Shown here: positions 1 through 64,000 of the stretch, piece by piece
Position numbering within the stretch: the first letter of the stretch is position 1
Layout of the letters: the number at the start of each line of letters is the position of its first letter
Translations under genes and position numbers: made by a program
Notes under the pieces: generated by a model
The model's database searches: none
The model's input: only the letters and a program-made list of their open reading frames with translations
What the model was told of the DNA's origin: nothing
Origin: Prevotella sp.
GTDB taxonomy: Bacteria > Bacteroidota > Bacteroidia > Bacteroidales > Bacteroidaceae
NCBI GenBank assembly: GCA_045616725.1
Contig: JAZLHI010000129.1
Coordinates: forward strand, 3,414 to 67,413
DNA: 64,000 nucleotides
Reading direction: 5' to 3'

Positions 1-22
1 ATACCTTATGGGTATCACTTTA

Positions 23-874
23 CTACTTCTTCTGTTGTTTGTTTATATATTCCTGGTAATCATTTTCACTCTCTGGCGATATCGTGCAGAACTCATCAAG
101 AGCAATATATGTAGGAGTGTTGATACCCCATTCACCCTTATCTGTTGAGTCGAAAGAGATGAGAATTTTCTCAACCCTACCGAGCAAGTAGAGAGGAAGC
201 TGAGTCCAAAGGTTGTCTGTGCCGTTAACGTTGACGAGTTTCTTGAAGCCATAACCATAGTAAGAGTCATACTGGAAGAGACTGCGACCCATGAAGAGGT
301 TGAAGTTGATTTCGCTATCTTTGATAGGTACACCTGCAGCATCACATCCCTGAATCTTAACATAAAGAGTATCTTTGTCAGTAAACGACTTTGCGTAGTC
401 ATCGCCATTTGTTACAGAGAGCATAGTGTATGTTGTAGGAGCGACGAACACTGTGTAAGGATAGAAAGCTTTGCCGTCCTTACGCTGGATGTAAGCTGTT
501 GAACCATAAGGAGGGTTGTAGATTAGGAACTGGTTGCCCTCTTTGTAGGAAGCAGAAAATACTGAGTATTGGTTTAAAGAGCCAGGAGTCTTGATGTCGT
601 TGTTGTTTGACACCGTGTAACCGGCGTTGTAAGGCTCGTCATATCCTTCAGTGTAGTAGTTCTGGAATACGAAGCCGTTCTCCGATTCGTAGGACTGTCC
701 AATCAATACACCTGGATATTTCCCTGTATTTGGAAGTGTAGCCTTATCGAAGCTAACAGTTTCGAATGTTACTGCAGGTGGGTTGTCGTTGTTGTCATCA
801 TTATCGCCGAGACAACTTGCGAGGCAGACAGTGAGTGCTGCCATCATTAATAGTTTAATAGTTTTCATATTCAT
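23..874 (-). CDS. Secreted lipoprotein, function unknown
   Basis: ORF 23..952. Best start is ATG 874 (MNMKTIKLLMMAALTVCLASC...), giving a lipoprotein signal peptide plus Cys followed by a D/N-rich linker. TAACTTTG -7 box at 895-902. Confidence 0.6.
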   Translation of the reverse strand: MNMKTIKLLMMAALTVCLASCLGDNDDNNDNPPAVTFETVSFDKATLPNTGKYPGVLIGQSYESENGFVFQNYYTEGYDEPYNAGYTVSNNNDIKTPGSLNQYSVFSASYKEGNQFLIYNPPYGSTAYIQRKDGKAFYPYTVFVAPTTYTMLSVTNGDDYAKSFTDKDTLYVKIQGCDAAGVPIKDSEINFNLFMGRSLFQYDSYYGYGFKKLVNVNGTDNLWTQLPLYLLGRVEKILISFDSTDKGEWGINTPTYIALDEFCTISPESENDYQEYINKQQKK

Positions 875-941
875 AGTTTTAAATTTTGCGGCTGCAAAGT
901 TACGATTAAGTGAGCGAAAAAGCAAATTTATTTGTATTAAT

Positions 942-1253
942 CTATCGCACATTTCTTATAACCCTGCCTTTTTCGTCGAACTTCACACCTTCTTCCTCCA
1001 GCATTACCCGCTTTCTGATAATCTCAGGACCTTCTTTCTGCCCATAGAACCCTCCGATTGACCCGTCGCTTGCCACGACTCTGTGGCATGGAACAACGGG
1101 AGCGAATGGATTCTTCCGAAGCGCCTGGCCAACAGCTTGTGCACATCGGCACCCTATCTGCTCTGCAATCTCGCCGTATGTGGCAACACTACCGCGAGGA
1201 ATCTGGCTGACAGCATCATACACCCGCTGCTGGAAGGGAGTAACTTTTGGCAT
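942..1253 (-). CDS. MGMT-family methylated-DNA--protein-cysteine methyltransferase (single domain, ~103 aa)
   Basis: Active-site PCHRVV motif with preceding RGSVATYGEIA helix. Start taken at MPKVTPFQ (ATG 1253), downstream of TACCTTTG box 1298-1305. Confidence 0.8.
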   Translation of the reverse strand: MPKVTPFQQRVYDAVSQIPRGSVATYGEIAEQIGCRCAQAVGQALRKNPFAPVVPCHRVVASDGSIGGFYGQKEGPEIIRKRVMLEEEGVKFDEKGRVIRNVR

Positions 1254-1508
1254 ATTATTAATGTGAAGTTTGTGTTTTTTTGATTTATTATTGCTTGCAA
1301 AGGTACGATTAAGCGAGTGAAATAGCAAATTTATTTGGGTATTTCCGAGCGTGAGTACCTAAAACGTCAGTTAAAGGTAGTTAATTTTATCATGAACATT
1401 GTGTTTTCCTGCCCTTTTCTTTTCTTATTCCAAATAAATACTTAACTTTGCACACGAAACGTGTATAATGAAATCGTAATAAAGCTATATTTAAAAAGAT
1501 AATAGACT

Positions 1509-1682
1509 ATGGCATTAGCAGTAAAAGCAATTCCTACCCTCTACGGAGAGGAAGCCCGTGAATTCCGCGATAGGGCCGACGAAGTAGAGCGTCGTTTCTT
1601 GGAGCGTCCAAGAAGGGATTTGAAAAATGATCCGAGGATTCAAGCGGTGCGCGAGATTCTTCGTAAAGGAGGTCTTTTATAA
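1509..1682 (+). CDS. 57-aa putative antitoxin (below the ORF-track length cutoff)
   Basis: ATG 1509 to TAA 1682 translates by hand to MALAVKAIPTLYGEEAREFRDRADEVERRFLERPRRDLKNDPRIQAVREILRKGGLL. TAACTTTG box at 1443-1450. The stop lies 3 nt before the GNAT toxin-like ORF. Confidence 0.45.
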   Translation: MALAVKAIPTLYGEEAREFRDRADEVERRFLERPRRDLKNDPRIQAVREILRKGGLL

Positions 1683-1685
1683 GAA

Positions 1686-2316
1686 GTGCATTTTATGGGA
1701 TTCCTCGCAGAGAAATGTACTATTAGTTTCTTCACGGAAGAAGAGTTCGATGATTGTCAACCATTCTCATGTGGTAAAGATGATGATATGGACGAGTTCT
1801 TCCGTAAGGATGTTTTTGACTATAACCATGGCTTGATGAGTAAAGCTTATTGTTTTCGTTTGGACGAAGACCCTTCGGTGATAGTCAGCTTGTTCACTCT
1901 TTCCAATGATAGCATTCGCATATATGACCTTCCGAGCTCCCCACGCAACAAGATGTGGAGTCACACACATCATGAGAAACTACTGAAGCGTTACCCGGGT
2001 GTTCTTATAGGACGTTTAGCAGTCAATGAAAAGTATGCAGGTGGGAATAGGTTCAGAGTGCATTGATATTATCTCACAGATGTTCCTCGATCCTTTGACT
2101 CGCACCGGCTGCCGTTTCATCATTGTCGATGCAAAGAATACACCGGAAGTAAAGTGCTTCTATGAGAAGAATGGTTTCTCCATGCTCTTCAAGAAAGAGA
2201 TGCAAGAAGACCTTTACACCAAACCTCCAAAGGACGAGGCTGAAAAAGCAGAACGTATTGCCAATCCTCGTCACCTTGAAACACGCCTAATGTTCAAGGA
2301 CTTGCTGGAGGAATAG
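1686..2316 (+). pseudogene. GNAT acetyltransferase toxin (TacT/KacT-like), frameshifted
   Basis: ORF 1686..2066 carries the FSCGKDDDMDEFF and RLAVNEKYAG motifs. The acetyl-CoA loop and C-terminus (GIGSECIDIIS...FYEKNGF) continue in the +1 frame in ORF 2026..2316. The frames switch within ggtggga at about 2040-2046. Confidence 0.6.
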
Positions 2317-2772
2317 AAACAGATTACAAATATATAACATAGAGTCAAACCCTTAATCCTATAAAATAAGTCTTAGCTTCGGCTTAGACACTACGAAACA
2401 GAAAAGAATCCATGCCACTGCGATCGTTATGAGAGGTCAGAGAGTGGCAGACATAGTATAAATAATGCATTGACTATTATTTTGCGTTCACCTGAAAAGC
2501 CTCGGAAACTCGTAAGGAAATAAGAACAGCCAAAATGATGGTTGGTATTCTCGGATAGTGAGGATACTTGTCATCAGCTAAAAAGAGTAGTTAATGTCTA
2601 TACCAATTAGGTGTAGACATTTTCTTCGTAAGCTGATGACAGGTTTCCATTCCGAGGCTGCCTGGGTGAACGCATAAGAAGGGTGTTTGCACCTTATTTT
2701 TGTGTTCATTCTCACCAACATGAGTAAGTATCTCTTGCGTGATTTGATAGTTGTGCGAATCAAATCTTTTTT

Positions 2773-3822
2773 ATGAGATACATTGGTTGTAAAACTCTAA
2801 TGTTGGAAAACATAATTAATGTCGTTCGCGAACGTACTGAGAATGTTCGGTCAATAACCGATGTGTTCTCAGGAACTGGTGTTGTGGCAAAAGCTTTTAA
2901 GGATTTAGGGTATTCAGTAAATTCAAATGATATTCTGTATTTCTCTTATGTGCTTAACAAGGGGGCAATTGAACAGTATGCTCCCATAGGCAACGGTATA
3001 AAGAACATCATAACTCATTTGAACAATTTGTCGATAGAGAATGCCACTTGGTTTGAGATCGAAAATGCTTTTATCTACCAGAATTACTCACCGCATGAAG
3101 GTTGTGAGAGAATGTATTTACAGTGCAACAACGCTATTAAGATTGATTTAGTCCGTCAAGAAATTGAACGGCTGAGAAATCAAGTGTCTGAATCAGAGTA
3201 CTATTATCTTTTGTCGTTGCTTATAAATGCTGTACCTTACGTTTCAAACATAACGGGTACTTATGGTGCATATCTAAAATATTGGGATAATAGGACTTAT
3301 AATACACTTTATTTGGAAGAAATAGAAATACAACCAAGTGAAGCAGAGTGTCATTGCTATAATTTAGATGCAATGTCATTGGCTAATCAAATAGAATCTG
3401 ACCTTGTATATTTGGATCCCCCATACAATGGGAGGCAGTATTTGCCGAACTATCATCTTTTGGAGACAATAGCCCGTTATGATAATCCTACAATCAAGGG
3501 TGTAACTGGTATGCGTGATGACCCTGAAAAGATGTCAGACTTCTGTAAGAAATCTAAGGCTAAACGTGCATTTGAAGAATTGCTTGATTCTTTGAATTGT
3601 AGATACATATTGCTTTCGTACAATAATGAAGCATTGCTCTCAACCGAAGAAATGTCTGAGATTGTAAAGAATGCTGGTATTGCAGACACCTTTACCCTAT
3701 ATGAATATGACTACAGAAGGTACAAAAATAAGATTCCCAATAATAAAAAAGGACTTAAAGAACAATTGTATTTTGTTGAAAAGAAAGATGATAAAGTCAC
3801 CACTAAACTACATAGGTGGTAA
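2773..3822 (+). CDS. D12-class (Dam-like) N6-adenine DNA methyltransferase, M1 of a Type IIS system
   Basis: N-terminal MRYIGCK, SAM-binding FSGTGVV and catalytic DPPY (VYLDPPYNGRQY). Confidence 0.85.
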   Translation: MRYIGCKTLMLENIINVVRERTENVRSITDVFSGTGVVAKAFKDLGYSVNSNDILYFSYVLNKGAIEQYAPIGNGIKNIITHLNNLSIENATWFEIENAFIYQNYSPHEGCERMYLQCNNAIKIDLVRQEIERLRNQVSESEYYYLLSLLINAVPYVSNITGTYGAYLKYWDNRTYNTLYLEEIEIQPSEAECHCYNLDAMSLANQIESDLVYLDPPYNGRQYLPNYHLLETIARYDNPTIKGVTGMRDDPEKMSDFCKKSKAKRAFEELLDSLNCRYILLSYNNEALLSTEEMSEIVKNAGIADTFTLYEYDYRRYKNKIPNNKKGLKEQLYFVEKKDDKVTTKLHRW

Positions 3823-4621
3823 GTATAGATTATTACCACAAATATTACCTCTGTTTCCAGAACAGATTAATTGCTTTGTTGATTTGTTTGCTGGTGGACT
3901 TGATGTGTCCATAAATGTGAATGCAGAGCATGTGATATGTAATGATATAAACCATTATGTCATAGGATTGTTTGAGTATTTTCAGCATTATGAAATTGAA
4001 GAGTTGATAAATAATATCCATGCGGTAATTGATAAGTATGGACTATCTAAACAAAATCGTGAAGGCTATAACGCTTTGCGGAAAGAGTTTAACAGAACGC
4101 ATTCATCTCTACATTTATTCCTGCTTATTTGTTATGGTTTTAATCACCAGTTTAGGTTTAACAGTAACGGTGAGTTTAACAATCCATTTGGCATCAATAG
4201 AAGTTCTTATAATACAAATACTGAGAGAAATCTCAGACAAATGCATGAAGCTATTAAGGGTTTTGAATATCATATCGGAAACTTCCGTCAATTTGATTTA
4301 GCATTCATGACTCCTGGGGATTTTCTTTATGCCGATCCTCCATACCTAATTTCATGCGGTTCTTACAATGATGGCAAGAGGGGATTTGAGGGGTGGTGTC
4401 CCAATGATGATTTCGCATTGTTTGAAAAACTAGATGACCTCAATCAACGTGGAATCAGCTTTGCTCTTTCAAATGTCATTAGACATAAGGGACAAGAAAA
4501 TGTTGGATTGATTGATTGGGCAAACAATTATAATATCCATTATTTAAACGCAGATTATTCAAATTCTAATTATCAAGCCACTACAAGTGAAACAATTGAA
4601 GTGCTTGTAACAAATTATTAA
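3788..4621 (+). CDS. D12-class N6-adenine DNA methyltransferase, M2 of a Type IIS system
   Basis: Start at MIKSPLNYIGGKYRLLPQI (ATG 3788, overlapping the M1 end by 35 nt). Has FAGGLDV and ADPPY motifs. Confidence 0.85.
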   Translation: MIKSPLNYIGGKYRLLPQILPLFPEQINCFVDLFAGGLDVSINVNAEHVICNDINHYVIGLFEYFQHYEIEELINNIHAVIDKYGLSKQNREGYNALRKEFNRTHSSLHLFLLICYGFNHQFRFNSNGEFNNPFGINRSSYNTNTERNLRQMHEAIKGFEYHIGNFRQFDLAFMTPGDFLYADPPYLISCGSYNDGKRGFEGWCPNDDFALFEKLDDLNQRGISFALSNVIRHKGQENVGLIDWANNYNIHYLNADYSNSNYQATTSETIEVLVTNY

Positions 4622-4624
4622 TAT

Positions 4625-6403
4625 ATGGCTAATAGAACTTTTGGTTGGGTGCAGAATCCATCTTCAACAGATACTTTAAGAGATATACTAAGTCTGTTTG
4701 TACCAGGCTCACAATTTCACACCTATATGGTTAATGAAAGATTGCCTCTGTTGTCAAGTGCAAATCTGCTCAAAACGAAAAATTTGTATATGGACTTTCA
4801 AAAGATACTTCGTACTAATAAGCCTATTGCCTATGACGTATTAAAAGGTCAGGGTGCTGGTGGTGGAAGTCGCTCTAACGCAAAATGCTCTGGGCTTGTA
4901 CAAGCAGCTGTTACTGGTCAGCAATTCAAGGAATACATTGTTGATGGCAGAAAGATTAGAATCAAAAAACCATATACTGACGATTGGACGGCTGACGGCT
5001 TCTTGCGTTGGGCAGTATCCTTAGGATTCCTTGACTACAACTATGCTGATGATACATGCAGCATAACTCAAAGTGGTGTGGATTTTGTTAAAGCAAGTAC
5101 ATCAAAAGAGAAAAAAGAGATTTTGGGCAAGGCTTTTCTTGCGTACCCTCCAGTGTGCCGAGTTTTGGGCTTGTTGAAAAGCCATGGTCACATGACTAAA
5201 TTTGAAATAGGTGCAAGACTTGGTTTTACAGACGAAGCCGGATTTACTTCATTTCCACAAAATATCTGGGTACAAGCATACGAAGAAACAACTGATTCTG
5301 AAGAAAAGAAAAAACTACGCTCTGATACGGAAGGCTCTTCTGATAAGTATGCAAGAATGATATGTGGTTGGTTGGAAGCAATCAACTGGGTATCTAAGTG
5401 CCCAAAAATGGTTACGGAAACTTTTGGAGGCAAGACTTACCACTGTGAGATATCATCAGCATATGAAATTACTGCGATGGGTATAATAAACTATCATAAA
5501 GCGATTGGAAAATCTAAGAGCTCAAGAATACCTAAGATTGTTTATCGAGAAATGCTGGCAAGTAAAGCGTCTGACGCGAACTACCTTAGAATGAGGCGTT
5601 CTTTGATAGTTGGCTATCTCAGTAATCATACACCAAGGTCAATAGACGAGATTCAGGGTTATTTGAACTCCAAGCAGATAAAAGAGCACCTATCCATATT
5701 AAGAGATGACATGGCTGGTCTTATTAATATAGGTATGGACATAGAAATGGTTGGTGATAAGTACAGATTGAACGATAATGTCTTGAAGCTTACTGCATAT
5801 TCTAAAAACGTTACTAAGGAAATCTCTGATGCGGTTGAAGTTAAGGACAGAGTGAGAACCAAACTCTCGAACATTGACCATAAGTATCTCACACTTATAG
5901 ATTACGCATTTTCGGGAAAAGATAAGTGTGTTGATTTTGAAATATACACAATTGACCTTTTGGTGAATGAATTGAAATTCAATGGCGTACATCTTGGGGG
6001 AACAAGAAAACCAGATGGAATCTTCTATCAAGGTGACAAAGGGGTAATAATTGACAATAAAGCTTACTCTAAGGGCTTTACTATTACGAGAGCCATGGCG
6101 GATGAAATGACAAGATATGTTCAAGAAAATAATGATAGGAATGAGGCACGAAATCCTAATCAATGGTGGCTCAGCTTTGAAAGTTCTGTAAATAAGTTCA
6201 ATTTCGTCTTTATTTCATCTCTGTTTAAAGGGGAAGTTGAACAAATGTTAAATAACATAAAGCAAAGTTCTGGCATAGACGGTTGTGCATTAACTGCTGA
6301 AAACTTGTTGTACTTCGCAGATGCAATAAAGGGAGGTTCTCTTGATAGATATGAGTTCATTAATAAATTCGGAGTTAACCGAGAATTGATGTGTACAACA
6401 TAA
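4625..6403 (+). CDS. Type IIS restriction endonuclease, FokI family
   Basis: The C-terminus matches the FokI cleavage domain as I recall it. Here: GGTRKPDGIFY..GVIIDNKAYSKGF..ADEMTRYVQEN..NPNQWW..FNFVFISSLFKG. FokI: GGSRKPDGAIY..GVIVDTKAYSGGY..ADEMQRYVEEN..NPNEWW..FKFLFVSGHFKG. The D...D-x-K catalytic residues are kept. The N-terminal recognition region is also FokI-like (RTFGWVQNP, DGFLRWA, EGSSDKYARMI-GWL). Confidence 0.9.
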   Translation: MANRTFGWVQNPSSTDTLRDILSLFVPGSQFHTYMVNERLPLLSSANLLKTKNLYMDFQKILRTNKPIAYDVLKGQGAGGGSRSNAKCSGLVQAAVTGQQFKEYIVDGRKIRIKKPYTDDWTADGFLRWAVSLGFLDYNYADDTCSITQSGVDFVKASTSKEKKEILGKAFLAYPPVCRVLGLLKSHGHMTKFEIGARLGFTDEAGFTSFPQNIWVQAYEETTDSEEKKKLRSDTEGSSDKYARMICGWLEAINWVSKCPKMVTETFGGKTYHCEISSAYEITAMGIINYHKAIGKSKSSRIPKIVYREMLASKASDANYLRMRRSLIVGYLSNHTPRSIDEIQGYLNSKQIKEHLSILRDDMAGLINIGMDIEMVGDKYRLNDNVLKLTAYSKNVTKEISDAVEVKDRVRTKLSNIDHKYLTLIDYAFSGKDKCVDFEIYTIDLLVNELKFNGVHLGGTRKPDGIFYQGDKGVIIDNKAYSKGFTITRAMADEMTRYVQENNDRNEARNPNQWWLSFESSVNKFNFVFISSLFKGEVEQMLNNIKQSSGIDGCALTAENLLYFADAIKGGSLDRYEFINKFGVNRELMCTT

Positions 6404-6416
6404 ATGAATCATTTGT

Positions 6417-7589
6417 ATGGAAGAAGATTTCGTCGTAAAGCTAGGAGATTGTATGCAAGAGATTCCGATGTTGGACACTCATGTTGACATGATATTTGCT
6501 GATTCTCCTTATTTCCTGTCTTCAGGCAATGGCACCGTCAAGATAAATGGCAGATACATCAACTTTGATAAAGGTAAGTGGGATAGACAACGGTCAAAAG
6601 AAGAGATCTACGACTTCAATAAGCGTTGGCTCACCTTGTGTCGAGAGCGTCTGAAAGACTCTGGAACGATTTGGGTGTGTGGCACGTATCATAATATCTT
6701 TGAGGTGGCCGAATGCTTGAAGGATTTGGGATTCAAAATCTTGAATATGATTGTGTGGCAGAAGTCGGATCCACCTAAGACTTTGACCGACCAACGATTC
6801 AACTTCTCTGCTGAATACATCATCTGGGCACGCAAATGCGAGAAGGTGCCCCACTTCTTCAATTATGAATCCATGGAGCGTATGAATAATGGTGTCCACA
6901 TGCCTGATGTGTGGAAGTTGCCAGCTCCTGGCCATTGGGAGAAGACCTGTGGCAAACATCCTACTCAGAAGCCTCTGCGTTTGCTTTACCGGATTATTCT
7001 TGCTTCCACACGAGAAGGTGAAACCATTCTCGATCCGTTTGCAGGCAGTTGTACTACAGGTATTGCCGCCAACCTTCTTGGGCGTAAGTTCATAGGCATT
7101 GACCAAGATGAAAAGTATCTACAATTAGGTATTCGGCGTCGTGAAGAAATCAACAATCCTGATGTGGCACAGAAGATATTCGAACGTATGTCGGAGAATC
7201 CCGAAGAGGTGCAAGTGATTGTGAATCATGCTCGACCAGATTTATTGAAATTGATGATAGAGAAAGGCATCTGTTACTTACGTGCTGGCGATTCAAAGGG
7301 TTCTGTATTAGTTACTCCAGGCTTTGAGCGAACGGGATATGTTCTACTGCACTCAGGAGGGAAGGACTGTCATTTGTTCAAGTTGAAGCGGAAAGGCTGC
7401 TTCCAGATATGGACAAAAGAGACGTTGGAAGAACATGGTTTTCATCCTGAACATGCCTCGTATTATCAGGTATTTCATTTCGACAATTCCAAAGAGGTCC
7501 CTTTTACTCGTGAACCTAGACTTCTGCAAGGTATCAATACCTACCGCTCTAAAATAAGACCATTATCAGATTTCATTGGCATACGATAA
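6417..7589 (+). CDS. Beta-class N4/N6 DNA methyltransferase with an extra ~145-aa C-terminal domain
   Basis: GDCMQEIP...DMIFADSPYF (motif IV region), HPTQKPLRLL and ILDPFAGSCTTGIAA (motif I). Residues from about 245 onward have no motif I recognise. Confidence 0.8.
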   Translation: MEEDFVVKLGDCMQEIPMLDTHVDMIFADSPYFLSSGNGTVKINGRYINFDKGKWDRQRSKEEIYDFNKRWLTLCRERLKDSGTIWVCGTYHNIFEVAECLKDLGFKILNMIVWQKSDPPKTLTDQRFNFSAEYIIWARKCEKVPHFFNYESMERMNNGVHMPDVWKLPAPGHWEKTCGKHPTQKPLRLLYRIILASTREGETILDPFAGSCTTGIAANLLGRKFIGIDQDEKYLQLGIRRREEINNPDVAQKIFERMSENPEEVQVIVNHARPDLLKLMIEKGICYLRAGDSKGSVLVTPGFERTGYVLLHSGGKDCHLFKLKRKGCFQIWTKETLEEHGFHPEHASYYQVFHFDNSKEVPFTREPRLLQGINTYRSKIRPLSDFIGIR

Positions 7590-7640
7590 AAGACTATAGC
7601 ACATACAATGACAGAGGAACGCTTCTCCTTCATAAATATT

Positions 7641-7685
7641 GGCAGAAAGAGGTACTTTCGTACTTTTTTCTGCCATTTTGTTTTG
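7641..7685 (+). terminator. Intrinsic terminator of the R-M gene block
   Basis: Hairpin ggcagaaagaggtac-tttc-gtacttttttctgcc followed by attttgttttg. Confidence 0.7.
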
Positions 7686-7838
7686 TATTGTTGTAAAAAA
7701 GGTAACCCTGCTGCCGAAAAAGTGTTCTGCGCATTTAACACTTTTGCCCTAAATCTGTTATTTACGCAGAACACTTTCATCTTGAATCATGTGACGAGAG
7801 ATGGTTTTCCTTCACGTAATCTAATGAATCTTGAGATA

Positions 7839-7990
7839 GCCTACACCCCTACATCTTTTTTCGTAAAGTGCTGGAATGAGAAAGGTTATGAGGTGTAGGT
7901 GGGGTGTAGGCAAAAATGGAGCCTACACCGAAACCCCTAAAAACCCTAATGGATAAAGGGAATCTCAGTGTTTTGGTGTAGGGTGTAGGC
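7839..7990. repeat. Word-hairpin element, CCTACAC/GGTGTAG type
   Basis: gcctacacccctaca (7839-7853) pairs with ggtgtaggtggggtgtaggc (7892-7911). gcctacacc (7921-7929) pairs with ggtgtagggtgtaggc (7975-7990). Confidence 0.7.
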
Positions 7991-8209
7991 AAATCGATAA
8001 AATTCATTATGGTCCTTAAACCCATTTGGGTTTAATATTCATTAGGAATACGGTGCAAGATCCTTACGAATACAAAAATATCCGTGGGACTTACGACTCG
8101 TATTCGTGGCAGTTATGAGTCATATTTCTAAGGAATATGACTCATTTTTCATAATATGATTAGTGTAGTGGTGTTGGCTGTTTTAAATTTCTGAGAAATT
8201 GCACTACAA

Positions 8210-8409
8210 CTCCTCACTCCTCACCAATAGCACGTTAAACGCTGACTATCAATAAGTTGGAAGGGTGATGAGTTGCTTGTGACTCCTCACCACTCCTCAC
8301 CGACTCGTCACCAGAAATGTATAGGGTGACGGCACTCGTCACCTACTCGTCACCGCGTAACAATCTGAATGTTAGTTTGTTACAAGGGAATGTGACGAGT
8401 GATGAGTGA
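8210..8409. repeat. Word-hairpin element, CTCNTCACC/GGTGANGAG type
   Basis: At least 9 direct or inverted copies of the word. Its architecture can be aligned to the elements at 18468-18682 and 47493-47707. Confidence 0.7.
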
Positions 8410-8442
8410 TTTTAATTTGTGCCAGAATGTATGATTCTATGT

Positions 8443-8484
8443 TAAAAAACAATGTGGCGCACAAGTCGAAACCTGTGCGCCACA
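8443..8484 (-). terminator. Intrinsic terminator of the rnf operon
   Basis: Minus strand: tgtggcgcacagg-tttcgac-ttgtgcgccaca followed by ttgtttttt. Confidence 0.8.
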
Positions 8485-8535
8485 TTTATTATTGTAAGCG
8501 GCTCAGAAATCTTCGCCCTACAATTGCATAAACAT

Positions 8536-9138
8536 TTATTCTATGCCGAAGAGGAGCTTGAGACCACCGTCAACGCCTGAGAAGCCCATGAAGGCGAGGC
8601 TGAGGAGGCCGGCAGTAACCATTGTGATTGCTACACCCTGCATACCCTTTGGCACCTTAACCATTGCAAGCTGTTCGCGGAGACCAGCGAAGACGATGAG
8701 TGCTACGCCGAAGCCGATGGCTGTAGAGAGTGCGTAAACGAGACTCTGTACGAGGTCGTAGTCCTTCTGGATAACAGCGATAGCTACACCAAGAACGGCG
8801 CAGTTTGTTGTGATCAATGGGAGGAACACGCCGAGAGCCTGATAGAGTGCAGGAGCAACCTTCTTCAGGATGATCTCAACCATCTGCACGAGAGAAGCGA
8901 TGACGAGGATGAAAGAGATAGTCTGAAGGTATTCAAGTCCAAGTGGATTCAACACGAAAATCTGTACGAGGTAAGTCACCAATGTAGCGAGCACGAGCAC
9001 GAAAGCTACTGCGCCGCTCATACCGATGGCAGTGTTTACCTTCTGTGATACGCCAAGGAATGGGCAGATACCCAAGAACTGTGACAACACGATGTTGTTC
9101 ACGAAGATGGCGGTAATGAAAATAAGTATATATTCCAT
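8536..9138 (-). CDS. rnfA: Rnf electron transport complex subunit A
   Basis: MEYILIFITAIFVNNIVLSQFLGICPFLGVS... is a typical RnfA/RsxA polytopic protein. Start at ATG 9138; the longer ORF N-terminus is encoded by an inserted repeat. Confidence 0.9.
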   Translation of the reverse strand: MEYILIFITAIFVNNIVLSQFLGICPFLGVSQKVNTAIGMSGAVAFVLVLATLVTYLVQIFVLNPLGLEYLQTISFILVIASLVQMVEIILKKVAPALYQALGVFLPLITTNCAVLGVAIAVIQKDYDLVQSLVYALSTAIGFGVALIVFAGLREQLAMVKVPKGMQGVAITMVTAGLLSLAFMGFSGVDGGLKLLFGIE

Positions 9139-9142
9139 AATT

Positions 9143-9296
9143 AAGACCCCCTCTAACTCCCCCACAGGGGGGAGGACTTTTTAATTAGACTTGCTAATTA
9201 TGGGGAAAAAGTCTTACATTTTCTTAAAATAGACCGAACCTCAAAAGGTAATATCTTTAAGCCTCCCCCCCGTGGGGGAGGTTTGGAGGGGGTCTT
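9143..9296. mobile_element. MITE-like insertion with GC-rich hairpin terminal inverted repeats
   Basis: Left end is aagaccccctctaactcccccacaggggggagg. The reverse complement of the right end is aagaccccctccaaacctcccccacgggggggaggc. An AT-rich ~85-bp core lies between. It fills the rnfE-rnfA intergenic gap. Confidence 0.6.
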
Positions 9297-9880
9297 TACT
9301 TCTTCACAACCTTATTCCAAAGTGCTGTGAGGTAGCCGAGAGTGATGAATGCTCCAGGAGGCATTACGAACATGAGCATGTTGAGCTGCTCTGGGAGGAG
9401 AGTAACGCCGAAGATGGAACCTGCACCGAGAATCTCACGAGCTGCACCGAGGAGTGTAAGACCGAGTGTGAAACCAAGACCGATACCAACACCGTCGAAG
9501 AGTGAGTCGATAGGGTTATTCTTGCAAGCGAAACCTTCTGCACGACCGAGGATGATACAGTTCACCACGATAAGTGGGATGAAGAGACCGAGGCTCTTGT
9601 CGAGGTCTGGAAGGTAAGCCTTGATGACCATCTGGAGGATTGTCACGAGAGATGCGATGACAACGATGAACACTGGTATGCGCACCATGTCAGGTGTGAG
9701 CTTCTTGATGCATGAGATGATGATGTTTGAGCAGATAAGCACAGCCATCGTTGCCAAGCCCATCGACATACCGTTCATGGCAGATGTGGTAGTACCCAAG
9801 GTAGGACACATACCGAGGAGGAGAACAAAGGTAGGGTTCTCCTTTATTATGCCGTTGAGGATTATTTTAACTGGATTCAT
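9296..9880 (-). CDS. rnfE: Rnf complex subunit E
   Basis: NPTFVLLLGMCPTLGTTTSAMNGMSMGLAT... is typical RnfE. Confidence 0.9.
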   Translation of the reverse strand: MNPVKIILNGIIKENPTFVLLLGMCPTLGTTTSAMNGMSMGLATMAVLICSNIIISCIKKLTPDMVRIPVFIVVIASLVTILQMVIKAYLPDLDKSLGLFIPLIVVNCIILGRAEGFACKNNPIDSLFDGVGIGLGFTLGLTLLGAAREILGAGSIFGVTLLPEQLNMLMFVMPPGAFITLGYLTALWNKVVKK

Positions 9881-9920
9881 AATATCATTTGATGATTTTA
9901 TGATTTGACGATTTTTTTAT

Positions 9921-10535
9921 TTATTTCTGTGCTGTTGCGCTTGTCTGACCATCAGCATTGTCTTTGTTAGAGATAGCCTGGTAAGCATTGTTTACAGCGA
10001 GAAGGAATGCACGAGAAGTGATGGTAGAAGCTGTGATGGCATCTACTTCACCACCATCCTTGCTTACAGTGAGAGGAGAAGAAGGAGTCTTTCCGATGAT
10101 GTTACCCTTCTGACCTTCCTGGAACCAAGTGTCAGCCTTTGCACCGAGACCTGGAGTTTCTGCATGAGCGAGGAGAGAGTAACCGAGAATCTTTCCTTCC
10201 TTGTCGAAACCAACCATGATCTTGAGGTCGCCGCCGAAGCCGCCAGAAGTTGATTCTACAGCAGTACCAACCCATTCGCCGCCAGCGATAGCCTTGTGGA
10301 GAACGAAAGCATAGTCCTTGCCACCGATGTTGAGAGTAGTCTCCTCGTCCTTGATCTCGTCAGACTTAACGCCTGGGAGAACGGCAGCGATGGCCTCCTG
10401 AGTATTCTTTTCGTTGATAGCCTTGATGGCTGGAGTAGTCACTTGGTTAACGTATGCAAGGACAACACCCATAACTACTGCTACGCCAACGAGTACGAGC
10501 ACCATGTTGGTGATAGATGATTTTAATTTCTGCAT
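9921..10535 (-). CDS. rnfG: Rnf complex subunit G (FMN-binding)
   Basis: N-terminal TM helix, FMN_bind-type domain and flavinylation-type motif DAITASTITS. Confidence 0.85.
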   Translation of the reverse strand: MQKLKSSITNMVLVLVGVAVVMGVVLAYVNQVTTPAIKAINEKNTQEAIAAVLPGVKSDEIKDEETTLNIGGKDYAFVLHKAIAGGEWVGTAVESTSGGFGGDLKIMVGFDKEGKILGYSLLAHAETPGLGAKADTWFQEGQKGNIIGKTPSSPLTVSKDGGEVDAITASTITSRAFLLAVNNAYQAISNKDNADGQTSATAQK

Positions 10536-10548
10536 CTTATGGTCCTCC

Positions 10549-11547
10549 TTATTTCTTTACTACTTCGCCGTAGCGCTTTGGTTTAACGTATGTGTTGATG
10601 AGCGGTGTGAACGCGTTCATGATAAGGATTGCGAACGACATACCCTCTGGATATGCACCCCAGTTACGGATACAAACAGTGAGAACACCGATGCAAACAC
10701 CGTAAATGATCTGACCCTTTGAAGACATTGGTGAAGTAACATAGTCAGTAGCCATGAAGATAGCACCGAGAAGGAGACCACCAGTGAGGATCTCATAGAT
10801 TGGGTTTACATAGTGAGTAGAGTCGCAAAGCCACATAAGACCGCTGAACACGGCTACTGTACCGATGATAGATACAGGGATGTGCCATGTGATGATCTTC
10901 TTCCAGAGCATGTAAGCAAGTCCGATGAGGAGTGCGAGAGCGCAAACTTCACCGATAGTACCTGCACCAAGACCGTTCTCAGGGTTGCCGAGGAGGAGAT
11001 CCATAGCGTTTGGCATCTGCTCAATAGCAGTTGTGTCGCCCTTTGCAATGCGCTTGAAGAGAGAAAGAGGTGTAGCACCAGTCTCTGCATCAAGGTAAGC
11101 GCCGTATTGACCAGCTACTGGCCAAGAAGTCATCTGCACAGGGAAGCTGACGAGAAGGAAGCAACGGCCAACGAGAGCTGGGTTGAAAGGATTGCAACCG
11201 AGACCGCCGAAAGACATCTTGCCAACACCGATAGCTACGAGAGCGCCGATGATGATAATCCAGATTGGAAGGTTTGAAGGAAGGTTGAAGCCGAGAAGAA
11301 GACCGGTGAGGATAGCTGAACCGTCAGTGATTCTTGGCTCCTGCTTCATGATGAACTTCTGTATTGCCCACTCGAAAAGAACGCAGGCAGCCACACTTGT
11401 GGCACAGACTACAACAGAGCCCAGTCCGAAGAAATAGAACGAAGCGAGCAATGCTGGCACCAACGCAATAATAACGCCGTACATATTCTTCTCGACCGAA
11501 TCGTTAGAATGTGCGTGTGGTGAAAGTGAAACTATTAGTTTTCCCAT
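10549..11547 (-). CDS. rnfD: Rnf complex subunit D
   Basis: SLSPHAHSNDSV... polytopic NqrB/RnfD-type protein with the TDYVTSP flavinylation-region motif. Confidence 0.9.
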   Translation of the reverse strand: MGKLIVSLSPHAHSNDSVEKNMYGVIIALVPALLASFYFFGLGSVVVCATSVAACVLFEWAIQKFIMKQEPRITDGSAILTGLLLGFNLPSNLPIWIIIIGALVAIGVGKMSFGGLGCNPFNPALVGRCFLLVSFPVQMTSWPVAGQYGAYLDAETGATPLSLFKRIAKGDTTAIEQMPNAMDLLLGNPENGLGAGTIGEVCALALLIGLAYMLWKKIITWHIPVSIIGTVAVFSGLMWLCDSTHYVNPIYEILTGGLLLGAIFMATDYVTSPMSSKGQIIYGVCIGVLTVCIRNWGAYPEGMSFAILIMNAFTPLINTYVKPKRYGEVVKK

Positions 11548-11585
11548 AAAATCATTTAAGATTTGATGATTTGATGATTCTTGAT

Positions 11586-12938
11586 TTATTTTTTCGCAGC
11601 TCTTGCGCGAATGATACCCATAACAGCACCCTTACCCTGAAGGATATTGTCAAGGAGTGGACGGTGAGAAGGGCAAGTGAACTGGCATGAACCACATGCG
11701 ATACAAGAAACGATGTCTTCTTCCTCGCACTTGTCATACAGCTTCATTGCGCTTGCTGTAGAAAGGAGATAAGGCTCAAGACCCATTGGACAAGCGCCTA
11801 CGCACTTTGCACAACGGATACATGGATCAGCTTCCTTACGAACAGCCTCTTCGCCAGAGATTACTGTGATAGAGTTTACACCCTTACCTACAGCTACCTC
11901 AAGGTTTGTTACAGCCTTACCCATCATAGGACCGCCTGAGAGCACCTTGTTGTTGCCGTCTGGAAGACCGCCACAAACATCGATGAGCTGCTGGAAAGGA
12001 GTACCCATACGAACGAGGAAGTTGCCTGGCTTCTCAAGTTTCTTACCAGTAACTGTTGTGTAACGCTCGAAGAGAGGCTTGTTCTTCATAACTGCCTCAT
12101 AGACAGCGTATGCAGTACCAACGTTCTGAACGATAGCGCCTACATGGATAGGGAGTGCTGGAGGAGCAGGAACCTGACGACGGATAACAGCGTCGATGAG
12201 CTGCTTCTCACCACCCTGTGGATATTTCTTTGCGAGAGCAACAACCTCAATGTTAGGAATTGAAGCACACTTGTCAGCGAGAAGTTCGATGGCAGCAGGC
12301 TTGTTGTCCTCGATACCGATGTAACCCTTTTCTACCTTTGCTGCCTTCATGAGAAGCTTTGTACCTTCGATGATCTGGTCAGCCTTCTCCATCATGAGAC
12401 GATAGTCGGCAGTGATGTAAGGCTCACACTCTACAGCGTTGATGATAACGCACTCAGCCTTGCTTCCTGGAGGAGGAGCAAGCTTGATATGAGTAGGGAA
12501 ACGTGCACCACCCATACCTACGATACCAGCTTCCTTAACCTTTGCGATGATAGATTCCGGTGTGAGTTCTGGGTGCTGGTCGAGAGTTTCGAGCTTGTCA
12601 GAGCGGTCAATCTTCTCATCCCACTCATCGCCTTCTACATTAATAATAATAGCAGGAGTGCGACGACCGTCAGCATCAAGCACAGTGTCAACCTTGAGAA
12701 CTGTTCCTGAAACGCCTGAGTGGATGTTAGCACACATAAAGCCACTAACCTCTGCAATCATCTGACCAACCTTCACCTTGTCGCCCTTTGCAACGATAGG
12801 CTTGGCAGGAGCACCGATGTGCTGAGTGAGAGGGTAGATGGCCTGCTTTGGAAGTTCGGCAACAACTGTAGGAACTTCATGGGTGATCTTGTTCTCCTCT
12901 GGATGAACACCACCAATTCTAAATGTCTTTACATTCAT
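11586..12938 (-). CDS. rnfC: Rnf complex subunit C
   Basis: N-terminal RnfC barrel, GMGGARFPTH NADH/FMN region and two 4Fe-4S motifs (CIRCAKCVGACP, CIACGSCQFTCP). Confidence 0.9.
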   Translation of the reverse strand: MNVKTFRIGGVHPEENKITHEVPTVVAELPKQAIYPLTQHIGAPAKPIVAKGDKVKVGQMIAEVSGFMCANIHSGVSGTVLKVDTVLDADGRRTPAIIINVEGDEWDEKIDRSDKLETLDQHPELTPESIIAKVKEAGIVGMGGARFPTHIKLAPPPGSKAECVIINAVECEPYITADYRLMMEKADQIIEGTKLLMKAAKVEKGYIGIEDNKPAAIELLADKCASIPNIEVVALAKKYPQGGEKQLIDAVIRRQVPAPPALPIHVGAIVQNVGTAYAVYEAVMKNKPLFERYTTVTGKKLEKPGNFLVRMGTPFQQLIDVCGGLPDGNNKVLSGGPMMGKAVTNLEVAVGKGVNSITVISGEEAVRKEADPCIRCAKCVGACPMGLEPYLLSTASAMKLYDKCEEEDIVSCIACGSCQFTCPSHRPLLDNILQGKGAVMGIIRARAAKK

Positions 12939-12954
12939 TATGTCGAGCCTCCTA

Positions 12955-13965
12955 TTATTTCTTGTTATACTTGATTACTACGAGTGGACGTGGATTTGCC
13001 ACCTGCTTTGCACCCTGAACAGGGTATGAAGGCATGTTAGGGATGTCTGCCTTTGGAGCAGCTGGCTTTGCAGGAGCAGCAGTTGCAGCTGGCTTGACAC
13101 CGGCAACAGAAGCAGCTGGCTTAGCAGCAGCGGCAGCCTTCTGTGGGAAACCTACAGCGTGGATAGCGCCAGTTGGACATTCCATAACGCACTTCTTACA
13201 GAGCTTACACTTAGTGAAGTCGATGTATGCCACGTTGTTCTCGACAGTGATAGCCTCGAACTTACAGTTCTTTGCACACTTGCCACAGCCGATACAAGCG
13301 GCAGCGCAAGCCTTCTTTGCAATAGCACCCTTGTCCTTGTTTACGCAGCTAACGAAAACGCGACGGTTCTTTGGACCCTTGTTGCGGAGCTCGATGATGT
13401 TGCGTGGACAAGCCTTGGCGCAGGCACCACAGGCAACACACTTCTCTTCGTCAACCTCAGGAAGTCCTGTTTCCTCATTGATGTGGATAGCGTCGAATGT
13501 ACAAGCTGTAACACAGTCGCCGCAGCCAAGACATCCGTAAGCGCAGGCAGTCTCACCAGCACCGCAACTGTTCATCGCAGCACAAGTGCGCAAGCCGCTG
13601 TACTCCACAACCTTTGGACGGTTTTCACATGTGCCGTTACAACGAACGACAGCAACCTTTGGTTCGCCATTGGCAACAGCCATACCGAGGAGGTCTGCCA
13701 CCTTGCCCATGCAGTCCGAACCACCGACAGGACACATCAGTCCGTCGAGAGAACCAGCATCAGCACCCTTTACGAGCGCATCAGCCATACCCGAACAACC
13801 AGGGAAGCCGCAACCACCGCAGTTTGCACCCGGCAGAAGCTCAGCAACCTGAGCGATTCGAGGGTCTTCGTAAACAGCAAACTTCTTTGAGCACACGAAA
13901 AGGATGACCGCTGCCACCAATCCGATGCCTCCAAGAACGAGTACTGCTGAAAGAATTGGATCCAT
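12955..13965 (-). CDS. rnfB: Rnf complex subunit B (polyferredoxin) with an Ala/Pro-rich C-terminal tail
   Basis: TM helix, CGGCGFPGC cluster and several CxxCxxCxxxCP motifs. The tail is KAAAAAKPAASVAGVKPAATAAPAKPAAPK. Confidence 0.9.
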   Translation of the reverse strand: MDPILSAVLVLGGIGLVAAVILFVCSKKFAVYEDPRIAQVAELLPGANCGGCGFPGCSGMADALVKGADAGSLDGLMCPVGGSDCMGKVADLLGMAVANGEPKVAVVRCNGTCENRPKVVEYSGLRTCAAMNSCGAGETACAYGCLGCGDCVTACTFDAIHINEETGLPEVDEEKCVACGACAKACPRNIIELRNKGPKNRRVFVSCVNKDKGAIAKKACAAACIGCGKCAKNCKFEAITVENNVAYIDFTKCKLCKKCVMECPTGAIHAVGFPQKAAAAAKPAASVAGVKPAATAAPAKPAAPKADIPNMPSYPVQGAKQVANPRPLVVIKYNKK

Positions 13966-14013
13966 AATGTATTGTTTTTAGTTTTTAGTTTTCTGTTTTT
14001 GGTTTAGAGTTTT

Positions 14014-14427
14014 TCACTGTCTCAGTTCAAACTTCAGGGTTTGCTTCAGCTTTTCCCTGAAGAATATCAGGCAGATGAAATATACTGCGAGCGAACCTAA
14101 GCCGAGAAATACGGACAGGAGTTCGTCTTTCGTTATCAATGCCGTTGCGATTGACGCAATCATCATGATGATCATTGGCAGGACAGCACCGTAGAATACA
14201 GCGATGAAGCCTATCTTCTGGTTTGCCATGACTACTACATTGTCGCCTACAGCATAGTCTGAAGCATTTGCACATTCCACATCCACAACCTTTTCCTTGC
14301 TTTCGGAAGCGTTGCAATGTCCTTTAGCTTCGCAATGGGCACAAGCAGACTGCTGTACAAACTGAATCTGCACAACATTTCCCTTAATGCTTTTCACAAC
14401 ACCGTCATGTCTAATCTTGGCACCCAT
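14014..14427 (-). CDS. rseC: RseC/MucC-family (SoxR-reducing system) protein
   Basis: CAHCEAKGHC Cys cluster, two C-terminal TM helices, and position directly upstream of rnfB. Confidence 0.75.
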   Translation of the reverse strand: MGAKIRHDGVVKSIKGNVVQIQFVQQSACAHCEAKGHCNASESKEKVVDVECANASDYAVGDNVVVMANQKIGFIAVFYGAVLPMIIMMIASIATALITKDELLSVFLGLGSLAVYFICLIFFREKLKQTLKFELRQ

Positions 14428-14472
14428 AAATTGTTTTCTATATCTTTAGAAAAAGATGTTCAATAATCGGTG

Positions 14473-14480
14473 CAAAGTTA
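14473..14480 (-). promoter_or_regulatory. -7 box TAACTTTG (rseC-rnf operon promoter)
   Basis: Reverse complement of caaagtta. A TTTG lies 20 nt further upstream, matching the Bacteroidota -33/-7 layout. Confidence 0.65.
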
Positions 14481-14621
14481 ACACTTTTTAAGGTAAACTG
14501 CAAACTAAAGTTGTCAAAATACATTCATTATTGAAATAAAACTATTATTTTCATGAAAAAAGAGAAAATAATCAAAATTAGGTATAAGATTTTCGCTGTT
14601 TACCTGTTTATATGCGTGATC

Positions 14622-14657
14622 CAAAAACAACTGGCCTCGACTTCACGTCGAGGCCAG
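14622..14657 (-). terminator. Intrinsic terminator
   Basis: Minus strand: ctggcctcgacg-tgaa-gtcgaggccag followed by ttgttttt. Confidence 0.8.
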
Positions 14658-14726
14658 TCTCACAATAATATTAACCTACTTATTAACTTTAGAGGCGGCT
14701 ACTATCTTCACCACCGAAATGATTCT

Positions 14727-16136
14727 TTAGAAATGTATTGAAACTGCAACGTTCATGCGTTCAAGTTTCACGTCAGAACTCTTGCTGATGTTGTTGAGTC
14801 CTGTACCCTTTGTGATACGTACCTGAAGGCCTTCAATCGAGAGACCACCACCATATTCAAGAGTTGCGCCAAACTTGTTGTAGCCCATATCGCCATAAGC
14901 GTCTGAGATGCTGATGTCTTTGAAATCAGGGTCAGATTCTACGTTTGCTCTCAATGATGCAGATGCGCTGAGAGTGTAGTCAATGCCGAGACCACCAAAA
15001 GCGAAGATGCGGAAGCGCTTGCCAAGATGGAGGCTGTATTCTGCATGTAGAGGAATGTAGATGTCGTGTTCCTGGAGTGTGGCCTTGCATTTACCTGTTT
15101 CGTTGAATCTTTCTGGAACAGCGTAACTTGTAGATGTGTCGTAATAGTATTCGTAGTAGATACCAGTGTTGAACCCGAAACCATGGTCAAACTGTGGGTT
15201 GTACCTTGCTCCGACCTGAACACCAGACATGCCGCTTGACTTCCACCAACCGTGCTTGTCGCCATTCTTCTCCTTGAAACTCTTCTGGGTATAAGCGAGA
15301 CTGATACCCCATGGATAGCGATGAAGAGGTGAGTTCCAAGGAAGCTTTATGTGCTTCTCTTCTATATTATTGCCAATCACACCGTGAGTGATTTGCATGC
15401 GATAACGGTATGTAGGGGCATATACATATTTTCTCTGGGTTGTAGGAGTAGATTCACCAGAGGTGTTTATCTTGATGTCACCAGTCTGCGACTCGTATGG
15501 GGCGAGTTCGTATTCCACTTCTGCATAGTCTGCTATAGGACAAGTCTTTTCGTCCTTGAGAGCATTGCCAGAAGGAGCCCAACCTACGATACCCTTGTCA
15601 AAATAGTATTTCGCTCTAAGGTAATCCTTCTTGTTGAGCTTGAGGAAAAGTGTAGGGAGGTACTTCACTGCTTTCTTGTTGCCCTTATTGTATGCCAACT
15701 CATAATATGCGATGGCCTTTGTTAAGCGTTCCTGGTTATCGGTAGTGAAAAGCATCTCTGGCTCAAGCGATTCTCTGTAGAGATCGCCCAAACGTGTATT
15801 CATTTCTGCCTTGTCATCCCAGAAGAATTCCTGAACATAAACGGCAGCCTTTTCCACTCCGAATTCTTCACGGAAGAGATCGCAAACTTCTTCTGCGATC
15901 GTTTCGTTTTTCTTGTTCTCCTTTTTGTAAGCTTTTTTGTACCACTCGATAGCCTTTTCTACATCCTTGTTGGTGCCGATTCCTTTTCGGAGCATTGTGG
16001 CAACGTCGTGCATTGCGTTGACGTTGCCTGACTGAGCCTTTTCCAGTGTTGTTGTAAAAACATTGTTGTCAGTCTGTCCGAGTGCGATGATACATGATAG
16101 CAGTGCGAAGAAGAGAGTCGTAATTCTCTTTGTCAT
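14727..16136 (-). CDS. Outer-membrane protein: Sel1/TPR-like N-terminal repeats plus a C-terminal beta-barrel
   Basis: Signal peptide MTKRITTLFFALLSCIIALGQ, Sel1-like AIEWYKKAYKK and AIAYYELAYNKGN, and an alternating aromatic/Gly C-terminal half ending in F. Confidence 0.6.
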   Translation of the reverse strand: MTKRITTLFFALLSCIIALGQTDNNVFTTTLEKAQSGNVNAMHDVATMLRKGIGTNKDVEKAIEWYKKAYKKENKKNETIAEEVCDLFREEFGVEKAAVYVQEFFWDDKAEMNTRLGDLYRESLEPEMLFTTDNQERLTKAIAYYELAYNKGNKKAVKYLPTLFLKLNKKDYLRAKYYFDKGIVGWAPSGNALKDEKTCPIADYAEVEYELAPYESQTGDIKINTSGESTPTTQRKYVYAPTYRYRMQITHGVIGNNIEEKHIKLPWNSPLHRYPWGISLAYTQKSFKEKNGDKHGWWKSSGMSGVQVGARYNPQFDHGFGFNTGIYYEYYYDTSTSYAVPERFNETGKCKATLQEHDIYIPLHAEYSLHLGKRFRIFAFGGLGIDYTLSASASLRANVESDPDFKDISISDAYGDMGYNKFGATLEYGGGLSIEGLQVRITKGTGLNNISKSSDVKLERMNVAVSIHF

Positions 16137-16239
16137 AATGAGGCTAGTTTTTATTGTGAATTTTTGATAGTTTTTTTGCGTGTTTCACGCTATCTGCTTC
16201 TGTGCGCTTCGCTTGCGCATTTTAGTTTTTTTGTTGATG

Positions 16240-16247
16240 CAAAATTA
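16240..16247 (-). promoter_or_regulatory. -7 box TAATTTTG
   Basis: Reverse complement of caaaatta, about 100 nt upstream of ATG 16136. Confidence 0.5.
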
Positions 16248-16400
16248 AGAAAATCTTTTGGTGCACACAAATATTTGTGCGATATTCTGTGTTTTTTTCT
16301 TTTTTCTAGAACTATTTTTGCAAACAAAATGTATAGCATGTTGCAAATTGCCAAAATTCATGTTGCAAACAAGCAAAAAGGCGGTAAAGAGTGATATATG

Positions 16401-16455
16401 GCAAGAAAATGGGTGTGTGGGCGCACAGTTTTTGTACTATGTGTCCACACACCCA
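16401..16455 (-). terminator. Intrinsic terminator
   Basis: 11-bp stem tgggtgtgtgg/ccacacaccca, followed on the minus strand by ttttcttgc. Confidence 0.65.
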
Positions 16456-16511
16456 TTCGGCGTTTTGAGGCGAAATGTTCTTCTTTAAGAGGTTTGGTTA
16501 TCGGCTTTTTG

Positions 16512-18257
<1,746 letters not shown>

Positions 18258-18467
18258 TCATTTAGAAAGAAAAATAATCACATTTTATATATAATAATGT
18301 ACGTAAGAGCGGCACTTTCATAATGAAACAGCAAGGAAAACGACTCAAAACCTCAAGGAAACGCATCAAAAGTCTAGGCATTTTGATGCAAAAGTCCCAC
18401 GATTTTGAGGCAATACAGAATGAATTGCTCTCTCTTGCGCTTTTATCCAATTCAGAATGAATTCCTA

Positions 18468-18682
18468 TTTTACCCGTCATCCGTCACTTTTCTATGTAAC
18501 TGTCTGTATATTAGGGTGTTATCCGGTGACGGGTGAATTCCGATCCGTCACTTCCCGTCACCATCCATTACATTTAGTGATGGATGGTGATAGGAGGGTG
18601 ATGGGTTGTTATTACCCATCACGTGCTTAATCTTTTGAAAACCAATAGGTTAGAGCGTAAAAGTGACGGGTGACGGGTAAAA
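18468..18682. repeat. Word-hairpin element, GTGAYGG type (core); homology extends left to about 18262
   Basis: 24-bp terminal inverted repeat ttttacccgtcatccgtcactttt / aaaagtgacgggtgacgggtaaaa (1 mismatch). Three internal hairpins are built from the same words. Confidence 0.8.
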
Positions 18683-18685
18683 CGC

Positions 18686-19369
18686 TTAGAACTTATCGAT
18701 GTATTCAAGCGGACTGTCTCCGAACTCCAGCAGTTCTTTATTTGCAATCTTTTCCCATTTCTCCTTGCCAACCTTTGCCCCATCCTTCTTTGTGACGGTC
18801 TGTTTCTTGTGTGTCAGGAAGTTGTAGCTGACGGTCTGCTCATTGAGTGTGGCTCTGTTGAGCGACTTGCAGTCGTAGCCTATAAGGTAAAGGTTTTCCA
18901 TACCATCGTATTTCTGGTAACGATAGACGAAATTGTGCGAAGGAACATCCCAACCGCCGGCAGAATAGAACATCTTGTAGCCGATGCTTACAACGCCCTT
19001 AGCGTTTATCGATACGGAGATTTCGTCCAGGCTGCTGAACTCACTTTCAGGCTCAATGATGACGATGCTGGAGCCCCACCAGTGATAAACGCCGCCAGAT
19101 CCGAAGTAAACAGCTACGACTGGCTCGTTCATGTTCTTTACGTAGCCGTCTTCGCGGGTGATGATATTCTCTTTGTTGTCAGGCAAAGCCACGAGTACGA
19201 GGTCAGGAATGTAGTCATGGTTGATGTCTTCTGTTGCACTTGCCAAGAGTGTCCATCCCTTAGGCAGCATCTCTTCTGCCGAAATTCCCGATTTCTTGAG
19301 TTCCTTTACCTGTGCGCTAGCCATTGTAGCTACTGTAAACAAGGCAGCGATGATTGCTGTAATTCTCAT
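18686..19369 (-). CDS. Secreted hypothetical protein
   Basis: Signal peptide MRITAIIAALFTVATMASAQ. No recognisable motif. Confidence 0.5.
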   Translation of the reverse strand: MRITAIIAALFTVATMASAQVKELKKSGISAEEMLPKGWTLLASATEDINHDYIPDLVLVALPDNKENIITREDGYVKNMNEPVVAVYFGSGGVYHWWGSSIVIIEPESEFSSLDEISVSINAKGVVSIGYKMFYSAGGWDVPSHNFVYRYQKYDGMENLYLIGYDCKSLNRATLNEQTVSYNFLTHKKQTVTKKDGAKVGKEKWEKIANKELLEFGDSPLEYIDKF

Positions 19370-19427
19370 GCTATATATATTAATGTGTAAATAATGTTTT
19401 TCTAAGATGGAGGAAAAGTATTGAAGG

Positions 19428-21404
19428 CTATTGGGTTATCACCAATCCACCGTTGTCAGGGATGGAAATCTTTAGTAGCTTCTTCTTGTTGAGTTTAACT
19501 TCCTTTACGCTACCAACAAGGTTCTCGTCATCAGAATAGACTTTCACTGTCTGGCCTGCCTCAAAGATGCCATCAAGAGATATTACGGTGTTGAGAGCTC
19601 CATTCGCAGCATTTACGCCGCAAACATACCAATCATTGCCTGTGCGACGAGCGAGGATAGCATACTTTCCTGGTTCTCCCGCAATGTATTTCACGTCATT
19701 CCACTCTGTTGGCACACGCTTCATGAAGTCGATAGCCCATGCAGGAGCGTCGGTAAGGTTGTTTGGAGCGAGTGCGAAATGCTGCACTGGAGACTGAAGG
19801 AGCACTGCTGCAGCGATTGCGAATACATCGGAAGTCTTGCGCTGAGTGCCACGCTTGTTGTCGCGACCATAGAACTTGTTGAGTGCCGAGCCGCCCCAGT
19901 CCATATTGCCGAGAGAGTTGCGGCAGAAAGGATGCATAGTGGCATAAAGAGCCTCGTTGTCGCATTCGTTCTGTCCGAAATGTAGGTTTTCGCTTGCTCG
20001 TACCGCCTCGCAAGCCACAAAGTTAGGATACATGCGCTCCCAACCGCGAGGAAGTGTACAGCCATGGAAGATAACCATTACGCCAGCATCGTTGGCATCG
20101 TTGAGGATGTCTTCGTAAAGCTGCATCTGCTGCTGCTTGTCGCCACCGAAGAAGTCAACCTTGATACCACGGATGCCAATCTTCTTCATCCAGCGGAACT
20201 CGCGAGTACGAGTCACGGCGCGGTGCATGATGCCGAAAGGACCTTGTGGTGCGTGGTTCCAATAGCCGTTTGAATTATACCAAAGGAAGATGCCAACGCC
20301 TTTTGATGCGGCGTACTTGGCAAGGTCTTCCATCTTCTCATGACCGATATTGCTGTCCCAGAAAGCGTCGATGAGCACAGTCTTGTAGCCCATTTCTGCT
20401 GCGAAATCTATGTAAGTCTTCTGGTCATCGTAGTTGCAACTGCCGTCCATCCACTGAATCCAGCTCCATGTGCCTTTGCCGTAAGTGTAGTCCTTGCTTG
20501 CTTCATAGACTGGCTCAACAAGGTCGTTGCTGACGGTTGTTTCAACAAGTGCCTGTGGAGTAGTGCCGAGAGTGATGGTGCGCCAAGGAGTAGCGCAAGG
20601 AAGAGAGAGGCCTGGCTGTGAAGTGCCGTTGCCATTAGCCTCCTTTGGGTTAGGGAAAGCGATGGCATACTTGTTTGCGCCAAGGTTCTGGAGATGGCAT
20701 CCGCAGTAGTTTCCGTTGGTTCCTGTCTCAGAAATGAGCATCCAACCCTTGTCTGCATTCCTGAAAAGGGCAGGGAAGACGTAGCCTTCGCCCCAGCCGT
20801 TCTTTCCGAGAGGAGCGTCTATCTCAGGGTGAGTCTCGTAACTAGGGGCAGTGGCTGCGAAACCTGTCATAGGCTGCATCTGAGGAGCAAGGTAGGAAGT
20901 GGCGGTTTCTGCAACGGTGAAGCCTGTGATTTCCTCCTTGACAACGGCAGACATACGGTCTTTGCCAAGCTGATGGATGTAATAACGGAAAGCAACGTCG
21001 GTGTCTGACACACGGAATTCTATGTCCATAGCCTTCTTTCCTTCGCGAGTGAAGGAGAGTGTGGCTGCGTTTGCTACATAATGAACGCTGTTCTTCTTCA
21101 AGGAACGTACGCTATATGTCTCGTCAATGGCCTTTGTCTCCGTGTTGGAGAGCGTAAGTCCGTCGGCGAGGTTTATCTCACGTGGCTTAGAAGCATCGCG
21201 CTCGCTGTAGTATTGGAGCTTGAGACCGAGTGGCGAAGGAACTATGAACTCGTTGCCTAAAAGTGATACTGAGTAGGTAATCTTGCCGCTTTCGTCAGAG
21301 ATCTTTACCTTAATATTGCCGTTAGGAGAAGTGATGTCAACGGTGTTTGCCGACATTGTGAGAACGGAGAAGAGGAGGGAGAATAGAATTAGGATTTTTT
21401 TCAT
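19428..21404 (-). CDS. Glycoside hydrolase, GH97-like
   Basis: Signal peptide and a GH97-type N-terminus (SPNGNIKVKISDESGKITYSVSLLGNEFIVPSPLGL). TIM-barrel block GIKVDFFGGDKQ...IFHGCTLPRGWERMYPN. Confidence 0.65.
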   Translation of the reverse strand: MKKILILFSLLFSVLTMSANTVDITSPNGNIKVKISDESGKITYSVSLLGNEFIVPSPLGLKLQYYSERDASKPREINLADGLTLSNTETKAIDETYSVRSLKKNSVHYVANAATLSFTREGKKAMDIEFRVSDTDVAFRYYIHQLGKDRMSAVVKEEITGFTVAETATSYLAPQMQPMTGFAATAPSYETHPEIDAPLGKNGWGEGYVFPALFRNADKGWMLISETGTNGNYCGCHLQNLGANKYAIAFPNPKEANGNGTSQPGLSLPCATPWRTITLGTTPQALVETTVSNDLVEPVYEASKDYTYGKGTWSWIQWMDGSCNYDDQKTYIDFAAEMGYKTVLIDAFWDSNIGHEKMEDLAKYAASKGVGIFLWYNSNGYWNHAPQGPFGIMHRAVTRTREFRWMKKIGIRGIKVDFFGGDKQQQMQLYEDILNDANDAGVMVIFHGCTLPRGWERMYPNFVACEAVRASENLHFGQNECDNEALYATMHPFCRNSLGNMDWGGSALNKFYGRDNKRGTQRKTSDVFAIAAAVLLQSPVQHFALAPNNLTDAPAWAIDFMKRVPTEWNDVKYIAGEPGKYAILARRTGNDWYVCGVNAANGALNTVISLDGIFEAGQTVKVYSDDENLVGSVKEVKLNKKKLLKISIPDNGGLVITQ

Positions 21405-21420
21405 AAAAGAGAAAAGTTAT

Positions 21421-21474
21421 AGGGCGAAGATTTCTGAGCCGTTTGTGCGGTTGCGGCTCGGAAATCCTCGCCCT
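21421..21474 (-). terminator. Long REP-like hairpin/terminator (AGGGCGARGATTTC-GAGCCG family)
   Basis: agggcgaagatttctgagccg pairs with cggctcggaaatcctcgccct. A T-rich run follows on the minus strand. Confidence 0.65.
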
Positions 21475-21489
21475 ACAATGGTTAGGAAG

Positions 21490-23013
21490 TTATTTTCGAT
21501 ATGTTACTTGTATGGAATCTTGCTTTGTTTTAGCATAGATGTCTCTCATAGAAGTCGGCACAGCAGTCTTCATGAACTCAGGAATGTTATAGCTAAGGTC
21601 ACGTCCCGAGTAGAACTTTCGTGGATTTTCTTGTGGCAGCATAAATGCTTTGTGAGCTTTACCCTGCTTATCTATATATGTGAAATAAGGACGGGTGTAG
21701 AGTCCATCGTCGCGACGAGAACTGAACACAAGCCAACGACCGGTGCTACTCCAAGTATGATAGCTGTCTGTTTCGTCGGAATTTGCTGCTGTCAGAGGCA
21801 TAAGATCATAATGAGTCTGCGCTGCATCTGCCTCTTCCTTGTTACGAAGATCTATCATATAGAGGTCCGCGTCCTTATGCCAGATGCTGAAGTTTCCGAA
21901 TTTGTGGATTGTACAAACGAGGAAGTTGCCATCAGGAGAGATGCGTGGGAAGGAAACGCTCTTGCCAGCAATGTCTCGTGTAGAGCTGATGATTGTGTCA
22001 ACCTCTGTGCCGAACTGCTGCTTCTCTGCATCGAAGGCTATGCGGCAGAGGGAGTATCTTGCTTCTGCGAAGTTGAGGCCTATGTTCTTTACAGGCGGAG
22101 TGGAGCAGAAATAGAGCCACTTGCCGTCAGGAGAGAATGTAGGATATGTCTCCCATCTGTCTGGATCCTTCAAGAGCGGGCTAGAGAATGCCTCATGTTT
22201 CTCAATGTCATATACAATGATATCTGACTCTGCATCAAACACTTCTATGCGATTCTTGTCGGACGTATGGAAAGTCTGAGCAGTCTTGTTGTTGGAGAAT
22301 GCTATGAGTTTTCCGTTAGGATGCCATCCAGGATAAACGAATCCTCCTATGGTAGAGTCTGTCTTTGCTTCAAGACGCTCTACGATACCGTCGCGAAGAA
22401 AGTATGTACCACCATTGTACGTACGGATATGGAAAACGGTGCGGTCAGACTGTTGCTTGTATGGCGTATGGCAATTCATACAAGCTCCATTGTTGTGGGA
22501 GTTCTCATAGACAACGCTTTCTTCTGATGTGGAAAGCTGATGCTGATAGATGCCCATTCGATACCAGCCCTCATATCCAGGCGGAATAAGGCGGTAGGTT
22601 ATGTAGTCGTCAATGCTGTCAGGTACTACGGTCATGTTGAATGGCTTGCCACCCACCCATTCTCCATTGATTTCACGGGCAATAGTAAATGTGAGCTTGC
22701 CGGAAGCTGCGGCAATGAGATCTTTCCAATCACTTTTGTTGATGGAGAAGTCCTTTCCGTCAGCATTAATCCACAGATGTGAGCTTCCTGCTTTTATAAG
22801 AAGGGCATAGTTGGTCGCCGATGAATCTTGCACGGAGAAGTTCATAGGTGCTATGTTACACGGAATGGTAACATCCTTATAGTCAGGGTAAATCTGTGCT
22901 TTGTAGTTGTCGGAGCGTGATATTGTACCCTCCGAAGAGCATGCTGCACAGATTAGGATGCACAGGACTAGTATGCTGTTAATACTGAATAAATGACATC
23001 TGCTGGTTCTCAT
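21490..23013 (-). CDS. PD40/TolB-like beta-propeller repeat protein with one CxxCH motif
   Basis: PTFSPDGKWLYF, PRISPDGNFLV and WSSTGRWLVFSSRRDDG repeats. CMNCH heme-type motif. Signal/lipoprotein-like N-terminus. Confidence 0.6.
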   Translation of the reverse strand: MRTSRCHLFSINSILVLCILICAACSSEGTISRSDNYKAQIYPDYKDVTIPCNIAPMNFSVQDSSATNYALLIKAGSSHLWINADGKDFSINKSDWKDLIAAASGKLTFTIAREINGEWVGGKPFNMTVVPDSIDDYITYRLIPPGYEGWYRMGIYQHQLSTSEESVVYENSHNNGACMNCHTPYKQQSDRTVFHIRTYNGGTYFLRDGIVERLEAKTDSTIGGFVYPGWHPNGKLIAFSNNKTAQTFHTSDKNRIEVFDAESDIIVYDIEKHEAFSSPLLKDPDRWETYPTFSPDGKWLYFCSTPPVKNIGLNFAEARYSLCRIAFDAEKQQFGTEVDTIISSTRDIAGKSVSFPRISPDGNFLVCTIHKFGNFSIWHKDADLYMIDLRNKEEADAAQTHYDLMPLTAANSDETDSYHTWSSTGRWLVFSSRRDDGLYTRPYFTYIDKQGKAHKAFMLPQENPRKFYSGRDLSYNIPEFMKTAVPTSMRDIYAKTKQDSIQVTYRK

Positions 23014-24547
23014 GGTTTGTATTTTTATTGTAATCGCCGAGGCGAAGGAATGCTTTTTTGTAGTTAGTGGCAGGAAGTTCCGGTGCTACACATGCAATCT
23101 GGTTGATGATGTATGGCAGAGTAGTCCATATTTGCGGAACGGATTCGATGGCGGTAGCCTTGCGACGAGGACCGAGTTCAGGATCTTTCTCCACAGCCTT
23201 ATCGTTGTAGAGGAAATGACGGTATTGCTGTGCCCAATCGCTATAGAAGAGGGTGTGGTCGAGATAGTTGAGATATTTCTCTGCTACAGCATAGTTGCCT
23301 TGTATTATGTTTGTAAGAGCAAGTATCTTGACAGCCTCCGGCACCATCATCCCTTCTGTTGGCTCGTTGTATTCGAATGCTTCACGCTGTGCACCGTTGA
23401 CATATCCAAGATAGTAATAGAGGGACATGAGATGGCGACGTACAAGGCGAATCTTGCTTGGTGCCATGATGAGCTGATCTCCTGTTCGCAATATTCCGCC
23501 GACCTCGTTCTCGAGTTCATTGGTTTCGGATAGTATCTTGAAGTAAATGTTTGCTGCGTAGGTGTTTGTGAGGTACTCCATACAGAATTCCGATGCAGGC
23601 TCATAGTCTTTGGTGTCAATCCAATGCATGAGTGCAAGGCGCTGATTGGTCTCCTCATCGTGATGAGTTTTGTATGAGCTATATGTTGCGCCAATTACTA
23701 TTACCGCAGCAATGAATGTAGTAGCGATATGTTTGATTGCCTTTTCTGAGAAGTACTTGTTGAGAAGGAAAGGAACCACCATCAAAGCCACGTATGTTAC
23801 CCATACCCAAGGCATTGTCGTTGTGACTCTCGTGCGGTAAGAGTAGAAGTCAGGAGAGAAAAGCTCGTCAGTGGTTACCGCAAGCATGGTGTAGCGCGCC
23901 AAGCCAACCATAAGAATGGCAGAGAAAACGGCTACACCGGCTGTAAGGTAGTCTTTCTTGTATAATAAGGAATAGAGTATAATGCTAGCTATCATCGGCC
24001 AAACCGCAGTCTGTGCTGCAAAGCCCACGAAGAGGACGATCAGTAAGATTCCTATGGATTTCAGGATTCCAAGGATTGGTGAGGTGCTTTTGATGTTGGT
24101 AAGCATCGCAGCAAGTAGAAGACCGATAGCAGATAGGAGAATTGCTACATGGCCAGTGATGAAGAATATCTTACCTTCAGTATATACAAAAAGAAGGGCG
24201 GCAGGAAAACAGCAGAGTATCTTCTCTGCCAATGAAGAACTTCGTCCTGCAGCATTTATGTAAACCTTATGAAGACATAGGGATATGGATGTCAGAAGCA
24301 ATGCCATAATGGCTGCTGCTGCCACTTTGAAAAGGAAAAACTGTTGTAGGAACAATGCTATGAAATCGGCTATGCCGCCCGCTCTCATCATTTGTTCTGC
24401 TATTCTGTCCCACTCATAGACAAGTACTCTTGACTGCTCGATGTCGAAAAGAATGTATTGCTGACATGTAAGAACAGCAATAAAGAATACCATTGTGGCA
24501 AATATCCATTGCCATCTTGGAATGTAGTATTTAGTTTTTGTTTCCAA
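22979..24547 (-). CDS. Polytopic membrane protein (DUF6057-like)
   Basis: About 9 predicted TM segments followed by a soluble TPR-like C-terminal third. The ORF-track start is a TTG, so the start is uncertain. Overlaps the downstream gene by 35 nt. Confidence 0.5.
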   Translation of the reverse strand: METKTKYYIPRWQWIFATMVFFIAVLTCQQYILFDIEQSRVLVYEWDRIAEQMMRAGGIADFIALFLQQFFLFKVAAAAIMALLLTSISLCLHKVYINAAGRSSSLAEKILCCFPAALLFVYTEGKIFFITGHVAILLSAIGLLLAAMLTNIKSTSPILGILKSIGILLIVLFVGFAAQTAVWPMIASIILYSLLYKKDYLTAGVAVFSAILMVGLARYTMLAVTTDELFSPDFYSYRTRVTTTMPWVWVTYVALMVVPFLLNKYFSEKAIKHIATTFIAAVIVIGATYSSYKTHHDEETNQRLALMHWIDTKDYEPASEFCMEYLTNTYAANIYFKILSETNELENEVGGILRTGDQLIMAPSKIRLVRRHLMSLYYYLGYVNGAQREAFEYNEPTEGMMVPEAVKILALTNIIQGNYAVAEKYLNYLDHTLFYSDWAQQYRHFLYNDKAVEKDPELGPRRKATAIESVPQIWTTLPYIINQIACVAPELPATNYKKAFLRLGDYNKNTNHENQQMSFIQY

Positions 24548-24952
24548 CTTAAAAGGGTGCGATTTCGCGTTATAGGTTATTCATTGTAAATAACGTACTC
24601 TTTCTGATTTTATTGTATCGTAGGTTGGTTAATATTACTGTTCTTTCATTATGTATGAGATAAAAGGTGTAAATAGGGGACAATTAAAGTTAATAGTACA
24701 TTGTTTATATATGTTGATAAGGGAAATAGTACCGAGTGAATGTCCTTTGGTTTCAACCTTGGCGGGATTCCTCCTAAAGCCAAAAGGCTGATGAAGGATC
24801 CCTTTGCCTCGGATGAGTATCTCTCAGATTCTTTTTTCGTCCACTGACTGCTCTCAAAAAGAGAGAGCTGTCAGTGCGAATTTTGTTTAGCGCTTCGCAG
24901 CGGTAACAAAGAAAACAATTAAGGATGAATATAACTTTTTCATAACTAACCT

Positions 24953-26674
24953 CTACTTGAAGACTCCCATTCCGACTAGCGCACCAGTGAAGCCGCCTGC
25001 GAAGTTTGTCGAGAGAACCTCAGCGTCAAGCTTTGCTCCGATGTTCTTCTCTTCGCCGTTGAGGTTGTAAGCAAACTGGTAGTTGAGGCCATCGCTTGTA
25101 ACCTTCAGGGTAATAGGAGTTTTGAGTTTGCCAAGGCTTTCCTTTGCCACAACTTCTGTCTTGAAGTCGCCCTGACGCTGTGGTCTTACAGTCTTTTCGA
25201 GGACAAGAACTTGTTCTTTACCTTCTGTCTGGACTGTGAGCACGTAGTTGCAAGTTTCATTTTGATAGCAGAGGAGACCTGCCTTCTGTGCAGTACGTGT
25301 ATTGTAGTTAAGTGTTGTCTGAGCCGTGAACTTCTGATGCTGCTGTCGGTGGAAGAGAGCCGAGATAGGCTTAACTTCTGTGTAGTTAGCATCAAGAGCA
25401 GTCATCTCAAGACCACCTTTCTTACCAATCTTTACGAAGTTTTCCTTTGGTCCGCGCATTGCAATCCATCGGTAATCAATCTTTTCAGATGTGAAGTCTT
25501 CGCTGTAAGTGAAGTTTCCGTTTGGCATGAAACCGTCTTTTCCGGTCTTGTTTTCAACGCCCTTTGGAAGCTTCTGCTTGATGCCCATAGGAACGAGACC
25601 ATTTTCAAATACTGGCCATGTGCCGCTCCAATCTACAGGGAGAAGGAATGTTTCACGACCAGTGTTAACATTACCCTTTGAGTTAGGACGAATGCCTAGG
25701 AATACACCGTAGTATTTACCGTCCTTACCCTCTACGAGGTCTGCATGTCCTGCCCAGTCAACGAGTTTGTCTGCGTTGTTGAGGAAATGGCGCTGAGTGA
25801 GGATTGGGTTGTTGTTCCAAGGCTCGTAAGGACCATAGATGTTGTTTGACTTGAAGATAACCTCTGAGTGCCAGTCGCCTGTGCCACCTTCAGCACACAT
25901 AAGATAGTAAACACCATTCTTCTTATAAATGTGTGGACCTTCAATCCAAACAGGTTTCTTTTCAATGTCAGTACCGCCGTTTACGATTACGGAATCAGTA
26001 CCTGGGATGATGCAATCCTTTTCAAGGTCGTATTCCCAAATCTTTATGCAGCGGTGGTTAGGACCATAGAGGTTTACGCGAGGTTCATCGTTGTGAACCA
26101 TGTAAGCCTTGCCATTGTCATCAAAGAACATAGAAGGGTCGATGCCGCCGAACTTTAGGTCGATAGGATCGCTCCATCCTTGGCGTGGGTCCTTGGTCTT
26201 TACCACGAGGTTGCGGCCGATAGGTTTGCAGAACTCAGTGGTGACCATGTAGAATGTGTCGTTGTACTTGTTATAATGTATGGCAGGTGCATAGATTCCT
26301 GCAGAGATTCCACAGTCGTAAGGATCAAGCTGCGACTGTCTGTCAAGCACGTGACCTATCTGCTCCCAGTTCACAAGGTCTGTAGAGTGGAAGATTGGCA
26401 CACCAGGGAACATTGCAAATGAAGAGTTTACGAGATAGTAGTCATCACCCTTACGGCAGATGGCTGGGTCCGGATAGCATCCCTGTAGGATTGGAGAGTA
26501 GAACTCGTTGTCCTTGAGAATGTTCTTAGCATAGACATCATCAGCACCTGTGTATGTGAAGTTCGTGAATGTAGCTGCTGGTTTTGAAGCTTGCGCAGAA
26601 CATTCCGCTACTCCTGTTACTGTAAGGAGAAGTGAGATTGCGAGTGATTTGCCTATGCTTGAGAAATTCTTCAT
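24953..26674 (-). CDS. GH43 glycoside hydrolase (beta-xylosidase/alpha-L-arabinofuranosidase type) with a C-terminal beta-sandwich
   Basis: YPDPAICRKGDDYYLVNSSFAMFPGVPIFHSTDLVNWEQIGHVL is the classic GH43 N-terminal block. Signal peptide present. Confidence 0.85.
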   Translation of the reverse strand: MKNFSSIGKSLAISLLLTVTGVAECSAQASKPAATFTNFTYTGADDVYAKNILKDNEFYSPILQGCYPDPAICRKGDDYYLVNSSFAMFPGVPIFHSTDLVNWEQIGHVLDRQSQLDPYDCGISAGIYAPAIHYNKYNDTFYMVTTEFCKPIGRNLVVKTKDPRQGWSDPIDLKFGGIDPSMFFDDNGKAYMVHNDEPRVNLYGPNHRCIKIWEYDLEKDCIIPGTDSVIVNGGTDIEKKPVWIEGPHIYKKNGVYYLMCAEGGTGDWHSEVIFKSNNIYGPYEPWNNNPILTQRHFLNNADKLVDWAGHADLVEGKDGKYYGVFLGIRPNSKGNVNTGRETFLLPVDWSGTWPVFENGLVPMGIKQKLPKGVENKTGKDGFMPNGNFTYSEDFTSEKIDYRWIAMRGPKENFVKIGKKGGLEMTALDANYTEVKPISALFHRQQHQKFTAQTTLNYNTRTAQKAGLLCYQNETCNYVLTVQTEGKEQVLVLEKTVRPQRQGDFKTEVVAKESLGKLKTPITLKVTSDGLNYQFAYNLNGEEKNIGAKLDAEVLSTNFAGGFTGALVGMGVFK

Positions 26675-26726
26675 TTGACGATTTGCGATTTAATGGTTTT
26701 GGATCGTATTTCGTAATTTTCCGCTG

Positions 26727-26734
26727 CAAAGGTA
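26727..26734 (-). promoter_or_regulatory. -7 box TACCTTTG (GH43 gene)
   Basis: Reverse complement of caaaggta, within gctgcaaaggta. Confidence 0.55.
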
Positions 26735-26949
26735 GTGCTATTATAATAATATAACCAAATTTTTCTGTTACCTAAACCTTTGCGTATGATACATTAGTTG
26801 ATATATTTAGTACAAAAATATCTTAAAAAATGTCACATTCTAATATCTAAATAATTGAAAATCAAGCAAAAAGTGCTTTTTGATACTTCGTTTTTCCGTT
26901 TTCTTGCCAATTTTTTTTGTTTTTTGTTGCATGTGTCATATAAAATAGT

Positions 26950-26957
26950 TAATTTTG
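26950..26957 (+). promoter_or_regulatory. -7 box TAATTTTG, 4 nt upstream of the HTCS ATG
   Basis: taattttgcggcATG. Confidence 0.5.
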
Positions 26958-26961
26958 CGGC

Positions 26962-29900
26962 ATGAAACATTTTCTAACCCTAACTATAACTTTAACCTTA
27001 ACTTTGTTGTTTTCGCTGTCAGCAGCAGCGCAAACATACCGTTTGTACACCTCAGACGCCGAACTTTCAAGTGCATTGGTACATGACATCTTCCAGGATC
27101 ATGCCGGCTTGGTATGGATTGCAACGGAGGACGGCTTGACGCGTTTCAACGGCGTGGAGTTTTATACTTACAAGCACAAGGAAGGTGATGAGCATTCGCT
27201 TGCTCATAACCTAGTGAGATGTGTGATGGAAGATAAGGCTGGCAATCTGTATGTTGGTACCCACCGTGGTTTGCAGTGCTATAACCATGCAAGAAACAGT
27301 TTTACGCCAATTGCAAAAGATGAGAAGGGAAAGCTTAAAGTAGGTAATGTGAACAAGATAATCCAACTTTCCAATGGGGAGGTTTGGGCTTCAGGAAATG
27401 ATTTGTTCCGTGTGGAATTGAAAGGAGATGAGTTGGTTGCAAGAGGCGTCAATTATAGTGGTCCTCATAACTATCTGCAAGATATCCTGGAGGATAAGGA
27501 TGGCAATATTTGGGTAAGCCACTTGCACGATGGCGTATTCGTCAGCAAAAAGAAGTCAAAGTCCGTAAAACATTATCTGGGTGAACTAAAAGGCGTTAAT
27601 TTCTTGAATTTGGCTGCTGACGGCAATGGTAATGTTTTCCTTGGTACGCATGGGCTCGGTGTCATGAAGTATAACAAGTCAACAGATGACTTTGAAACCA
27701 TAGAAGGAACAAAGGAGTTTTTTGTATCTTCACTTTATATGAATGGAGATGGACAATTGTTGATAGGTTCGGATGGTTTAGGCTTATATATATATAATGT
27801 ACCTAAGAAGAGTCTATCTGCTTTCCCCCTTGAAAACAAGTTCTTCAATTCGCAGCGTGCAAAGGTGCATGCCATCATGAACGATCAGGATGGCGATCTT
27901 TGGCTCGGACTTTTCCAGAAGGGCGTGATGTTCCTTAAGAATAAGACTAATCTTTTTGAGACGATAGGTCACCGCACATTCAGCCGTAACATTATCGGTA
28001 GTGAGGCTGTAAATGGCATTACAGAAGACGAAGAAGGTAGGATATGGGTTTGTACCGACAATGATGGTGTGTATTCAATAGAGCAAGACGGAACATCATT
28101 GTATCATTTCTCTCACAATACGAATCCAGCGTTTCCGGCCATCATGACTCAATTGGCATCTGATAAGAAAGGACGTATTTGGGTGGCGTCATACACTGAT
28201 GGCTTAGGCTATTTCACCAAATCGGGGCAATATGTGAAGTTTCCTCTTTATGCCAAGGAAACGGGCAAGGAAGTTCTTAGTGTGATGGATGCCCTTGTAG
28301 ATAGAGAAGGAAGACTATGGGCTGCAACCCTTGGAAACAATATCTATTGTATAGATACAAATACAGATACATTGATAGAGAGCTGCTGCCAGGTCCAGAA
28401 TCTTGATAATTGGCAGTGTGCATTGTTTATGCAGAAGGATGGAACTCTATGTGTTGGAACCTTCAACGGCTTGTTCCTGGTGGAGATAAAGGATGGAAAG
28501 GCAAAGGTACAGGAACGTCTGATAGAGGCTTATATTATCAATGCTGTTTCAGAAGACCTCAATGGCAACATCTGGATGGCGACGACAAACGGACTTGTTT
28601 GTTACGATAAGAAGCAGAAGAAGACCTCTATCTTCACAACAGATGACGGTCTCCCTACCAATACTGTTTATTCCGTATGTGGTGGCACAGGTGCTTATGT
28701 GTGGGCTGCTACAAGTGGTGGACTTGTTCAGATGGGTGTGGAAGGTGTACACATAGCGAACTTCGGCTTTGCAGATGGGTTGCAGGGAAATGAATTCTCC
28801 AAGGGGGCTTCCTTCCTGGATTCCAAAGGCCGTGCCTGGTTTGGAGGTATCAATGGTGTGACTTACTTCAATCCTGATGACAAGAGTGCACCGGAAAACC
28901 TATGGAATGTACGCGTGGTAGGTTTTTATGTGAACAATACTCCCGTGAATACTGATACGAAATCGGGTATATGGCATGTAATAGATACTGATGTTATGAA
29001 TGCAAAGGAGTTTGACCTTTGCGCTGATGACAACAGTTTCAATATAGAATTTGCTGTCAAGCAGCTAAACTGCCCAGAAGGTCTTCGCTTTGAATATACA
29101 ATAAATGATGGTAATCCGGAGGTTCTTCCTCCTGGAGTGCATGCCCTTTCTTTTACCCATCTTTCGTCAGGCACATACAAATTGAGGGTAAACGTCTATG
29201 GGGCTCCTGACGAAAATGCATGTGAAATCACGGTGCGTGTGCATACCGTTTGGTATAACCACTGGCTGGCATGGATATGCTATATCTTCATCCTTGCATT
29301 CATGGGATATAAAGCTTACCAGTATGTGCAACGATGGTTCAAGACCCAAAGGGAACTTCGAGAGCATCAGCATCAGGATGAAATCAACAATTCAAAGCTC
29401 CTCATGTTTACAAACATCTCTCATGAGATTCGTACTCCAATGACGCTCATTATCAGCCCGCTTGAGAAACTGATGAAAGACGACAGGGACGAGGTGAAAC
29501 GCCATAGTTCTTACGACACGATGCATCGCAACGCAAGTCGTATCCTCAACCTTGTCAACCAGCTTATGGATATACGAAAAATTGAGAATGGCAAGATGGA
29601 GATGAGCCTTTCGCAGCAAGATATAATACCTGTCATAGGCAATATCTGCGAATCTTTCGTTGAGAGTGCTTCGGAGAAGAACGTTACCTTTACCTATATT
29701 CATGATGGCATTGACCATCTTTACGCGAATATTGATTTGCAGCACTTTGACAAGATTTTTGCCAATCTCATCTCAAATGCCATGAAGTTCGTGCCAGAGA
29801 ATGGCGTCGTTACCGTCTGTGTAAACAAAATTGAGGGAAACAGGGTGCAGATTGCCGTGAATGATAATGGTATAGGCATACCGGAGAAAGAGCGCGAGAG

Positions 29901-31068
29901 TATCTTTGAGCGCTTCTATCAGGTGCGTGGCAATGAGAAGAAGCAGCATTATAATGCTACTGATGTTAGAATGCAGGCAACGGGTGGAACAGGTGTCGGA
30001 CTCCATCTGGCAAAAGCTATTGTGGAAATGCACAACGGAACGATTCGTGTTGATGATACGAAGGATGGCGTGGGCTGCAGAATAGTTGTTGAGATTCCTA
30101 TGTTGGCTGATGTAGTAGGTATGGAGCCTGTAGCCGAGGAGCCTGTACAAGTTCCGGAGGCCGAAGTTGCACCTTCAGAAGTTGATTTGCAAGACAAACA
30201 GGAACTTCCTGTAGAGACGCCTGTTGAACAGCACGTGGAAGTTGAAGAGGATGGCGCTGATGCCAAGAAGGTAGTCGTGCGCCGTCAGCAGGTTTCTACT
30301 AATTATAAGGTGCTCATCGTGGACGACGACCCTGAGATTGCAAACTATATCAGTCAGGAACTCTCCGATCGTTACCATTGTACTATCTGTGCAAACGGTA
30401 AGGAAGCGCTTGATAGTGTGCTGAAGAATCCACCACATCTCGTAATTTCAGATGTTCTCATGCCGGAGATGAGCGGTATAGAGCTCACGAAGCGCATTAA
30501 GGCAAACGTGAACATCAATCATATTCCGATCATTCTGGTTACGGCCTTAAGTGATACTCAATCCAATGTTGAGGGCCTTAACGTAGGTGCTGCGGCTTAT
30601 CTCACAAAGCCTTTTAATGTCACTCTTCTCAAGACCACCGTTGACAACATCATAAAGAGTCGCCAGCGTCTGAAGAATGTTTATGAAGGCAAGCAGACTG
30701 TGGAGAAGAAGATTCCAAAGACGGAATTGCAGACCCCTGACGAGCGACTGATGAAACGAGTGATGAAGGCCATAGAACAGCATATCTTCGACCATACTCT
30801 CTCTGTGGAAACATTAGCCCAAGCGGTAGGAATAAGCCGTGTCCACCTGAACCGCAAACTCAAGGAGCTCACGAACCAGACTACTACTGACTTCATAAAG
30901 AATATCCGACTGAAGCGTGCTGCGGAACTTCTCAGCCAAAAGAAGCACTCAATAGCAGAGGTTGCCGACATGGTGGGCTTCCAGAATGCAAACAACTTCT
31001 CTACAGCATTCCGTAAGCTCTATGGCGTTTCGCCACGAGAATATATGGCTCAAAAGCAAGAGGAATAA
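26962..31068 (+). CDS. Hybrid two-component system regulator (periplasmic propeller sensor, HisKA/HATPase, receiver, AraC HTH)
   Basis: Reg_prop-type repeats (GLVWIATEDGL, GNIWVS...), TM helix, H-box SHEIRTPMT, GTGVGL G2 box, receiver LIVDDD...DVLMPEMSG, and a C-terminal AraC-type HTH. Confidence 0.9.
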   Translation: MKHFLTLTITLTLTLLFSLSAAAQTYRLYTSDAELSSALVHDIFQDHAGLVWIATEDGLTRFNGVEFYTYKHKEGDEHSLAHNLVRCVMEDKAGNLYVGTHRGLQCYNHARNSFTPIAKDEKGKLKVGNVNKIIQLSNGEVWASGNDLFRVELKGDELVARGVNYSGPHNYLQDILEDKDGNIWVSHLHDGVFVSKKKSKSVKHYLGELKGVNFLNLAADGNGNVFLGTHGLGVMKYNKSTDDFETIEGTKEFFVSSLYMNGDGQLLIGSDGLGLYIYNVPKKSLSAFPLENKFFNSQRAKVHAIMNDQDGDLWLGLFQKGVMFLKNKTNLFETIGHRTFSRNIIGSEAVNGITEDEEGRIWVCTDNDGVYSIEQDGTSLYHFSHNTNPAFPAIMTQLASDKKGRIWVASYTDGLGYFTKSGQYVKFPLYAKETGKEVLSVMDALVDREGRLWAATLGNNIYCIDTNTDTLIESCCQVQNLDNWQCALFMQKDGTLCVGTFNGLFLVEIKDGKAKVQERLIEAYIINAVSEDLNGNIWMATTNGLVCYDKKQKKTSIFTTDDGLPTNTVYSVCGGTGAYVWAATSGGLVQMGVEGVHIANFGFADGLQGNEFSKGASFLDSKGRAWFGGINGVTYFNPDDKSAPENLWNVRVVGFYVNNTPVNTDTKSGIWHVIDTDVMNAKEFDLCADDNSFNIEFAVKQLNCPEGLRFEYTINDGNPEVLPPGVHALSFTHLSSGTYKLRVNVYGAPDENACEITVRVHTVWYNHWLAWICYIFILAFMGYKAYQYVQRWFKTQRELREHQHQDEINNSKLLMFTNISHEIRTPMTLIISPLEKLMKDDRDEVKRHSSYDTMHRNASRILNLVNQLMDIRKIENGKMEMSLSQQDIIPVIGNICESFVESASEKNVTFTYIHDGIDHLYANIDLQHFDKIFANLISNAMKFVPENGVVTVCVNKIEGNRVQIAVNDNGIGIPEKERESIFERFYQVRGNEKKQHYNATDVRMQATGGTGVGLHLAKAIVEMHNGTIRVDDTKDGVGCRIVVEIPMLADVVGMEPVAEEPVQVPEAEVAPSEVDLQDKQELPVETPVEQHVEVEEDGADAKKVVVRRQQVSTNYKVLIVDDDPEIANYISQELSDRYHCTICANGKEALDSVLKNPPHLVISDVLMPEMSGIELTKRIKANVNINHIPIILVTALSDTQSNVEGLNVGAAAYLTKPFNVTLLKTTVDNIIKSRQRLKNVYEGKQTVEKKIPKTELQTPDERLMKRVMKAIEQHIFDHTLSVETLAQAVGISRVHLNRKLKELTNQTTTDFIKNIRLKRAAELLSQKKHSIAEVADMVGFQNANNFSTAFRKLYGVSPREYMAQKQEE

Positions 31069-31796
31069 TGAAACAGACCATTACCGGCAGCCAAACAGAC
31101 CCAATGGGGGCTGCTATTTACGACTATCATAGCACGGGAAAGGCAGATCGCTTGCGAGTATTGTCTTCCATGTTTGAGGAGGACGAGATTCCTGTGGAGA
31201 CTCTTTTCCGCTCATTCGGCGAGATGCCTTCCATAGAACAAGCGGCATTGAAACTGGCAGACGGAAAGATTCTTGATGTCGGTGCTGGTTCCGGTTGCCA
31301 CAGTCTTGTGCTACAGGACAGTGGCAAGCAGGTCACAGCCCTTGACATCTCGCCTCTTGCTGTCAAAACAATGCGTGAACGAGGGGTGCGTGATGTTGTG
31401 GAAAAAGACTTCTTTAGCAAGGAATTCTTAGGTTCTTATGATACTATTCTCATGCTTATGAACGGCTCTGGCATAATTGGAGAGCTCGCCAACATGCCGC
31501 TGTTCTTCAAACGTGCTGAGCAACTTCTTGCTCCTGGCGGCAGCATACTCATGGATTCCTGCGACCTCAGCTATGTCTTCGAGGATGAAGACGGCTTCTT
31601 TGACACCACCGAGTTCGACAACTACTATGGCGAAGTCGATTTCCGGATGTGCTACAAGGACATCACTGGCAACACCTTCAACTGGCTTTACATAGACTTC
31701 GACACCCTCCAGGAGGAAGCTTCCCGCTGCGGCTTCAAGGCAGAACTGGTTGCGGAAGGCGATAACAACGCCTATCTCGCACGACTTTGCCGATAA
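31068..31796 (+). CDS. Class I SAM-dependent methyltransferase
   Basis: ILDVGAGSGCHSLVLQ motif I. ATG overlaps the HTCS stop (TAATG). Confidence 0.75.
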   Translation: MKQTITGSQTDPMGAAIYDYHSTGKADRLRVLSSMFEEDEIPVETLFRSFGEMPSIEQAALKLADGKILDVGAGSGCHSLVLQDSGKQVTALDISPLAVKTMRERGVRDVVEKDFFSKEFLGSYDTILMLMNGSGIIGELANMPLFFKRAEQLLAPGGSILMDSCDLSYVFEDEDGFFDTTEFDNYYGEVDFRMCYKDITGNTFNWLYIDFDTLQEEASRCGFKAELVAEGDNNAYLARLCR

Positions 31797-31832
31797 ATCT
31801 CCAGAATAATTTGCGGAGAAGAAGAAAAAGTG

Positions 31833-31840
31833 TAACTTTG
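31833..31840 (+). promoter_or_regulatory. -7 box TAACTTTG
   Basis: 45 nt upstream of ATG 31886. Confidence 0.5.
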
Positions 31841-31885
31841 CAGCAGAATACGGATTAGAATAACGAACTAATCAGGTGAAAGCTT

Positions 31886-32068
31886 ATGTCAGATGAAGAA
31901 TATGATATTTTGGTAAAAGGTCTTGAAAAGGCTCAATATAATACGCTTAAGATGAAATCTATGTGCAACGAGATGATTCTTCAAAATGACGCAGAAGGTA
32001 ACATCACGCGTGTTCCCGCTCGTGAAGTGTTTACGCAATTATACAATGAGCCCGCACCTACATATTAG
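31886..32068 (+). CDS. 60-aa hypothetical protein (copy 1 of a duplicated small gene)
   Basis: Has its own promoter box. A ~94% identical 159-nt copy lies at 32925-33083. Confidence 0.5.
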   Translation: MSDEEYDILVKGLEKAQYNTLKMKSMCNEMILQNDAEGNITRVPAREVFTQLYNEPAPTY

Positions 32069-32098
32069 CAGTAGTATTAGCAGTAGTATTAGCAGTAG
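32063..32098. repeat. Perfect 12-bp tandem repeat x3 (tattagcagtag)
   Basis: Read directly. The first unit contains the TAG stop of the 60-aa ORF. Confidence 0.95.
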
Positions 32099-32284
32099 TA
32101 CAGGGGACGGATCTGTGTCACCTTTTACGCCCTCAGATGTTTGGCGCCATTAAATACAATGGTCAATGGCGCGGCGTAAGATTTACTGAATAATACAATA
32201 AACTTAATGACGTGTTGTTATATTACTGTCGGAACATTTTTGGGCTTATAATTTGAACCAACAAACAATATAAAATAAACCGAA

Positions 32285-32833
32285 ATGAAAAGAAAGATTA
32301 CTGCCATAGCTTTATTGCTATTAAGTGTTTGCTCTGCTGCCTTTGCGCAGAACCGTGACCAGTCCGTTTATTTGGAAGTCATGGGACCGTCGAACATGCT
32401 CGGCGTATCGTATGATGCACGCATAAAGCCTGACTCCAAACTGGGTTATAGGGTTGGACTGGCTTATTCATCCCTGAATCTTTTGGACGTGCCTGAAGAC
32501 CAGATGTTCATGTCTGTGCCTTTAGGCCTGAATTATCTTGCAGGAGATGGTAGCCATAGGCTGGAGATAGGAGCCGGTGCTTGCCCTGGCCTCTATCATC
32601 GTTCGTACGATGTGCATAAATATAATGAAGCAGGAGAGCAGATAGCTAATGAGAAGAAATCGGAGAATCTGTTCGGTTGCATAGCGTATGCCAATGTAGG
32701 CTATCGTTTCACGGCAAAGAACGGTCTTCAAATCAGATGCGGTTTAAGTCCGATATTGGCTTTCGGCAACAAACATGCAGACAAGAAGGTTAGGCCATTC
32801 TATCCATACGTATCCATTGGTTACGCATTTTAA
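32285..32833 (+). CDS. Small outer-membrane beta-barrel protein
   Basis: Signal peptide MKRKITAIALLLLSVCSAAFAQ, alternating beta-strand pattern, C-terminal ...SIGYAF. Confidence 0.65.
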   Translation: MKRKITAIALLLLSVCSAAFAQNRDQSVYLEVMGPSNMLGVSYDARIKPDSKLGYRVGLAYSSLNLLDVPEDQMFMSVPLGLNYLAGDGSHRLEIGAGACPGLYHRSYDVHKYNEAGEQIANEKKSENLFGCIAYANVGYRFTAKNGLQIRCGLSPILAFGNKHADKKVRPFYPYVSIGYAF

Positions 32834-32924
32834 CCCATGGGTGACAGGGGACGGTTCCGTGTCACCTTCTGAAGCGTATAGACGATTAGTTGCGAGGCGA
32901 CGAGTCTTTCTCCATAGAAACAAC

Positions 32925-33083
32925 TTGGTAAAAGGTCTTGAAAAGGCTCAATATAATACGCTTAAAATGAAATCTCTGCGCAATGAGATGATTCTTCAAA
33001 ATGACGCAGAAGGTAACATCACTCGCGTTCCTGCTCGTGAAGTGTTTACGCAATTATACCACGAGCCCGCACCTACATATTAG
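32925..33083 (+). CDS. Second, N-terminally truncated copy of the small gene (TTG start or pseudogene)
   Basis: (L)VKGLEKAQYNTLKMKSLRNEMILQNDAEGNITRVPAREVFTQLYHEPAPTY. Lacks the MSDEEYDI start and a promoter box. Confidence 0.35.
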   Translation: MVKGLEKAQYNTLKMKSLRNEMILQNDAEGNITRVPAREVFTQLYHEPAPTY

Positions 33084-33372
33084 TTTTATAATCATAAATG
33101 ACCACGAAATTTTTTTGAACACGAATTCCACGAATTAAACGAATATATCCGCATTGACTTTGACTTTCCGCTTCGCGCCGCCGACTTTCAGTTCTCCTTC
33201 GGACCGCCGAACTTCGTTTCTTGTTATTCGGTAGATTCGCCGCTTAGGCCGCTCTATTCGTCCAGTTCTTAATGAGAAATAAGCATTCTCTCTAACAAGG
33301 AAGGTGCGGCATACTTGTGTGGTATGTCGCACCTTTCTGCGTCTTGGAAAACATTAACTTAGGCTTTTACCG

Positions 33373-33446
33373 CTTTCCTTTCCCACGAAGGAAAGTTGTC
33401 ATCCTTAGCGGGAAAGGTTTCCTTCGTGTGGAAGGAAAGTTTTCCC
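33373..33446. repeat. Word-hairpin element, CTTTCC/GGAAAG type
   Basis: ctttcctt-tcccacg-aaggaaag, followed by the nested gggaaaggtttcctt-cgtgtgg-aaggaaagttttccc. Confidence 0.7.
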
Positions 33447-33470
33447 AGCCTCGAAAACAAGTCGGGAAAT

Positions 33471-33612
33471 GTAGTTTAACGATTTAAGTTGTGTAGTTTA
33501 ACGATTTTAGTTGACTACTTTTAGGCTTATTTTTAAAGCGGGTTGACTGTTTTTGATGATTATTGATGAATTAAGTTGACTCGTTTTTGAATTAGTCATA
33601 AAAAAGGTTGAC
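33471..33612. repeat. 21-bp direct repeat followed by four phased GTTGAC(T/C) sites
   Basis: gtagtttaacgattt(a/t)agttg x2. GTTGAC at 33510, 33542, 33575 and 33607 (spacings 32, 33, 32 bp). Confidence 0.8.
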
Positions 33613-33710
33613 CTCAGAACATAACAAAACAAAGAAGGGGTACGAAAAGTTTCCTTGGATAAAAATTAAGGCCGAGAAAAGAGATTAAAAATATAGGATT
33701 TTTTTCGCAA

Positions 33711-33819
33711 AACCCTACATACCCTACATGGAATCGCTGAGATCACCTGTGTTTATCGGTGTTCTCGGGCTATGTAAGGTTTATGTAGGGTGCATGAAGG
33801 GTAATTTTGCCTACATGCC
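33711..33819. repeat. Word-hairpin element, CCTACAT/ATGTAGG type
   Basis: aaccctacataccctacatgg, atgtaaggtttatgtagggtgcatg and gcctacatgcc. Its reverse complement aligns to the right half of the 7839-7990 element. Confidence 0.65.
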
Positions 33820-33925
33820 AAAGAACTTCATTTCTTTATGTACTTGACATATCTCAATAGGGGGGGTGATTTATCTCTCTATAAAAAAGATAAGGAATAA
33901 TTTGGTCGTTATAATAAATTTTTAG

Positions 33926-33933
33926 TAATTTTG
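33926..33933 (+). promoter_or_regulatory. -7 box TAATTTTG
   Basis: 38 nt upstream of ATG 33972. Confidence 0.5.
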
Positions 33934-33971
33934 CACAAATCAAAGACATTAACTAATAAACAACATAAAAT

Positions 33972-35198
33972 ATGAAAAAGTACCTTATAACATTGGTGTT
34001 GGCAGTATGTGCTGCCGTGGCATTCGCCCAGCAGAATCTGCGTGATGGCTATGTGATAACCCTTGAGGGCGACACGCTGCGCGGTGTGATAGACTTTCGT
34101 ACATCCGCGATGAACACTAAGCGATGCGTGTTCAAGCAGGATGGCGCGACAGAATTCAAAACTTATCTGCCAGGTGAGATTGACGGCTACCGCTTTACCA
34201 ACAATGGCGTTTACTACATTACCAAAAATGTCATGAATGATAATGGTACTCGCGAGATGGTGTTTGCGGAATACATTCTTCGTGGCAACATGAGCCTCTA
34301 TCAGGTAGGCGCTGACGAGATGCTGCTCGTCGATGAAGACGGAAATGAGGCTTCTTTCTCATTGGACAAGGCGAAGAACGCAACGAATGCCGATGAGCTG
34401 CGCGCCGAGATAGGCGATGCATGGCGAATGCTCGGCAAGAGCGAGAAGGCTAGCAACATGATATGGAAACTAACCAAGACCCGCGACAATACGAAGAAGG
34501 CGGTCATGACATACATAGATGATTTCTGCACCGATGGATATTGCGAAGTGTTTGAATATCAGAACGATGTGGTTCCTAAGGAAGATCGTGTTATGCACCC
34601 TTGGGTAAAGTTAGGCTTTAAGGCTACTCAATACAAGTTCTGGAATGGCGCCACAATAATGGGCTATGCTCCCTTTGTCTCTGCCGGTGCAGATTTCCAT
34701 TTGAACCGCGTGTTCAAGGGCTTGATGGTCAATGTTGGCTTTTCTTTTGAGCCAGGGAAAGCTTCCCGTGATGTCTGCGAGTTGGCTAGCGATGCTGAAT
34801 GGATAAGAAAGAATGGAGGAAAGCCTCTGGATGTTGATTACAAGCAACTTGATGTGATGCTTGGTCCTGGCTACCAGTTCCCTATTAATAGGATGAAGAT
34901 GCGAGTTAAGTGTGGTGGAATCTTCCGCCTTGCGTCGCACGACTTCAGCTATTCCAATGGAGTTTACAACTCTGGAACTGAACAATACAATATCAGGGCA
35001 GAGAAAACGGATTGGAGATTTGATGCACAATATGGTTTATATGCAGGAGCTGGAGTGGAATATCCTTTGAAGAAGTTCTCTCTAATTTGTGACCTTGACT
35101 ACATCTATGATTACAACAAATGGTCTAAATTTGGTTTGCCGGAAAGAACTGTAGTCAATCAGCATGGTGTATGCTTGTCATTAGGCGTGAAGTTCTAG
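33972..35198 (+). CDS. Secreted/outer-membrane hypothetical protein
   Basis: Signal peptide MKKYLITLVLAVCAAVAFAQ. Beta-rich C-terminal half ending ...LSLGVKF. Confidence 0.55.
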   Translation: MKKYLITLVLAVCAAVAFAQQNLRDGYVITLEGDTLRGVIDFRTSAMNTKRCVFKQDGATEFKTYLPGEIDGYRFTNNGVYYITKNVMNDNGTREMVFAEYILRGNMSLYQVGADEMLLVDEDGNEASFSLDKAKNATNADELRAEIGDAWRMLGKSEKASNMIWKLTKTRDNTKKAVMTYIDDFCTDGYCEVFEYQNDVVPKEDRVMHPWVKLGFKATQYKFWNGATIMGYAPFVSAGADFHLNRVFKGLMVNVGFSFEPGKASRDVCELASDAEWIRKNGGKPLDVDYKQLDVMLGPGYQFPINRMKMRVKCGGIFRLASHDFSYSNGVYNSGTEQYNIRAEKTDWRFDAQYGLYAGAGVEYPLKKFSLICDLDYIYDYNKWSKFGLPERTVVNQHGVCLSLGVKF

Positions 35199-35254
35199 AT
35201 AATACTTAACACTAAGCACTAAACACTAAATAGGGTTAGAGCTAATTCATGGGT

Positions 35255-35350
35255 AAGGCGAAGATTTGACTTTCCCTATCGGCCGCCGACCACGGTTCTG
35301 AGCCGTCGTAACAATGTTGATTATCGAAACGACTCGGAAATCTTCGCCCT
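35255..35350. repeat. REP-like inverted-repeat element (GGCGAAGATTT...AAATCTTCGCC)
   Basis: The ends pair. The interior shares tttgactttcc..cggccgccgac with 33155-33262, and the end shares ctcggaaatcttcgccctaca with 8498-8524 and 21454-21480. Confidence 0.65.
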
Positions 35351-35382
35351 ACATGTTTGTTGTGAGAATATAATTCTTGGTT

Positions 35383-35775
35383 TTATTTCGGCATCAGGCT
35401 GTATGGCTCGCCGTTGTTGCCTATGCCGCGTTCTACGCAGAGTGCAAGTTCCTTGCTTGCCCAAATCCATGCGTTTGTGACACCGCCGGTATAGTCGTAC
35501 AGTTCCTTGGCTTCCTTCTTTGCCTTGGCTTTGCTGTAGTAGCAGTTTGTGCAAACACGATATGTGGTCTTGCCTTTGACATTTACCTTGTAGATATTGC
35601 CATAGACGATGTCGCCAGGAGCGTTGTTGTTGAACTGCTGTGCCTGTTCAAGACTTGTAAAACTGCCAACCACCACATAGTATATGGTCTTGGAACTGCT
35701 TTTCTTCTGATTGTTGCCCCATACGCAGACTACTGCGAGGAGCATTGCGATTGCAAGGAATAGTCTTTTTTTCAT
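35383..35775 (-). CDS. SPOR-domain lipoprotein/secreted protein
   Basis: Signal peptide. YYVVVGSFTSLEQAQQF...YRVCTNCYYSKAKAKKEAKEL fits the SPOR fold pattern. Confidence 0.6.
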   Translation of the reverse strand: MKKRLFLAIAMLLAVVCVWGNNQKKSSSKTIYYVVVGSFTSLEQAQQFNNNAPGDIVYGNIYKVNVKGKTTYRVCTNCYYSKAKAKKEAKELYDYTGGVTNAWIWASKELALCVERGIGNNGEPYSLMPK

Positions 35776-35856
35776 GATTGTTTATTGTTTTTGTTGTTAT
35801 ATTACTTGGTGTCTGTGGGACTATGGTTTCTCCCTCACAGGGAGGGTGGGGTGGGT

Positions 35857-37455
35857 CTAGAACTCTGAAGTGAAGTGGAACTTGATGTGCTCGAAGTCCT
35901 GTTGCGCCATCTGGAGTACATAGCCAGAGTCGGCAAGGAATACGTCGCGACCGTCTTTGTCCTTCGCCATATACTGGTACTTGCGCTTCTTGAAAGCCTC
36001 GAGTTCTGCCTCGTCGTCGCTCTCTATCCAGCAAGCCTTGTAAAGATGAACAGGTTCCCAACGGCACTTCGCATTGTATTCATTCTCAAGACGATACTGG
36101 ATAACCTCAAACTGAAGCTGACCGACAGTACCGATGATCTTGCGGTTGTTGAACTGGTTGACGAACATCTGCGCCACACCTTCGTCCATGAGTTGGTCGA
36201 TACCTTTGTTGAGCTGCTTTGCTTTCATCGGGTCGTCGTTCTCGATGTATTTGAACATCTCAGGAGAGAATGAAGGGAGTCCGCGGAAGTGGAGCTTCTC
36301 GCCTTCGGTCAATGTGTCGCCAATCTTGAATGTTCCGTTGTCTGGCAAGCCCACGATGTCTCCCGGCCATGCCTCGTCGATGGTGCTCTTGCGCTGAGCC
36401 ATGAACTGAGTGGCAGCAGAGAAGCGGAGCTGTTTGCCGTGGCGAACATGGAGATAAGGCGTGTTGCGCTGGAACTTGCCCGAGCAAACCTTGCAGAATG
36501 CGATACAAGAGCGGTGGTTAGGGTCGATGTTTGCCGTAATCTTGAAGATGAAACCTGTGAACTTTGGCTCCTCAGGACTAACCTCACGCTCCTCAGCTTG
36601 TGTAGGCTTTGGCGATGGGGCAATCTCAACGAAGCAGTTGAGGAGTTCCTGAACGCCGAAGTTGTTGAGCGCAGAACCGAAGAATACCGGCGCAACCTCC
36701 GCAGAGCGGTATGTCTCAACATCGAATTCTGGGTAAACGCCGTCCACGAGTTCAAGGTCTTCGCGAAGCTTGTCAGCATCCTGTTCGCCCACGCGAGCGT
36801 CAAGATCCTCTGAGTTAATGTCTATCTCTACCTTCTCCGTAACGCGCTGCTTGTCAGGGGTGAAGAGGTCGAGTTTGTTTTCGTAGATGTTATACACGCC
36901 CTTGAACTTCGAGCCTTGGTTGATAGGCCAAGAGAGTGGGCGCACCTTGATCTCAAGTTCCTGCTCAAGTTCGTCGAGAAGGTCGAACGGATCCTTGCCC
37001 TCGCGGTCCATCTTGTTGATGAAGATGATAACCGGCGTGTTGCGCATACGGCAGACATTCATCAGCTTTCGTGTCTGTGCCTCCACACCCTTTGCGCCAT
37101 CGACAACGATAATCGCTGAGTCAACGGCAGTGAGTGTGCGGTAAGTATCCTCGGCAAAGTCCTGGTGACCAGGAGTATCGAGGATGTTCACCTTGTATGT
37201 GATGTCTTCGTTTGCGGAAGAAGAGAAGGCGGTGTAGTCGAACTCCATCACGGAGGTACTTACGGAGATACCGCGCTGCTTCTCGATGTCCATCCAGTCG
37301 GATGTAGCGGTCTTCTTGATCTTGTTGCTTTTTACTGCACCAGCCACCTGAATCTGTCCACCAAAGAGAAGGAATTTCTCGGTGAGGGTAGTCTTACCAG
37401 CGTCCGGATGCGAGATGATGGCGAATGTTCGTCTGCGTTCTATTTCTGGATTCAT
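35857..37455 (-). CDS. prfC: Peptide chain release factor 3
   Basis: [34 protein letters not shown] and NKMDR GTPase motifs. Full-length RF3 pattern. Confidence 0.95.
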
Positions 37456-37505
37456 CTATGTGATTTACAATTTACGGATTTACAAATTTCATTTTTTTTC
37501 GGCTG

Positions 37506-37513
37506 CAAAATTA
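37506..37513 (-). promoter_or_regulatory. -7 box TAATTTTG inside a conserved promoter cassette (prfC)
   Basis: ggctgcaaaattacgaataagtgagcggaaaagcaaattttatttg. Confidence 0.55.
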
Positions 37514-37579
37514 CGAATAAGTGAGCGGAAAAGCAAATTTTTATTTGATTTTCCCGAACGAGAGTAATTTAGACAAAGT

Positions 37580-37587
37580 CAAAGGTA
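37580..37587 (-). promoter_or_regulatory. -7 box TACCTTTG of a second, tandem promoter cassette
   Basis: gtcaaaggtacgattaagcgagcgaaacaccaaatat, 74 bp upstream of the first cassette. Confidence 0.45.
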
Positions 37588-37695
37588 CGATTAAGCGAGC
37601 GAAACACCAAATATATCACGCAAGAAAATCAGCCAAAATCGGAAAATATTCAGATTTTGGCTGATTTTTCATGAGTATTGTTATAACTATGTTAG

Positions 37696-39399
37696 CTACT
37701 TTTTGAGAGTCACATCATCATTACGCACCCATTTTAGAACACCGTCTTTTAACCAATATGCAGTGTTATCACGGATATAAGGGCATTCCATGTCCAATTT
37801 ATTCATGATTTCGTCTTTGGTTTTCGGTGTCAATCCTTTGGTGTCAGTACAGTTACCTGTCCTATTCTTTTTGTCCAAATACAATCTTATTGTATATGGT
37901 TCATCAAATTCTGGGTCATTGCTTGGGTCAATTACTTTCCAAGTGCCATTATAAGTGCATGTGATTTCGCCGCCGTATCTCCTTATTATGCGACCAGCCT
38001 GTCGTACTACATAATTATTTCTGTACCACTTCTTGGCAGTAAAGGTTCCATTGGCATTGAATGTTATGCTCATACTGATATTTGAAGGATTCTCTCTGTA
38101 TGGTATATATTTCCATGTTCCGACAGCGGCTTTTTTCGTCGCCTCTTGAACACTTGTATTTGCAGACGAACTGGTAGTGTTGAATAATGATTCCGTCCAA
38201 GCTCTTGATTTTTCCATTCTTTTGTCATACTCTGCAAGCGACATTCCTGATACTTGTTCTGGACAACCCGCAAATGCCGATCCTATATTGACTGTAGCAG
38301 TTTTTGCTAAATTTACTTTCGCTAAGTTTCTACAATCGGCAAAAGCAAGATCTTCTATGGTTACGTTTGGATTCGGAATCTCTATAGAGGTCAGTCCACG
38401 GCAACTAATGAAAGCACTTGCTTTAATTTTCGTCACACTATTAGGAATTGTGACTGAACTAAGTTTTGAACAATTCTCGAAAGCACCCATACCAATAGTT
38501 TTTATGGACCCAGGGATTGTGACAGATTTCAAGTTAGGACATTCTGTAAAAGCATATTCGCCAATGCCTATTCCATAATTATTTTCGTTTGCTGTTCCAT
38601 TAGAAACGTTAACCGAAACAAGTGATTTGCAATTCTTGAATGCTCTATGTCCTATCGTTGATACGGAATTGGACATTGTGATAGATGTAAGGCTTTCGCA
38701 GTCTTTGAAAGCTTCTGCGCCAATATGTGTAACTGACTTTGGAATGACAATGGATGTAATACCCTCACCAGCAAAGGCTCCTTCCTCAATGGAAGTTGCA
38801 GTTTCTGGAAGAACAAGATGTGTGATTCCATTTGGATGCCAAACTGGGAAAATCTTTGTACATCCCTCTGCGTAGATCAACTCTGTAAAGTTATCGCAGT
38901 CATCAAACGCATTTTCGTCAATGTTGATATTTGAACTTGAGAATGTAACGGATCTTAGCTTACTACATTCTCCAAATGCCTTTCGTTCAATTTTTCTTAC
39001 GGACTTTGGGATAACAATAGAAGTGAGATTCAGGCACCCTTTAAATGCGTATTTCCCAATAGTTGTCACAGTATTCGGAATTGTGACAGAGGTGAGATTT
39101 GAGCACTTGTTGAATGCGAATTCCCCAATAGTGGTTACAGAATTCGGAATTGTGACAGAGGTAAGATTTGGACAACTACTGAATGCGTATTCCCCAATAC
39201 TTTTCACAGGCAGTGTGGAGCCGTTGTAATTAATAGATGAAGGAATGACAATTGCTTTGGCATCGGTGCTACCGTCTGCTAATTCTGCCGTTTTTGCGGT
39301 TAAATCAATTCGGTAGCTAATACCATCAATCTCCACATCGTCGGCAAAGCTGCATAGTACAGCGGTAAGAAAAAGAAGTGTAAGTGATAAACGTTTCAT
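37696..39399 (-). CDS. BspA-type leucine-rich-repeat surface protein with a lipocalin-like C-terminal domain
   Basis: Signal peptide. About 13 repeats of the form C.NLTSVTIPNSVTTIGEYAF. C-terminal GTWKY... beta-rich domain. Confidence 0.8.
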   Translation of the reverse strand: MKRLSLTLLFLTAVLCSFADDVEIDGISYRIDLTAKTAELADGSTDAKAIVIPSSINYNGSTLPVKSIGEYAFSSCPNLTSVTIPNSVTTIGEFAFNKCSNLTSVTIPNTVTTIGKYAFKGCLNLTSIVIPKSVRKIERKAFGECSKLRSVTFSSSNINIDENAFDDCDNFTELIYAEGCTKIFPVWHPNGITHLVLPETATSIEEGAFAGEGITSIVIPKSVTHIGAEAFKDCESLTSITMSNSVSTIGHRAFKNCKSLVSVNVSNGTANENNYGIGIGEYAFTECPNLKSVTIPGSIKTIGMGAFENCSKLSSVTIPNSVTKIKASAFISCRGLTSIEIPNPNVTIEDLAFADCRNLAKVNLAKTATVNIGSAFAGCPEQVSGMSLAEYDKRMEKSRAWTESLFNTTSSSANTSVQEATKKAAVGTWKYIPYRENPSNISMSITFNANGTFTAKKWYRNNYVVRQAGRIIRRYGGEITCTYNGTWKVIDPSNDPEFDEPYTIRLYLDKKNRTGNCTDTKGLTPKTKDEIMNKLDMECPYIRDNTAYWLKDGVLKWVRNDDVTLKK

Positions 39400-39479
39400 G
39401 TTATTTTGGGTTTAATGCCGGTGTTACATTGGGTTACTTGATTATCCATCATTAAATACATTGTGAGTGTTTGTGGATT

Positions 39480-41144
39480 TTATTTGGGCATAATATTTTC
39501 CTCATAAGAATTCCAAACAGGAGCCTCCTTGTATGTATTTTTTGATTGAGAAGGCACAAAAATTTCAACTTCATCAGGAAAAGGATATAATGTATCTTCA
39601 GCAAGCACTGGAGGTGTTATACTGTTAAAAGTTATTTTTTCCAGGCTTTCGCAATCCATAAACACATATTTACCAATTGTTCTCACTGCATTTCCTATGA
39701 CGACAGAGGATAGGGATTTGCATCCATTAAAGGTGCCGTCTTCTATTCTTGTCACCTTGTTGGGGATAGTGATAGTGAGTAGATTCTCACATTCACTAAA
39801 AGCAGATTCTCCAATATTAGTTACGGAACTCGGGATAGTGATTCTTTTGAGAGATGTACATCCGCTAAAAGCGTGTTCTCCAATAGTTGTTACAGAATTC
39901 GGAATTGTGACAGAGGTAAGGTTTGGGAAACCACTGAAAGCGTATTCCCCAATACTTGTGACAGTATTTGGGATAGTTACAGATGTAAGAGATTCGCAGA
40001 AAGCAGATTCTCCAATATTCGTAACTGATGGTGGAATTGTTATGTTTGGATTATTAAGTGCTGTAATCAGTACTCCTTCTTTTGAATATAGGCAATTATT
40101 GTTGAAAAAGAAGTTCTTGTTGTCTGCGGTAATGTTATTCAAGTTTACACATTCATAAAATGGATTTTTCCCAATTGTTTCAACTGAATTAGGAATGGTT
40201 ATGGAAGACAGTGAGGTACACTCACTGAAAGCGTATTCCCCAATAGTTGTTACAGAACTCGGGATTGTGACAGAAGTAAGATTGGAGCAACCAGAAAACG
40301 CAGATTCTCCAATAGTAGTTACATTGTTGGGTATCGTAATAGATGTGAGTTTGTCGCAGTCACTAAAGGCTCCATCTCCGATACTGGTTATTGATGTTGG
40401 GAGGGAGAAAGGTTGTTTGTTAAGCACAGTAATCAAAGTCCCCTCCCTTGAACAGAAACAATTATTCTCAAAGTAATAGTTTTTGTTGTCAACAATGATA
40501 TTGCTTAGATTGGAAGAAAAAGGATTACTCCCAATTGTGACCACGGAGCTGGGAATGGTGATTGAAGTAATTTTATCACATTTTCCAAATGCATAGTCTC
40601 CTATAGTTGTTACAGAATTTGGAATGTTGATGGATGTTAATGATTCACAGTAATAAAACGCAGATCCTCCAATGGTTTTCACTGAGTTAGGTAGGGTGAT
40701 AGATGTTAATAGCTCACATCCCCTAAATGCTCCATCTCCTATAGTTGTTACAGAGTTTCCTATAGAAGCAGATGTGAGTTTTTCACAGCTACTAAATGCT
40801 TCGTTTCCGATGTTTGTTACAGAGTTTGGTATAATGATAGAAGTTAGTTCCCTGCAGAAAGAAAACGCAGATTCTTTTATGCTTATTACGGAATTCGGGA
40901 TAGTTACAGAAGTGAAGTCGTGGTACCGGAATGCACCTTCTCCAATAGTCGTCACTGCCAATGTTGAACCGTTGTAATTGATTGATGAAGGAATGGCAAT
41001 GGCTTCATTAGGTTGAGCGGCTGTTACTTCTGCTGTTTTGGCAGTAAGGTCTATTTTGTAAAAGAGACCATTAATCTCCACATCCTTTGCAAAGATGCAA
41101 AGTACGGAGATAAGGAAAAGGAGTGAAAGGGATAAACGTTTCAT
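39480..41144 (-). CDS. BspA-type leucine-rich-repeat surface protein (paralog)
   Basis: The first ~75 aa are nearly identical to the neighbouring LRR protein. LRR_5-type repeats run throughout. Confidence 0.8.
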   Translation of the reverse strand: MKRLSLSLLFLISVLCIFAKDVEINGLFYKIDLTAKTAEVTAAQPNEAIAIPSSINYNGSTLAVTTIGEGAFRYHDFTSVTIPNSVISIKESAFSFCRELTSIIIPNSVTNIGNEAFSSCEKLTSASIGNSVTTIGDGAFRGCELLTSITLPNSVKTIGGSAFYYCESLTSINIPNSVTTIGDYAFGKCDKITSITIPSSVVTIGSNPFSSNLSNIIVDNKNYYFENNCFCSREGTLITVLNKQPFSLPTSITSIGDGAFSDCDKLTSITIPNNVTTIGESAFSGCSNLTSVTIPSSVTTIGEYAFSECTSLSSITIPNSVETIGKNPFYECVNLNNITADNKNFFFNNNCLYSKEGVLITALNNPNITIPPSVTNIGESAFCESLTSVTIPNTVTSIGEYAFSGFPNLTSVTIPNSVTTIGEHAFSGCTSLKRITIPSSVTNIGESAFSECENLLTITIPNKVTRIEDGTFNGCKSLSSVVIGNAVRTIGKYVFMDCESLEKITFNSITPPVLAEDTLYPFPDEVEIFVPSQSKNTYKEAPVWNSYEENIMPK

Positions 41145-41187
41145 GTTTTTTTTCGGTTTAATTGTTAGTTTATTTGATTAATTGCGG

Positions 41188-41195
41188 CAAAGGTA
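41188..41195 (-). promoter_or_regulatory. -7 box TACCTTTG (LRR gene pair)
   Basis: Reverse complement of caaaggta, within gcggcaaaggta. Confidence 0.55.
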
Positions 41196-41270
41196 AGGAA
41201 TAATCAGTAAATGTCCGTGTTCCATTTTGTTCCTATTTCTGCGTCAGTGTGTTTTTACTCGTTATTGCAT

Positions 41271-41308
41271 GAAAAAAGCCCGACATTCGTGGTGCGGAAT
41301 GCCGGGCT
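41271..41308 (-). terminator. Intrinsic terminator after the kinase gene
   Basis: Minus strand: agcccggca-ttccgcaccacgaa-tgtcgggct followed by tttttt. Confidence 0.75.
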
Positions 41309-41316
41309 AGTGTTTA

Positions 41317-43107
41317 TCATATTGCTACAATCTTGAAATTGCGCCATACAGGATGCTTGCGGTAGGCGGGGATGCTTTGGGCTGGGACATGGAGCGTGCC
41401 GTAGTGGGTGAAGGTGTCGTAGCTGATGTCCTGCGGGGTAGGGCGGTGGTTGTAGATGTCGTCGAGGACGTTGCAGCCTTGGAATGATGGACCAATGTTT
41501 ATGCAGGATTCTGGTATGGTGATGGAGGATAGCGAGGTGCAACCGCTGAAGACGTACCAGCTGATTTGCTTAACGCCCTCAGGCAGTTCGACGCTCTCCA
41601 AGGAGGTGCAGCCATAGAAAGCGCTGTTTGGGAGTTCGGGCGTGGACGGTGGGATGGTGATAGTCTTGAGGGATGTGCAATCCTGGAAGGCGTTGGAGTC
41701 CAGATGGATTACGCTGCGAGGGATGGTGATGTGGGTAAGTTGGCGGCAGCCTTGGAATGCGCAGTTGTAAACGCGCATTATGCCGTCGGGGATGGTGTAC
41801 CTGCCTTTCTTTGTTGCGGGGCATTGGCGGAGTATCTTGCCTTCGTTGGAGAAGAGGACGCTGTCCTGTACGTATATCCAAGGATTTGTCTTATTGACGA
41901 TGAATGTGTCCAATGTCTGGCAATCCGCAAAAGCACCGTTGCCTACGCTGCGGACGTTTCCTGCGAAGTAAACTGACTTAAGTGACGGACAATTGAAGAA
42001 TGCGTTGTTTCCGATTTCGTGCATCCAGGGATTGAACTCTATGTTCCGTATGTTATTATTGCCGAAGAAAGCCTTCCCGTCAACGGCTATGACGTTGTAT
42101 GTGCGACCGTGGAAGGTCACATTGTCGTGAATGCTTAGCGTGCTGTCCTTTATGACTTCAGCTTCTGCATCTGTTATCATTACGCCGTTGACGCCATGGT
42201 AGTCATACACTTTATAGCTGAATCCGTCAACCGTAAATTCCTCCGCGTACCAATATCGATAGAAATTTGCGCAGCAGAGAACGAGGAGCAGGGTTGCGGC
42301 AACGCTGATGGCTATTGTCCGCCAGACATTTGACCTCTTGCGATTGTAGTAGGCGTCAAAGTCTTCTATAATCTGCTGAGCATTGGCGTAACGGTTTCCT
42401 GTTCTCTCCTGCGTACATTTATCAATAATATGACGAATGGCCTTCGGTAGTCGGCAGCCGGTTTGTGCGATGATGTGCTGAATGATGCGACCGAAGGTGT
42501 AGATGTCGGAAGCTGCGCAGAGGGTGTCCGTGTCTCCCGCCAGTTGTTCAGGGGATGCGAATAGCTGGGACATACCCGTTGTCGTGTCCCATTCCGCTGA
42601 GCGACTGTAGCCAAGGTCTATGATGCGCACGTTGTCAGTTCGTCTTGTCAGCATGATGTTCTGCGGCTTGAGGTCAAGATGCAGTATTCCTGTGCTGTGT
42701 ATGTCGTCCATGGCCTCAAGCATCTGGTAGATGAAGCGGCGCATGTTTATGGCGTTGCGGAAGAATTGCGGCTTTTGTGCCATCCTTTCCTCAAGGGTGT
42801 CGCCATCGATGAAGTCCATGGTGAGCGACATCTCTGTGTCAGTGTCCGTGATGCTGATATACCTTGGAAGGTAAGACGAGCTTATCCTGCACCCAAGATT
42901 GTACTCCTTGATGAAGCAGTCGCGAAGAGCCTTGTCTTGCAGATGTTCCTCGCGCATTTGCTTTATGAAGTAGTGACGGTTGCCCTGATTCCTGTCGAAC
43001 GCCTCCCATGCCAGACAGGTTGTGCTGTCGCGCTTGGGCAGACGGACGGGAACAAGGACGGGCTTTTGCTTGGAAGATATGATTAGTTCGCTCGATTCTG
43101 TTGTCAT
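41317..43107 (-). CDS. Membrane Ser/Thr protein kinase with an extracytoplasmic BspA-type LRR domain
   Basis: Hanks motifs: YFIKQM (Lys), HLDLKPQN (catalytic loop, non-RD), IIDLGYS (DFG equivalent), FASPEQL (APE equivalent). TM helix WRTIAISVAATLLLVLCCANFY, then LRR repeats (FQDCTSLKTITIP, FYGCTSLESVELP, FSGCTSLSSITIP). Confidence 0.8.
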   Translation of the reverse strand: MTTESSELIISSKQKPVLVPVRLPKRDSTTCLAWEAFDRNQGNRHYFIKQMREEHLQDKALRDCFIKEYNLGCRISSSYLPRYISITDTDTEMSLTMDFIDGDTLEERMAQKPQFFRNAINMRRFIYQMLEAMDDIHSTGILHLDLKPQNIMLTRRTDNVRIIDLGYSRSAEWDTTTGMSQLFASPEQLAGDTDTLCAASDIYTFGRIIQHIIAQTGCRLPKAIRHIIDKCTQERTGNRYANAQQIIEDFDAYYNRKRSNVWRTIAISVAATLLLVLCCANFYRYWYAEEFTVDGFSYKVYDYHGVNGVMITDAEAEVIKDSTLSIHDNVTFHGRTYNVIAVDGKAFFGNNNIRNIEFNPWMHEIGNNAFFNCPSLKSVYFAGNVRSVGNGAFADCQTLDTFIVNKTNPWIYVQDSVLFSNEGKILRQCPATKKGRYTIPDGIMRVYNCAFQGCRQLTHITIPRSVIHLDSNAFQDCTSLKTITIPPSTPELPNSAFYGCTSLESVELPEGVKQISWYVFSGCTSLSSITIPESCINIGPSFQGCNVLDDIYNHRPTPQDISYDTFTHYGTLHVPAQSIPAYRKHPVWRNFKIVAI

Positions 43108-43127
43108 GATTATGATAAATCAGTTCC

Positions 43128-43712
43128 TTACAAGGTTGAAATGTTGCAGTATCTCAATCCTCCATTCTTGCCGCAGATGTAGCTCATCGCGACATGTCCT
43201 TCGCGTAGAAGATTCTCGCAACACATGGCTTGTCCCTCAATGATCTGCGTACACTGGAACGTGTCCCTCTCCACCAGCTTGCTGTTCTCGCTTGTGAGTA
43301 CGCGGAATGTGTAGTTGCCAAGGTATTCTACTGTGATGCGGCGGTCTGGATTCCAAGTTATCTGCAGCAGGCTGCCCACTTCCAATGTGGAGAACATCAG
43401 TGAGTGTATACCGTTCAGCATCTCGCTTGACGATGTGTCAGAGTCTTTCCTTGCCTTGAAATCCTCCCAGCAACTGTAGCCGATGAGCTTGCTCAATACG
43501 TTCAGGGTGTTTAGCGATGGTGCGGAATTGCCGGCTTCCTGGTAGCCCCAGAATCGACGCAACGTTGTGGCAGACACCATTTCCTTTGTGTTCGTGTAGA
43601 GCAGACTTGCCAGTATGTCAAAGTGCCTGCGAGTCTGGAATTTCATTCCTGTGAAGGCTTCCACACGCGCGCGCAATTTTTTGTAGATGATGTCAATGTC
43701 AGTTTCTTTCAT
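43128..43712 (-). CDS. Hypothetical protein with an HTH-like N-terminal segment
   Basis: Start at MKETDIDIIYKK (ATG 43712), downstream of TACCTTTG box 43778-43785. The segment MVSATTLRRFWGYQEAGNSAPSLNTLNVLSKLIGYSCWEDF resembles an XRE-like HTH. Confidence 0.5.
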   Translation of the reverse strand: MKETDIDIIYKKLRARVEAFTGMKFQTRRHFDILASLLYTNTKEMVSATTLRRFWGYQEAGNSAPSLNTLNVLSKLIGYSCWEDFKARKDSDTSSSEMLNGIHSLMFSTLEVGSLLQITWNPDRRITVEYLGNYTFRVLTSENSKLVERDTFQCTQIIEGQAMCCENLLREGHVAMSYICGKNGGLRYCNISTL

Positions 43713-43777
43713 TTTTGGGACTTCGTGAATGTCTGAATTTTGCTCAAGGAAGCGTAGAAAAACGCTGTTTTGTGGTG

Positions 43778-43785
43778 CAAAGGTA
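43778..43785 (-). promoter_or_regulatory. -7 box TACCTTTG (HTH-like gene and kinase operon)
   Basis: Reverse complement of caaaggta. Confidence 0.55.
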
Positions 43786-43964
43786 ATAATTTCCTTGGGT
43801 ATTGCCAATTTTTCTGCATTGCAATTAAGGAAAATTGTTTTATTGGAGCATAATGGAACAATAATGTGGATTGGGATTTCCATGGAAATGAACTTAAATG
43901 GCAATAAAATGGGGGCAAGAGAGAAATTTCTCGGACAAAATCTTTGAATTTCAGATAATTTGTT

Positions 43965-43972
43965 TAATTTTG
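43965..43972 (+). promoter_or_regulatory. -7 box TAATTTTG (riboswitch transcription unit)
   Basis: tttaattttgcactcgc, about 35 nt upstream of the riboswitch P1 region. Confidence 0.55.
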
Positions 43973-44004
43973 CACTCGCAAACAAACATTTGCACCCAGA
44001 AATA

Positions 44005-44195
44005 TAGACAGTCGGTTCGGCAGAGATGCCGATTAAAAGGGAATCAGGTGTAAGTCCTGAACAGGCCCGCTACTGTAACCCAAATTTTGTATCCCGGAGC
44101 AATCCATTGCCATTAGGGTGGCGAGAAGGACCGGGATTGGGAAGTCAGGAGACCTGCCACTGTTGTAACATCAAAAGGCTTCGAGGATCAGGCTG
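44005..44195 (+). promoter_or_regulatory. Cobalamin (B12) riboswitch
   Basis: Core ggttcggcagagatgccgattaaaagggaatcaggtgtaagtcctgaacaggcccgctactgtaacc, plus B12 box gccactg at 44156-44162. Confidence 0.9.
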
Positions 44196-44321
44196 ATGAA
44201 TATCCCATCGTCATTCAATAGAAGGAATGTACTGCGTACGTGGCATTTTGCCGTGTATCTACTTCGCGTAGTATTCTCCCTTTCGTCTGTCCTCGGCAGC
44301 TTATTGCGTAAAGAATTATAA
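44196..44321 (+). CDS. 41-codon ORF directly downstream of the B12 riboswitch (micropeptide or gene remnant)
   Basis: Hand translation: MNIPSSFNRRNVLRTWHFAVYLLRVVFSLSSVLGSLLRKEL. The ATG lies 34 nt after the B12 box. Confidence 0.3.
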   Translation: MNIPSSFNRRNVLRTWHFAVYLLRVVFSLSSVLGSLLRKEL

Positions 44322-44371
44322 GTTGTTGTTAAATAGTTTCAATGCATTTAATGTGCGTAATTGTAACTCTT

Positions 44372-44415
44372 GGAAACCGTGGCCGATGTGAATCGGCTGC
44401 GGTTTTCCGGTTTGA
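44372..44415 (+). terminator. Intrinsic terminator closing the riboswitch unit
   Basis: ggaaaccgtggccgat-gtga-atcggctgcggttttcc followed by ggttt. Confidence 0.6.
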
Positions 44416-44502
44416 GGCGATGGCTGTTTTGATGATTGTCAAATAAGAATGAGTTTTTCTGCATTTTTTTTCGGATTGTTTTGCTAGTTGGGAAAATAGT
44501 CA

Positions 44503-44510
44503 TACCTTTG
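44503..44510 (+). promoter_or_regulatory. -7 box TACCTTTG (tRNA cluster)
   Basis: catacctttgcactcgc, 46 nt upstream of the first tRNA. Confidence 0.55.
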
Positions 44511-44555
44511 CACTCGCTTTCAGAGGGAAGCTACTCCATAAGAGTACAGAAAGAT

Positions 44556-44628
44556 GCGGAAATAGCTCAGTTGGTAGAGCACAACCTTGCCAAGGTTGGG
44601 GTCGCGGGTCCGAGTCCCGTTTTCCGCT
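44556..44628 (+). tRNA. tRNA-Gly (GCC)
   Basis: Cloverleaf folded by hand: acceptor gcggaaa/tttccgc, anticodon loop cttGCCaag, T-loop tccgagt. Confidence 0.9.
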
Positions 44629-44666
44629 CTTTAGATTTAAAAAAGAACTTGCGTTCTTGGAAATTT

Positions 44667-44748
44667 GCCCAGGTGGCGGAATTGGTAGACGCGCACGTTT
44701 CAGGTGCGTGTATCGCAAGATGTGCAGGTTCGAGTCCTGTTCTGGGCA
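44667..44748 (+). tRNA. tRNA-Leu (CAG)
   Basis: Acceptor gcccagg/tctgggc, anticodon stem cacgt/gcgtg with loop ttCAGgt, long variable arm, T-loop ttcgagt. Confidence 0.85.
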
Positions 44749-44765
44749 CAAAGACTTATTGTAAT

Positions 44766-44849
44766 GGAGAGGTGGCGGAATTGGTAGACGCGCTACTTTG
44801 AGGGGGTAGTGTCAATTGTGACGTGGGAGTTCGAGTCTCCTCCTCTTCA
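44766..44849 (+). tRNA. tRNA-Leu (GAG)
   Basis: Acceptor ggagagg/cctcttc, anticodon loop ttGAGgg, long variable arm, T-loop ttcgagt. Confidence 0.85.
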
Positions 44850-44874
44850 CTACTTTAATGAGTTTCTGAATTTT

Positions 44875-44947
44875 GCGGAAATAGCTCAGTTGGTAGAGCA
44901 CAACCTTGCCAAGGTTGGGGTCGCGGGTCCGAGTCCCGTTTTCCGCT
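44875..44947 (+). tRNA. tRNA-Gly (GCC), identical second copy
   Basis: Sequence identical to 44556-44628. Confidence 0.9.
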
Positions 44948-45101
44948 CTACATTAGTAAAGGTTTTAAAGGTTAAATTGTTTGAATTCTGAGTGACTTTC
45001 ACGTAAGTGAATCACTGAGAATTTTTTTGTTCTATTACCCTTCTTGTTTTATGGATTATGCACAAAGGGGGTGATAACATAATAAACGAAAACACATAAA
45101 A

Positions 45102-45665
45102 ATGAATCTATACATAAGATACTTTGACTACGAAGTGCTGACAACATCGTTTGATCAGGCATTTGACTTCCTCTACTCCATTGACGAAATCGGAATGAAT
45201 CCGAAGATTGAGCAGGACGTAAGGGACTATATGAACAGCAACATACTGTTCCCAAAGCGCTATAAGGTGCGTGCCAAAATATACTTCATTATGATCAAGA
45301 CTACCGCCAGAACAATGGAGGAGTTCAAGAATCATAAGAAAGGACAGCCTGCAGAGGATGGTACAGAGTTTGTTTCGGCTGCAAAACAGCAACAGAACGA
45401 GATCCTCCAGCATCTCAATGAGCAGCGCGAAGGATGGTATGAGGGCGTTGTTGACTTCAAGAGGGTAGTGGTAAATCCTTCTACTGGCAAGTGTGTCTAT
45501 ATAGATACGCGCTTCGTTGCACAGTGTAAGGCTGTTTCTGCTTCTGACTGCTACGAGCGTATTGTGGATCATCTGCGCCAGCGCGTGGACGACCGCAGCC
45601 AGTTCCCTTCGGTGAAGGGCAAGAACTTCCAGTACCGTTACCTAGGAGAGGCCCCGGAGCTGTAA
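45102..45665 (+). CDS. Hypothetical protein
   Basis: 187-aa ORF with coding-like composition. No motif recognised. Confidence 0.5.
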   Translation: MNLYIRYFDYEVLTTSFDQAFDFLYSIDEIGMNPKIEQDVRDYMNSNILFPKRYKVRAKIYFIMIKTTARTMEEFKNHKKGQPAEDGTEFVSAAKQQQNEILQHLNEQREGWYEGVVDFKRVVVNPSTGKCVYIDTRFVAQCKAVSASDCYERIVDHLRQRVDDRSQFPSVKGKNFQYRYLGEAPEL

Positions 45666-45668
45666 AAT

Positions 45669-45790
45669 CTCCCCCGTCCCCTCCATTAGGAGGGGGGAAA
45701 GGAAATTACCATAATCAATATTAATAAAAGCAAAAATCTTCCCACAAGACATATAATAATCCCTCTCCTTGAGGGGAGTCGGAGGGGGGT
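45669..45790. mobile_element. MITE-like element with GC-rich hairpin ends (same design as 9143-9296)
   Basis: Left end is ctcccccgtcccctccattaggagggggga, right end is ccctctccttgaggggagtcggaggggggt, with an AT-rich core between them. Confidence 0.5.
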
Positions 45791-45797
45791 GACTAAT

Positions 45798-46130
45798 ATG
45801 AACAAAGTAATGCTTATCGGCAATGTTGGTCGTGACCCAGAGGTTCGCTACTTCGACCATGACCAGGCTGTTGCCCGCATATCCCTTGCCACTACAGAGC
45901 GTGGCTATACACTTCAAAACGGAACTCAGGTGCCGGAACATACTGACTGGCACACAGTCTTGCTCTACAAGAACCTTGCGAAGATTGCCGAAGAGTACGT
46001 CCACAAAGGCGACAAACTCTACATAGAAGGCCGCTTACGCTACAGAAGTTATGTTGACCAGAGCGGACAGCGTAAGGATGTGACAGAAATTCAGGCAGAG
46101 AACATGGAACTGCTTACTCCTAAGAAATAA
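45798..46130 (+). CDS. ssb: Single-stranded DNA-binding protein (short form, no acidic tail)
   Basis: MNKVMLIGNVGRDPEVRYF...TDWHTVLLYKNLAKIAEEYVHKGDKLYIEGRLRYRSY is an OB-fold SSB signature. Confidence 0.9.
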   Translation: MNKVMLIGNVGRDPEVRYFDHDQAVARISLATTERGYTLQNGTQVPEHTDWHTVLLYKNLAKIAEEYVHKGDKLYIEGRLRYRSYVDQSGQRKDVTEIQAENMELLTPKK

Positions 46131-46132
46131 AA

Positions 46133-47476
46133 ATGGACGACTATATATCCTGTATATCAGATTATTTAACCCAGCTCTTTGCCGGTGTCTCTTTCCAGAC
46201 ACCGACAACGGCTGTCATCATAACCATCTGTTTCATCGTATTGCTTCTCTTTCTCTCGGGCTTTGCTAGTGGAAGTGAGATAGCCTTCTTCAGCTTGTCG
46301 CCGAAAGACTTGGACAATCTTGAGGACGAAAAGACGGCAACCGATAAGCTTATCAACGAACTGAGAGAGGATAGCGAGCGAACACTTGCCACAATTCTCA
46401 TCACAAACAACTTTGTGAATGTCACCATCATCATGCTTTGCAATTATGTTTTTGCGAAACTAATAGACTTTGGTGGCAACCAAGTGCTTGAATTCATTAT
46501 CCTTACGGTCCTTCTTACCTTCATTCTCCTGCTTTTCGGTGAGATCTTGCCAAAGATTTTTGCCCGTCAATCTACGCTTGGCTTCTGCCGAATGGCTGCA
46601 AAAGGTATTTCCTTCTTCCGCACGCTATTCTGGCCTATGGAGAATCTGCTGATGAAGACAAGCGTCGTAGCGGAGAAGATTGTTACTGAAGACAATCACG
46701 TGATGAGCGTTGACGAACTGGAACAGGCTCTTGAGCTGACCGACAAGGAGGACATTGCCGAGGAGAAGAAAATCCTTGAGGGCATCATTCGCTTTGTAGA
46801 TGAGACTGCAAAGGAGATTATGACGCCACGAAAGGACATTGTGGACATCAATATCAAGGCACGTTTCAGCGATGTCATCTCTTGCATTGTTGAGAACAAC
46901 TACAGCCGAATACCAGTCTATCAGGACAATGGCGACAATATTCGTGGAATCCTTTACATAAAGGATCTCTTACCATATTTGGGCAAGCCTGACAGTTTCC
47001 GCTGGCAATCGCTCATTCGTCCGCCTTATTTCGTACCAGAAACAAAAAAGATAGACGCCCTCTTGCAGGAGTTTCAGGAAAACAAGGTCCACATTGCAAT
47101 CGTCGTTGATGAGTTCGGTGGCACGTCAGGACTTGTTACTATGGAGGACATCCTTGAGGAAATCGTTGGCGAAATCAACGACGAATATGACGAGGAAACA
47201 AAGCAATACACTCGCCTTAACAAGAACACATATATCTTTGAGGGCAACATCCCACTCACGGACATGCAGAAAGTGTTGGATGTTGACGATGATGAATTTG
47301 ACGAAATAAAAGGTGAAGCCGACACTCTTGCCGGACTCCTCCTTGAAATAAAGGGCGACTTCCCAAAGCCACACGAGGAGTTCACTTTCAAGAACTATCG
47401 CTTTGAAGTGATGAAAGTGGAAGAACGCCGCGTAGCTTCCGTGAAGGTTATCATCACGAATGCGAAGGAGTCGTAA
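46133..47476 (+). CDS. gldE: GldE/CNNM-family protein (DUF21 membrane domain, CBS pair, CorC_HlyC)
   Basis: Four N-terminal TM helices, a CBS pair (IMTPRKDIV..., YSRIPVY) and a C-terminal transporter-associated domain. The ssb-gldE adjacency is typical of Bacteroidota. Confidence 0.75.
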   Translation: MDDYISCISDYLTQLFAGVSFQTPTTAVIITICFIVLLLFLSGFASGSEIAFFSLSPKDLDNLEDEKTATDKLINELREDSERTLATILITNNFVNVTIIMLCNYVFAKLIDFGGNQVLEFIILTVLLTFILLLFGEILPKIFARQSTLGFCRMAAKGISFFRTLFWPMENLLMKTSVVAEKIVTEDNHVMSVDELEQALELTDKEDIAEEKKILEGIIRFVDETAKEIMTPRKDIVDINIKARFSDVISCIVENNYSRIPVYQDNGDNIRGILYIKDLLPYLGKPDSFRWQSLIRPPYFVPETKKIDALLQEFQENKVHIAIVVDEFGGTSGLVTMEDILEEIVGEINDEYDEETKQYTRLNKNTYIFEGNIPLTDMQKVLDVDDDEFDEIKGEADTLAGLLLEIKGDFPKPHEEFTFKNYRFEVMKVEERRVASVKVIITNAKES

Positions 47477-47492
47477 AAAATATAAAATTGCC

Positions 47493-47707
47493 TTTAACCC
47501 GTCACCCATCACTTTTGCTGCACAACACACTGGTATTCAGATGATTAAGTGAGTGATGGGTGGTAATAGCCCATCACTCCGCCATCACAATCAATCACCA
47601 GCAGTGGTAGGTGGTGACGGGTAGTGATGGGATGGAATGCACCCGTCACGAGGTAATGTCTTAATAAACAGGTAGTTACAAAGGAAAGTGACGGGTGATG
47701 GGTAAAA
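47493..47707 (-). ncRNA. Candidate structured ncRNA / word-hairpin element, GTGAYGG type (core; unit extends to about 47880)
   Basis: Closing stem 47493-47516 / 47685-47707. Hairpins at 47551-47579 (10 bp perfect) and 47614-47649 (8 bp). Minus-strand TAACTTTG box at 47882-47889, with a T-run after the closing stem. Confidence 0.45.
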
Positions 47708-47881
47708 TCAAAGTTCTTTCTGAATTGGAGAGAATAACGCAAGAGAGATTGTTTTCTTTAGGTTTACAAAATATTCCTAAGGATTAAGATGTATATTCCT
47801 TGGACTTTTTATTAGTTTCCTTAGACTTTTTGGTTCGTAAAAGGTTTGTTCATGTTGAGTGGAATTTCAATTTTATGGTGG

Positions 47882-47889
47882 CAAAGTTA
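47882..47889 (-). promoter_or_regulatory. -7 box TAACTTTG pointing into the gene-free element
   Basis: Reverse complement of caaagtta, immediately after the tyrS terminator. Confidence 0.5.
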
Positions 47890-47892
47890 AGG

Positions 47893-47928
47893 GAAAAATA
47901 GTGAGGGCGTGTCAAAAGACACGCCCTC
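47893..47928 (-). terminator. Intrinsic terminator of tyrS
   Basis: Minus strand: gagggcgtgtc-tttt-gacacgccctc followed by actattttt. Confidence 0.8.
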
Positions 47929-47987
47929 TTTAGTATATAATTATTGTGTAAGTATCTAAGAATGTGGGGAAACTTGCCTTACGGAAC

Positions 47988-49283
47988 TTACTTCACAGTT
48001 ACGAGGAAGTAGTTCTTCTTGCCACGCTGCACGAGGATGTACTTGCCTTCGATGAGATCTTCCTCTGTGATGGCGCGGTCGAACTGCTGGAGCTTTTCCT
48101 TGTTAACGGAAACGCCGCCGCCCTGAACCATCTTGCGCATCTCGCCCTTTGAAGGGAAGATTGCTGCGTCCTGAGTGAAGAGCTCAACTGCTGGCTGGCC
48201 GAGACGCTCCTTTGAAATCTCGAACTGTGGTACGCCGTCGAAGATGTCGAGGAATGTCTGCTCGTCAAGCTTAGCGAGAGAATCCTTTGTAGCCTTGCCA
48301 AAGAGGATGCCTGAAGCCTCAATAGCTGCATCGAGAGCCTCCTTTGAGTGAACCATTGTTGTCACTTCCTCAGCGAGACGCTTCTGGAGAATACGGCGAC
48401 CTGGATCCTGCTTGTGCTCCTCAACGAGTGCGTCGATAACGTCCTTCTCAAGAGAAGTGAAGATCTTTATGTACTTTTCTGCGTCGTCATCGCTCACGTT
48501 GAGCCAGAACTGATAGAACTTGTATGGAGTAGTGCGCTTTGGGTCGAGCCAGATGTTGCCGCGCTCAGTCTTACCGAACTTCTTGCCGTCAGCCTTTGTG
48601 ATGAGTGGACAAGTGAGTGCGTAAGCCTCGTTGTCGTTGCCGAGAGTACGGCGGATGAGTTCTGTACCTGTTGTCATGTTACCCCACTGGTCATTACCAC
48701 CGAGCTGCATCTTACAGTTCTTTGCCTGGTAGAGGTGGAGGAAGTCGTAGCCCTGAAGGAGCTGGTAAGTGAACTCTGTGAATGAAAGACCGTCGCGAGC
48801 GGTACCGTTGAGACGCTGCTGAACGGAATCCTTTGCCATCATGTAGTTCACTGTAATGTGCTTACCGACAGTACGAGCGAAGTCGAGGAATGTGAAGTCC
48901 TTCATCCAGTCGTAGTTGTTTACCATCTCAGCAGCGTTAGGACCTTCTGCTTCAAAGTCAAGGAACTTTGCAACCTGAGCCTTGATGCACTCCTGGTTAT
49001 GGTAGAGAGTCTCTGTGTCAAGGAGGTTACGCTCCTGAGACTTGCCTGAAGGGTCGCCGATCATACCAGTGGCACCACCGACGAGGATGATAGGCTTGTG
49101 GCCGCAGCGCTGTAGATGACGGAGCATCATGATACCACAAAGGTGACCGATGTGCAGAGAGTCTGCTGTAGGGTCTGTGCCGAGGTAAGCAGTGACCATC
49201 TCCTTCTGAAGGAGTTCTTCCGCACCTGGCATTATCTGCGCGAGCATTCCGCGCCATTTGAGTTCTTCTACGAAGTTTTTCAT
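47988..49283 (-). CDS. tyrS: Tyrosine--tRNA ligase
   Basis: HIGH-type motif SLHIGHL, KMSKS-type KFGKTE and a C-terminal S4 domain. Start at MKNFVEEL (49283) avoids overlap with yidD; the alternative start is 49304. Confidence 0.95.
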
Positions 49284-49287
49284 ATTA

Positions 49288-49509
49288 TTATGGTACTGGG
49301 TCATATCCTGAGCCTCCCCAGGGATGACATCTTAATATTCTTTTTATTGCGAGCCAAAGGCCTTTGAACGGGCCATGCTTGATGATTGCCTCTTTCGCAT
49401 ACTGCGAGCAAGTTGGCGTGAAGCGGCATGCTGGCGGCGTGAAAGGCGATATGCAAGTCTGGTAGAAGGCTATCGGAGCGAGGAGTATGGCGGTAAGAAG
49501 CTTTTTCAT
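49288..49509 (-). CDS. yidD: Membrane protein insertion efficiency factor YidD
   Basis: [37 protein letters not shown]. Confidence 0.9.
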
Positions 49510-49554
49510 TTGCCGATTTTCTGATTTGGCGATTTTTCGAATTATCGGTATTTC

Positions 49555-49926
49555 TTACAATTTGCTCAGCAACTCCTTAATCTTCTCGTGCACGAGTCTT
49601 GATTCTTGTGGTTCATTGGCAAGCCAAACAAGGGCGATGTTTGCAGTGCGTTCGCAGGAAGGCTTGTTCAGTCGGTAGGCTTCGCGCATCTGTCGCTTTG
49701 CCCTTACACGGTCAACGGCACGGTGAAGCCTTTTCTTTGCAACGCTTATGAGAACCTTCACTCTTGGCTCCGATTCATCTTCCCTAGTCACATAGCGGTA
49801 TACCATACGGATTGGGTAATTCGTAATGCCTTTTGCATTGCCTGGAGTGAAGAGTTCTTCAATTTCCTTCTGCAAGTATATGCGCTCTGCTTTTGGGAAT
49901 TTCATTACACTATTCGTCGTCTTCAA
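49555..49926 (-). CDS. rnpA: Ribonuclease P protein component
   Basis: Basic ~120-aa protein upstream of yidD, with an RNR-like region KKRLHRAVDRVRAKRQMREAYR. Start could also be 49905. Confidence 0.8.
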   Translation of the reverse strand: MKTTNSVMKFPKAERIYLQKEIEELFTPGNAKGITNYPIRMVYRYVTREDESEPRVKVLISVAKKRLHRAVDRVRAKRQMREAYRLNKPSCERTANIALVWLANEPQESRLVHEKIKELLSKL

Positions 49927-50665
49927 GGTCGCGGAGATATTTGTTGAGTGCTCCGGTCATAGAAGGATACTTTTCGTTAGGAGCTTCCACTACGACATTG
50001 AGTTCTGCGTCGTGGGCTGCCTTTGTAGTAGCAGGTCCGAAAGTCGCCACAGCGACGTTCTTCCTGATGTCTTCCGGCACGTTCTTTTCGAAAGAAGCAA
50101 TGCCAGAAGGTGAGAAGAATACGCACATGTCATAGTCGAAACTTGCGATTTCATCTTTTGTAAAGTCATTGCTCAGTGTGCGATACATCACGCATTCAGT
50201 ATGCTTGAGCTTCTTGCCGTCGAGCATAGACTTGATTGTGCTGTCGTGAACGTCTGAGAGCGGCACGAGGTAAAGCTCGCTCTTATGCTTCTGCATGATT
50301 GTTACGAGGTCTTCAATCTTGCCTGTAGGAGAGAAGAAGACCTTGCGCTTGCGGTATGGGATGTACTTCTGGATATAGAGTGAGATGGTCTCTGTCACGC
50401 AGAAGAACTTCATGTCCTCAGGGATTGGCTGGTGGTTTTCCTTCGCAATCTGGAAGTAACTGTCAATGGCATGACGTGAAGTGAAAACAACAGCCGTATA
50501 GTGGAGAATGTTTACCTTCTGCTTTCGGAACTCGAGCGAAGGAATCTTCTCAACCTTGATGAATGGACGGAATACAATCTCTACTTCGTAACGGTCAGCG
50601 ATGTCATAGTAAGGCGACTTTTCGCTACTTGGTTTAGGCTGTGATACGAGGATTTTCTTAATCAT
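49910..50665 (-). CDS. hemD: Uroporphyrinogen-III synthase-like (HemD family) protein
   Basis: MIKKILVSQPKP... two-lobe HEM4-like pattern, as annotated in Bacteroidota. Confidence 0.65.
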   Translation of the reverse strand: MIKKILVSQPKPSSEKSPYYDIADRYEVEIVFRPFIKVEKIPSLEFRKQKVNILHYTAVVFTSRHAIDSYFQIAKENHQPIPEDMKFFCVTETISLYIQKYIPYRKRKVFFSPTGKIEDLVTIMQKHKSELYLVPLSDVHDSTIKSMLDGKKLKHTECVMYRTLSNDFTKDEIASFDYDMCVFFSPSGIASFEKNVPEDIRKNVAVATFGPATTKAAHDAELNVVVEAPNEKYPSMTGALNKYLRDLEDDE

Positions 50666-50745
50666 CTTTCTTGAATTTTCGAAGTGTTATCGTCTAACTT
50701 AGTAGTTTGTTGGATGTTATTTCTCTTGGGAAAAATCCCTTTGGG

Positions 50746-51447
50746 TTACATTCTTAAATTGCTGATTACATGTGTTAAAATGCCATAGAATGCAAGCATG
50801 GGCATGATTTCGAGCGTGCAAAAGTACAAAAAAATCTGCAGACGTGGACGGTTTTTGCTGAAAAAGATGTCGTAGCACCTGTAAAATGTCAGCATTTTGA
50901 TGAATATCAGCACTATAACTATCAAAAACAATGCCGCTGTGAAGGTCATTGAGAAGTAGCAGAGTAGCAAAACGATAGGTAATAATGGCAGTCCTTCCGC
51001 GGCAAAAAGGAACAGTTGCGACTTCTGCCATTGCCTATTTTCCTGCGGTTCGAAATATACCCATCCGACAATCCATTGCAAAATGCTCTTGACAAGGAAA
51101 TAGCCCACGAAGCACCCCACCAGGATTAGTATGAAGTTATGCTGTGCCGTGGCAGTAGTCTTGCCAGGCAAATAGTGGGTGGCGAAGAGGAATGTTGCCA
51201 AAGCGAGCATTAGACAGGTCTGGAAACCAAGGAAAAACTGAAAGCGGACCTCGGTGGCAGTCTCTGTGTAGAAGTCGTAGTCGCGGCGTGAAGGACGGAA
51301 GAAAAGCCTGAACTCACGGGCAATGAAGTCCCTTGACTGCGCCATTGCCACAATGGCAATCAGCACAGTTGCATATAGTAACGACGTGATAAAGTCATCG
51401 CTCTGTATGGTGTAAGGGGCGAGGATGCCTTCTGTGAGTTCGTTCAT
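50746..51447 (-). CDS. Polytopic membrane protein (DUF4271-like)
   Basis: Six predicted TM helices. Conserved neighbour of the hemD-like gene in Bacteroidales, from memory. Confidence 0.5.
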   Translation of the reverse strand: MNELTEGILAPYTIQSDDFITSLLYATVLIAIVAMAQSRDFIAREFRLFFRPSRRDYDFYTETATEVRFQFFLGFQTCLMLALATFLFATHYLPGKTTATAQHNFILILVGCFVGYFLVKSILQWIVGWVYFEPQENRQWQKSQLFLFAAEGLPLLPIVLLLCYFSMTFTAALFLIVIVLIFIKMLTFYRCYDIFFSKNRPRLQIFLYFCTLEIMPMLAFYGILTHVISNLRM

Positions 51448-51456
51448 TAAGAAAAC

Positions 51457-52758
51457 TTAAAGATTAAATGCCTTTTTTATTTCTTCCACGCGGTCGAGCT
51501 TCTCCCATGTGAAGAGCTCGTATTCCTTAATTACTTCCTTGTGGTAGCGTGAGCGGAATACTTTTGTCTCCTTACGGTAAGGCTGTCCCATGTGTCCGTA
51601 AGCTGCTGTTTCTGAGTAAATTGGGTTGCGTAGCTTCAGGCTGTCTTCGATAGCCTTAGGAGTAAGGTTGAAGAGTTCACAGATCTTTTCTGCAATCTCG
51701 CCGTCGGTCATGTTGACATTCTTCTTTCCGTATGTGTTTACGCAGATGCTTACAGGTTTTGCCACACCGATAGCGTAGGCAATCTGCACGAGCATCTGGT
51801 CAGCAACGCCGGCAGCCACCATGTTCTTTGCGATATGGCGAGCTGCGTATGCTGCGGAACGGTCAACCTTTGAAGGGTCTTTGCCAGAGAAAGCTCCACC
51901 GCCATGAGCACCGCGACCGCCGTAAGTGTCCACGATGATCTTGCGACCAGTAAGACCAGTGTCGCCGTGAGGACCGCCGATAACGAACTTTCCTGTAGGG
52001 TTTACGAGGAGTTTCTTGTCAGCGTTGAAACCATCAAAGAGTGCAAGTACCTTCTCGTTGTTGATCTTTGCCATTGTTCGAGGCAGGAGAATGTCGCGAA
52101 CATCATTGCGAATCTGTGCAAGCATCTCTTCGTCAGCTTTGAGCTGAGCCTTCTCGTCAGTTCCGGCAGGCTGGATGAAGTCGTCGTGCTGAGTAGATAC
52201 GACGATGGTATCGATGCGCTGAGGGATATTATCGTCAGAATATTCCACAGTGACCTGGCTTTTAGAGTCTGGACGTAGATAAGTCATAACCTTTCCTTCA
52301 CGACGGATTTCGGCGAGAGTCTTAACGAGAAGATGTGCAAGGTCGAGAGTGACAGGCATGTAGTTGTCGGTCTCGTTTGTAGCGTAACCGAACATCATTC
52401 CTTGGTCGCCGGCACCCTGGTCTTCTTCCTTTTCGCGAGAGACGCCTTGGCAGATATCGCCGCTCTGCTCGTGGATGCAGTTGAGTACGCCGCAAGAGTT
52501 TCCGTCAAACTGGTATTCTGACTTCGTGTAGCCAATCTTGTTGATGGTGTCGCGTGCAAGTGTCTGTAGGTCAACATAAGCCTCGGAAGATACTTCGCCA
52601 GCGATGATTACCTGACCTGTGGTGACGAGTGTTTCTACAGCCACGTGAGAATTAGGAGCGTAAGCAAGGATTTGGTCAAGAATACGGTCTGAAATTTGGT
52701 CGGCGACCTTGTCTGGATGGCCTTCTGAAACAGATTCTGAAGAGAAGAGGTATGACAT
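51457..52758 (-). CDS. metK: S-adenosylmethionine synthase
   Basis: [20 protein letters not shown] and [16 protein letters not shown]. Confidence 0.95.
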
Positions 52759-52790
52759 ATTTTTAATGCTTTGTTGTTATTTTTCAAGTG

Positions 52791-52798
52791 CAAAATTA
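52791..52798 (-). promoter_or_regulatory. -7 box TAATTTTG (metK)
   Basis: Reverse complement of caaaatta, 33 nt upstream of the ATG. Confidence 0.55.
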
Positions 52799-52872
52799 GG
52801 AAGAATTTCGGAAACGTCAAAGGGAAAAACTATATAAATTCCGAAAAACACACATTTAATAATAAAGGATAA

Positions 52873-53517
52873 TTAAAGGCGAATTATACGTATAATCCTC
52901 TCGAATTCTTCACGAAGTTTCGTCTTGTTGTTGATGGTGTTTCGCAGTTCTGTGAGGCGCTTTTCATTCTCTGAGCCAGGAATCCAGAGCTTGATGTAAC
53001 CTGCTTGAGAATATTTGTTCTCAAGATGTTCCTCAAAACGCTTGTATTGCCCTTCGCGGTCCAACTCAGGGTAGTTGTCGAGACCGAATTGGATTGTTCG
53101 GCGCATTACGGTTTCCGCCTCCAGTTCCCTATCTGCTTCCGCCACAATCTTTCCGTACATGCTACGTGGGGCCTTTGCCGCTGATGCTCTGTGGTCCTCC
53201 ACAGCCTCCTTCATTATCTTGATCTGTGCAGGTGTGAACCACTTGCTGAGGCGCTTGTCTGCAAGGAGAATCTTGCCGGAAGTGATGTGATGAACAGCGC
53301 GTGGACCTCCAAGTCCGAGGTCGTGGTAAGCAGCTATGGTATAGCACATGTTGACGTCAGCACCAAGTCGCTTTGCTAGTGCAAGCGACTCCTTGATGAC
53401 ATGCTGAACATGCTCCGAGCGATGTGCGGCATCAAATGCTTGATATCGTGGCAGTATCTGACCCTCAATGAAGGTCATCAGGTCAAGGTTTACGGGAGAA
53501 CTGAAGGTGCTGTTCAT
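52873..53517 (-). CDS. HD-domain phosphohydrolase
   Basis: H...HD signature (AHRSEHVQHV ... AAYHDLG). Confidence 0.7.
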   Translation of the reverse strand: MNSTFSSPVNLDLMTFIEGQILPRYQAFDAAHRSEHVQHVIKESLALAKRLGADVNMCYTIAAYHDLGLGGPRAVHHITSGKILLADKRLSKWFTPAQIKIMKEAVEDHRASAAKAPRSMYGKIVAEADRELEAETVMRRTIQFGLDNYPELDREGQYKRFEEHLENKYSQAGYIKLWIPGSENEKRLTELRNTINNKTKLREEFERIIRIIRL

Positions 53518-53566
53518 GTGGGGAGATGAGTTATTTCGATCTTTCGACTTTTCGATTAATCGGGTT

Positions 53567-54271
53567 TTAGTATCCTCTTGAGCCGAAGATAGCAGTTCCG
53601 ACGCGTACCATTGTGGAGCCTTCTTCCATAGCTATCGGATAATCGTGGCTCATGCCCATGGAGAGGATTTGGGGACGCTCTGCGAGCGCGGCTGATGGAT
53701 TTTGGTTAATGGCTAATGGCGATGGATTAAGTTGTTTGAGTTCCTCAAAGAACATCTTTGCCTTGTGGAACTCCTTGTGCCATTGCTCCTCGTCGTCGCA
53801 GTTGGTTGCCATGGTCATAATGCCGTGAAACTCAATGCCTTGCATCTCTTTCCATTCGCCGCGTTCAATGAACTCGCGACATTCTTCTATGGTGAAACCG
53901 AACTTCGTTTCCTCCTGAGCTATATGGAGTTGCAGGAGAACGGGTATTCTGCGGTTGCATTTCACGCCCTGCTTGTTTATTTCGCGAATCAATTTTATGG
54001 AGTCAGCCGAATGGATGAGGCTCACGAACGGTGCGATGTACTTCACTTTATTGGTCTGAAGATGACCGATGAAGTGCCATTCGATGTCCTTTGGCAATGC
54101 TGCTTCCTTGCGTACAAGTTCCTGCACATGGCTTTCGCCGAATATTCTTTGTCCGGCATCGTAGGCTTCCTGCAGTTCTTCCTCAGGATGGTATTTGCTA
54201 ACGGCACAAAGGGCTACACCCTCTTTGAGCGTAGCCTTTATGCGGTTTAGATTGTCTGAAATGCTACTCAT
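53567..54271 (-). CDS. yggS: YggS-family pyridoxal-phosphate homeostasis protein
   Basis: AVSKYHP (PLP Lys), HFIGHLQTNKVK and LSMGMSHDY...VRVGTAIFG. Confidence 0.9.
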   Translation of the reverse strand: MSSISDNLNRIKATLKEGVALCAVSKYHPEEELQEAYDAGQRIFGESHVQELVRKEAALPKDIEWHFIGHLQTNKVKYIAPFVSLIHSADSIKLIREINKQGVKCNRRIPVLLQLHIAQEETKFGFTIEECREFIERGEWKEMQGIEFHGIMTMATNCDDEEQWHKEFHKAKMFFEELKQLNPSPLAINQNPSAALAERPQILSMGMSHDYPIAMEEGSTMVRVGTAIFGSRGY

Positions 54272-54323
54272 AAATGTTTAATTTCAGGTATTTTCTCCCC
54301 TTGTGGGAGAGTAAGAGGGGGCT

Positions 54324-54845
54324 TTATTCAATGACTCCCGGAGCCTGTGGCTCTTCTTCCTGAAGGTATTCTGGCTTGTCTTCCTTCTCGTCCTTCTTGG
54401 AAATTTGGTTGTGCTCGAAGACGTCCATGATTGCTGTCTCCTGAAGGGTATGGATTGTATAATCAATCATGCTGCCCTGCATAGCCTGATGTATGTATTC
54501 CACAGCCTGAGAGAAGGAGTGAGCTTGGATGAGATGGAAGACGCTGGTCTTCTTCTCCTTCTCTGTCTTCTCGTCAAGGGTGATGTACTGAAGTTTAGCC
54601 TTGAACCAGTTGTCGTCGGTCTCTTTGTCAGAGAAGAACACCTCGTGGTAGCTAGCCTTCTTGATGTCTGTGATTTCAAATTCAGAATAGTATGACGACA
54701 TCTCCTCTGTCATCGCTTCTTCAGCCTCTGTGAAGCTGAGAGCATCTACTACATACTGCTCTGTGGCAGGTTTTGCTGTGCCGTCTTCCTGCATCTTGGC
54801 AACCTTTGCCTTGCATTCAAACCAGTTTGCGTTTCTTGATCTCAT
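54324..54845 (-). CDS. Hypothetical protein (DUF4494-like)
   Basis: Start at MRSRNANWFECKAKV (54845), downstream of TAATTTTG box 54915-54922. Acidic C-terminus. Confidence 0.5.
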   Translation of the reverse strand: MRSRNANWFECKAKVAKMQEDGTAKPATEQYVVDALSFTEAEEAMTEEMSSYYSEFEITDIKKASYHEVFFSDKETDDNWFKAKLQYITLDEKTEKEKKTSVFHLIQAHSFSQAVEYIHQAMQGSMIDYTIHTLQETAIMDVFEHNQISKKDEKEDKPEYLQEEEPQAPGVIE

Positions 54846-55018
54846 GTATTTGTTTGTTGAATTTGTAATTGACAATGGATAATTGAAAGTTCTGCGTTTA
54901 GCATAATCAAGGTGCAAAATTAGGAAATAATATTAAAGAAGGAAAGAAAAACAGTGCTTTTTTGCCGTTCACTCTTCATTTTCCTCTTTTCCCTTTTCAT
55001 TTTTCCCCCTAATAGTTG

Positions 55019-55026
55019 TACCTTTG
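55019..55026 (+). promoter_or_regulatory. -7 box TACCTTTG
   Basis: gtacctttgcat, 36 nt upstream of ATG 55063. Confidence 0.55.
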
Positions 55027-55062
55027 CATAAAATTGTAAATAGTAAATCGGTAAATTTGTAA

Positions 55063-55527
55063 ATGAAAAAGATACTATTCGTTTGCCTAGGAAATATCTG
55101 CCGTTCTCCAATGGCAGAAGAGGTGTTTCGTCAGTACGCTATTCAGCAGGATCTTGAGCAGGATTGGTTCATTGACTCTGCCGGAATAGGTTCTTGGCAT
55201 GAAGGACAACTGCCCGACCGCCGAATGCGCAAGGCGGCTGAGCAGCATGGCTATAACCTTACTATGCGTGCAAGACAGGTGAAGCCGGGCGATTTCGACC
55301 GCTTCGACTACATTGTAGCCATGGACCGCGAGAACATCAAGGATCTTCGCCGCATAGCTACCAACAAGCAGCAGGCAGACAAGATCCTTAGCATGGCAGA
55401 CTATCTCACGGAACATCCTGGACAGGAAACAATTCCCGACCCATACTACGGCAACGACCGCGACTTCCACTTCGTGATAGAACTCCTCGAAGACGCCGTC
55501 GTAGGCCTGTTTCGTAGGGTAGAATAG
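55063..55527 (+). CDS. Low-molecular-weight protein-tyrosine phosphatase
   Basis: P-loop VCLGNICRSPMAE and the DP motif (IPDPYYG). Confidence 0.9.
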   Translation: MKKILFVCLGNICRSPMAEEVFRQYAIQQDLEQDWFIDSAGIGSWHEGQLPDRRMRKAAEQHGYNLTMRARQVKPGDFDRFDYIVAMDRENIKDLRRIATNKQQADKILSMADYLTEHPGQETIPDPYYGNDRDFHFVIELLEDAVVGLFRRVE

Positions 55528-55593
55528 GGCGTGATTTTGCCTGCAGGAATCGTCCCGTTTAAACGCTAATACACTCTTCTACCATGAATACAA

Positions 55594-56541
55594 CTACTTG
55601 TTCATATACCTTTTGGCTTCTGGCAAGAACGATTTGATGTTGTTGATGCGGTTTGAGTTTGATGGGTGGGTAGAAAACCAATCGCGAGAAGTCTTCAGGC
55701 TACTCTTCTCTCCCATGCGTTGCCAGAAAGGAACCGCCGCTTCTGGGTTATAGCCAGCCATGGCAGCTATTATGAGTCCGAGTCGGTCAGCTTCCGTTTC
55801 GTTCAGGCGCGAGAATTTTAGGCTTGCCAATGTGATGCCAGAAGCTGCTAGAATCTGTGCCATTCTCCTCTGTGAGTTGCTCATGTCGTCGCTGGTGAGC
55901 ATGGCATAAAGGGCTGCTACGCCAACTGTTGTCATAACCTTCTTCGATATCTGTTCTGCGCTATGCTTAGCCATGGCATGAGCTATCTCGTGACCAATGA
56001 CACAAGCAAGCGAGGCGTCGTCGCCAGCTACGGGTAGTATGCCTGTATAAACCACAATCTTTCCTCCCGGCATACAGAACGCGTTTATCTCACTGCTGTT
56101 CACAACATTTATTGTCCATTGGAAATTCTTCAGTTCATTGGACATGCCATTGTTGCGCAGAAGTCGCTCTGTGGCAGCTATCAGTCGCTGCGACACTCGC
56201 TTCACCTGAGCCGTTTGATTGGCGTTTGTGCATGCCTTGCTGCTGCGAATGTATGCCGCATACTGTTGATTGCTGTAGGGTAGGAGATATTTGTCTGGCA
56301 CAAGGTTATAGAAGCTGCGGTTTGTCACGGGTACGGTGTATTCAAACTGCTTGAGCATGTCTGACTCGGTCACGGCAGAAGCCTTCTCTTTGGTCTTCTC
56401 CCAAAGCTGTTTCCTTGTGTCGGAGTTCCACGCACTCTTCGCTCTCTGCTTCATCTTCTGCCATGTGCTCTGTGAGTAAGCTTCGTTCATGGGGAGACAA
56501 AGTAGCAAAGCTATAATTGTTTTTGACAGTAGGGTTTTCAT
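55594..56541 (-). CDS. M48-family zinc metallopeptidase
   Basis: Signal peptide. HEIAHAMAKH (HExxH) and a downstream E (NETEADRLG). Confidence 0.85.
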   Translation of the reverse strand: MKTLLSKTIIALLLCLPMNEAYSQSTWQKMKQRAKSAWNSDTRKQLWEKTKEKASAVTESDMLKQFEYTVPVTNRSFYNLVPDKYLLPYSNQQYAAYIRSSKACTNANQTAQVKRVSQRLIAATERLLRNNGMSNELKNFQWTINVVNSSEINAFCMPGGKIVVYTGILPVAGDDASLACVIGHEIAHAMAKHSAEQISKKVMTTVGVAALYAMLTSDDMSNSQRRMAQILAASGITLASLKFSRLNETEADRLGLIIAAMAGYNPEAAVPFWQRMGEKSSLKTSRDWFSTHPSNSNRINNIKSFLPEAKRYMNK

Positions 56542-56681
56542 AGGGATGGTTATCTGTTCTTTTTATTGATAAAGACTTAAGTCTGCGTGCAAAAGTACAA
56601 AAATTACCATTAACTACCAAATTTATTCTTGCATGTAGATAAATTCATATTTGTCATGATGTGGTTTTCATTTCTTTTTCT

Positions 56682-56689
56682 TAATTTTG
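56682..56689 (+). promoter_or_regulatory. -7 box TAATTTTG (MATE gene)
   Basis: cttaattttgcacc, 22 nt upstream of ATG 56712. Confidence 0.55.
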
Positions 56690-56711
56690 CACCTGAAAAC
56701 ACATTAATTCC

Positions 56712-58019
56712 ATGTCTCCAATCCTTCGTCTTGCCATTCCGGCTATAATAAGCAATGTCACGGTGCCGCTTCTCGGTCTCGTGGACATGGCTATTGTCGG
56801 CCACATGGGCGACGTGGCTTATATCGGTGCCATTTCCATCGGTTCGATGATATTCACATCGCTCTATTGGATGTTCGGCTTCCTTCGCATGGGGACGAGT
56901 GGCATCACGGCTCAGGAGTATGGACGGAAAGGCGATACGGAGCGAATATTCCGACAAACAGCATTGATAGCGCTCTTGCTCAGTGCAGGAATCCTTCTGC
57001 TCTGCTGGCCTATATGCAAGGTGGCTCTGTGGCTGATGTCGCCCGAGGAGAGTGTCCTTCCTCATGTTGTTACCTACTATTATATATGTGTGATTGGTGC
57101 GCCGGCAGTTCTTTTACAGTACTCTCTCACGGGCTGGTTCATCGGTTTGCAGGACACCAAGCGCCCGATGATCATTGCCATTTCGCAGAATGTTTTTAAC
57201 ATTGCGATGAGTCTGCTGCTTGTCTATGGCTTGCACATGAAGGTGGAGGGAGTGGCTTTGGGCACAATGCTCTCGCAATGGTTCGCGGTAATATTGGGGT
57301 TGTATCTTAAGAATTCAGAATTCAGAATTCAGAATTCAGAATTGGGCTGCGCGAAAGATAATTCTGCATCCTGCATTCTGCATTCTGCATTATTCAAAAA
57401 AGGCGAACTGAAACGCTTGTTTACTGTGAACAGGGACATCTTTTTCCGTACGTTGTGTATGCTTTCGGTGCTGTTCTTCTTTACCTCTGCCGGAAGCAGA
57501 CAAGGCGCAAACCTCTTGGCCGTCAATACGTTGCTGATGCAGACGTGGCTGATATTCTCCTATTTCATGGATGGCTTCGCCTTTGCAGGAGAGGCTCTTT
57601 GTGGACAATACTATGGCGCTGGCAATAGGCATATGCTCATGAAGACGGTGAAAGACTTGTTTGTCTGGGGCATAGGACTGGCGATGGTCTTCACCATGCT
57701 CTACGGTTTCTTTACCACCGACTTCCTTTCCTTGCTTACGGACGAAGCCGATGTCATGGCTTTGGCACATGATTACAGCGTATGGATGATACTTCTCCCT
57801 GCGGTAGGCTTCTCCGCATTCCTTTGGGACGGCATCTTCATTGGCATGACGAACTCCCGTGGAATGTTTGTTTCCTGCGCAACAGCAGCCCTATGCTTTG
57901 CTGCTGTCTATTGCTTGAGCGTTGACACCATGGGCAATAATGGTCTATGGTTAGCCTGGATGGTGTTTCTTTTCGTGCGTGGAGCAGTGCAATTGGTGTT
58001 GTTCAGGAGAGGTTTTTGA
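56712..58019 (+). CDS. MATE-family efflux transporter (DinF-like) carrying an in-frame repeat insertion in the central loop
   Basis: ILRLAIPAIISNVTVPLLGLVDMAIVGHMG and a 12-TM pattern. Loop residues KNSEFRIQNSELGCAKDNSASCILHSAL are encoded by heptamer repeats. Confidence 0.85.
   Translation: MSPILRLAIPAIISNVTVPLLGLVDMAIVGHMGDVAYIGAISIGSMIFTSLYWMFGFLRMGTSGITAQEYGRKGDTERIFRQTALIALLLSAGILLLCWPICKVALWLMSPEESVLPHVVTYYYICVIGAPAVLLQYSLTGWFIGLQDTKRPMIIAISQNVFNIAMSLLLVYGLHMKVEGVALGTMLSQWFAVILGLYLKNSEFRIQNSELGCAKDNSASCILHSALFKKGELKRLFTVNRDIFFRTLCMLSVLFFFTSAGSRQGANLLAVNTLLMQTWLIFSYFMDGFAFAGEALCGQYYGAGNRHMLMKTVKDLFVWGIGLAMVFTMLYGFFTTDFLSLLTDEADVMALAHDYSVWMILLPAVGFSAFLWDGIFIGMTNSRGMFVSCATAALCFAAVYCLSVDTMGNNGLWLAWMVFLFVRGAVQLVLFRRGF
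57311..57390. repeat. Intragenic word-hairpin: (gaattca)x4, loop, then (cattctg)-type x4
   Basis: Read directly. The left arm and the reverse complement of the right arm match at 17 of 19 positions. Confidence 0.85.
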
Positions 58020-58087
58020 TGCGTATAGTTTAGCGTTATGTATGTTGGACGTGGGATTTGAGTGATCTTTCTCTATAAACTCAAGTC

Positions 58088-58151
58088 ATTTTCGTATACG
58101 AATGCAAACCATTTTCGTATACGAAAACAAACTACTTTCGTATACGAAAAT
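58088..58151. repeat. Three TTTCGTATACGAAA palindromes with centres exactly 23 bp apart
   Basis: Palindromes at 58091-58102, 58112-58127 and 58136-58149, between the convergent MATE and GT2 gene ends. Confidence 0.9.
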
Positions 58152-58180
58152 GGATGGGATTCGTAAGGAATAAATTCCTG

Positions 58181-59245
58181 TTACTTATAGAAAGTCTTCT
58201 CAAATGCCTGGAACTCGCCTTTCTTCAGTATGCAACGGTTCCACCAAGAGGCGATGAAGCCTGTGCCGTAGCCGAAGAGTTGTACGAAGGCGGCGCCGAT
58301 GCTCAGGAAACCTATCTTCACGCTCTTGTTGAAGATTGAGGAATCGATGAACAGCAGCAGGCAGTAGAGTAGGATAGGGAGCCAAGGGAGGAGGCAAACC
58401 CAGTACCAAGGATTGTCTGTAGCGTGAGGATATGTGCCGCCACCATACTCCATCATTATTCTTCCGAAAGCGGAAACGAGTACCAAGGAGCAGGTTCCTA
58501 CGGTGAAAACGGTAGGAAGAAGGTGAACGAGCTTCAGTGATTCAGGGTATTTCTTGTAAAGATTGATGCGTGCTATGCCGCTGTTATATACCTGACGGAA
58601 GAACTTGCGGAAGTCCGTACGACGCTTGTGCCATACCCAAGCCTCTGGGAAGAGTCGGCATTTGCAGCCAGCCTTGAAGATACGGATGGAGAAATCGATG
58701 TCTTCGCCGAAGCGCATCTTTGAGAATCCGCCCAACTGCTGATAGACATCGCGGCGAATGCCCATGTTGAAAGAGCGAGGATAGAACTTGTCCATCTTCT
58801 TCTTTCCGCCACGGATTCCACCGGTTGTGAAGAATGAAGTCATCGAATAGCTGATGGCCTTCTGAGTGTCTGTGAATGAGTCGTGGGCGCGATCCGGTCC
58901 GCCAAAAGCGTCTGCCGGCTCACGCTGTAGTTCTTTCTCTATCTCTTCCAAATAAGTTGTAGGAAGAACGACGTCGGAATCGAGGATGAGCAGATACTCT
59001 CCGTCGGCACGCTCGGCACCATAGTTGCGCGATTGTCCCGGTCCGCTGTTCTCCTTATTATAATAATGTATAGGCAGACGGTCGGTATATTTGTCACATA
59101 CATCCTTGCATGGCACTTTCGAACCATCTTCCACGATATAAACATCAAACTCCTTGAAGGTCTGAGTGGTCAGACTTTCAAGGAGCTCGTTTACTTCGTC
59201 AGGCCTGTTATAGACAGGCACAATAATAGAATATTTAATTGCCAT
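58181..59245 (-). CDS. Family 2 glycosyltransferase with C-terminal TM helices
   Basis: YSIIVPVYNRPDEVNELLESL and DGS...LDSD motifs. Start at MAIKYS (59245), 1 nt after the efp stop. Confidence 0.8.
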   Translation of the reverse strand: MAIKYSIIVPVYNRPDEVNELLESLTTQTFKEFDVYIVEDGSKVPCKDVCDKYTDRLPIHYYNKENSGPGQSRNYGAERADGEYLLILDSDVVLPTTYLEEIEKELQREPADAFGGPDRAHDSFTDTQKAISYSMTSFFTTGGIRGGKKKMDKFYPRSFNMGIRRDVYQQLGGFSKMRFGEDIDFSIRIFKAGCKCRLFPEAWVWHKRRTDFRKFFRQVYNSGIARINLYKKYPESLKLVHLLPTVFTVGTCSLVLVSAFGRIMMEYGGGTYPHATDNPWYWVCLLPWLPILLYCLLLFIDSSIFNKSVKIGFLSIGAAFVQLFGYGTGFIASWWNRCILKKGEFQAFEKTFYK

Positions 59246-59246
59246 A

Positions 59247-59813
59247 TTATTCCTTAACACGACCGAGGTAGCTTCCGTCACGAGTATCTACCTGTACGAG
59301 TTCGCCTTCGTCGATGAAGAGAGGTACGCGAATCTCAACACCAGTCTCGAGAGTAGCAGGCTTTGTAGCGTTAGTAGCAGTGTCGCCCTTGATACCTGGC
59401 TCGCTGTGAGTGATACGGAGGTTTGTCTTAACTGGCATTTCTGCGTAGAGCACTGTACCGTCAGTAGTGTCGGAAACCACAGTCACGATGTCTGACTCCT
59501 TCATGAAGTCAACGCCAACGATGTTGTCCTTAGCGATAGGAATCTGCTCGAATGTCTCCATGCTCATGAAGATTAGCTGGTCGCCCTCTGGGTAGAGGAA
59601 CTGGTAGTCACGGTGCTCGATAGCTACGTCCTCAAGCTTGAAACCTACCTGGAAAGTACGATCAAGTACGCGTCCGTCAGCAACGTTCTTGAGCTTTGTG
59701 TTCATTACAGTGTTGCCCTTACCTGGCTTACGGTGCTGGAATTCGATGCATCTCCAGATGCCACCGTCCATACGGATACAAGTACCCTTCTTGATGTCTT
59801 GTGATTGAATCAT
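59247..59813 (-). CDS. efp: Elongation factor P
   Basis: IKKGTCIRMDGGIWRCIEFQHRKPGKGNTVMNTKLKNV, with the KPGKG loop. Confidence 0.95.
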   Translation of the reverse strand: MIQSQDIKKGTCIRMDGGIWRCIEFQHRKPGKGNTVMNTKLKNVADGRVLDRTFQVGFKLEDVAIEHRDYQFLYPEGDQLIFMSMETFEQIPIAKDNIVGVDFMKESDIVTVVSDTTDGTVLYAEMPVKTNLRITHSEPGIKGDTATNATKPATLETGVEIRVPLFIDEGELVQVDTRDGSYLGRVKE

Positions 59814-59899
59814 ATTGTATTATTATTTTATTGTGAATTCTGCTTGATTTTCCTTAACTGAGTAATTGTCAAAGTCTTACCCAATGTCAAAAACCGCTG

Positions 59900-59907
59900 C
59901 AAAGGTA
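59900..59907 (-). promoter_or_regulatory. -7 box TACCTTTG (efp)
   Basis: Reverse complement of caaaggta, within gctgcaaaggta. Confidence 0.55.
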
Positions 59908-59970
59908 CATCTTTTTAACGAAAAAACATCATTTTTTTGCAATTTTCTTGCTCATTTCAAAAGATTTATG

Positions 59971-59978
59971 TAATTTTG
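59971..59978 (+). promoter_or_regulatory. -7 box TAATTTTG (rpmH)
   Basis: 46 nt upstream of ATG 60025. Confidence 0.55.
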
Positions 59979-60024
59979 CAGCCCAAAAGTGCATAAAAGA
60001 ATAAAAAATAAAACATAATCGATT

Positions 60025-60180
60025 ATGAAAAGAACATTTCAACCTCACAACAGAAGAAGAGTGAACAAGCACGGTTTCCGTGAGCGTATGGCTACAAAGA
60101 ACGGTCGTCGCGTTCTCGCTTCTCGTCGTGCAAAGGGCCGCAAGAAGCTCACAGTTTCTGACGAACACCACGGAAAGTAA
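60025..60180 (+). CDS. rpmH: 50S ribosomal protein L34 (below the ORF-track cutoff)
   Basis: Hand translation: [51 protein letters not shown]. Confidence 0.95.
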
Positions 60181-60283
60181 AAATGCGTAATGCGTATTTC
60201 ATAATGCGTAATTCGTAATTCGTACCGTGAGTTTAGCTCTTTTGTATGGACATGCGTATTCTTATAACAAGAAATAACGCTGA

Positions 60284-60331
60284 AATCAGAAAGAAGTAAG
60301 GCAAATGCTTTGCTCCTTTCTGATTTTTTTA
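60284..60331 (+). terminator. Intrinsic terminator of rpmH
   Basis: 10-bp stem aatcagaaag/ctttctgatt followed by ttttt. Abuts the next -7 box. Confidence 0.75.
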
Positions 60332-60339
60332 TAACTTTG
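60332..60339 (+). promoter_or_regulatory. -7 box TAACTTTG, 4 nt upstream of the PASTA-gene ATG
   Basis: taactttgccgcATG. Confidence 0.5.
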
Positions 60340-60343
60340 CCGC

Positions 60344-61165
60344 ATGAAAGAATTTCTAAAAGCTTTTTTCAGTAAGAAAGTCGCACTCAACTTTCTTGCA
60401 ATAATACTGGTCCTGGTAGCACTTCTTTCCGGTGCTTACTACTCGCTGAAGTTCTATACGAACCACGGCGATAAGGTGGAAGTGCCTAATGTGAAAAAGA
60501 AGACTTTCAAGGCTGCCAAGCACGACCTTCATAAGATGGGACTTGAGATAGTCGTTACTGATACGATGTACCTCAAGAACCTTCCAGCTGACATTGTCCT
60601 TGAGCAAATGCCTAATCCGGGCAAGGCTGTAAAGCCTGGCAGAATTGTTTATGTCGTGATCAATGCTGGTCATTCGCCTATTCGTGCTATTCCTGAAATC
60701 GTTGACAATAGTAGTGCAAGAGAGGCTAAGGCAAAACTTCAGGCTCTTGGTTTCAAGCGTGTGGAAATGCAGTATGTGCCGGGTGAAAAGGAGTGGGTTT
60801 ATGGCTTGAAATGCGACGGAAAGGATATCAAGAATGGAACGAAGGTTTCTGTTGATTCCAAGCTTGTGGTTATCGTGGGTGACGGTACTCGCGATCCAAG
60901 TGAGGAAATAGAAACTGTGCCATCAAACTTCTATTTTGATAATAACTGGCAGGATGCTCTCGTTGAAAGAGGACAGGGAGGATCGGGTTCCGGTTCTGGC
61001 TCAGGAAGTTCTTCGTCAATCACTTCTGACTACACCGATGAGCAGGTGGAGGCTGAGATAGAGAATAATCTGGGCGCCGACTTGGAGAACCTTCTCCGCG
61101 AGAAGCACCAAAGGGAGTCTAACCAGAAAATAGAAAATGGTGCTGCCAATGCACCTTCTGAATAA
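60344..61165 (+). CDS. PASTA-domain membrane protein with a Gly/Ser-rich acidic tail
   Basis: N-terminal TM helix, two PASTA-like units (VEVPNVKKKTFKAAKHDLHKMGL..., IPEIVDNSSAREAKAKLQALGF...) and a GGSGSGSGSGSSSS run. Confidence 0.75.
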   Translation: MKEFLKAFFSKKVALNFLAIILVLVALLSGAYYSLKFYTNHGDKVEVPNVKKKTFKAAKHDLHKMGLEIVVTDTMYLKNLPADIVLEQMPNPGKAVKPGRIVYVVINAGHSPIRAIPEIVDNSSAREAKAKLQALGFKRVEMQYVPGEKEWVYGLKCDGKDIKNGTKVSVDSKLVVIVGDGTRDPSEEIETVPSNFYFDNNWQDALVERGQGGSGSGSGSGSSSSITSDYTDEQVEAEIENNLGADLENLLREKHQRESNQKIENGAANAPSE

Positions 61166-62235
61166 TGGCAGAAGATTTGACTCTGATAGAAGATGAGCCT
61201 ATCGACGATGCTTTGGATGATGCTATTGATGAAGTTGAGCTCTACGAACATTTCCGAGAGGATGTGGATCCAGGGCAAACGCCTCTTAGAATAGACAAGT
61301 ATCTCGTTGAACAGCGTCCGCACACTTCGCGAAATCGTATTCAGATGGCGGCAGAAGCTGGTATGCTTCATGTCAATGGCAAGCCGGTGAAGTCCAACTA
61401 CAAGGTGCGCCCGGGGGATGTCATCACCCTGATGCTTGACCGTCCGCCTTACGAGAACAAGATTATCGCAGAGGATATTCCGCTTGAGATTGTCTATGAA
61501 GACGAACACCTAATGGTGGTGAATAAGCCAGCAGGATTGGTTGTCCACCCTGGTTGTGGCAACTATCGCGGCACTCTTATCAACGCAGTAGCATGGCACA
61601 TGAGGGATGTTCCCGACTTTGATGCCAACAACCCAGAGGTCGGTTTGGTGCATAGAATAGACAAGGACACCAGCGGTCTTCTAGTCATTGCAAAGACAGC
61701 ACAGGCAAAGACCGGCCTATCGTCACAGTTCTTCAACCATACATGCCGACGCACATATCAGGCTCTTGTTTGGGGAAACTTCGTTGAAGATGAAGGTACG
61801 GTGGAAGGAAACATTGCCCGACATCCAAAAGACCGCATGCAGATGGCTGTGTTCCCTCCAGACTCGGAGATTGGCAAGACGGCAATAACCCATTACAAGG
61901 TCCTGAAGCGCTATGGCTATGTCACCTTGATAGAATGCCGGTTGGAAACGGGACGTACGCACCAGATTCGTGCCCACATGAAGCATCTCGGCCATCCTCT
62001 CTTTGCCGACGAACGCTATGGTGGCAACCAGATCCTACGCGGTGAGCGTACAACTTCATATAAGCAATACATTAATAACTGTATGAAGATATGTTCGCGT
62101 CAGGCTCTTCACGCAAAGACTCTCGGCTTCAAGCACCCTATTACGGGCGAAGAGATGAACTTTACCTCGGAGATAGCCGATGACTTTGCCGCCCTCATTG
62201 CAAAATGGGACGCCTATCGCCTCGTTTCTCAGTAA
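61165..62235 (+). CDS. rluD: RluA-family 23S rRNA pseudouridine synthase (RluD-like)
   Basis: S4 domain (RIDKYL...) and catalytic HRIDKDTSGLLVIAKT. HQIRAHM motif. Confidence 0.9.
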   Translation: MAEDLTLIEDEPIDDALDDAIDEVELYEHFREDVDPGQTPLRIDKYLVEQRPHTSRNRIQMAAEAGMLHVNGKPVKSNYKVRPGDVITLMLDRPPYENKIIAEDIPLEIVYEDEHLMVVNKPAGLVVHPGCGNYRGTLINAVAWHMRDVPDFDANNPEVGLVHRIDKDTSGLLVIAKTAQAKTGLSSQFFNHTCRRTYQALVWGNFVEDEGTVEGNIARHPKDRMQMAVFPPDSEIGKTAITHYKVLKRYGYVTLIECRLETGRTHQIRAHMKHLGHPLFADERYGGNQILRGERTTSYKQYINNCMKICSRQALHAKTLGFKHPITGEEMNFTSEIADDFAALIAKWDAYRLVSQ

Positions 62236-62299
62236 GGAAATACACTCTATTTAATAGCAACCGTTCGCCAAGCGTTGGCTTGGTGCAAAAAAATATAAT

Positions 62300-63292
62300 A
62301 TGAAACGCAATATTGCAATTGTTTGCGGTGGAGACTCTTCTGAATACGCTGTCTCTCTCCGCTCTGCAGAAGGCCTCAAGTCCTTCTTCGACGACGATAA
62401 GTACAATACTTACATCGTGCTCATTCGTGCTAACGACTGGCATGTGTTCCTCAAGAATGGCAGAAAGGCAAAGATAGACCGCAAGGACTTCTCTTTCAAG
62501 GAGAATGGCGAGACAGTCTTCTTTGACTACGCTTATATCACTATCCACGGCACTCCAGGCGAGAATGGCCTGCTCCAGGGATATTTCGACCTCATCAACC
62601 TCCCTTATTCTACCAGCGGTGTGCTCGTAGAGGCTATGACTTTCAATAAGTTCGTGCTCAACCAGTACCTCCGTGGTTATGGCGTTCGTGTGGCAGAAAG
62701 CGTACTTGTGCGCAAGATGGATGCCACAACGATTGATGAAGAGGCCATCGAGAAGGCTGTTGGCATGCCATGTTTCGTAAAGCCAGTTGCCGGCGGTAGC
62801 AGTTTCGGTGTTACAAAGGTTAAGGAACGCGACCACCTTGCACCAGCTATCCGCAAGGCTCTCCTTGAGGATTCTGACGTCATGATTGAAGGTTTCGTTG
62901 GTGGCACAGAGGTTTCTCAGGGTATCTATAAGACTCAAGACAAGACTGTTGTGCTCCCTGCTACAGAGGTTGTCACTCATAACGAGTTCTTCGACTACGA
63001 CGCTAAGTACAACGGTCAGGTAGAGGAAATCACTCCTGCTCGCCTTTCTGAGGATACTGCTGCCCGCCTCGCAAAGGTTACGGAGGCTATCTACGACATC
63101 CTCGGTGCTAACGGTATAATCCGCATTGATTATATCATCTCTAACGAGAATGGTGAGGAGAAGATCAATATGATTGAGGTGAACACCACTCCTGGCATGA
63201 CAGAGACAAGCTTCATTCCTCAGCAGGTTCGTGCCGCAGGTCTTGAGATGAAGGATGTGCTCTCTGACATCGTTGAGAACCAGTTTTCGTAA
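62300..63292 (+). CDS. ddl: D-alanine--D-alanine ligase
   Basis: IAIVCGGDSSEYAVSLRSA, the ATP-grasp region and EVNTTPGMT. Confidence 0.95.
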   Translation: MKRNIAIVCGGDSSEYAVSLRSAEGLKSFFDDDKYNTYIVLIRANDWHVFLKNGRKAKIDRKDFSFKENGETVFFDYAYITIHGTPGENGLLQGYFDLINLPYSTSGVLVEAMTFNKFVLNQYLRGYGVRVAESVLVRKMDATTIDEEAIEKAVGMPCFVKPVAGGSSFGVTKVKERDHLAPAIRKALLEDSDVMIEGFVGGTEVSQGIYKTQDKTVVLPATEVVTHNEFFDYDAKYNGQVEEITPARLSEDTAARLAKVTEAIYDILGANGIIRIDYIISNENGEEKINMIEVNTTPGMTETSFIPQQVRAAGLEMKDVLSDIVENQFS

Positions 63293-63328
63293 TAAAATTG
63301 GTAAATTGTAAATCCGTAAATTGTAAAT

Positions 63329-64000
63329 ATGAATTACGATTCCATCCGCTCTTACAATCCAGAAGAGCTTCAAGATGCATATTCCCGCCTGCTTGCTGAA
63401 CCAATGTTTCAGCAAGTGGCGGGTTTTGTTTTGCCTAATGTTCCACTCCAGGTCGTAGAACAGGAGATGCGCTCATGCAAGACAAACCTTGATTTCCAGA
63501 AAAAATTCTGTTATACTTTCCTTCACAATCTCCTTGCGAAGGCAAGCGACGGAATGAACAACGACCTGAGTGCTGTTGACACTACAAAGCGTTACACATT
63601 CATCTCGAACCATCGAGACATCGTTCTCGACTCTGCTTTCCTTTCAAAGGTGCTTATCGATGGCGGCTTCCCTACCACTTGTGAGATTGCCATTGGCGAC
63701 AATCTCCTTGCATGGCCATGGATAGAGGATCTCGTCCGTATTATCAAGGCGTTCATTGTTCGTCGTGGATTGTCACTCCGTGAACAGCTCATGGCAAGCA
63801 AGCAGCTCGCTTCCTATATGCACTACGTCATCTCTGAAAAAAACGACAACCTATGGATTGCCCAGCGTGAAGGACGTGCAAAGGATTCTGACGACCGCAC
63901 CCAGCCTGCCATTCTCAAGATGATTGCCATGGCTGGCGAAGGCGATGCTCTAGATCGTCTCAAGGAAATGCACATCTCTCCGCTCTGCATCTCTTACGAA
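63329..64000 (+). CDS. Acyltransferase (PlsC/LPLAT family), 3'-truncated by the window end
   Basis: ATG 63329 is open to the window end (absent from the track because no stop is reached). HX4D motif NHRDIVLDS. Confidence 0.75.
   Translation, partial: MNYDSIRSYNPEELQDAYSRLLAEPMFQQVAGFVLPNVPLQVVEQEMRSCKTNLDFQKKFCYTFLHNLLAKASDGMNNDLSAVDTTKRYTFISNHRDIVLDSAFLSKVLIDGGFPTTCEIAIGDNLLAWPWIEDLVRIIKAFIVRRGLSLREQLMASKQLASYMHYVISEKNDNLWIAQREGRAKDSDDRTQPAILKMIAMAGEGDALDRLKEMHISPLCISYE

Follow-up and report, generated by a model that had tools for sequence, protein, structure and literature searches.

A stand-alone cobalamin riboswitch unit of Prevotella and the case for a conserved noncoding RNA

Annotation treats a riboswitch, almost as a matter of course, as the leader of whichever gene comes next. 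The locus described here raises the question of what a cobalamin (B12) riboswitch does when no gene for B12 transport or synthesis follows it. It lies in a stretch of 64,000 nucleotides (the window) of an uncultured, Prevotella-like bacterium of the Bacteroidales. The closest genome matches of the window are metagenome-assembled genomes that carry the labels Prevotella sp. and Bacteroidaceae, those labelled Bacteroidaceae coming from horse faeces. A first-pass annotation of this DNA described a stand-alone unit followed by tRNA genes. It offered three explanations: the stump of a deleted locus, a B12-controlled micropeptide, or a B12-responsive regulatory RNA. The description has stood up, as the unit has its own promoter, no real gene and its own terminator, and the tRNAs are independently transcribed. 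The preferred reading, with a probability of about 0.5, is that of an independently transcribed noncoding RNA of ~430 nt that is kept by selection, and for which a B12-responsive regulatory mode of working is proposed. The features of the region are as follows, with positions counted in the window.

43128-43712, minus strand: divergent gene for a 194-aa protein whose function is unknown; a Ser/Thr kinase-LRR gene comes after it
43943-43972, plus strand: promoter of the riboswitch unit, with the -33 element TTTG at 43943-43946, an 18-nt spacer and the -7 element TAATTTTG at 43965-43972
43995-44175, plus strand: full-length aptamer of the cobalamin (B12) riboswitch, with the peripheral P6 extension (Rfam RF00174)
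44176-44200, plus strand: conserved platform AAAGGCTTCGAGGATCAGGCTGATGAA, containing the AUG at 44196-44198
44196-44321, plus strand: 41-codon ORF (MNIPSSF...RKEL), most likely not a gene
44199-44317, plus strand: variable linker, with a length of exactly 119 nt in each of the three lineages that have the unit
44318-44348, plus strand: invariant 31-mer ATAAGTTGTTGTTAAATAGTTTCAATGCATT, identical in the window and in the lineages L025 and L019
44335-44368, plus strand: small conserved hairpin of the 3' domain (RNAalifold consensus)
44372-44415, plus strand: intrinsic-terminator-like hairpin GGAAACCGTGGCCGAT-GTGA-ATCGGCTGCGGTTTTCC, then GGTTTGA; 3' end of the unit
44416-44430, no strand: boundary of the riboswitch unit, from alignments with relatives
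44480-44510 and 44556-44948, plus strand: promoter and genes of the tRNA cluster, outside the unit

The riboswitch, its promoter and its surroundings

The aptamer is a clear member of its family. It matches RF00174 over model positions 1-189 with 103.6 bits (E 8e-25, against a gathering score of 31.5), and it is the single cobalamin aptamer that Rfam finds in the window. The corresponding sequences of L019 and L025 score 102.7 and 101.4 bits, respectively. The first-pass annotation had thus recognized a real riboswitch, but its limits of 44005-44195 were 10-20 nt off at each end. The core that it pointed out, aaaagggaatcaggtg...ggcccgctactgtaa, is present at 44035-44078. The motif gccactg (44157-44163), which it had called the B12 box, proves in the RF00174 alignment to be the tail of the box together with the 3' strand of P1; the box itself we take to be AGTCAGGAGACCTGCC (44143-44158), following the published consensus. 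Aptamer identity across lineages is 95-96%, and where the lineages differ, the change lies in a loop or bulge or converts a G-C pair to G-U. That the core nucleotides are conserved agrees with corrinoid binding.

The platform that follows the aptamer is identical at all 25 of its 25 nt between the window and L019, and its role as a platform is putative. Folded alone it is weakly structured. CAUCA at 44170-44174 is able to form a weak stem with UGAUG at 44194-44198, and the AUG would then be buried. Neither a scan nor folding showed an intrinsic terminator 3' of the aptamer at 44176-44371, and the three lineages have no such hairpin conserved among them. A search for a rut-like C>G (Rho) signature 3' of the platform gave C-rich, G-poor stretches that are not conserved in position. 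Two further pairings of the platform were considered. Kissing of its GGC/GGCU with L5 (GCCCG) could form only 3-4 bp and is kept as speculation, while pairing with the 5' arm of the terminator as an antiterminator was dropped because the 8-bp match is too weak and too distant.

The promoter of the unit is of the Bacteroidetes type, which is the kind used by its own genome. The pattern TTTG-N17-21-TAnnTTTG occurs at 17 sites in the 64-kb window versus 1.5 expected, and both the promoter of the riboswitch unit and that of the tRNA cluster are among the 17. The -7 box had been noted before, and the -33 TTTG is found 18 nt upstream of it. Both elements are kept in L019 (TTTG ... TACTTTTG) despite a diverged spacer. 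Transcription of the unit is expected to start at ~43979-43981. A sigma-70 consensus scan is uninformative for Bacteroidota and was discarded.

At the other end of the unit, the strong hairpin with a T-run reported in the first-pass annotation was recovered. Its arms at 44372-44387 and 44392-44408 form 16-17 bp around a GUGA loop and are followed by UUUUCC/GGUUU. It escaped a simple scan for terminators, since the extended stem takes in part of the T run. In L019 three of the four changes in the hairpin keep pairing (G-U to A-U twice and G-C to G-U once), and the fourth breaks a pair.

As had been remarked, a transporter or biosynthesis gene is absent: the genes examined over the 64 kb included none for the transport, synthesis or use of B12. 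The gene content of the window includes a FokI-type restriction system, Rnf, glycoside hydrolases and a hybrid two-component system, as well as prfC, BspA-like repeat proteins, a kinase, ssb, tyrS, rnpA and metK. The window has no eut genes. Partial tRNA repeats of the att type, a mark of mobile islands, were looked for and not found, and there is no gene on the opposite strand beneath the putative transcript. The next coding gene on the same strand lies beyond the terminator, a separate promoter and four tRNAs, which ARAGORN and Rfam identify as Gly-GCC, Leu-CAG, Leu-GAG and Gly-GCC, in that order. RF00174 riboswitches acting in cis would have a B12 gene downstream, and what is found there is a non-conserved ORF, a terminator and independently transcribed tRNAs.

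Distribution and conservation of the unit

The tRNA cluster exists without the riboswitch in some relatives. The 187-aa protein encoded just downstream of the cluster was used as the anchor for a first comparison, and 14 genomic loci were obtained. Three of these (L007-L009) span the tRNA cluster, with 83-84% identity in the 187-aa protein. They have four matching tRNAs and a matching tRNA promoter, no cobalamin riboswitch, and a phenylacetate-CoA ligase gene upstream of the tRNA cluster instead. Homology to these relatives begins at ~44418, directly 3' of the hairpin. This comparison shows that the tRNA operon is independent of the riboswitch and that the unit lies at a synteny breakpoint. 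It also bears out the separate promoter that had been assigned to the tRNA-Gly/Leu/Leu/Gly cluster, since that promoter is conserved where the riboswitch is missing. Because the cluster has its own promoter and occurs without the riboswitch, no downstream gene is left as a target.

The unit is known from three closely related lineages only. The second anchor was the divergent 194-aa neighbour, for which homologues and then their contigs were collected. Besides two same-species contigs that are nearly identical to the window (L001 and L002), the unit is carried by L025, with a 194-aa protein 92% identical to that of the window, and by L019-L024, where the identity is 86%; the genomes behind L005 and L006 carry it too. 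In the L025 and L019 lineages the 194-aa gene, promoter, aptamer, hairpin and tRNA-Gly stand in the same order as in the window, so that the look at synteny in relatives suggested earlier finds the riboswitch followed by the hairpin and tRNA-Gly. Of the neighbours, only the 194-aa gene stays with the unit throughout the three lineages. Its more distant homologues (33-59% identity; L026-L033) have the kinase partner and no riboswitch. Searches with the proteins P0003 and P0001 gave no new lineage. Metagenome scans with an invariant 25-mer (P3 hairpin and core) and a 32-mer (aptamer core) had 0 matches up to their size cap, and scans of viral collections with the 3' domain and the platform also had 0. 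A 56-aa frame overlying the aptamer, used as a protein query for related riboswitch DNA, also found nothing.

Sequence identity in the unit is compared here with a neutral yardstick, the 4-fold degenerate sites of the two flanking genes. Identity at these sites is 0.63 between the window and L019 and 0.75-0.81 between the window and L025. Identity between lineages is 0.956 for the aptamer and platform together and 0.926-0.978 for the 3' domain (44318-44410), and the spacer leading to the tRNA promoter has 0.85. At the neutral rate, identities as high as those of the aptamer plus platform and of the 3' domain have binomial probabilities between 4e-6 and 6e-29, those for the window and L019 lying between 4e-11 and 6e-29. 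A single recent transfer or recombination tract is unable to explain these islands, since the DNA between them is diverged or replaced (the linker, the promoter spacer and a 70-nt insertion in L019, which lies at the unit boundary after the hairpin). By these alignments, the conserved islands are best explained by purifying selection on two separate elements at both ends of the unit. The unit is real and noncoding, its conservation argues for function, and it is very probable that it is a selected noncoding transcription unit.

Taken together, the parts kept by selection (promoter, ligand sensor, the 25 nt behind it and the tail) have the build of a small regulatory RNA with a riboswitch joined to its 5' end. 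The tail, or 3' domain, is ~95 nt long and consists of the 31-mer, the small hairpin and the terminator, with 93-98% identity across lineages. In the RNAalifold consensus fold positions 44318-44334 are unpaired, and the 31-mer, with its first ~17 nt predicted to be single-stranded, is a candidate seed or binding site. The indels of 1-2 nt that L025 and L019 show map to the small hairpin's loop, and an A-to-T change of L025 falls in an internal loop. Such indels rule out that the domain is coding. Folding of the 98-nt 3' domain gives -34 kcal/mol (z = -4.9). The domain combines a conserved candidate seed, predicted to be accessible, with a terminator hairpin, as base-pairing sRNAs do. Comparison with Rfam gave noise only (for example rteR, with 19.9 bits against a gathering score of 72). 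Within the 64-kb window the best duplex of the 31-mer is 16 nt, which is about the chance level; it is antisense to the 3' end of a gene and away from start codons. The first-pass annotation did not mention the conserved 3' domain, which carries most of the argument for a regulatory RNA.

The linker between the two conserved islands is free to change. Between the window and L025 its identity is 0.80, with indels of +2, -1 and -1, which is about the neutral level. Between the window and L019 ungapped identity is 0.27 and the alignment score is at the level of shuffled sequence, so the two linkers are unrelated. An inversion as the source of the equal-length L019 linker was ruled out by alignment. 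The length of 119 nt has stayed constant despite the indels of L025 and the sequence replacement in L019, and this may bear on how the ligand is coupled to the tail.

The linker lies within the 41-codon ORF, whose frame and translation are as first described. In L025 the conserved AUG again opens 41 codons, and the middle third is in another frame (MNFQSSFKQEGMYSVRGVLPCTCFMYFPPSSVLSSLLRKKE). In L019 there are nine codons (MNSLYIYII) and then further in-frame stops. Neither the frame nor the amino acids are therefore conserved as they would be in a small protein, while the flanking nucleotide elements are; this is the answer to the earlier suggestion that amino acid conservation be compared with nucleotide conservation. 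No homologue was found in a word-indexed search of 5.8 billion proteins. The sole phmmer match among 1.84 billion representatives is an artefact of a six-fold tandem repeat, and neither Pfam nor NCBIfam has a family that matches. The start site is also unusual. Bacteroidota start translation from A-rich, unstructured leaders and not by Shine-Dalgarno pairing. The 18 nt before the AUG contain 17% A and 39% G, while the average for 29 genes of the window is 44% A and 10% G, and an equally G-rich context is found in only one of the 29. Position 44196 is thus a poor start site for this phylum.

Alternative explanations

The unit could be an inert relic, in which an internal deletion of a B12-regulated transporter or biosynthesis operon left a nonfunctional riboswitch, the first codons and the terminator. 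The AUG lies ~20 nt past the aptamer, where the start of a regulated gene is expected, the ORF product starts like a signal peptide, and the unit is at a synteny breakpoint in a variable region. However, a dead remnant should decay evenly, and here the ends are 93-98% identical, against 63-81% at neutral sites, while the middle has drifted or been replaced. The promoter elements are retained as well, and no longer protein with the N-terminus of the ORF was found in the collections of 5.8 billion and 1.84 billion proteins. An ancient deletion is possible as the origin of the unit, and to this extent the idea of a stump survives; that it is now a decaying remnant is unlikely.

It is somewhat less probable that the unit acts on its neighbours in cis. 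Transcription tuned by B12 could read through into the tRNA promoter 90 nt downstream or interfere with it, or it could compete with the divergent promoter of the 194-aa and kinase genes. In each of the three lineages these two transcription units flank the unit, in L019 no more than ~75 nt separate the divergent promoters, and the terminator has a short U-tract. The hairpin is nevertheless strong and conserved. That the distance to the tRNA promoter is unconstrained is shown by the 70-nt insertion in L019, and a tRNA promoter of the same form is present without the unit in L007-L009. An effect of this kind would leave the invariant 31-mer unexplained, and nothing evident connects these tRNAs or the kinase with B12.

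A similarly low probability is given to a B12-binding RNA that is non-regulatory or directed at a protein. The RNA might buffer or store corrinoids, or serve as a sponge or scaffold with a protein-binding 3' domain. This would account for an aptamer kept without an evident expression platform and for a 3' domain that is conserved and structured, and it agrees with the lack of a base-pairing target within the 64-kb window. Buffering, however, would need very high levels of the RNA. For a role directed at a protein there is no candidate partner, and the loops of the hairpins (~7 nt and the GUGA tetraloop) are not the paired hexaloops of ANTAR substrates.

The least probable alternative is a B12-controlled small protein or leader peptide, in which the riboswitch gates the ORF at 44196 and the output is the peptide or translation itself (for example by shielding from Rho): the AUG and the preceding 20 nt are invariant, the AUG can be buried in the CAUCA/UGAUG stem, the linker has a constant length, and the 41 open codons of both the window and L025 end at the first bases of the 3' domain despite the indels of L025, but the frame shift in L025, the nine codons of L019, the lack of any credible homologue and a start context unlike that of 28 of the 29 window genes speak against the micropeptide of the first-pass annotation, and an open frame of 41 codons, with a chance that we estimate at roughly 1 in 7 to 1 in 10, is not rare. 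The micropeptide is therefore rejected, and a role for the act of translating the ORF is unlikely.

A proposed B12-responsive RNA and its known counterparts

Of the three explanations offered at the outset, we infer that the B12-responsive regulatory RNA fits best. The 5' part of the proposed RNA would consist of a B12-binding aptamer and the 25-nt platform, followed by a 119-nt linker that is free in sequence and fixed in length. The 3' part would be an sRNA-like domain made of a partly single-stranded, invariant 31-nt stretch, a small hairpin and an intrinsic terminator. Binding of B12 to the aptamer may alter the amount of full-length RNA or the availability of the 3' domain, and control by Rho or an RNase is a possible route from the ligand to the tail. 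When B12 is scarce the 3' domain would act in trans, either through base pairing with mRNAs or through contact with a protein. The sequence comparison shows the aptamer, the promoter and the terminator, the lack of a conserved ORF and purifying selection at both ends, while the model's transcription, its dependence on B12, the coupling mechanism and the action in trans are inferred from sequence; the complete model of a B12-gated trans-regulator is tentative, with at best an even chance of being right. In its most specific form, in which a trans-acting RNA of Bacteroidota exposes the 31-nt element at scarce B12 and re-tunes genes that lack riboswitches, the proposal would be a 'B12-sparing' regulator comparable to the iron-sparing RyhB; this form is possible, with somewhat less than an even chance.

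The closest known systems are found in Firmicutes. EutX of Enterococcus faecalis and Rli55 of Listeria monocytogenes are sRNAs that contain AdoCbl riboswitches. They are listed among riboswitch sRNAs in two reviews (PMC5821096, PMC7602753), according to which binding of B12 stops transcription early, so that the 3' part, which sequesters a protein, is produced only when B12 is absent. The Prevotella unit resembles them, as judged from its sequence, in having its own promoter, a 5' B12 aptamer on a stand-alone transcript with no gene behind it, a downstream domain proposed to be functional, its own terminator and a predicted long form of similar size (~430-450 nt). It differs in several respects. 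EutX and Rli55 have an intrinsic terminator right after the aptamer, which gives a short form with B12, and none is seen in the Prevotella unit. Their output is a set of paired ANTAR-binding hairpins that sequester EutV, and they belong to eut loci, whereas the Prevotella unit has an unrelated AU/GU-rich 31-mer and hairpin, tRNAs and a kinase operon as neighbours, and a host in the phylum Bacteroidota. Neither the early terminator nor the ANTAR-type hairpins and eut locus are present, and the regulatory RNA suggested earlier on the example of Rli55 and EutX would share their logic and have another output domain.

Other riboswitch RNAs share single properties with the unit. AspocR of Listeria is an antisense RNA under a B12 riboswitch, as cited in PMC11575231. 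As in the Prevotella unit, the riboswitch heads a noncoding transcript and not an mRNA, but AspocR is antisense to pocR, while the Prevotella unit has no gene on the opposite strand. SreA and SreB of Listeria and a SAM-I riboswitch/sRNA of Desulfovibrio (bioRxiv 10.1101/803072) are riboswitch RNAs that also act in trans, which is what is proposed for the Prevotella unit. These are SAM sensors and terminated leaders of real mRNAs, whereas the Prevotella unit has no mRNA and a dedicated 3' domain. Intergenic sRNAs of Bacteroides such as GibS (PMC7366714) share with it a conserved single-stranded stretch, stem-loops, a terminator and their own promoter. GibS has no ligand-sensing domain, and it has no sequence or Rfam similarity to the Prevotella unit.

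Conventional B12 riboswitches of Bacteroidales precede btuB or cob operons, as in cbl-1-btuB of P. gingivalis (PMC3422912) and in X. ruminicola KHP1 (PMC11575231). Their aptamers are of the family found here and have a Bacteroidetes promoter immediately upstream, and they are cotranscribed with genes for TonB-dependent transporters or cobamide genes, which the Prevotella unit is not. In Xylanibacter ruminicola only two of four cobalamin riboswitches precede B12 genes (PMC11575231). In the literature searched, no stand-alone B12 riboswitch RNA is reported for Bacteroidota, and, as had been supposed, the phylum is not known to have a riboswitch-controlled noncoding RNA.

The unit may have consequences for the study of B12 regulation in gut bacteria. 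Its build differs from that of known systems in the absence of an early terminator, in the fixed-length linker of free sequence and in a new 3' domain; if it works as proposed, the coupling of ligand sensing to output is probably also new. The 95-nt element and the 181-nt aptamer are well defined and could be tested in a cultured relative belonging to Prevotella or Segatella. In Xylanibacter ruminicola cobalamin alters mutAB and other genes by a route without nearby riboswitches (PMC11575231), and an RNA of this kind, if real, would be one possible route for such changes, which is offered only as a suggestion. Competition for B12 shapes gut communities, and regulation by trans-acting RNAs there is only starting to be mapped. 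The case would extend riboswitch-controlled noncoding RNAs from Firmicutes, to which the examples shown so far (EutX, Rli55 and AspocR) belong, to the Bacteroidota of the gut.

The linker and promoters of the riboswitch unit

The linker between the platform and the conserved 3' domain of the cobalamin riboswitch unit (44199-44317 in the window) is exactly 119 nt long in three of three lineages, the window and the two related lineages L025 and L019. The L025 linker carries indels of +2, -1, and -1 relative to the window, and its net length is still 119 nt. The linker of L019 is only 27% identical to that of the window and is unrelated in sequence; inversion was ruled out as its source. The constant 119 nt could come from a constraint on length, or from distant alleles swapping entire linker cassettes.

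The riboswitch promoter (43969-43979) and the tRNA promoter (44507-44517) of the window have in common the 11-mer TTTGCACTCGC, made up of the last bases of the -7 box and the 7 nt after them. L025 and L019 likewise retain it, and in relatives without the riboswitch the tRNA promoter has TTTGCACCCGC in its place. When one mismatch is allowed, TTTGCACTCGC has three matches in the window, a number that chance alone produces fairly often (20 of 100 shuffles).

A near-identical 32-mer (TTTGCTnTTTCnCTCnCTTAATCGTAnnTTTG) is found at four promoter-motif matches, all on the minus strand (895-926, 1298-1329, 37506-37537, and 37580-37611). These copies point to a promoter cassette, or else a small element, that recurs 5' of several genes.

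Other genes of the window

Two further features were annotated:
2773-7589: FokI-type restriction-modification system, with a D12-class adenine methyltransferase, a 592-aa protein containing all four FokI domains (recognition D1-D3 and cleavage), and a second N6/N4 DNA methylase
49910-50665, minus strand: gene with a HEM4 (uroporphyrinogen-III synthase) domain, in a conserved DUF4271-HEM4-rnpA arrangement

The HEM4 gene is the sole tetrapyrrole-related gene in the 64-kb window. It lies 5.5 kb downstream of the riboswitch unit on the opposite strand, and nothing indicates that it is connected with the riboswitch.

The tRNA cluster and its surroundings

The same-species contig L001 has one tRNA-Gly at the place of the Gly-Leu-Leu-Gly cluster of the window (44556-44948). 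This could reflect either assembly collapse of identical Gly copies or real recombination between them. The tRNA-Gly repeat is also the end point of many related contigs.

The terminal ~18 nt of L024, which is grouped with L019, read TCGGAAGAGCGTCGTGTA as aligned (reverse strand of L024:1-575). This matches Illumina adapter sequence and is adapter contamination in a Logan assembly. L012 (CAVDQB010000008.1) is titled Faecalibacterium prausnitzii, yet one of its genes specifies a homologue, 56% identical, of the Prevotellaceae 187-aa protein found just downstream of the tRNA cluster; the contig has probably been mis-binned or mislabelled.

The divergently encoded 194-aa protein has a conserved partner, a Ser/Thr-kinase-LRR protein (37696-43712 in the window; 1391-7369 in L019). 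The genes that follow the pair differ. In the window they encode BspA-like repeat proteins; in L019 and in L029, the locus of a more distant 194-aa homologue, they encode an FtsK/SpoIIIE ATPase and a WXG100-like protein. The region beside the tRNA cluster thus has the look of a variable island with a secretion- or surface-related role.

Follow-up and report, generated by a model that had tools for sequence, protein, structure and literature searches.

What is the stretch of about 400 bp that lies between gldE and tyrS in this Prevotella contig? The initial annotation found no credible gene in it and proposed that the minus strand of positions 47476-47895 is a stand-alone ncRNA gene whose promoter would lie at 47882-47889 and whose closing stem would be followed by a terminator-like T-run; a MITE or REP-type DNA element was named as the fallback. 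All positions refer to the window, i.e., the whole stretch of 64,000 nucleotides that we analyzed. Sequence comparison supports the fallback. The flagged stretch is one copy of a large, abundant family of dispersed Prevotella intergenic palindromic repeats (approximately 200-250 bp), which is apparently uncatalogued so far. Membership in the family, its architecture, its chromosomal intergenic location, mostly beside gene 3′ ends, its persistence and the constraint on its core are established at the level of sequence. We consider it probable that positions 47487-47748 are a copy of a dispersed noncoding chromosomal compound palindromic repeat, of the REP/BIME/REPIN and structured MITE-like kind, and not a self-contained ncRNA gene.

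The full-length copy at this locus, Element A, occupies 47487-47712 in the plus orientation of the family. It was delimited with a covariance model (R1) built from human-gut copies only and independent of the elements in the window; it matches 210 of 210 model positions with 72.7 bits (E ~3e-14), compared to 62.2 bits in the minus orientation. The closing stem drawn in the initial annotation is borne out: 47493-47515 pairs with 47685-47707 over 23 nt with 87% complementarity. The left arm contains the terminal double word ACCCGTCACCCATCAC (two tandem heptamers, 47497-47512) and the right arm the double word GTGACGGGTGATGGGT (47688-47703). Inward from the left arm is a spacer of approximately 38 nt (47513-47550) with degraded forms of the landmarks TAAC..CTG..TCA..TTA of the family consensus. 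It is followed by word hairpin h1 (47551-47579; GAGTGATGGG and CCCATCACTC with a 9-nt loop), which aligns to the h1 of the family and is, as originally proposed, a perfect 10-bp stem (47551-47560 with 47570-47579). The variable center (47580-47613) contains further word copies (CCATCAC at 47582-47588), and the weaker central hairpin is also recovered, as a pair of 79% complementarity between 47582-47600 and 47612-47630. The other proposed hairpin corresponds to the h2 region (47614-47649, GTGACGGGTAGTGATGGG ... CACCCGTCAC), with arms GTGACGGG and CCCGTCAC at 47613-47622 and 47640-47649. The right spacer (47650-47687) carries the family landmark TTACA at 47676-47680.

Beyond the right arm, an extension on the plus strand (47704-47748; TTCTGAATTGGA at 47718-47729 and CGCAAGAGAGA at 47738-47748) is common to Elements A and B only and is missing in the human-gut subfamily. 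The copy-specific tail (47749-47900) has direct repeats TTCCTTGGACTTTTT (47796-47810) and TTCCTTAGACTTTTT (47817-47831) and only patchy likeness to the tail of Element B. It is probably outside the family unit, and a search for further copies of the two tails as a separate repeat found none. The bidirectional terminator-like hairpin of the convergent tyrS (47903-47928) marks the boundary and is outside the element. An exact look-up of the TyrS sequence found no record.

The claim that all stems share one word holds up. GTGAYGG occurs 34 times in the window, compared to 13.1 +/- 3.7 in shuffled sequences (34 was reached in 0 of 100 shuffles), and 19 of the 34 matches fall within Elements A and B. 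Both strands of Element A fold far more stably than shuffled sequences (plus: -105 kcal/mol, z -7.5; minus: -85 kcal/mol, z -5.0).

Across the window, R1 identifies three full-length members (E 1e-13 to 1e-14) and nothing else; other look-alike elements in the window are built from other words. Element B (18429-18683, minus strand) consists of a model match at 18467-18683 (68.0 bits, model positions 1-210, E ~1e-13) and the shared right extension at 18429-18466. Element C (8197-8417, plus strand; 73.6 bits, model positions 1-210, E ~2e-14) shares its word, CTCNTCAC/GTGANGAG, with the human-gut subfamily; in Elements A and B each word copy is one position off (GGG for GAG). The aligned window copies keep the order of parts of the human-gut subfamily, including the TTACA spacer. 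Element B is the paralog that the initial annotation had aligned by eye at 18262-18682. The paralogy is real, but the homology is solid over approximately 260 bp (47490-47748 with 18685-18429 at 75% identity) and in a separate 36-nt island, not over the full 400 bp. Other samples of this species also contain Elements A and B; in Element A, the substitutions between samples include a patch of 15 sites in approximately 47520-47572, from the left spacer into hairpin h1. The genes adjoining the window elements are ordinary (Rnf subunits, DNA methylase, esterase, GldE).

In metagenome contigs, the right-end pattern is found at at least 120 loci, nearly all of them from human gut among the matches listed, with flanking proteins named "uncultured Prevotella sp." The metagenome copies form at least 23 sequence clusters at no fewer than approximately 21 distinct sites. 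All copies have a common layout: terminal tandem double word, spacer of approximately 38 nt with a small hairpin, palindromic word hairpin, variable center, second word hairpin, second spacer and inverted terminal double word. Each copy uses a single 7-8-nt word in all stems and in both orientations, e.g., GTGAYGGG in Element A and GTGAYGAG in the main human-gut subfamily. The terminal inverted repeats are 23-48 bp long and bear A5-6G...CT5-6 in the gut subfamily. The word hairpins have 11-bp stems and loops of mostly 6 nt, and CGTC lies within the paired stem (GTGACGAG/CTCGTCAC) with no unpaired tag. Hairpins h1 and h2 form an inverted pair, which in copies L034 and L038 is identical, loops included. 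One-hairpin short forms come from recombination between h1 and h2, and half-elements are able to bracket 400-700 bp of noncoding cargo. A test of whether arms match better in the same copy than between different copies is negative for the outer repeat and spacers and weakly positive for the hairpin loops (36 of 2000 permutations). Searches of plasmids, phages and viral contigs gave no family matches, and the terminal-repeat pattern of Elements A and B gave only three stray single-site matches in GTDB-representative contigs, a set that excludes the host genome. The word core did not turn up in the searchable literature.

The copies are chromosomal and intergenic and lie mostly beside gene 3′ ends. 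Among the matches listed, raw counts of neighbor orientation are 16 convergent, 15 tandem same-sense, 3 divergent and 2 tandem opposite. The left neighbor is same-sense in 32 of 37 cases (raw, among the matches listed), an excess that is mostly automatic in convergent contexts. After orthologous duplicates were removed by hand, the tandem contexts stand at approximately 6 to 2, which is not significant, and we dropped an orientation bias relative to genes.

Could Element A nevertheless be an ncRNA gene in its own right? The region is gene-free, as claimed: no ORF is conserved, and a small conserved ORF was rejected because the 65-codon minus-strand ORF loses its frame in Element B through a 2-nt indel. 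The minus strand folds well (z -5.0), a Bacteroidota-type -7 box (TAACTTTG, 47882-47889, minus strand) stands with no gene downstream, and TTTG lies approximately 23 nt upstream of it, inside the loop of the tyrS terminator. However, this box is an orphan that is not conserved in the paralog, and the motif is common (66 matches in the window versus 46 expected). The T-rich run that follows the stem on the minus strand is present but specific to Element A. Element B has neither promoter nor T-run; its sole -7 box (18197-18204, minus strand) is that of the SASA esterase gene, facing away from the element, and gut copies lack a conserved promoter motif. A discrete gene on the minus strand, complete with promoter and terminator-like end, is not supported. 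The plus strand of Element A folds better than the proposed strand, and the family as a whole has no strand preference (Wilcoxon p = 0.07; 9 of 23 clusters fold more stably as plus). In both A and B, read-through from the upstream gene would produce the strand opposite to the proposed one. Compensatory changes, which the initial annotation had suggested looking for, are few: 34 of 49 stem pairs never vary and only four have changes on both sides. There is little covariation because the stems are almost invariant, and the ratio of wobble to A-C counts (approximately 2:1) is not significant. Rfam searches of the window, both copies and 13 related loci recovered no family, with only chance-level microRNA-like matches at gathering and permissive thresholds. 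A survey of Segatella copri sRNAs describes no family of sRNAs derived from repeats, and its supplementary text does not contain the word. We therefore regard a stand-alone ncRNA gene as very improbable.

The dispersed-repeat reading leads to another question: how old are the copies, and which parts of them are held fixed? Over 17 sites (among the matches listed), 93 of 239 model columns have a pairwise identity of at least 0.8 while the others average 0.38; between sites the word core is nearly invariant and the spacers are almost randomised. Since the variable columns are only approximately 38% identical, copies at different sites are old, and active transposition is therefore not supported. 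For orthologous copies (matches listed), nucleotide diversity rises from 0.019 in the core to 0.065 in the variable interior and 0.074 in the flanks; in each of the 11 ortholog groups the core has a lower value than the interior. The core is thus under constraint, being 3.4 times less diverse than interior or flanks. This constraint could equally reflect a host function, at the RNA or the DNA level; ectopic gene conversion homogenising the shared words would be a possible alternative to selection. Orthologous copies are stable across strains and samples and persist for a long time at their sites. No clean empty site was found among the metagenome loci, where size variants are due to a second insertion or a one-hairpin form.

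These observations bear on the possibility that the family is a classical MITE, i.e., a deletion derivative of an insertion sequence with a DDE transposase, mobilised in trans, whose words are multiple transposase-binding sites such as those at the ends of Tn7, Mu and IS21. The elements are small, noncoding, present in many copies and bounded by inverted repeats of 23-48 bp, and their half-elements bracket variable cargo. In addition, the word copies of an element all change jointly from one subfamily to another, which would fit a word that is read by a cognate protein. However, no target-site duplications are visible, either at eight well-delimited copies or at Elements A and B, although old copies could have lost them. 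Searches of plasmids, phages, viral contigs and 1.2 Mb of loci found no autonomous partner with these ends and no cognate insertion sequence; no pair of terminal repeats in those loci flanks an ORF, and no transposase was found beside the elements. An active burst would give near-identical copies, whereas copies at different sites have diverged outside the core and orthologous ones are stable across strains. A classical MITE thus seems to us improbable. Inverted repeats flanking a segment of approximately 170 bp also recall an inverton, in which they would be recombinase sites around a flipping segment, and Bacteroidota are rich in invertons. However, approximately 1160 orthologous flank matches (in assemblies, not reads) all keep the same orientation relative to the interior, and 12 reciprocal pairs in opposite orientation (only 83-85% identical over approximately 70 nt) look like another repeat. 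The copies lie mostly at gene 3′ ends and not upstream of operons, and no recombinase gene was found nearby. We give this explanation almost no credence.

A more serious rival starts from the location of the copies. Element A starts 13 nt past the stop codon of gldE (47476) and Element B 2 nt past that of a 227-amino acid gene, both in the same sense as the gene and with no terminator between. The family could therefore be a cis-acting RNA element of mRNA 3′ ends, e.g., an unusually large bidirectional terminator, a 3′-exonuclease barrier or a ribosome stall within approximately 15 nt of the stop codon, maintained by the host and only secondarily a repeat. E. coli REPs act as barriers or terminators at 3′ ends, and they stall ribosomes when within approximately 15 nt of a stop codon. 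Copies favor gene 3′ flanks, the core is constrained at each locus, and the fold is very stable on both strands. The A5-6G...CT5-6 in the terminal repeat of the gut subfamily gives a long stem followed by U-rich sequence in either direction of transcription. However, most gut copies are 100-640 nt from the upstream stop codon, Elements A and B have no U-tract directly after the stem, and a terminator does not need the same word in every stem. A related species also manages without the element: at the orthologous B site, where synteny is kept and the flanking protein is 84% identical, a 57-nt intergenic region consists of the left double word and a spacer stub. We consider a dedicated 3′-end RNA element unlikely.

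If the dispersed-repeat reading is correct, the words would be recognition or pairing modules. They may be sites for a putative trans-acting protein (RAYT-like, another element-specific enzyme or a host DNA-binding protein) or, alternatively, stems of DNA cruciforms or hairpins, and the element would propagate, or would once have propagated, as nonautonomous DNA. No mobilising enzyme was found next to the window elements. Element A may be passively transcribed as the 3′ end of the gldE mRNA, where its very stable fold could act as a barrier or terminator, as E. coli REPs do. No terminator lies between the gldE stop codon and the element.

One can go further and suppose, tentatively, that the word palindromes are the Bacteroidota counterpart of long-lived REPIN-like replicators, in which a 7-9-nt word co-evolves with a putative trans-acting protein. 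The proposed superfamily would contain the observed words GTGAYGGG and GTGAYGAG and possibly also GGTGTAGG, ATGTAGGG and TTCACGGT. Alternatively, the palindromes might form a conformational switch at gene 3′ ends (RNA or single-stranded DNA), since the stems of a copy can all pair with one another. We consider it unlikely that either holds; if one does, the conserved core would be functional and not a relic, in an abundant human-gut genus. Genetic tools are few for Prevotella, a genus that includes the Segatella copri complex and is dominant in the human gut, and its noncoding genome is poorly charted. Here a candidate "novel ncRNA gene" turns out to be a repeat copy, and the family matters for assembly, for annotation (spurious sRNA or small-ORF calls) and for strain typing. 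The conserved core points to a putative trans-acting partner or an effect on the expression of neighboring genes. REPIN-like systems are known mainly from Proteobacteria, and a cognate enzyme, if it exists, would extend them to Bacteroidota.

How does the family compare with known systems? Like the ends of IS200/IS605 elements and their nonautonomous derivatives, whose HUH transposases recognise hairpins, it has subterminal hairpins, no target-site duplication and TTAC/TAAC landmarks near the hairpins. However, ends of that type have no terminal inverted repeats and are strictly strand-asymmetric, whereas the family is a near-symmetric palindrome; a Y1 transposase was not seen. A precedent at the genus level is PINSR, the intergenic and noncoding P. 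intermedia/nigrescens repeat, with approximately 180 copies per genome and about three quarters of the sites conserved between strains (2015, PMC4755523). It is a different sequence family that, according to its authors, has no terminal inverted repeats (PMC4755523), and we rejected identity with it, as neither PCR primer matches the window even with three mismatches. Structured MITE-like repeats (Neisseria Correia, enterobacterial ERIC, pneumococcal BOX/RUP and the MITEs of P. gingivalis, PMC4596501) are similar in being 100-250 bp long, noncoding, intergenic, modular, bounded by terminal inverted repeats and often co-transcribed with their neighbors. The family differs from them in having no target-site duplication or matching insertion sequence, in the age and divergence of its copies outside the core, and in the reuse of one word in every stem.

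The closest likeness is to REP/BIME/REPIN sequences, i.e., repetitive extragenic palindromes and their inverted doublets (Bertels and Rainey 2011, PMC3116915; Di Nocera et al. 2013, PMC3733652). Both repeat short palindromic units as inverted pairs able to form larger hairpins. Both occur in many chromosomal copies, downstream of coding regions and between genes that converge or point the same way, and as several sequence families of one architecture in the same genome; both lack target-site duplications and persist vertically for a long time. The inverted doublet, the many chromosomal copies and the vertical inheritance of REPIN-RAYT systems are all found in the family. In contrast to REPINs, no RAYT gene flanked by elements was found, and no RAYT (Y1 transposase) gene was seen in the window or in the 1.2 Mb of loci; CGTC-type REPs likewise have no known dedicated transposase (PMC3733652). 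REP superfamilies are 20-40-bp palindromes carrying at one end a GTAG or CGTC tag that stays unpaired, and CGTC REPs have a stem of 8-9 bp, a loop of 4-5 nt and a CCA-like tail (PMC3733652). In the family, the CGTC/GTAG-like tetranucleotides are inside the stems, which are 11 bp long with 6-nt loops. The family unit is also far larger than a REP: a composite of approximately 210 bp in which structured spacers and two 11-bp word hairpins lie between terminal tandem double words.

The intergenic region at 47477-47987 lies between two convergent genes and holds element A. Upstream is a plus-strand gene (46133-47476) with CNNM, CBS and CorC domains, its homologs carrying the name GldE (Prevotella sp.); downstream, on the minus strand, the gene at 47988-49304 has the Pfam families of a tyrosyl-tRNA synthetase. 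The stems that the initial annotation had listed are present: the closing stem (47493-47515 against 47685-47707; 23 nt, 87% complementary), a perfect 10-bp hairpin (47551-47560/47570-47579), and other pairs at 47582-47600/47612-47630 and around 47613-47649. All reuse one short motif, here called the word. The window has 34 matches to GTGAYGG where 13.1 ± 3.7 would be expected, and 19 of them fall within A and a second copy, B. Compared with shuffled sequence, the predicted fold of element A reaches -105.1 kcal/mol on the plus strand (z -7.5) and -85.0 kcal/mol on the minus strand (z -5.0). A paralogous stretch of roughly 400 bp had been proposed; 47490-47748 does align with the reverse complement of 18429-18685 (75% identity), but further similarity is limited to one 36-nt island. 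The last 150 nt or so of the flagged interval are copy-specific, including direct repeats at 47796-47831, and have no other copy in 1.2 Mb of fetched sequence. The window also contains a cobalamin riboswitch (103.6 bits) at 43995-44175 and four clustered tRNA genes at 44556-44947; the same cluster precedes gldE in a related MAG (L013).

A third related element, C (approximately 8197-8417, plus strand), has the A/B order of parts with the word CTCNTCAC/GTGANGAG. We designed a right-end search pattern, TTACA-N5-AD-GTGACGRRTGAYGRGT, to match A, B and C. This pattern, which retrieves only copies with a GTGACG-type word, found at least 120 loci in metagenome contigs, human gut being the source of nearly all of them, and matched zero viral contigs. 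The proteins flanking these loci carry the NCBI name "uncultured Prevotella sp.". The genome that hosts the window is itself known from metagenome contigs only. The copies among the matches listed form 23 clusters (<88% identity) at approximately 21 distinct genomic sites. A covariance model, R1, was built from 12 gut copies only, its structure consisting of the terminal stem and two word hairpins (h1 and h2). R1 matches full-length to A (47487-47712, plus, 72.7 bits), B (18467-18683, minus, 68.0 bits), C (8197-8417, plus, 73.6 bits) and the copy in L013 (87.8 bits), all with an E-value of about 1E-13 or better; nothing else in the window scores. By sequence, element A belongs to a large family of repeats.

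The plan of the family is clearest in the gut subfamily, the human-gut copies with the word GTGAYGAG. From left to right, these contain an A/T-rich outer repeat (AAAAAGTTTTT ...), a terminal double word (AAACTCRTCACTCGTCACA), a spacer of approximately 38 nt that is itself a small palindrome with landmarks TAAC, CTGA, TCAG and TTA, hairpin h1 (GTGAYGAGTTG-N6-CAACTCRTCAC), a variable centre of 20-85 nt, hairpin h2, a second spacer ending in TTACA-N5-A, and an inverted double word (GTGACGAGTGAYGAGT) followed by the outer repeat. Elements in the family are 180-250 bp long. Variants include half-elements lying 400-700 bp apart, with other repeats in the non-coding cargo between them, one-hairpin forms from recombination between h1 and h2, and solo right halves. 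In A and B, which are laid out likewise, the word is GTGAYGGG. The A/T-rich outer repeat, seen in the gut subfamily only, is missing from both, and on the right both have a 45-nt extension of their own (47704-47748 in A).

Are the copies simply decaying? Across 17 distinct sites, 93 of the 239 model columns have pairwise identity of at least 0.8, and these correspond to the terminal repeat, words, hairpin stems and spacer landmarks; the remaining columns are near random (mean identity 0.38). Orthologous copies from different samples, compared in 11 groups, have a nucleotide diversity of 0.019 in the core, against 0.065 for the variable interior and 0.074 for the 150-nt flanks. The core falls below the interior in all 11 groups, orthologous copies not being independent of one another. 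The diverged non-core columns together with low core diversity indicate that the copies are old and that the words have been preserved at each locus. Such a mosaic of conserved core and variable remainder could come from selection or from homogenisation among copies; it would not arise if dead transposon copies were decaying neutrally.

The copies show a preference for gene 3' flanks; the orientation bias is not significant. Among the matches listed, 16 copies lie between convergent genes, 15 between tandem genes in the same sense, 3 between divergent genes and 2 between tandem genes in the opposite sense; removing orthologous duplicates by hand, on which some of our counts depend, leaves approximately 11, 6, 2 and 2. 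Orthologous copies are stable from sample to sample, with no inversion in approximately 1160 flank comparisons. Target-site duplications were not visible at the copies examined, and plasmids, phages and viral contigs gave zero matches. At the B site, a related species retains the synteny (GH97, small gene, SASA esterase; flanking protein 84% identical) with 57 nt between genes, reading TAA-gcg-TTTTACCCTTCACCCATCAC, then a spacer-like stub and the esterase promoter. The remnant indicates that the site was already occupied in the common ancestor of the two species, whose lineages differ here by a ~440-bp indel. None of the relatives examined keeps the synteny 3' of gldE: a MatE gene follows at 14 bp in one and a GH10 gene in another. 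In a third, close relative (L007:2469-2620, also L008-L012; GldE 94% identical), the stop codon precedes an element of a different word, TTCACGGT/ACCGTGAA, and beyond it a VapE-like (primase-type) gene; the word units here may belong to an integrated element. Between samples of the same species (the window versus L004:4388-4440 and L005), A has 15 differences within 47520-47572, 13 of them transitions, and almost none beyond this patch across 420 nt; the GldE protein is identical. The patch covers the left spacer and h1; most simply, it would be a short tract converted from another copy. In B the tendency is similar but smaller in scale (4 of 5 differences in the corresponding part).

The initial annotation had read 47476-47895 as a candidate stand-alone minus-strand ncRNA gene with a promoter, a conserved structure and a terminator-like T-run. 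The minus-strand -7 box TAACTTTG is present at 47882-47889, but such boxes are common (66 matches in the window versus 46 expected). B's only -7 box (18197-18204, minus) lies just upstream of the SASA esterase start codon and, in the element's own frame, faces away from it; on the proposed strand, B's closing stem is followed by the 3' end of a coding gene, with no T-run. Neither the proposed promoter nor the T-run belongs to the repeat unit as such. A and B begin 13 and 2 nt, respectively, past the stop codon of a same-sense gene, with no terminator-like site in between, so read-through would transcribe the family plus strand, opposite to the one proposed. The suggested Rfam search matched no family at any threshold. 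Stem pairs are nearly invariant: 34 of 49 never vary and 4 of 49 change on both sides. Minus-strand G-U mismatches exceed those of the plus strand by about 2:1 (cluster-weighted), which is not significant, and the plus strand gives the more stable fold in just 9 of 23 clusters (Wilcoxon p = 0.07, a lean towards the minus strand). A published Segatella copri transcriptome map reports 63 sRNAs and mentions no repeat-derived family, and the word is absent from its supplementary text; this silence counts weakly against a repeat-derived ncRNA family. With promoter and T-run missing from B, no Rfam family and negative strand tests, the claim of a stand-alone ncRNA gene is not upheld.

Several other repeats occur in these genomes. 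Element D (7838-7995; word GGTGTAGG/CCTACACC), directly upstream of C, has inverted double words around ~40-nt spacers in the style of A, B and C, yet is not detected by R1. Element E (33716-33830; ATGTAGGG/CCCTACAT), in the long intergenic region that precedes an outer-membrane beta-barrel gene, has an inverted double word enclosing a ~40-nt spacer with CTGAGATCA. Palindromic-word arrays of TTTTCGTATACGAAAA/TTTTGTATACAAA (window 58087-58165; L137:3690-3807, beginning just past a stop codon; also L138-L140) are another word-based repeat of these genomes. A second gut Prevotella repeat, of unit form TTTCCTGATTNNGGTTGACTTC, adjoins or sits inside word palindromes (L021:300-480, L052:690-1000, L131; right flanks of L024, L028, L031 and L037); the cargo of L052 and L131 also contains GTAG-headed palindromes, e.g., GTAGGGACGTACCCCAGGTACGTCC. 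To the right of the element, L025, L030, L099 and L106 carry an extra GC-rich, hairpin-rich insertion of ~350 bp, polymorphic at one orthologous site (missing in samples L015 and L023). A C/G-rich inverted repeat (AAGACCCCCTCTAACTCCCCCACAGGGGGG and partner, 9143-9172/9267-9296) separates two Rnf-subunit genes, and a similar motif, CCCTCACAGGGAGGGTGGGG, lies upstream of the RF3 gene (35820-35850). The 15-mer AAATCTTCGCCCTAC (8508-8522, 35253-35267 and 35338-35352) is possibly a further small repeat; one occurrence has an inverted partner at a distance of 70 nt. Single tandem double words adjoin gene ends in unrelated phyla (L002:6115-6167, L003:983-1010), reading GTTACGTGTTACG, then GTGACGGGTGACGGG, in a Neomarinimicrobiota MAG and ACCCATCACCCATCAC in a Bacteroidia contig; these may be chance matches or very distant relatives.

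What might the family do? All of the approximately ten word copies in an element carry one variant: A and B have GGG, whereas C and the gut copies have GAG. Pairing constrains just both partners of each stem, so a word-reading protein explains this uniformity more easily than pairing alone, and the word may be read by such a protein. At the RNA level, the gldE mRNA would probably continue into a fold of approximately -100 kcal/mol, and termination of transcription or protection of the mRNA could result.

Rfam holds no description of the family, and a literature search of incomplete coverage found neither the word sequence nor, among work on REP, RAYT and MITE elements, the family itself. The Prevotella repeat PINSR (PMC4755523) differs in sequence and lacks inverted repeats. 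We provisionally regard the family as undescribed; its conserved core, in a gut genus this dominant, merits targeted follow-up. The family differs from REPs as defined by a CGTC or GTAG tag (PMC3733652) in that its tetranucleotide is paired rather than an unpaired tag, and its 11-bp stems and 6-nt loops fall outside that definition. It resembles REP/BIME/REPIN-type elements in being chromosomal, multicopy, arranged as a palindromic doublet and located at gene 3' flanks, without target duplications or a linked transposase, in its vertical persistence, and in having sister families with different words in one genome. This profile is most likely closer to REP/BIME/REPIN-type elements than to classical MITEs.
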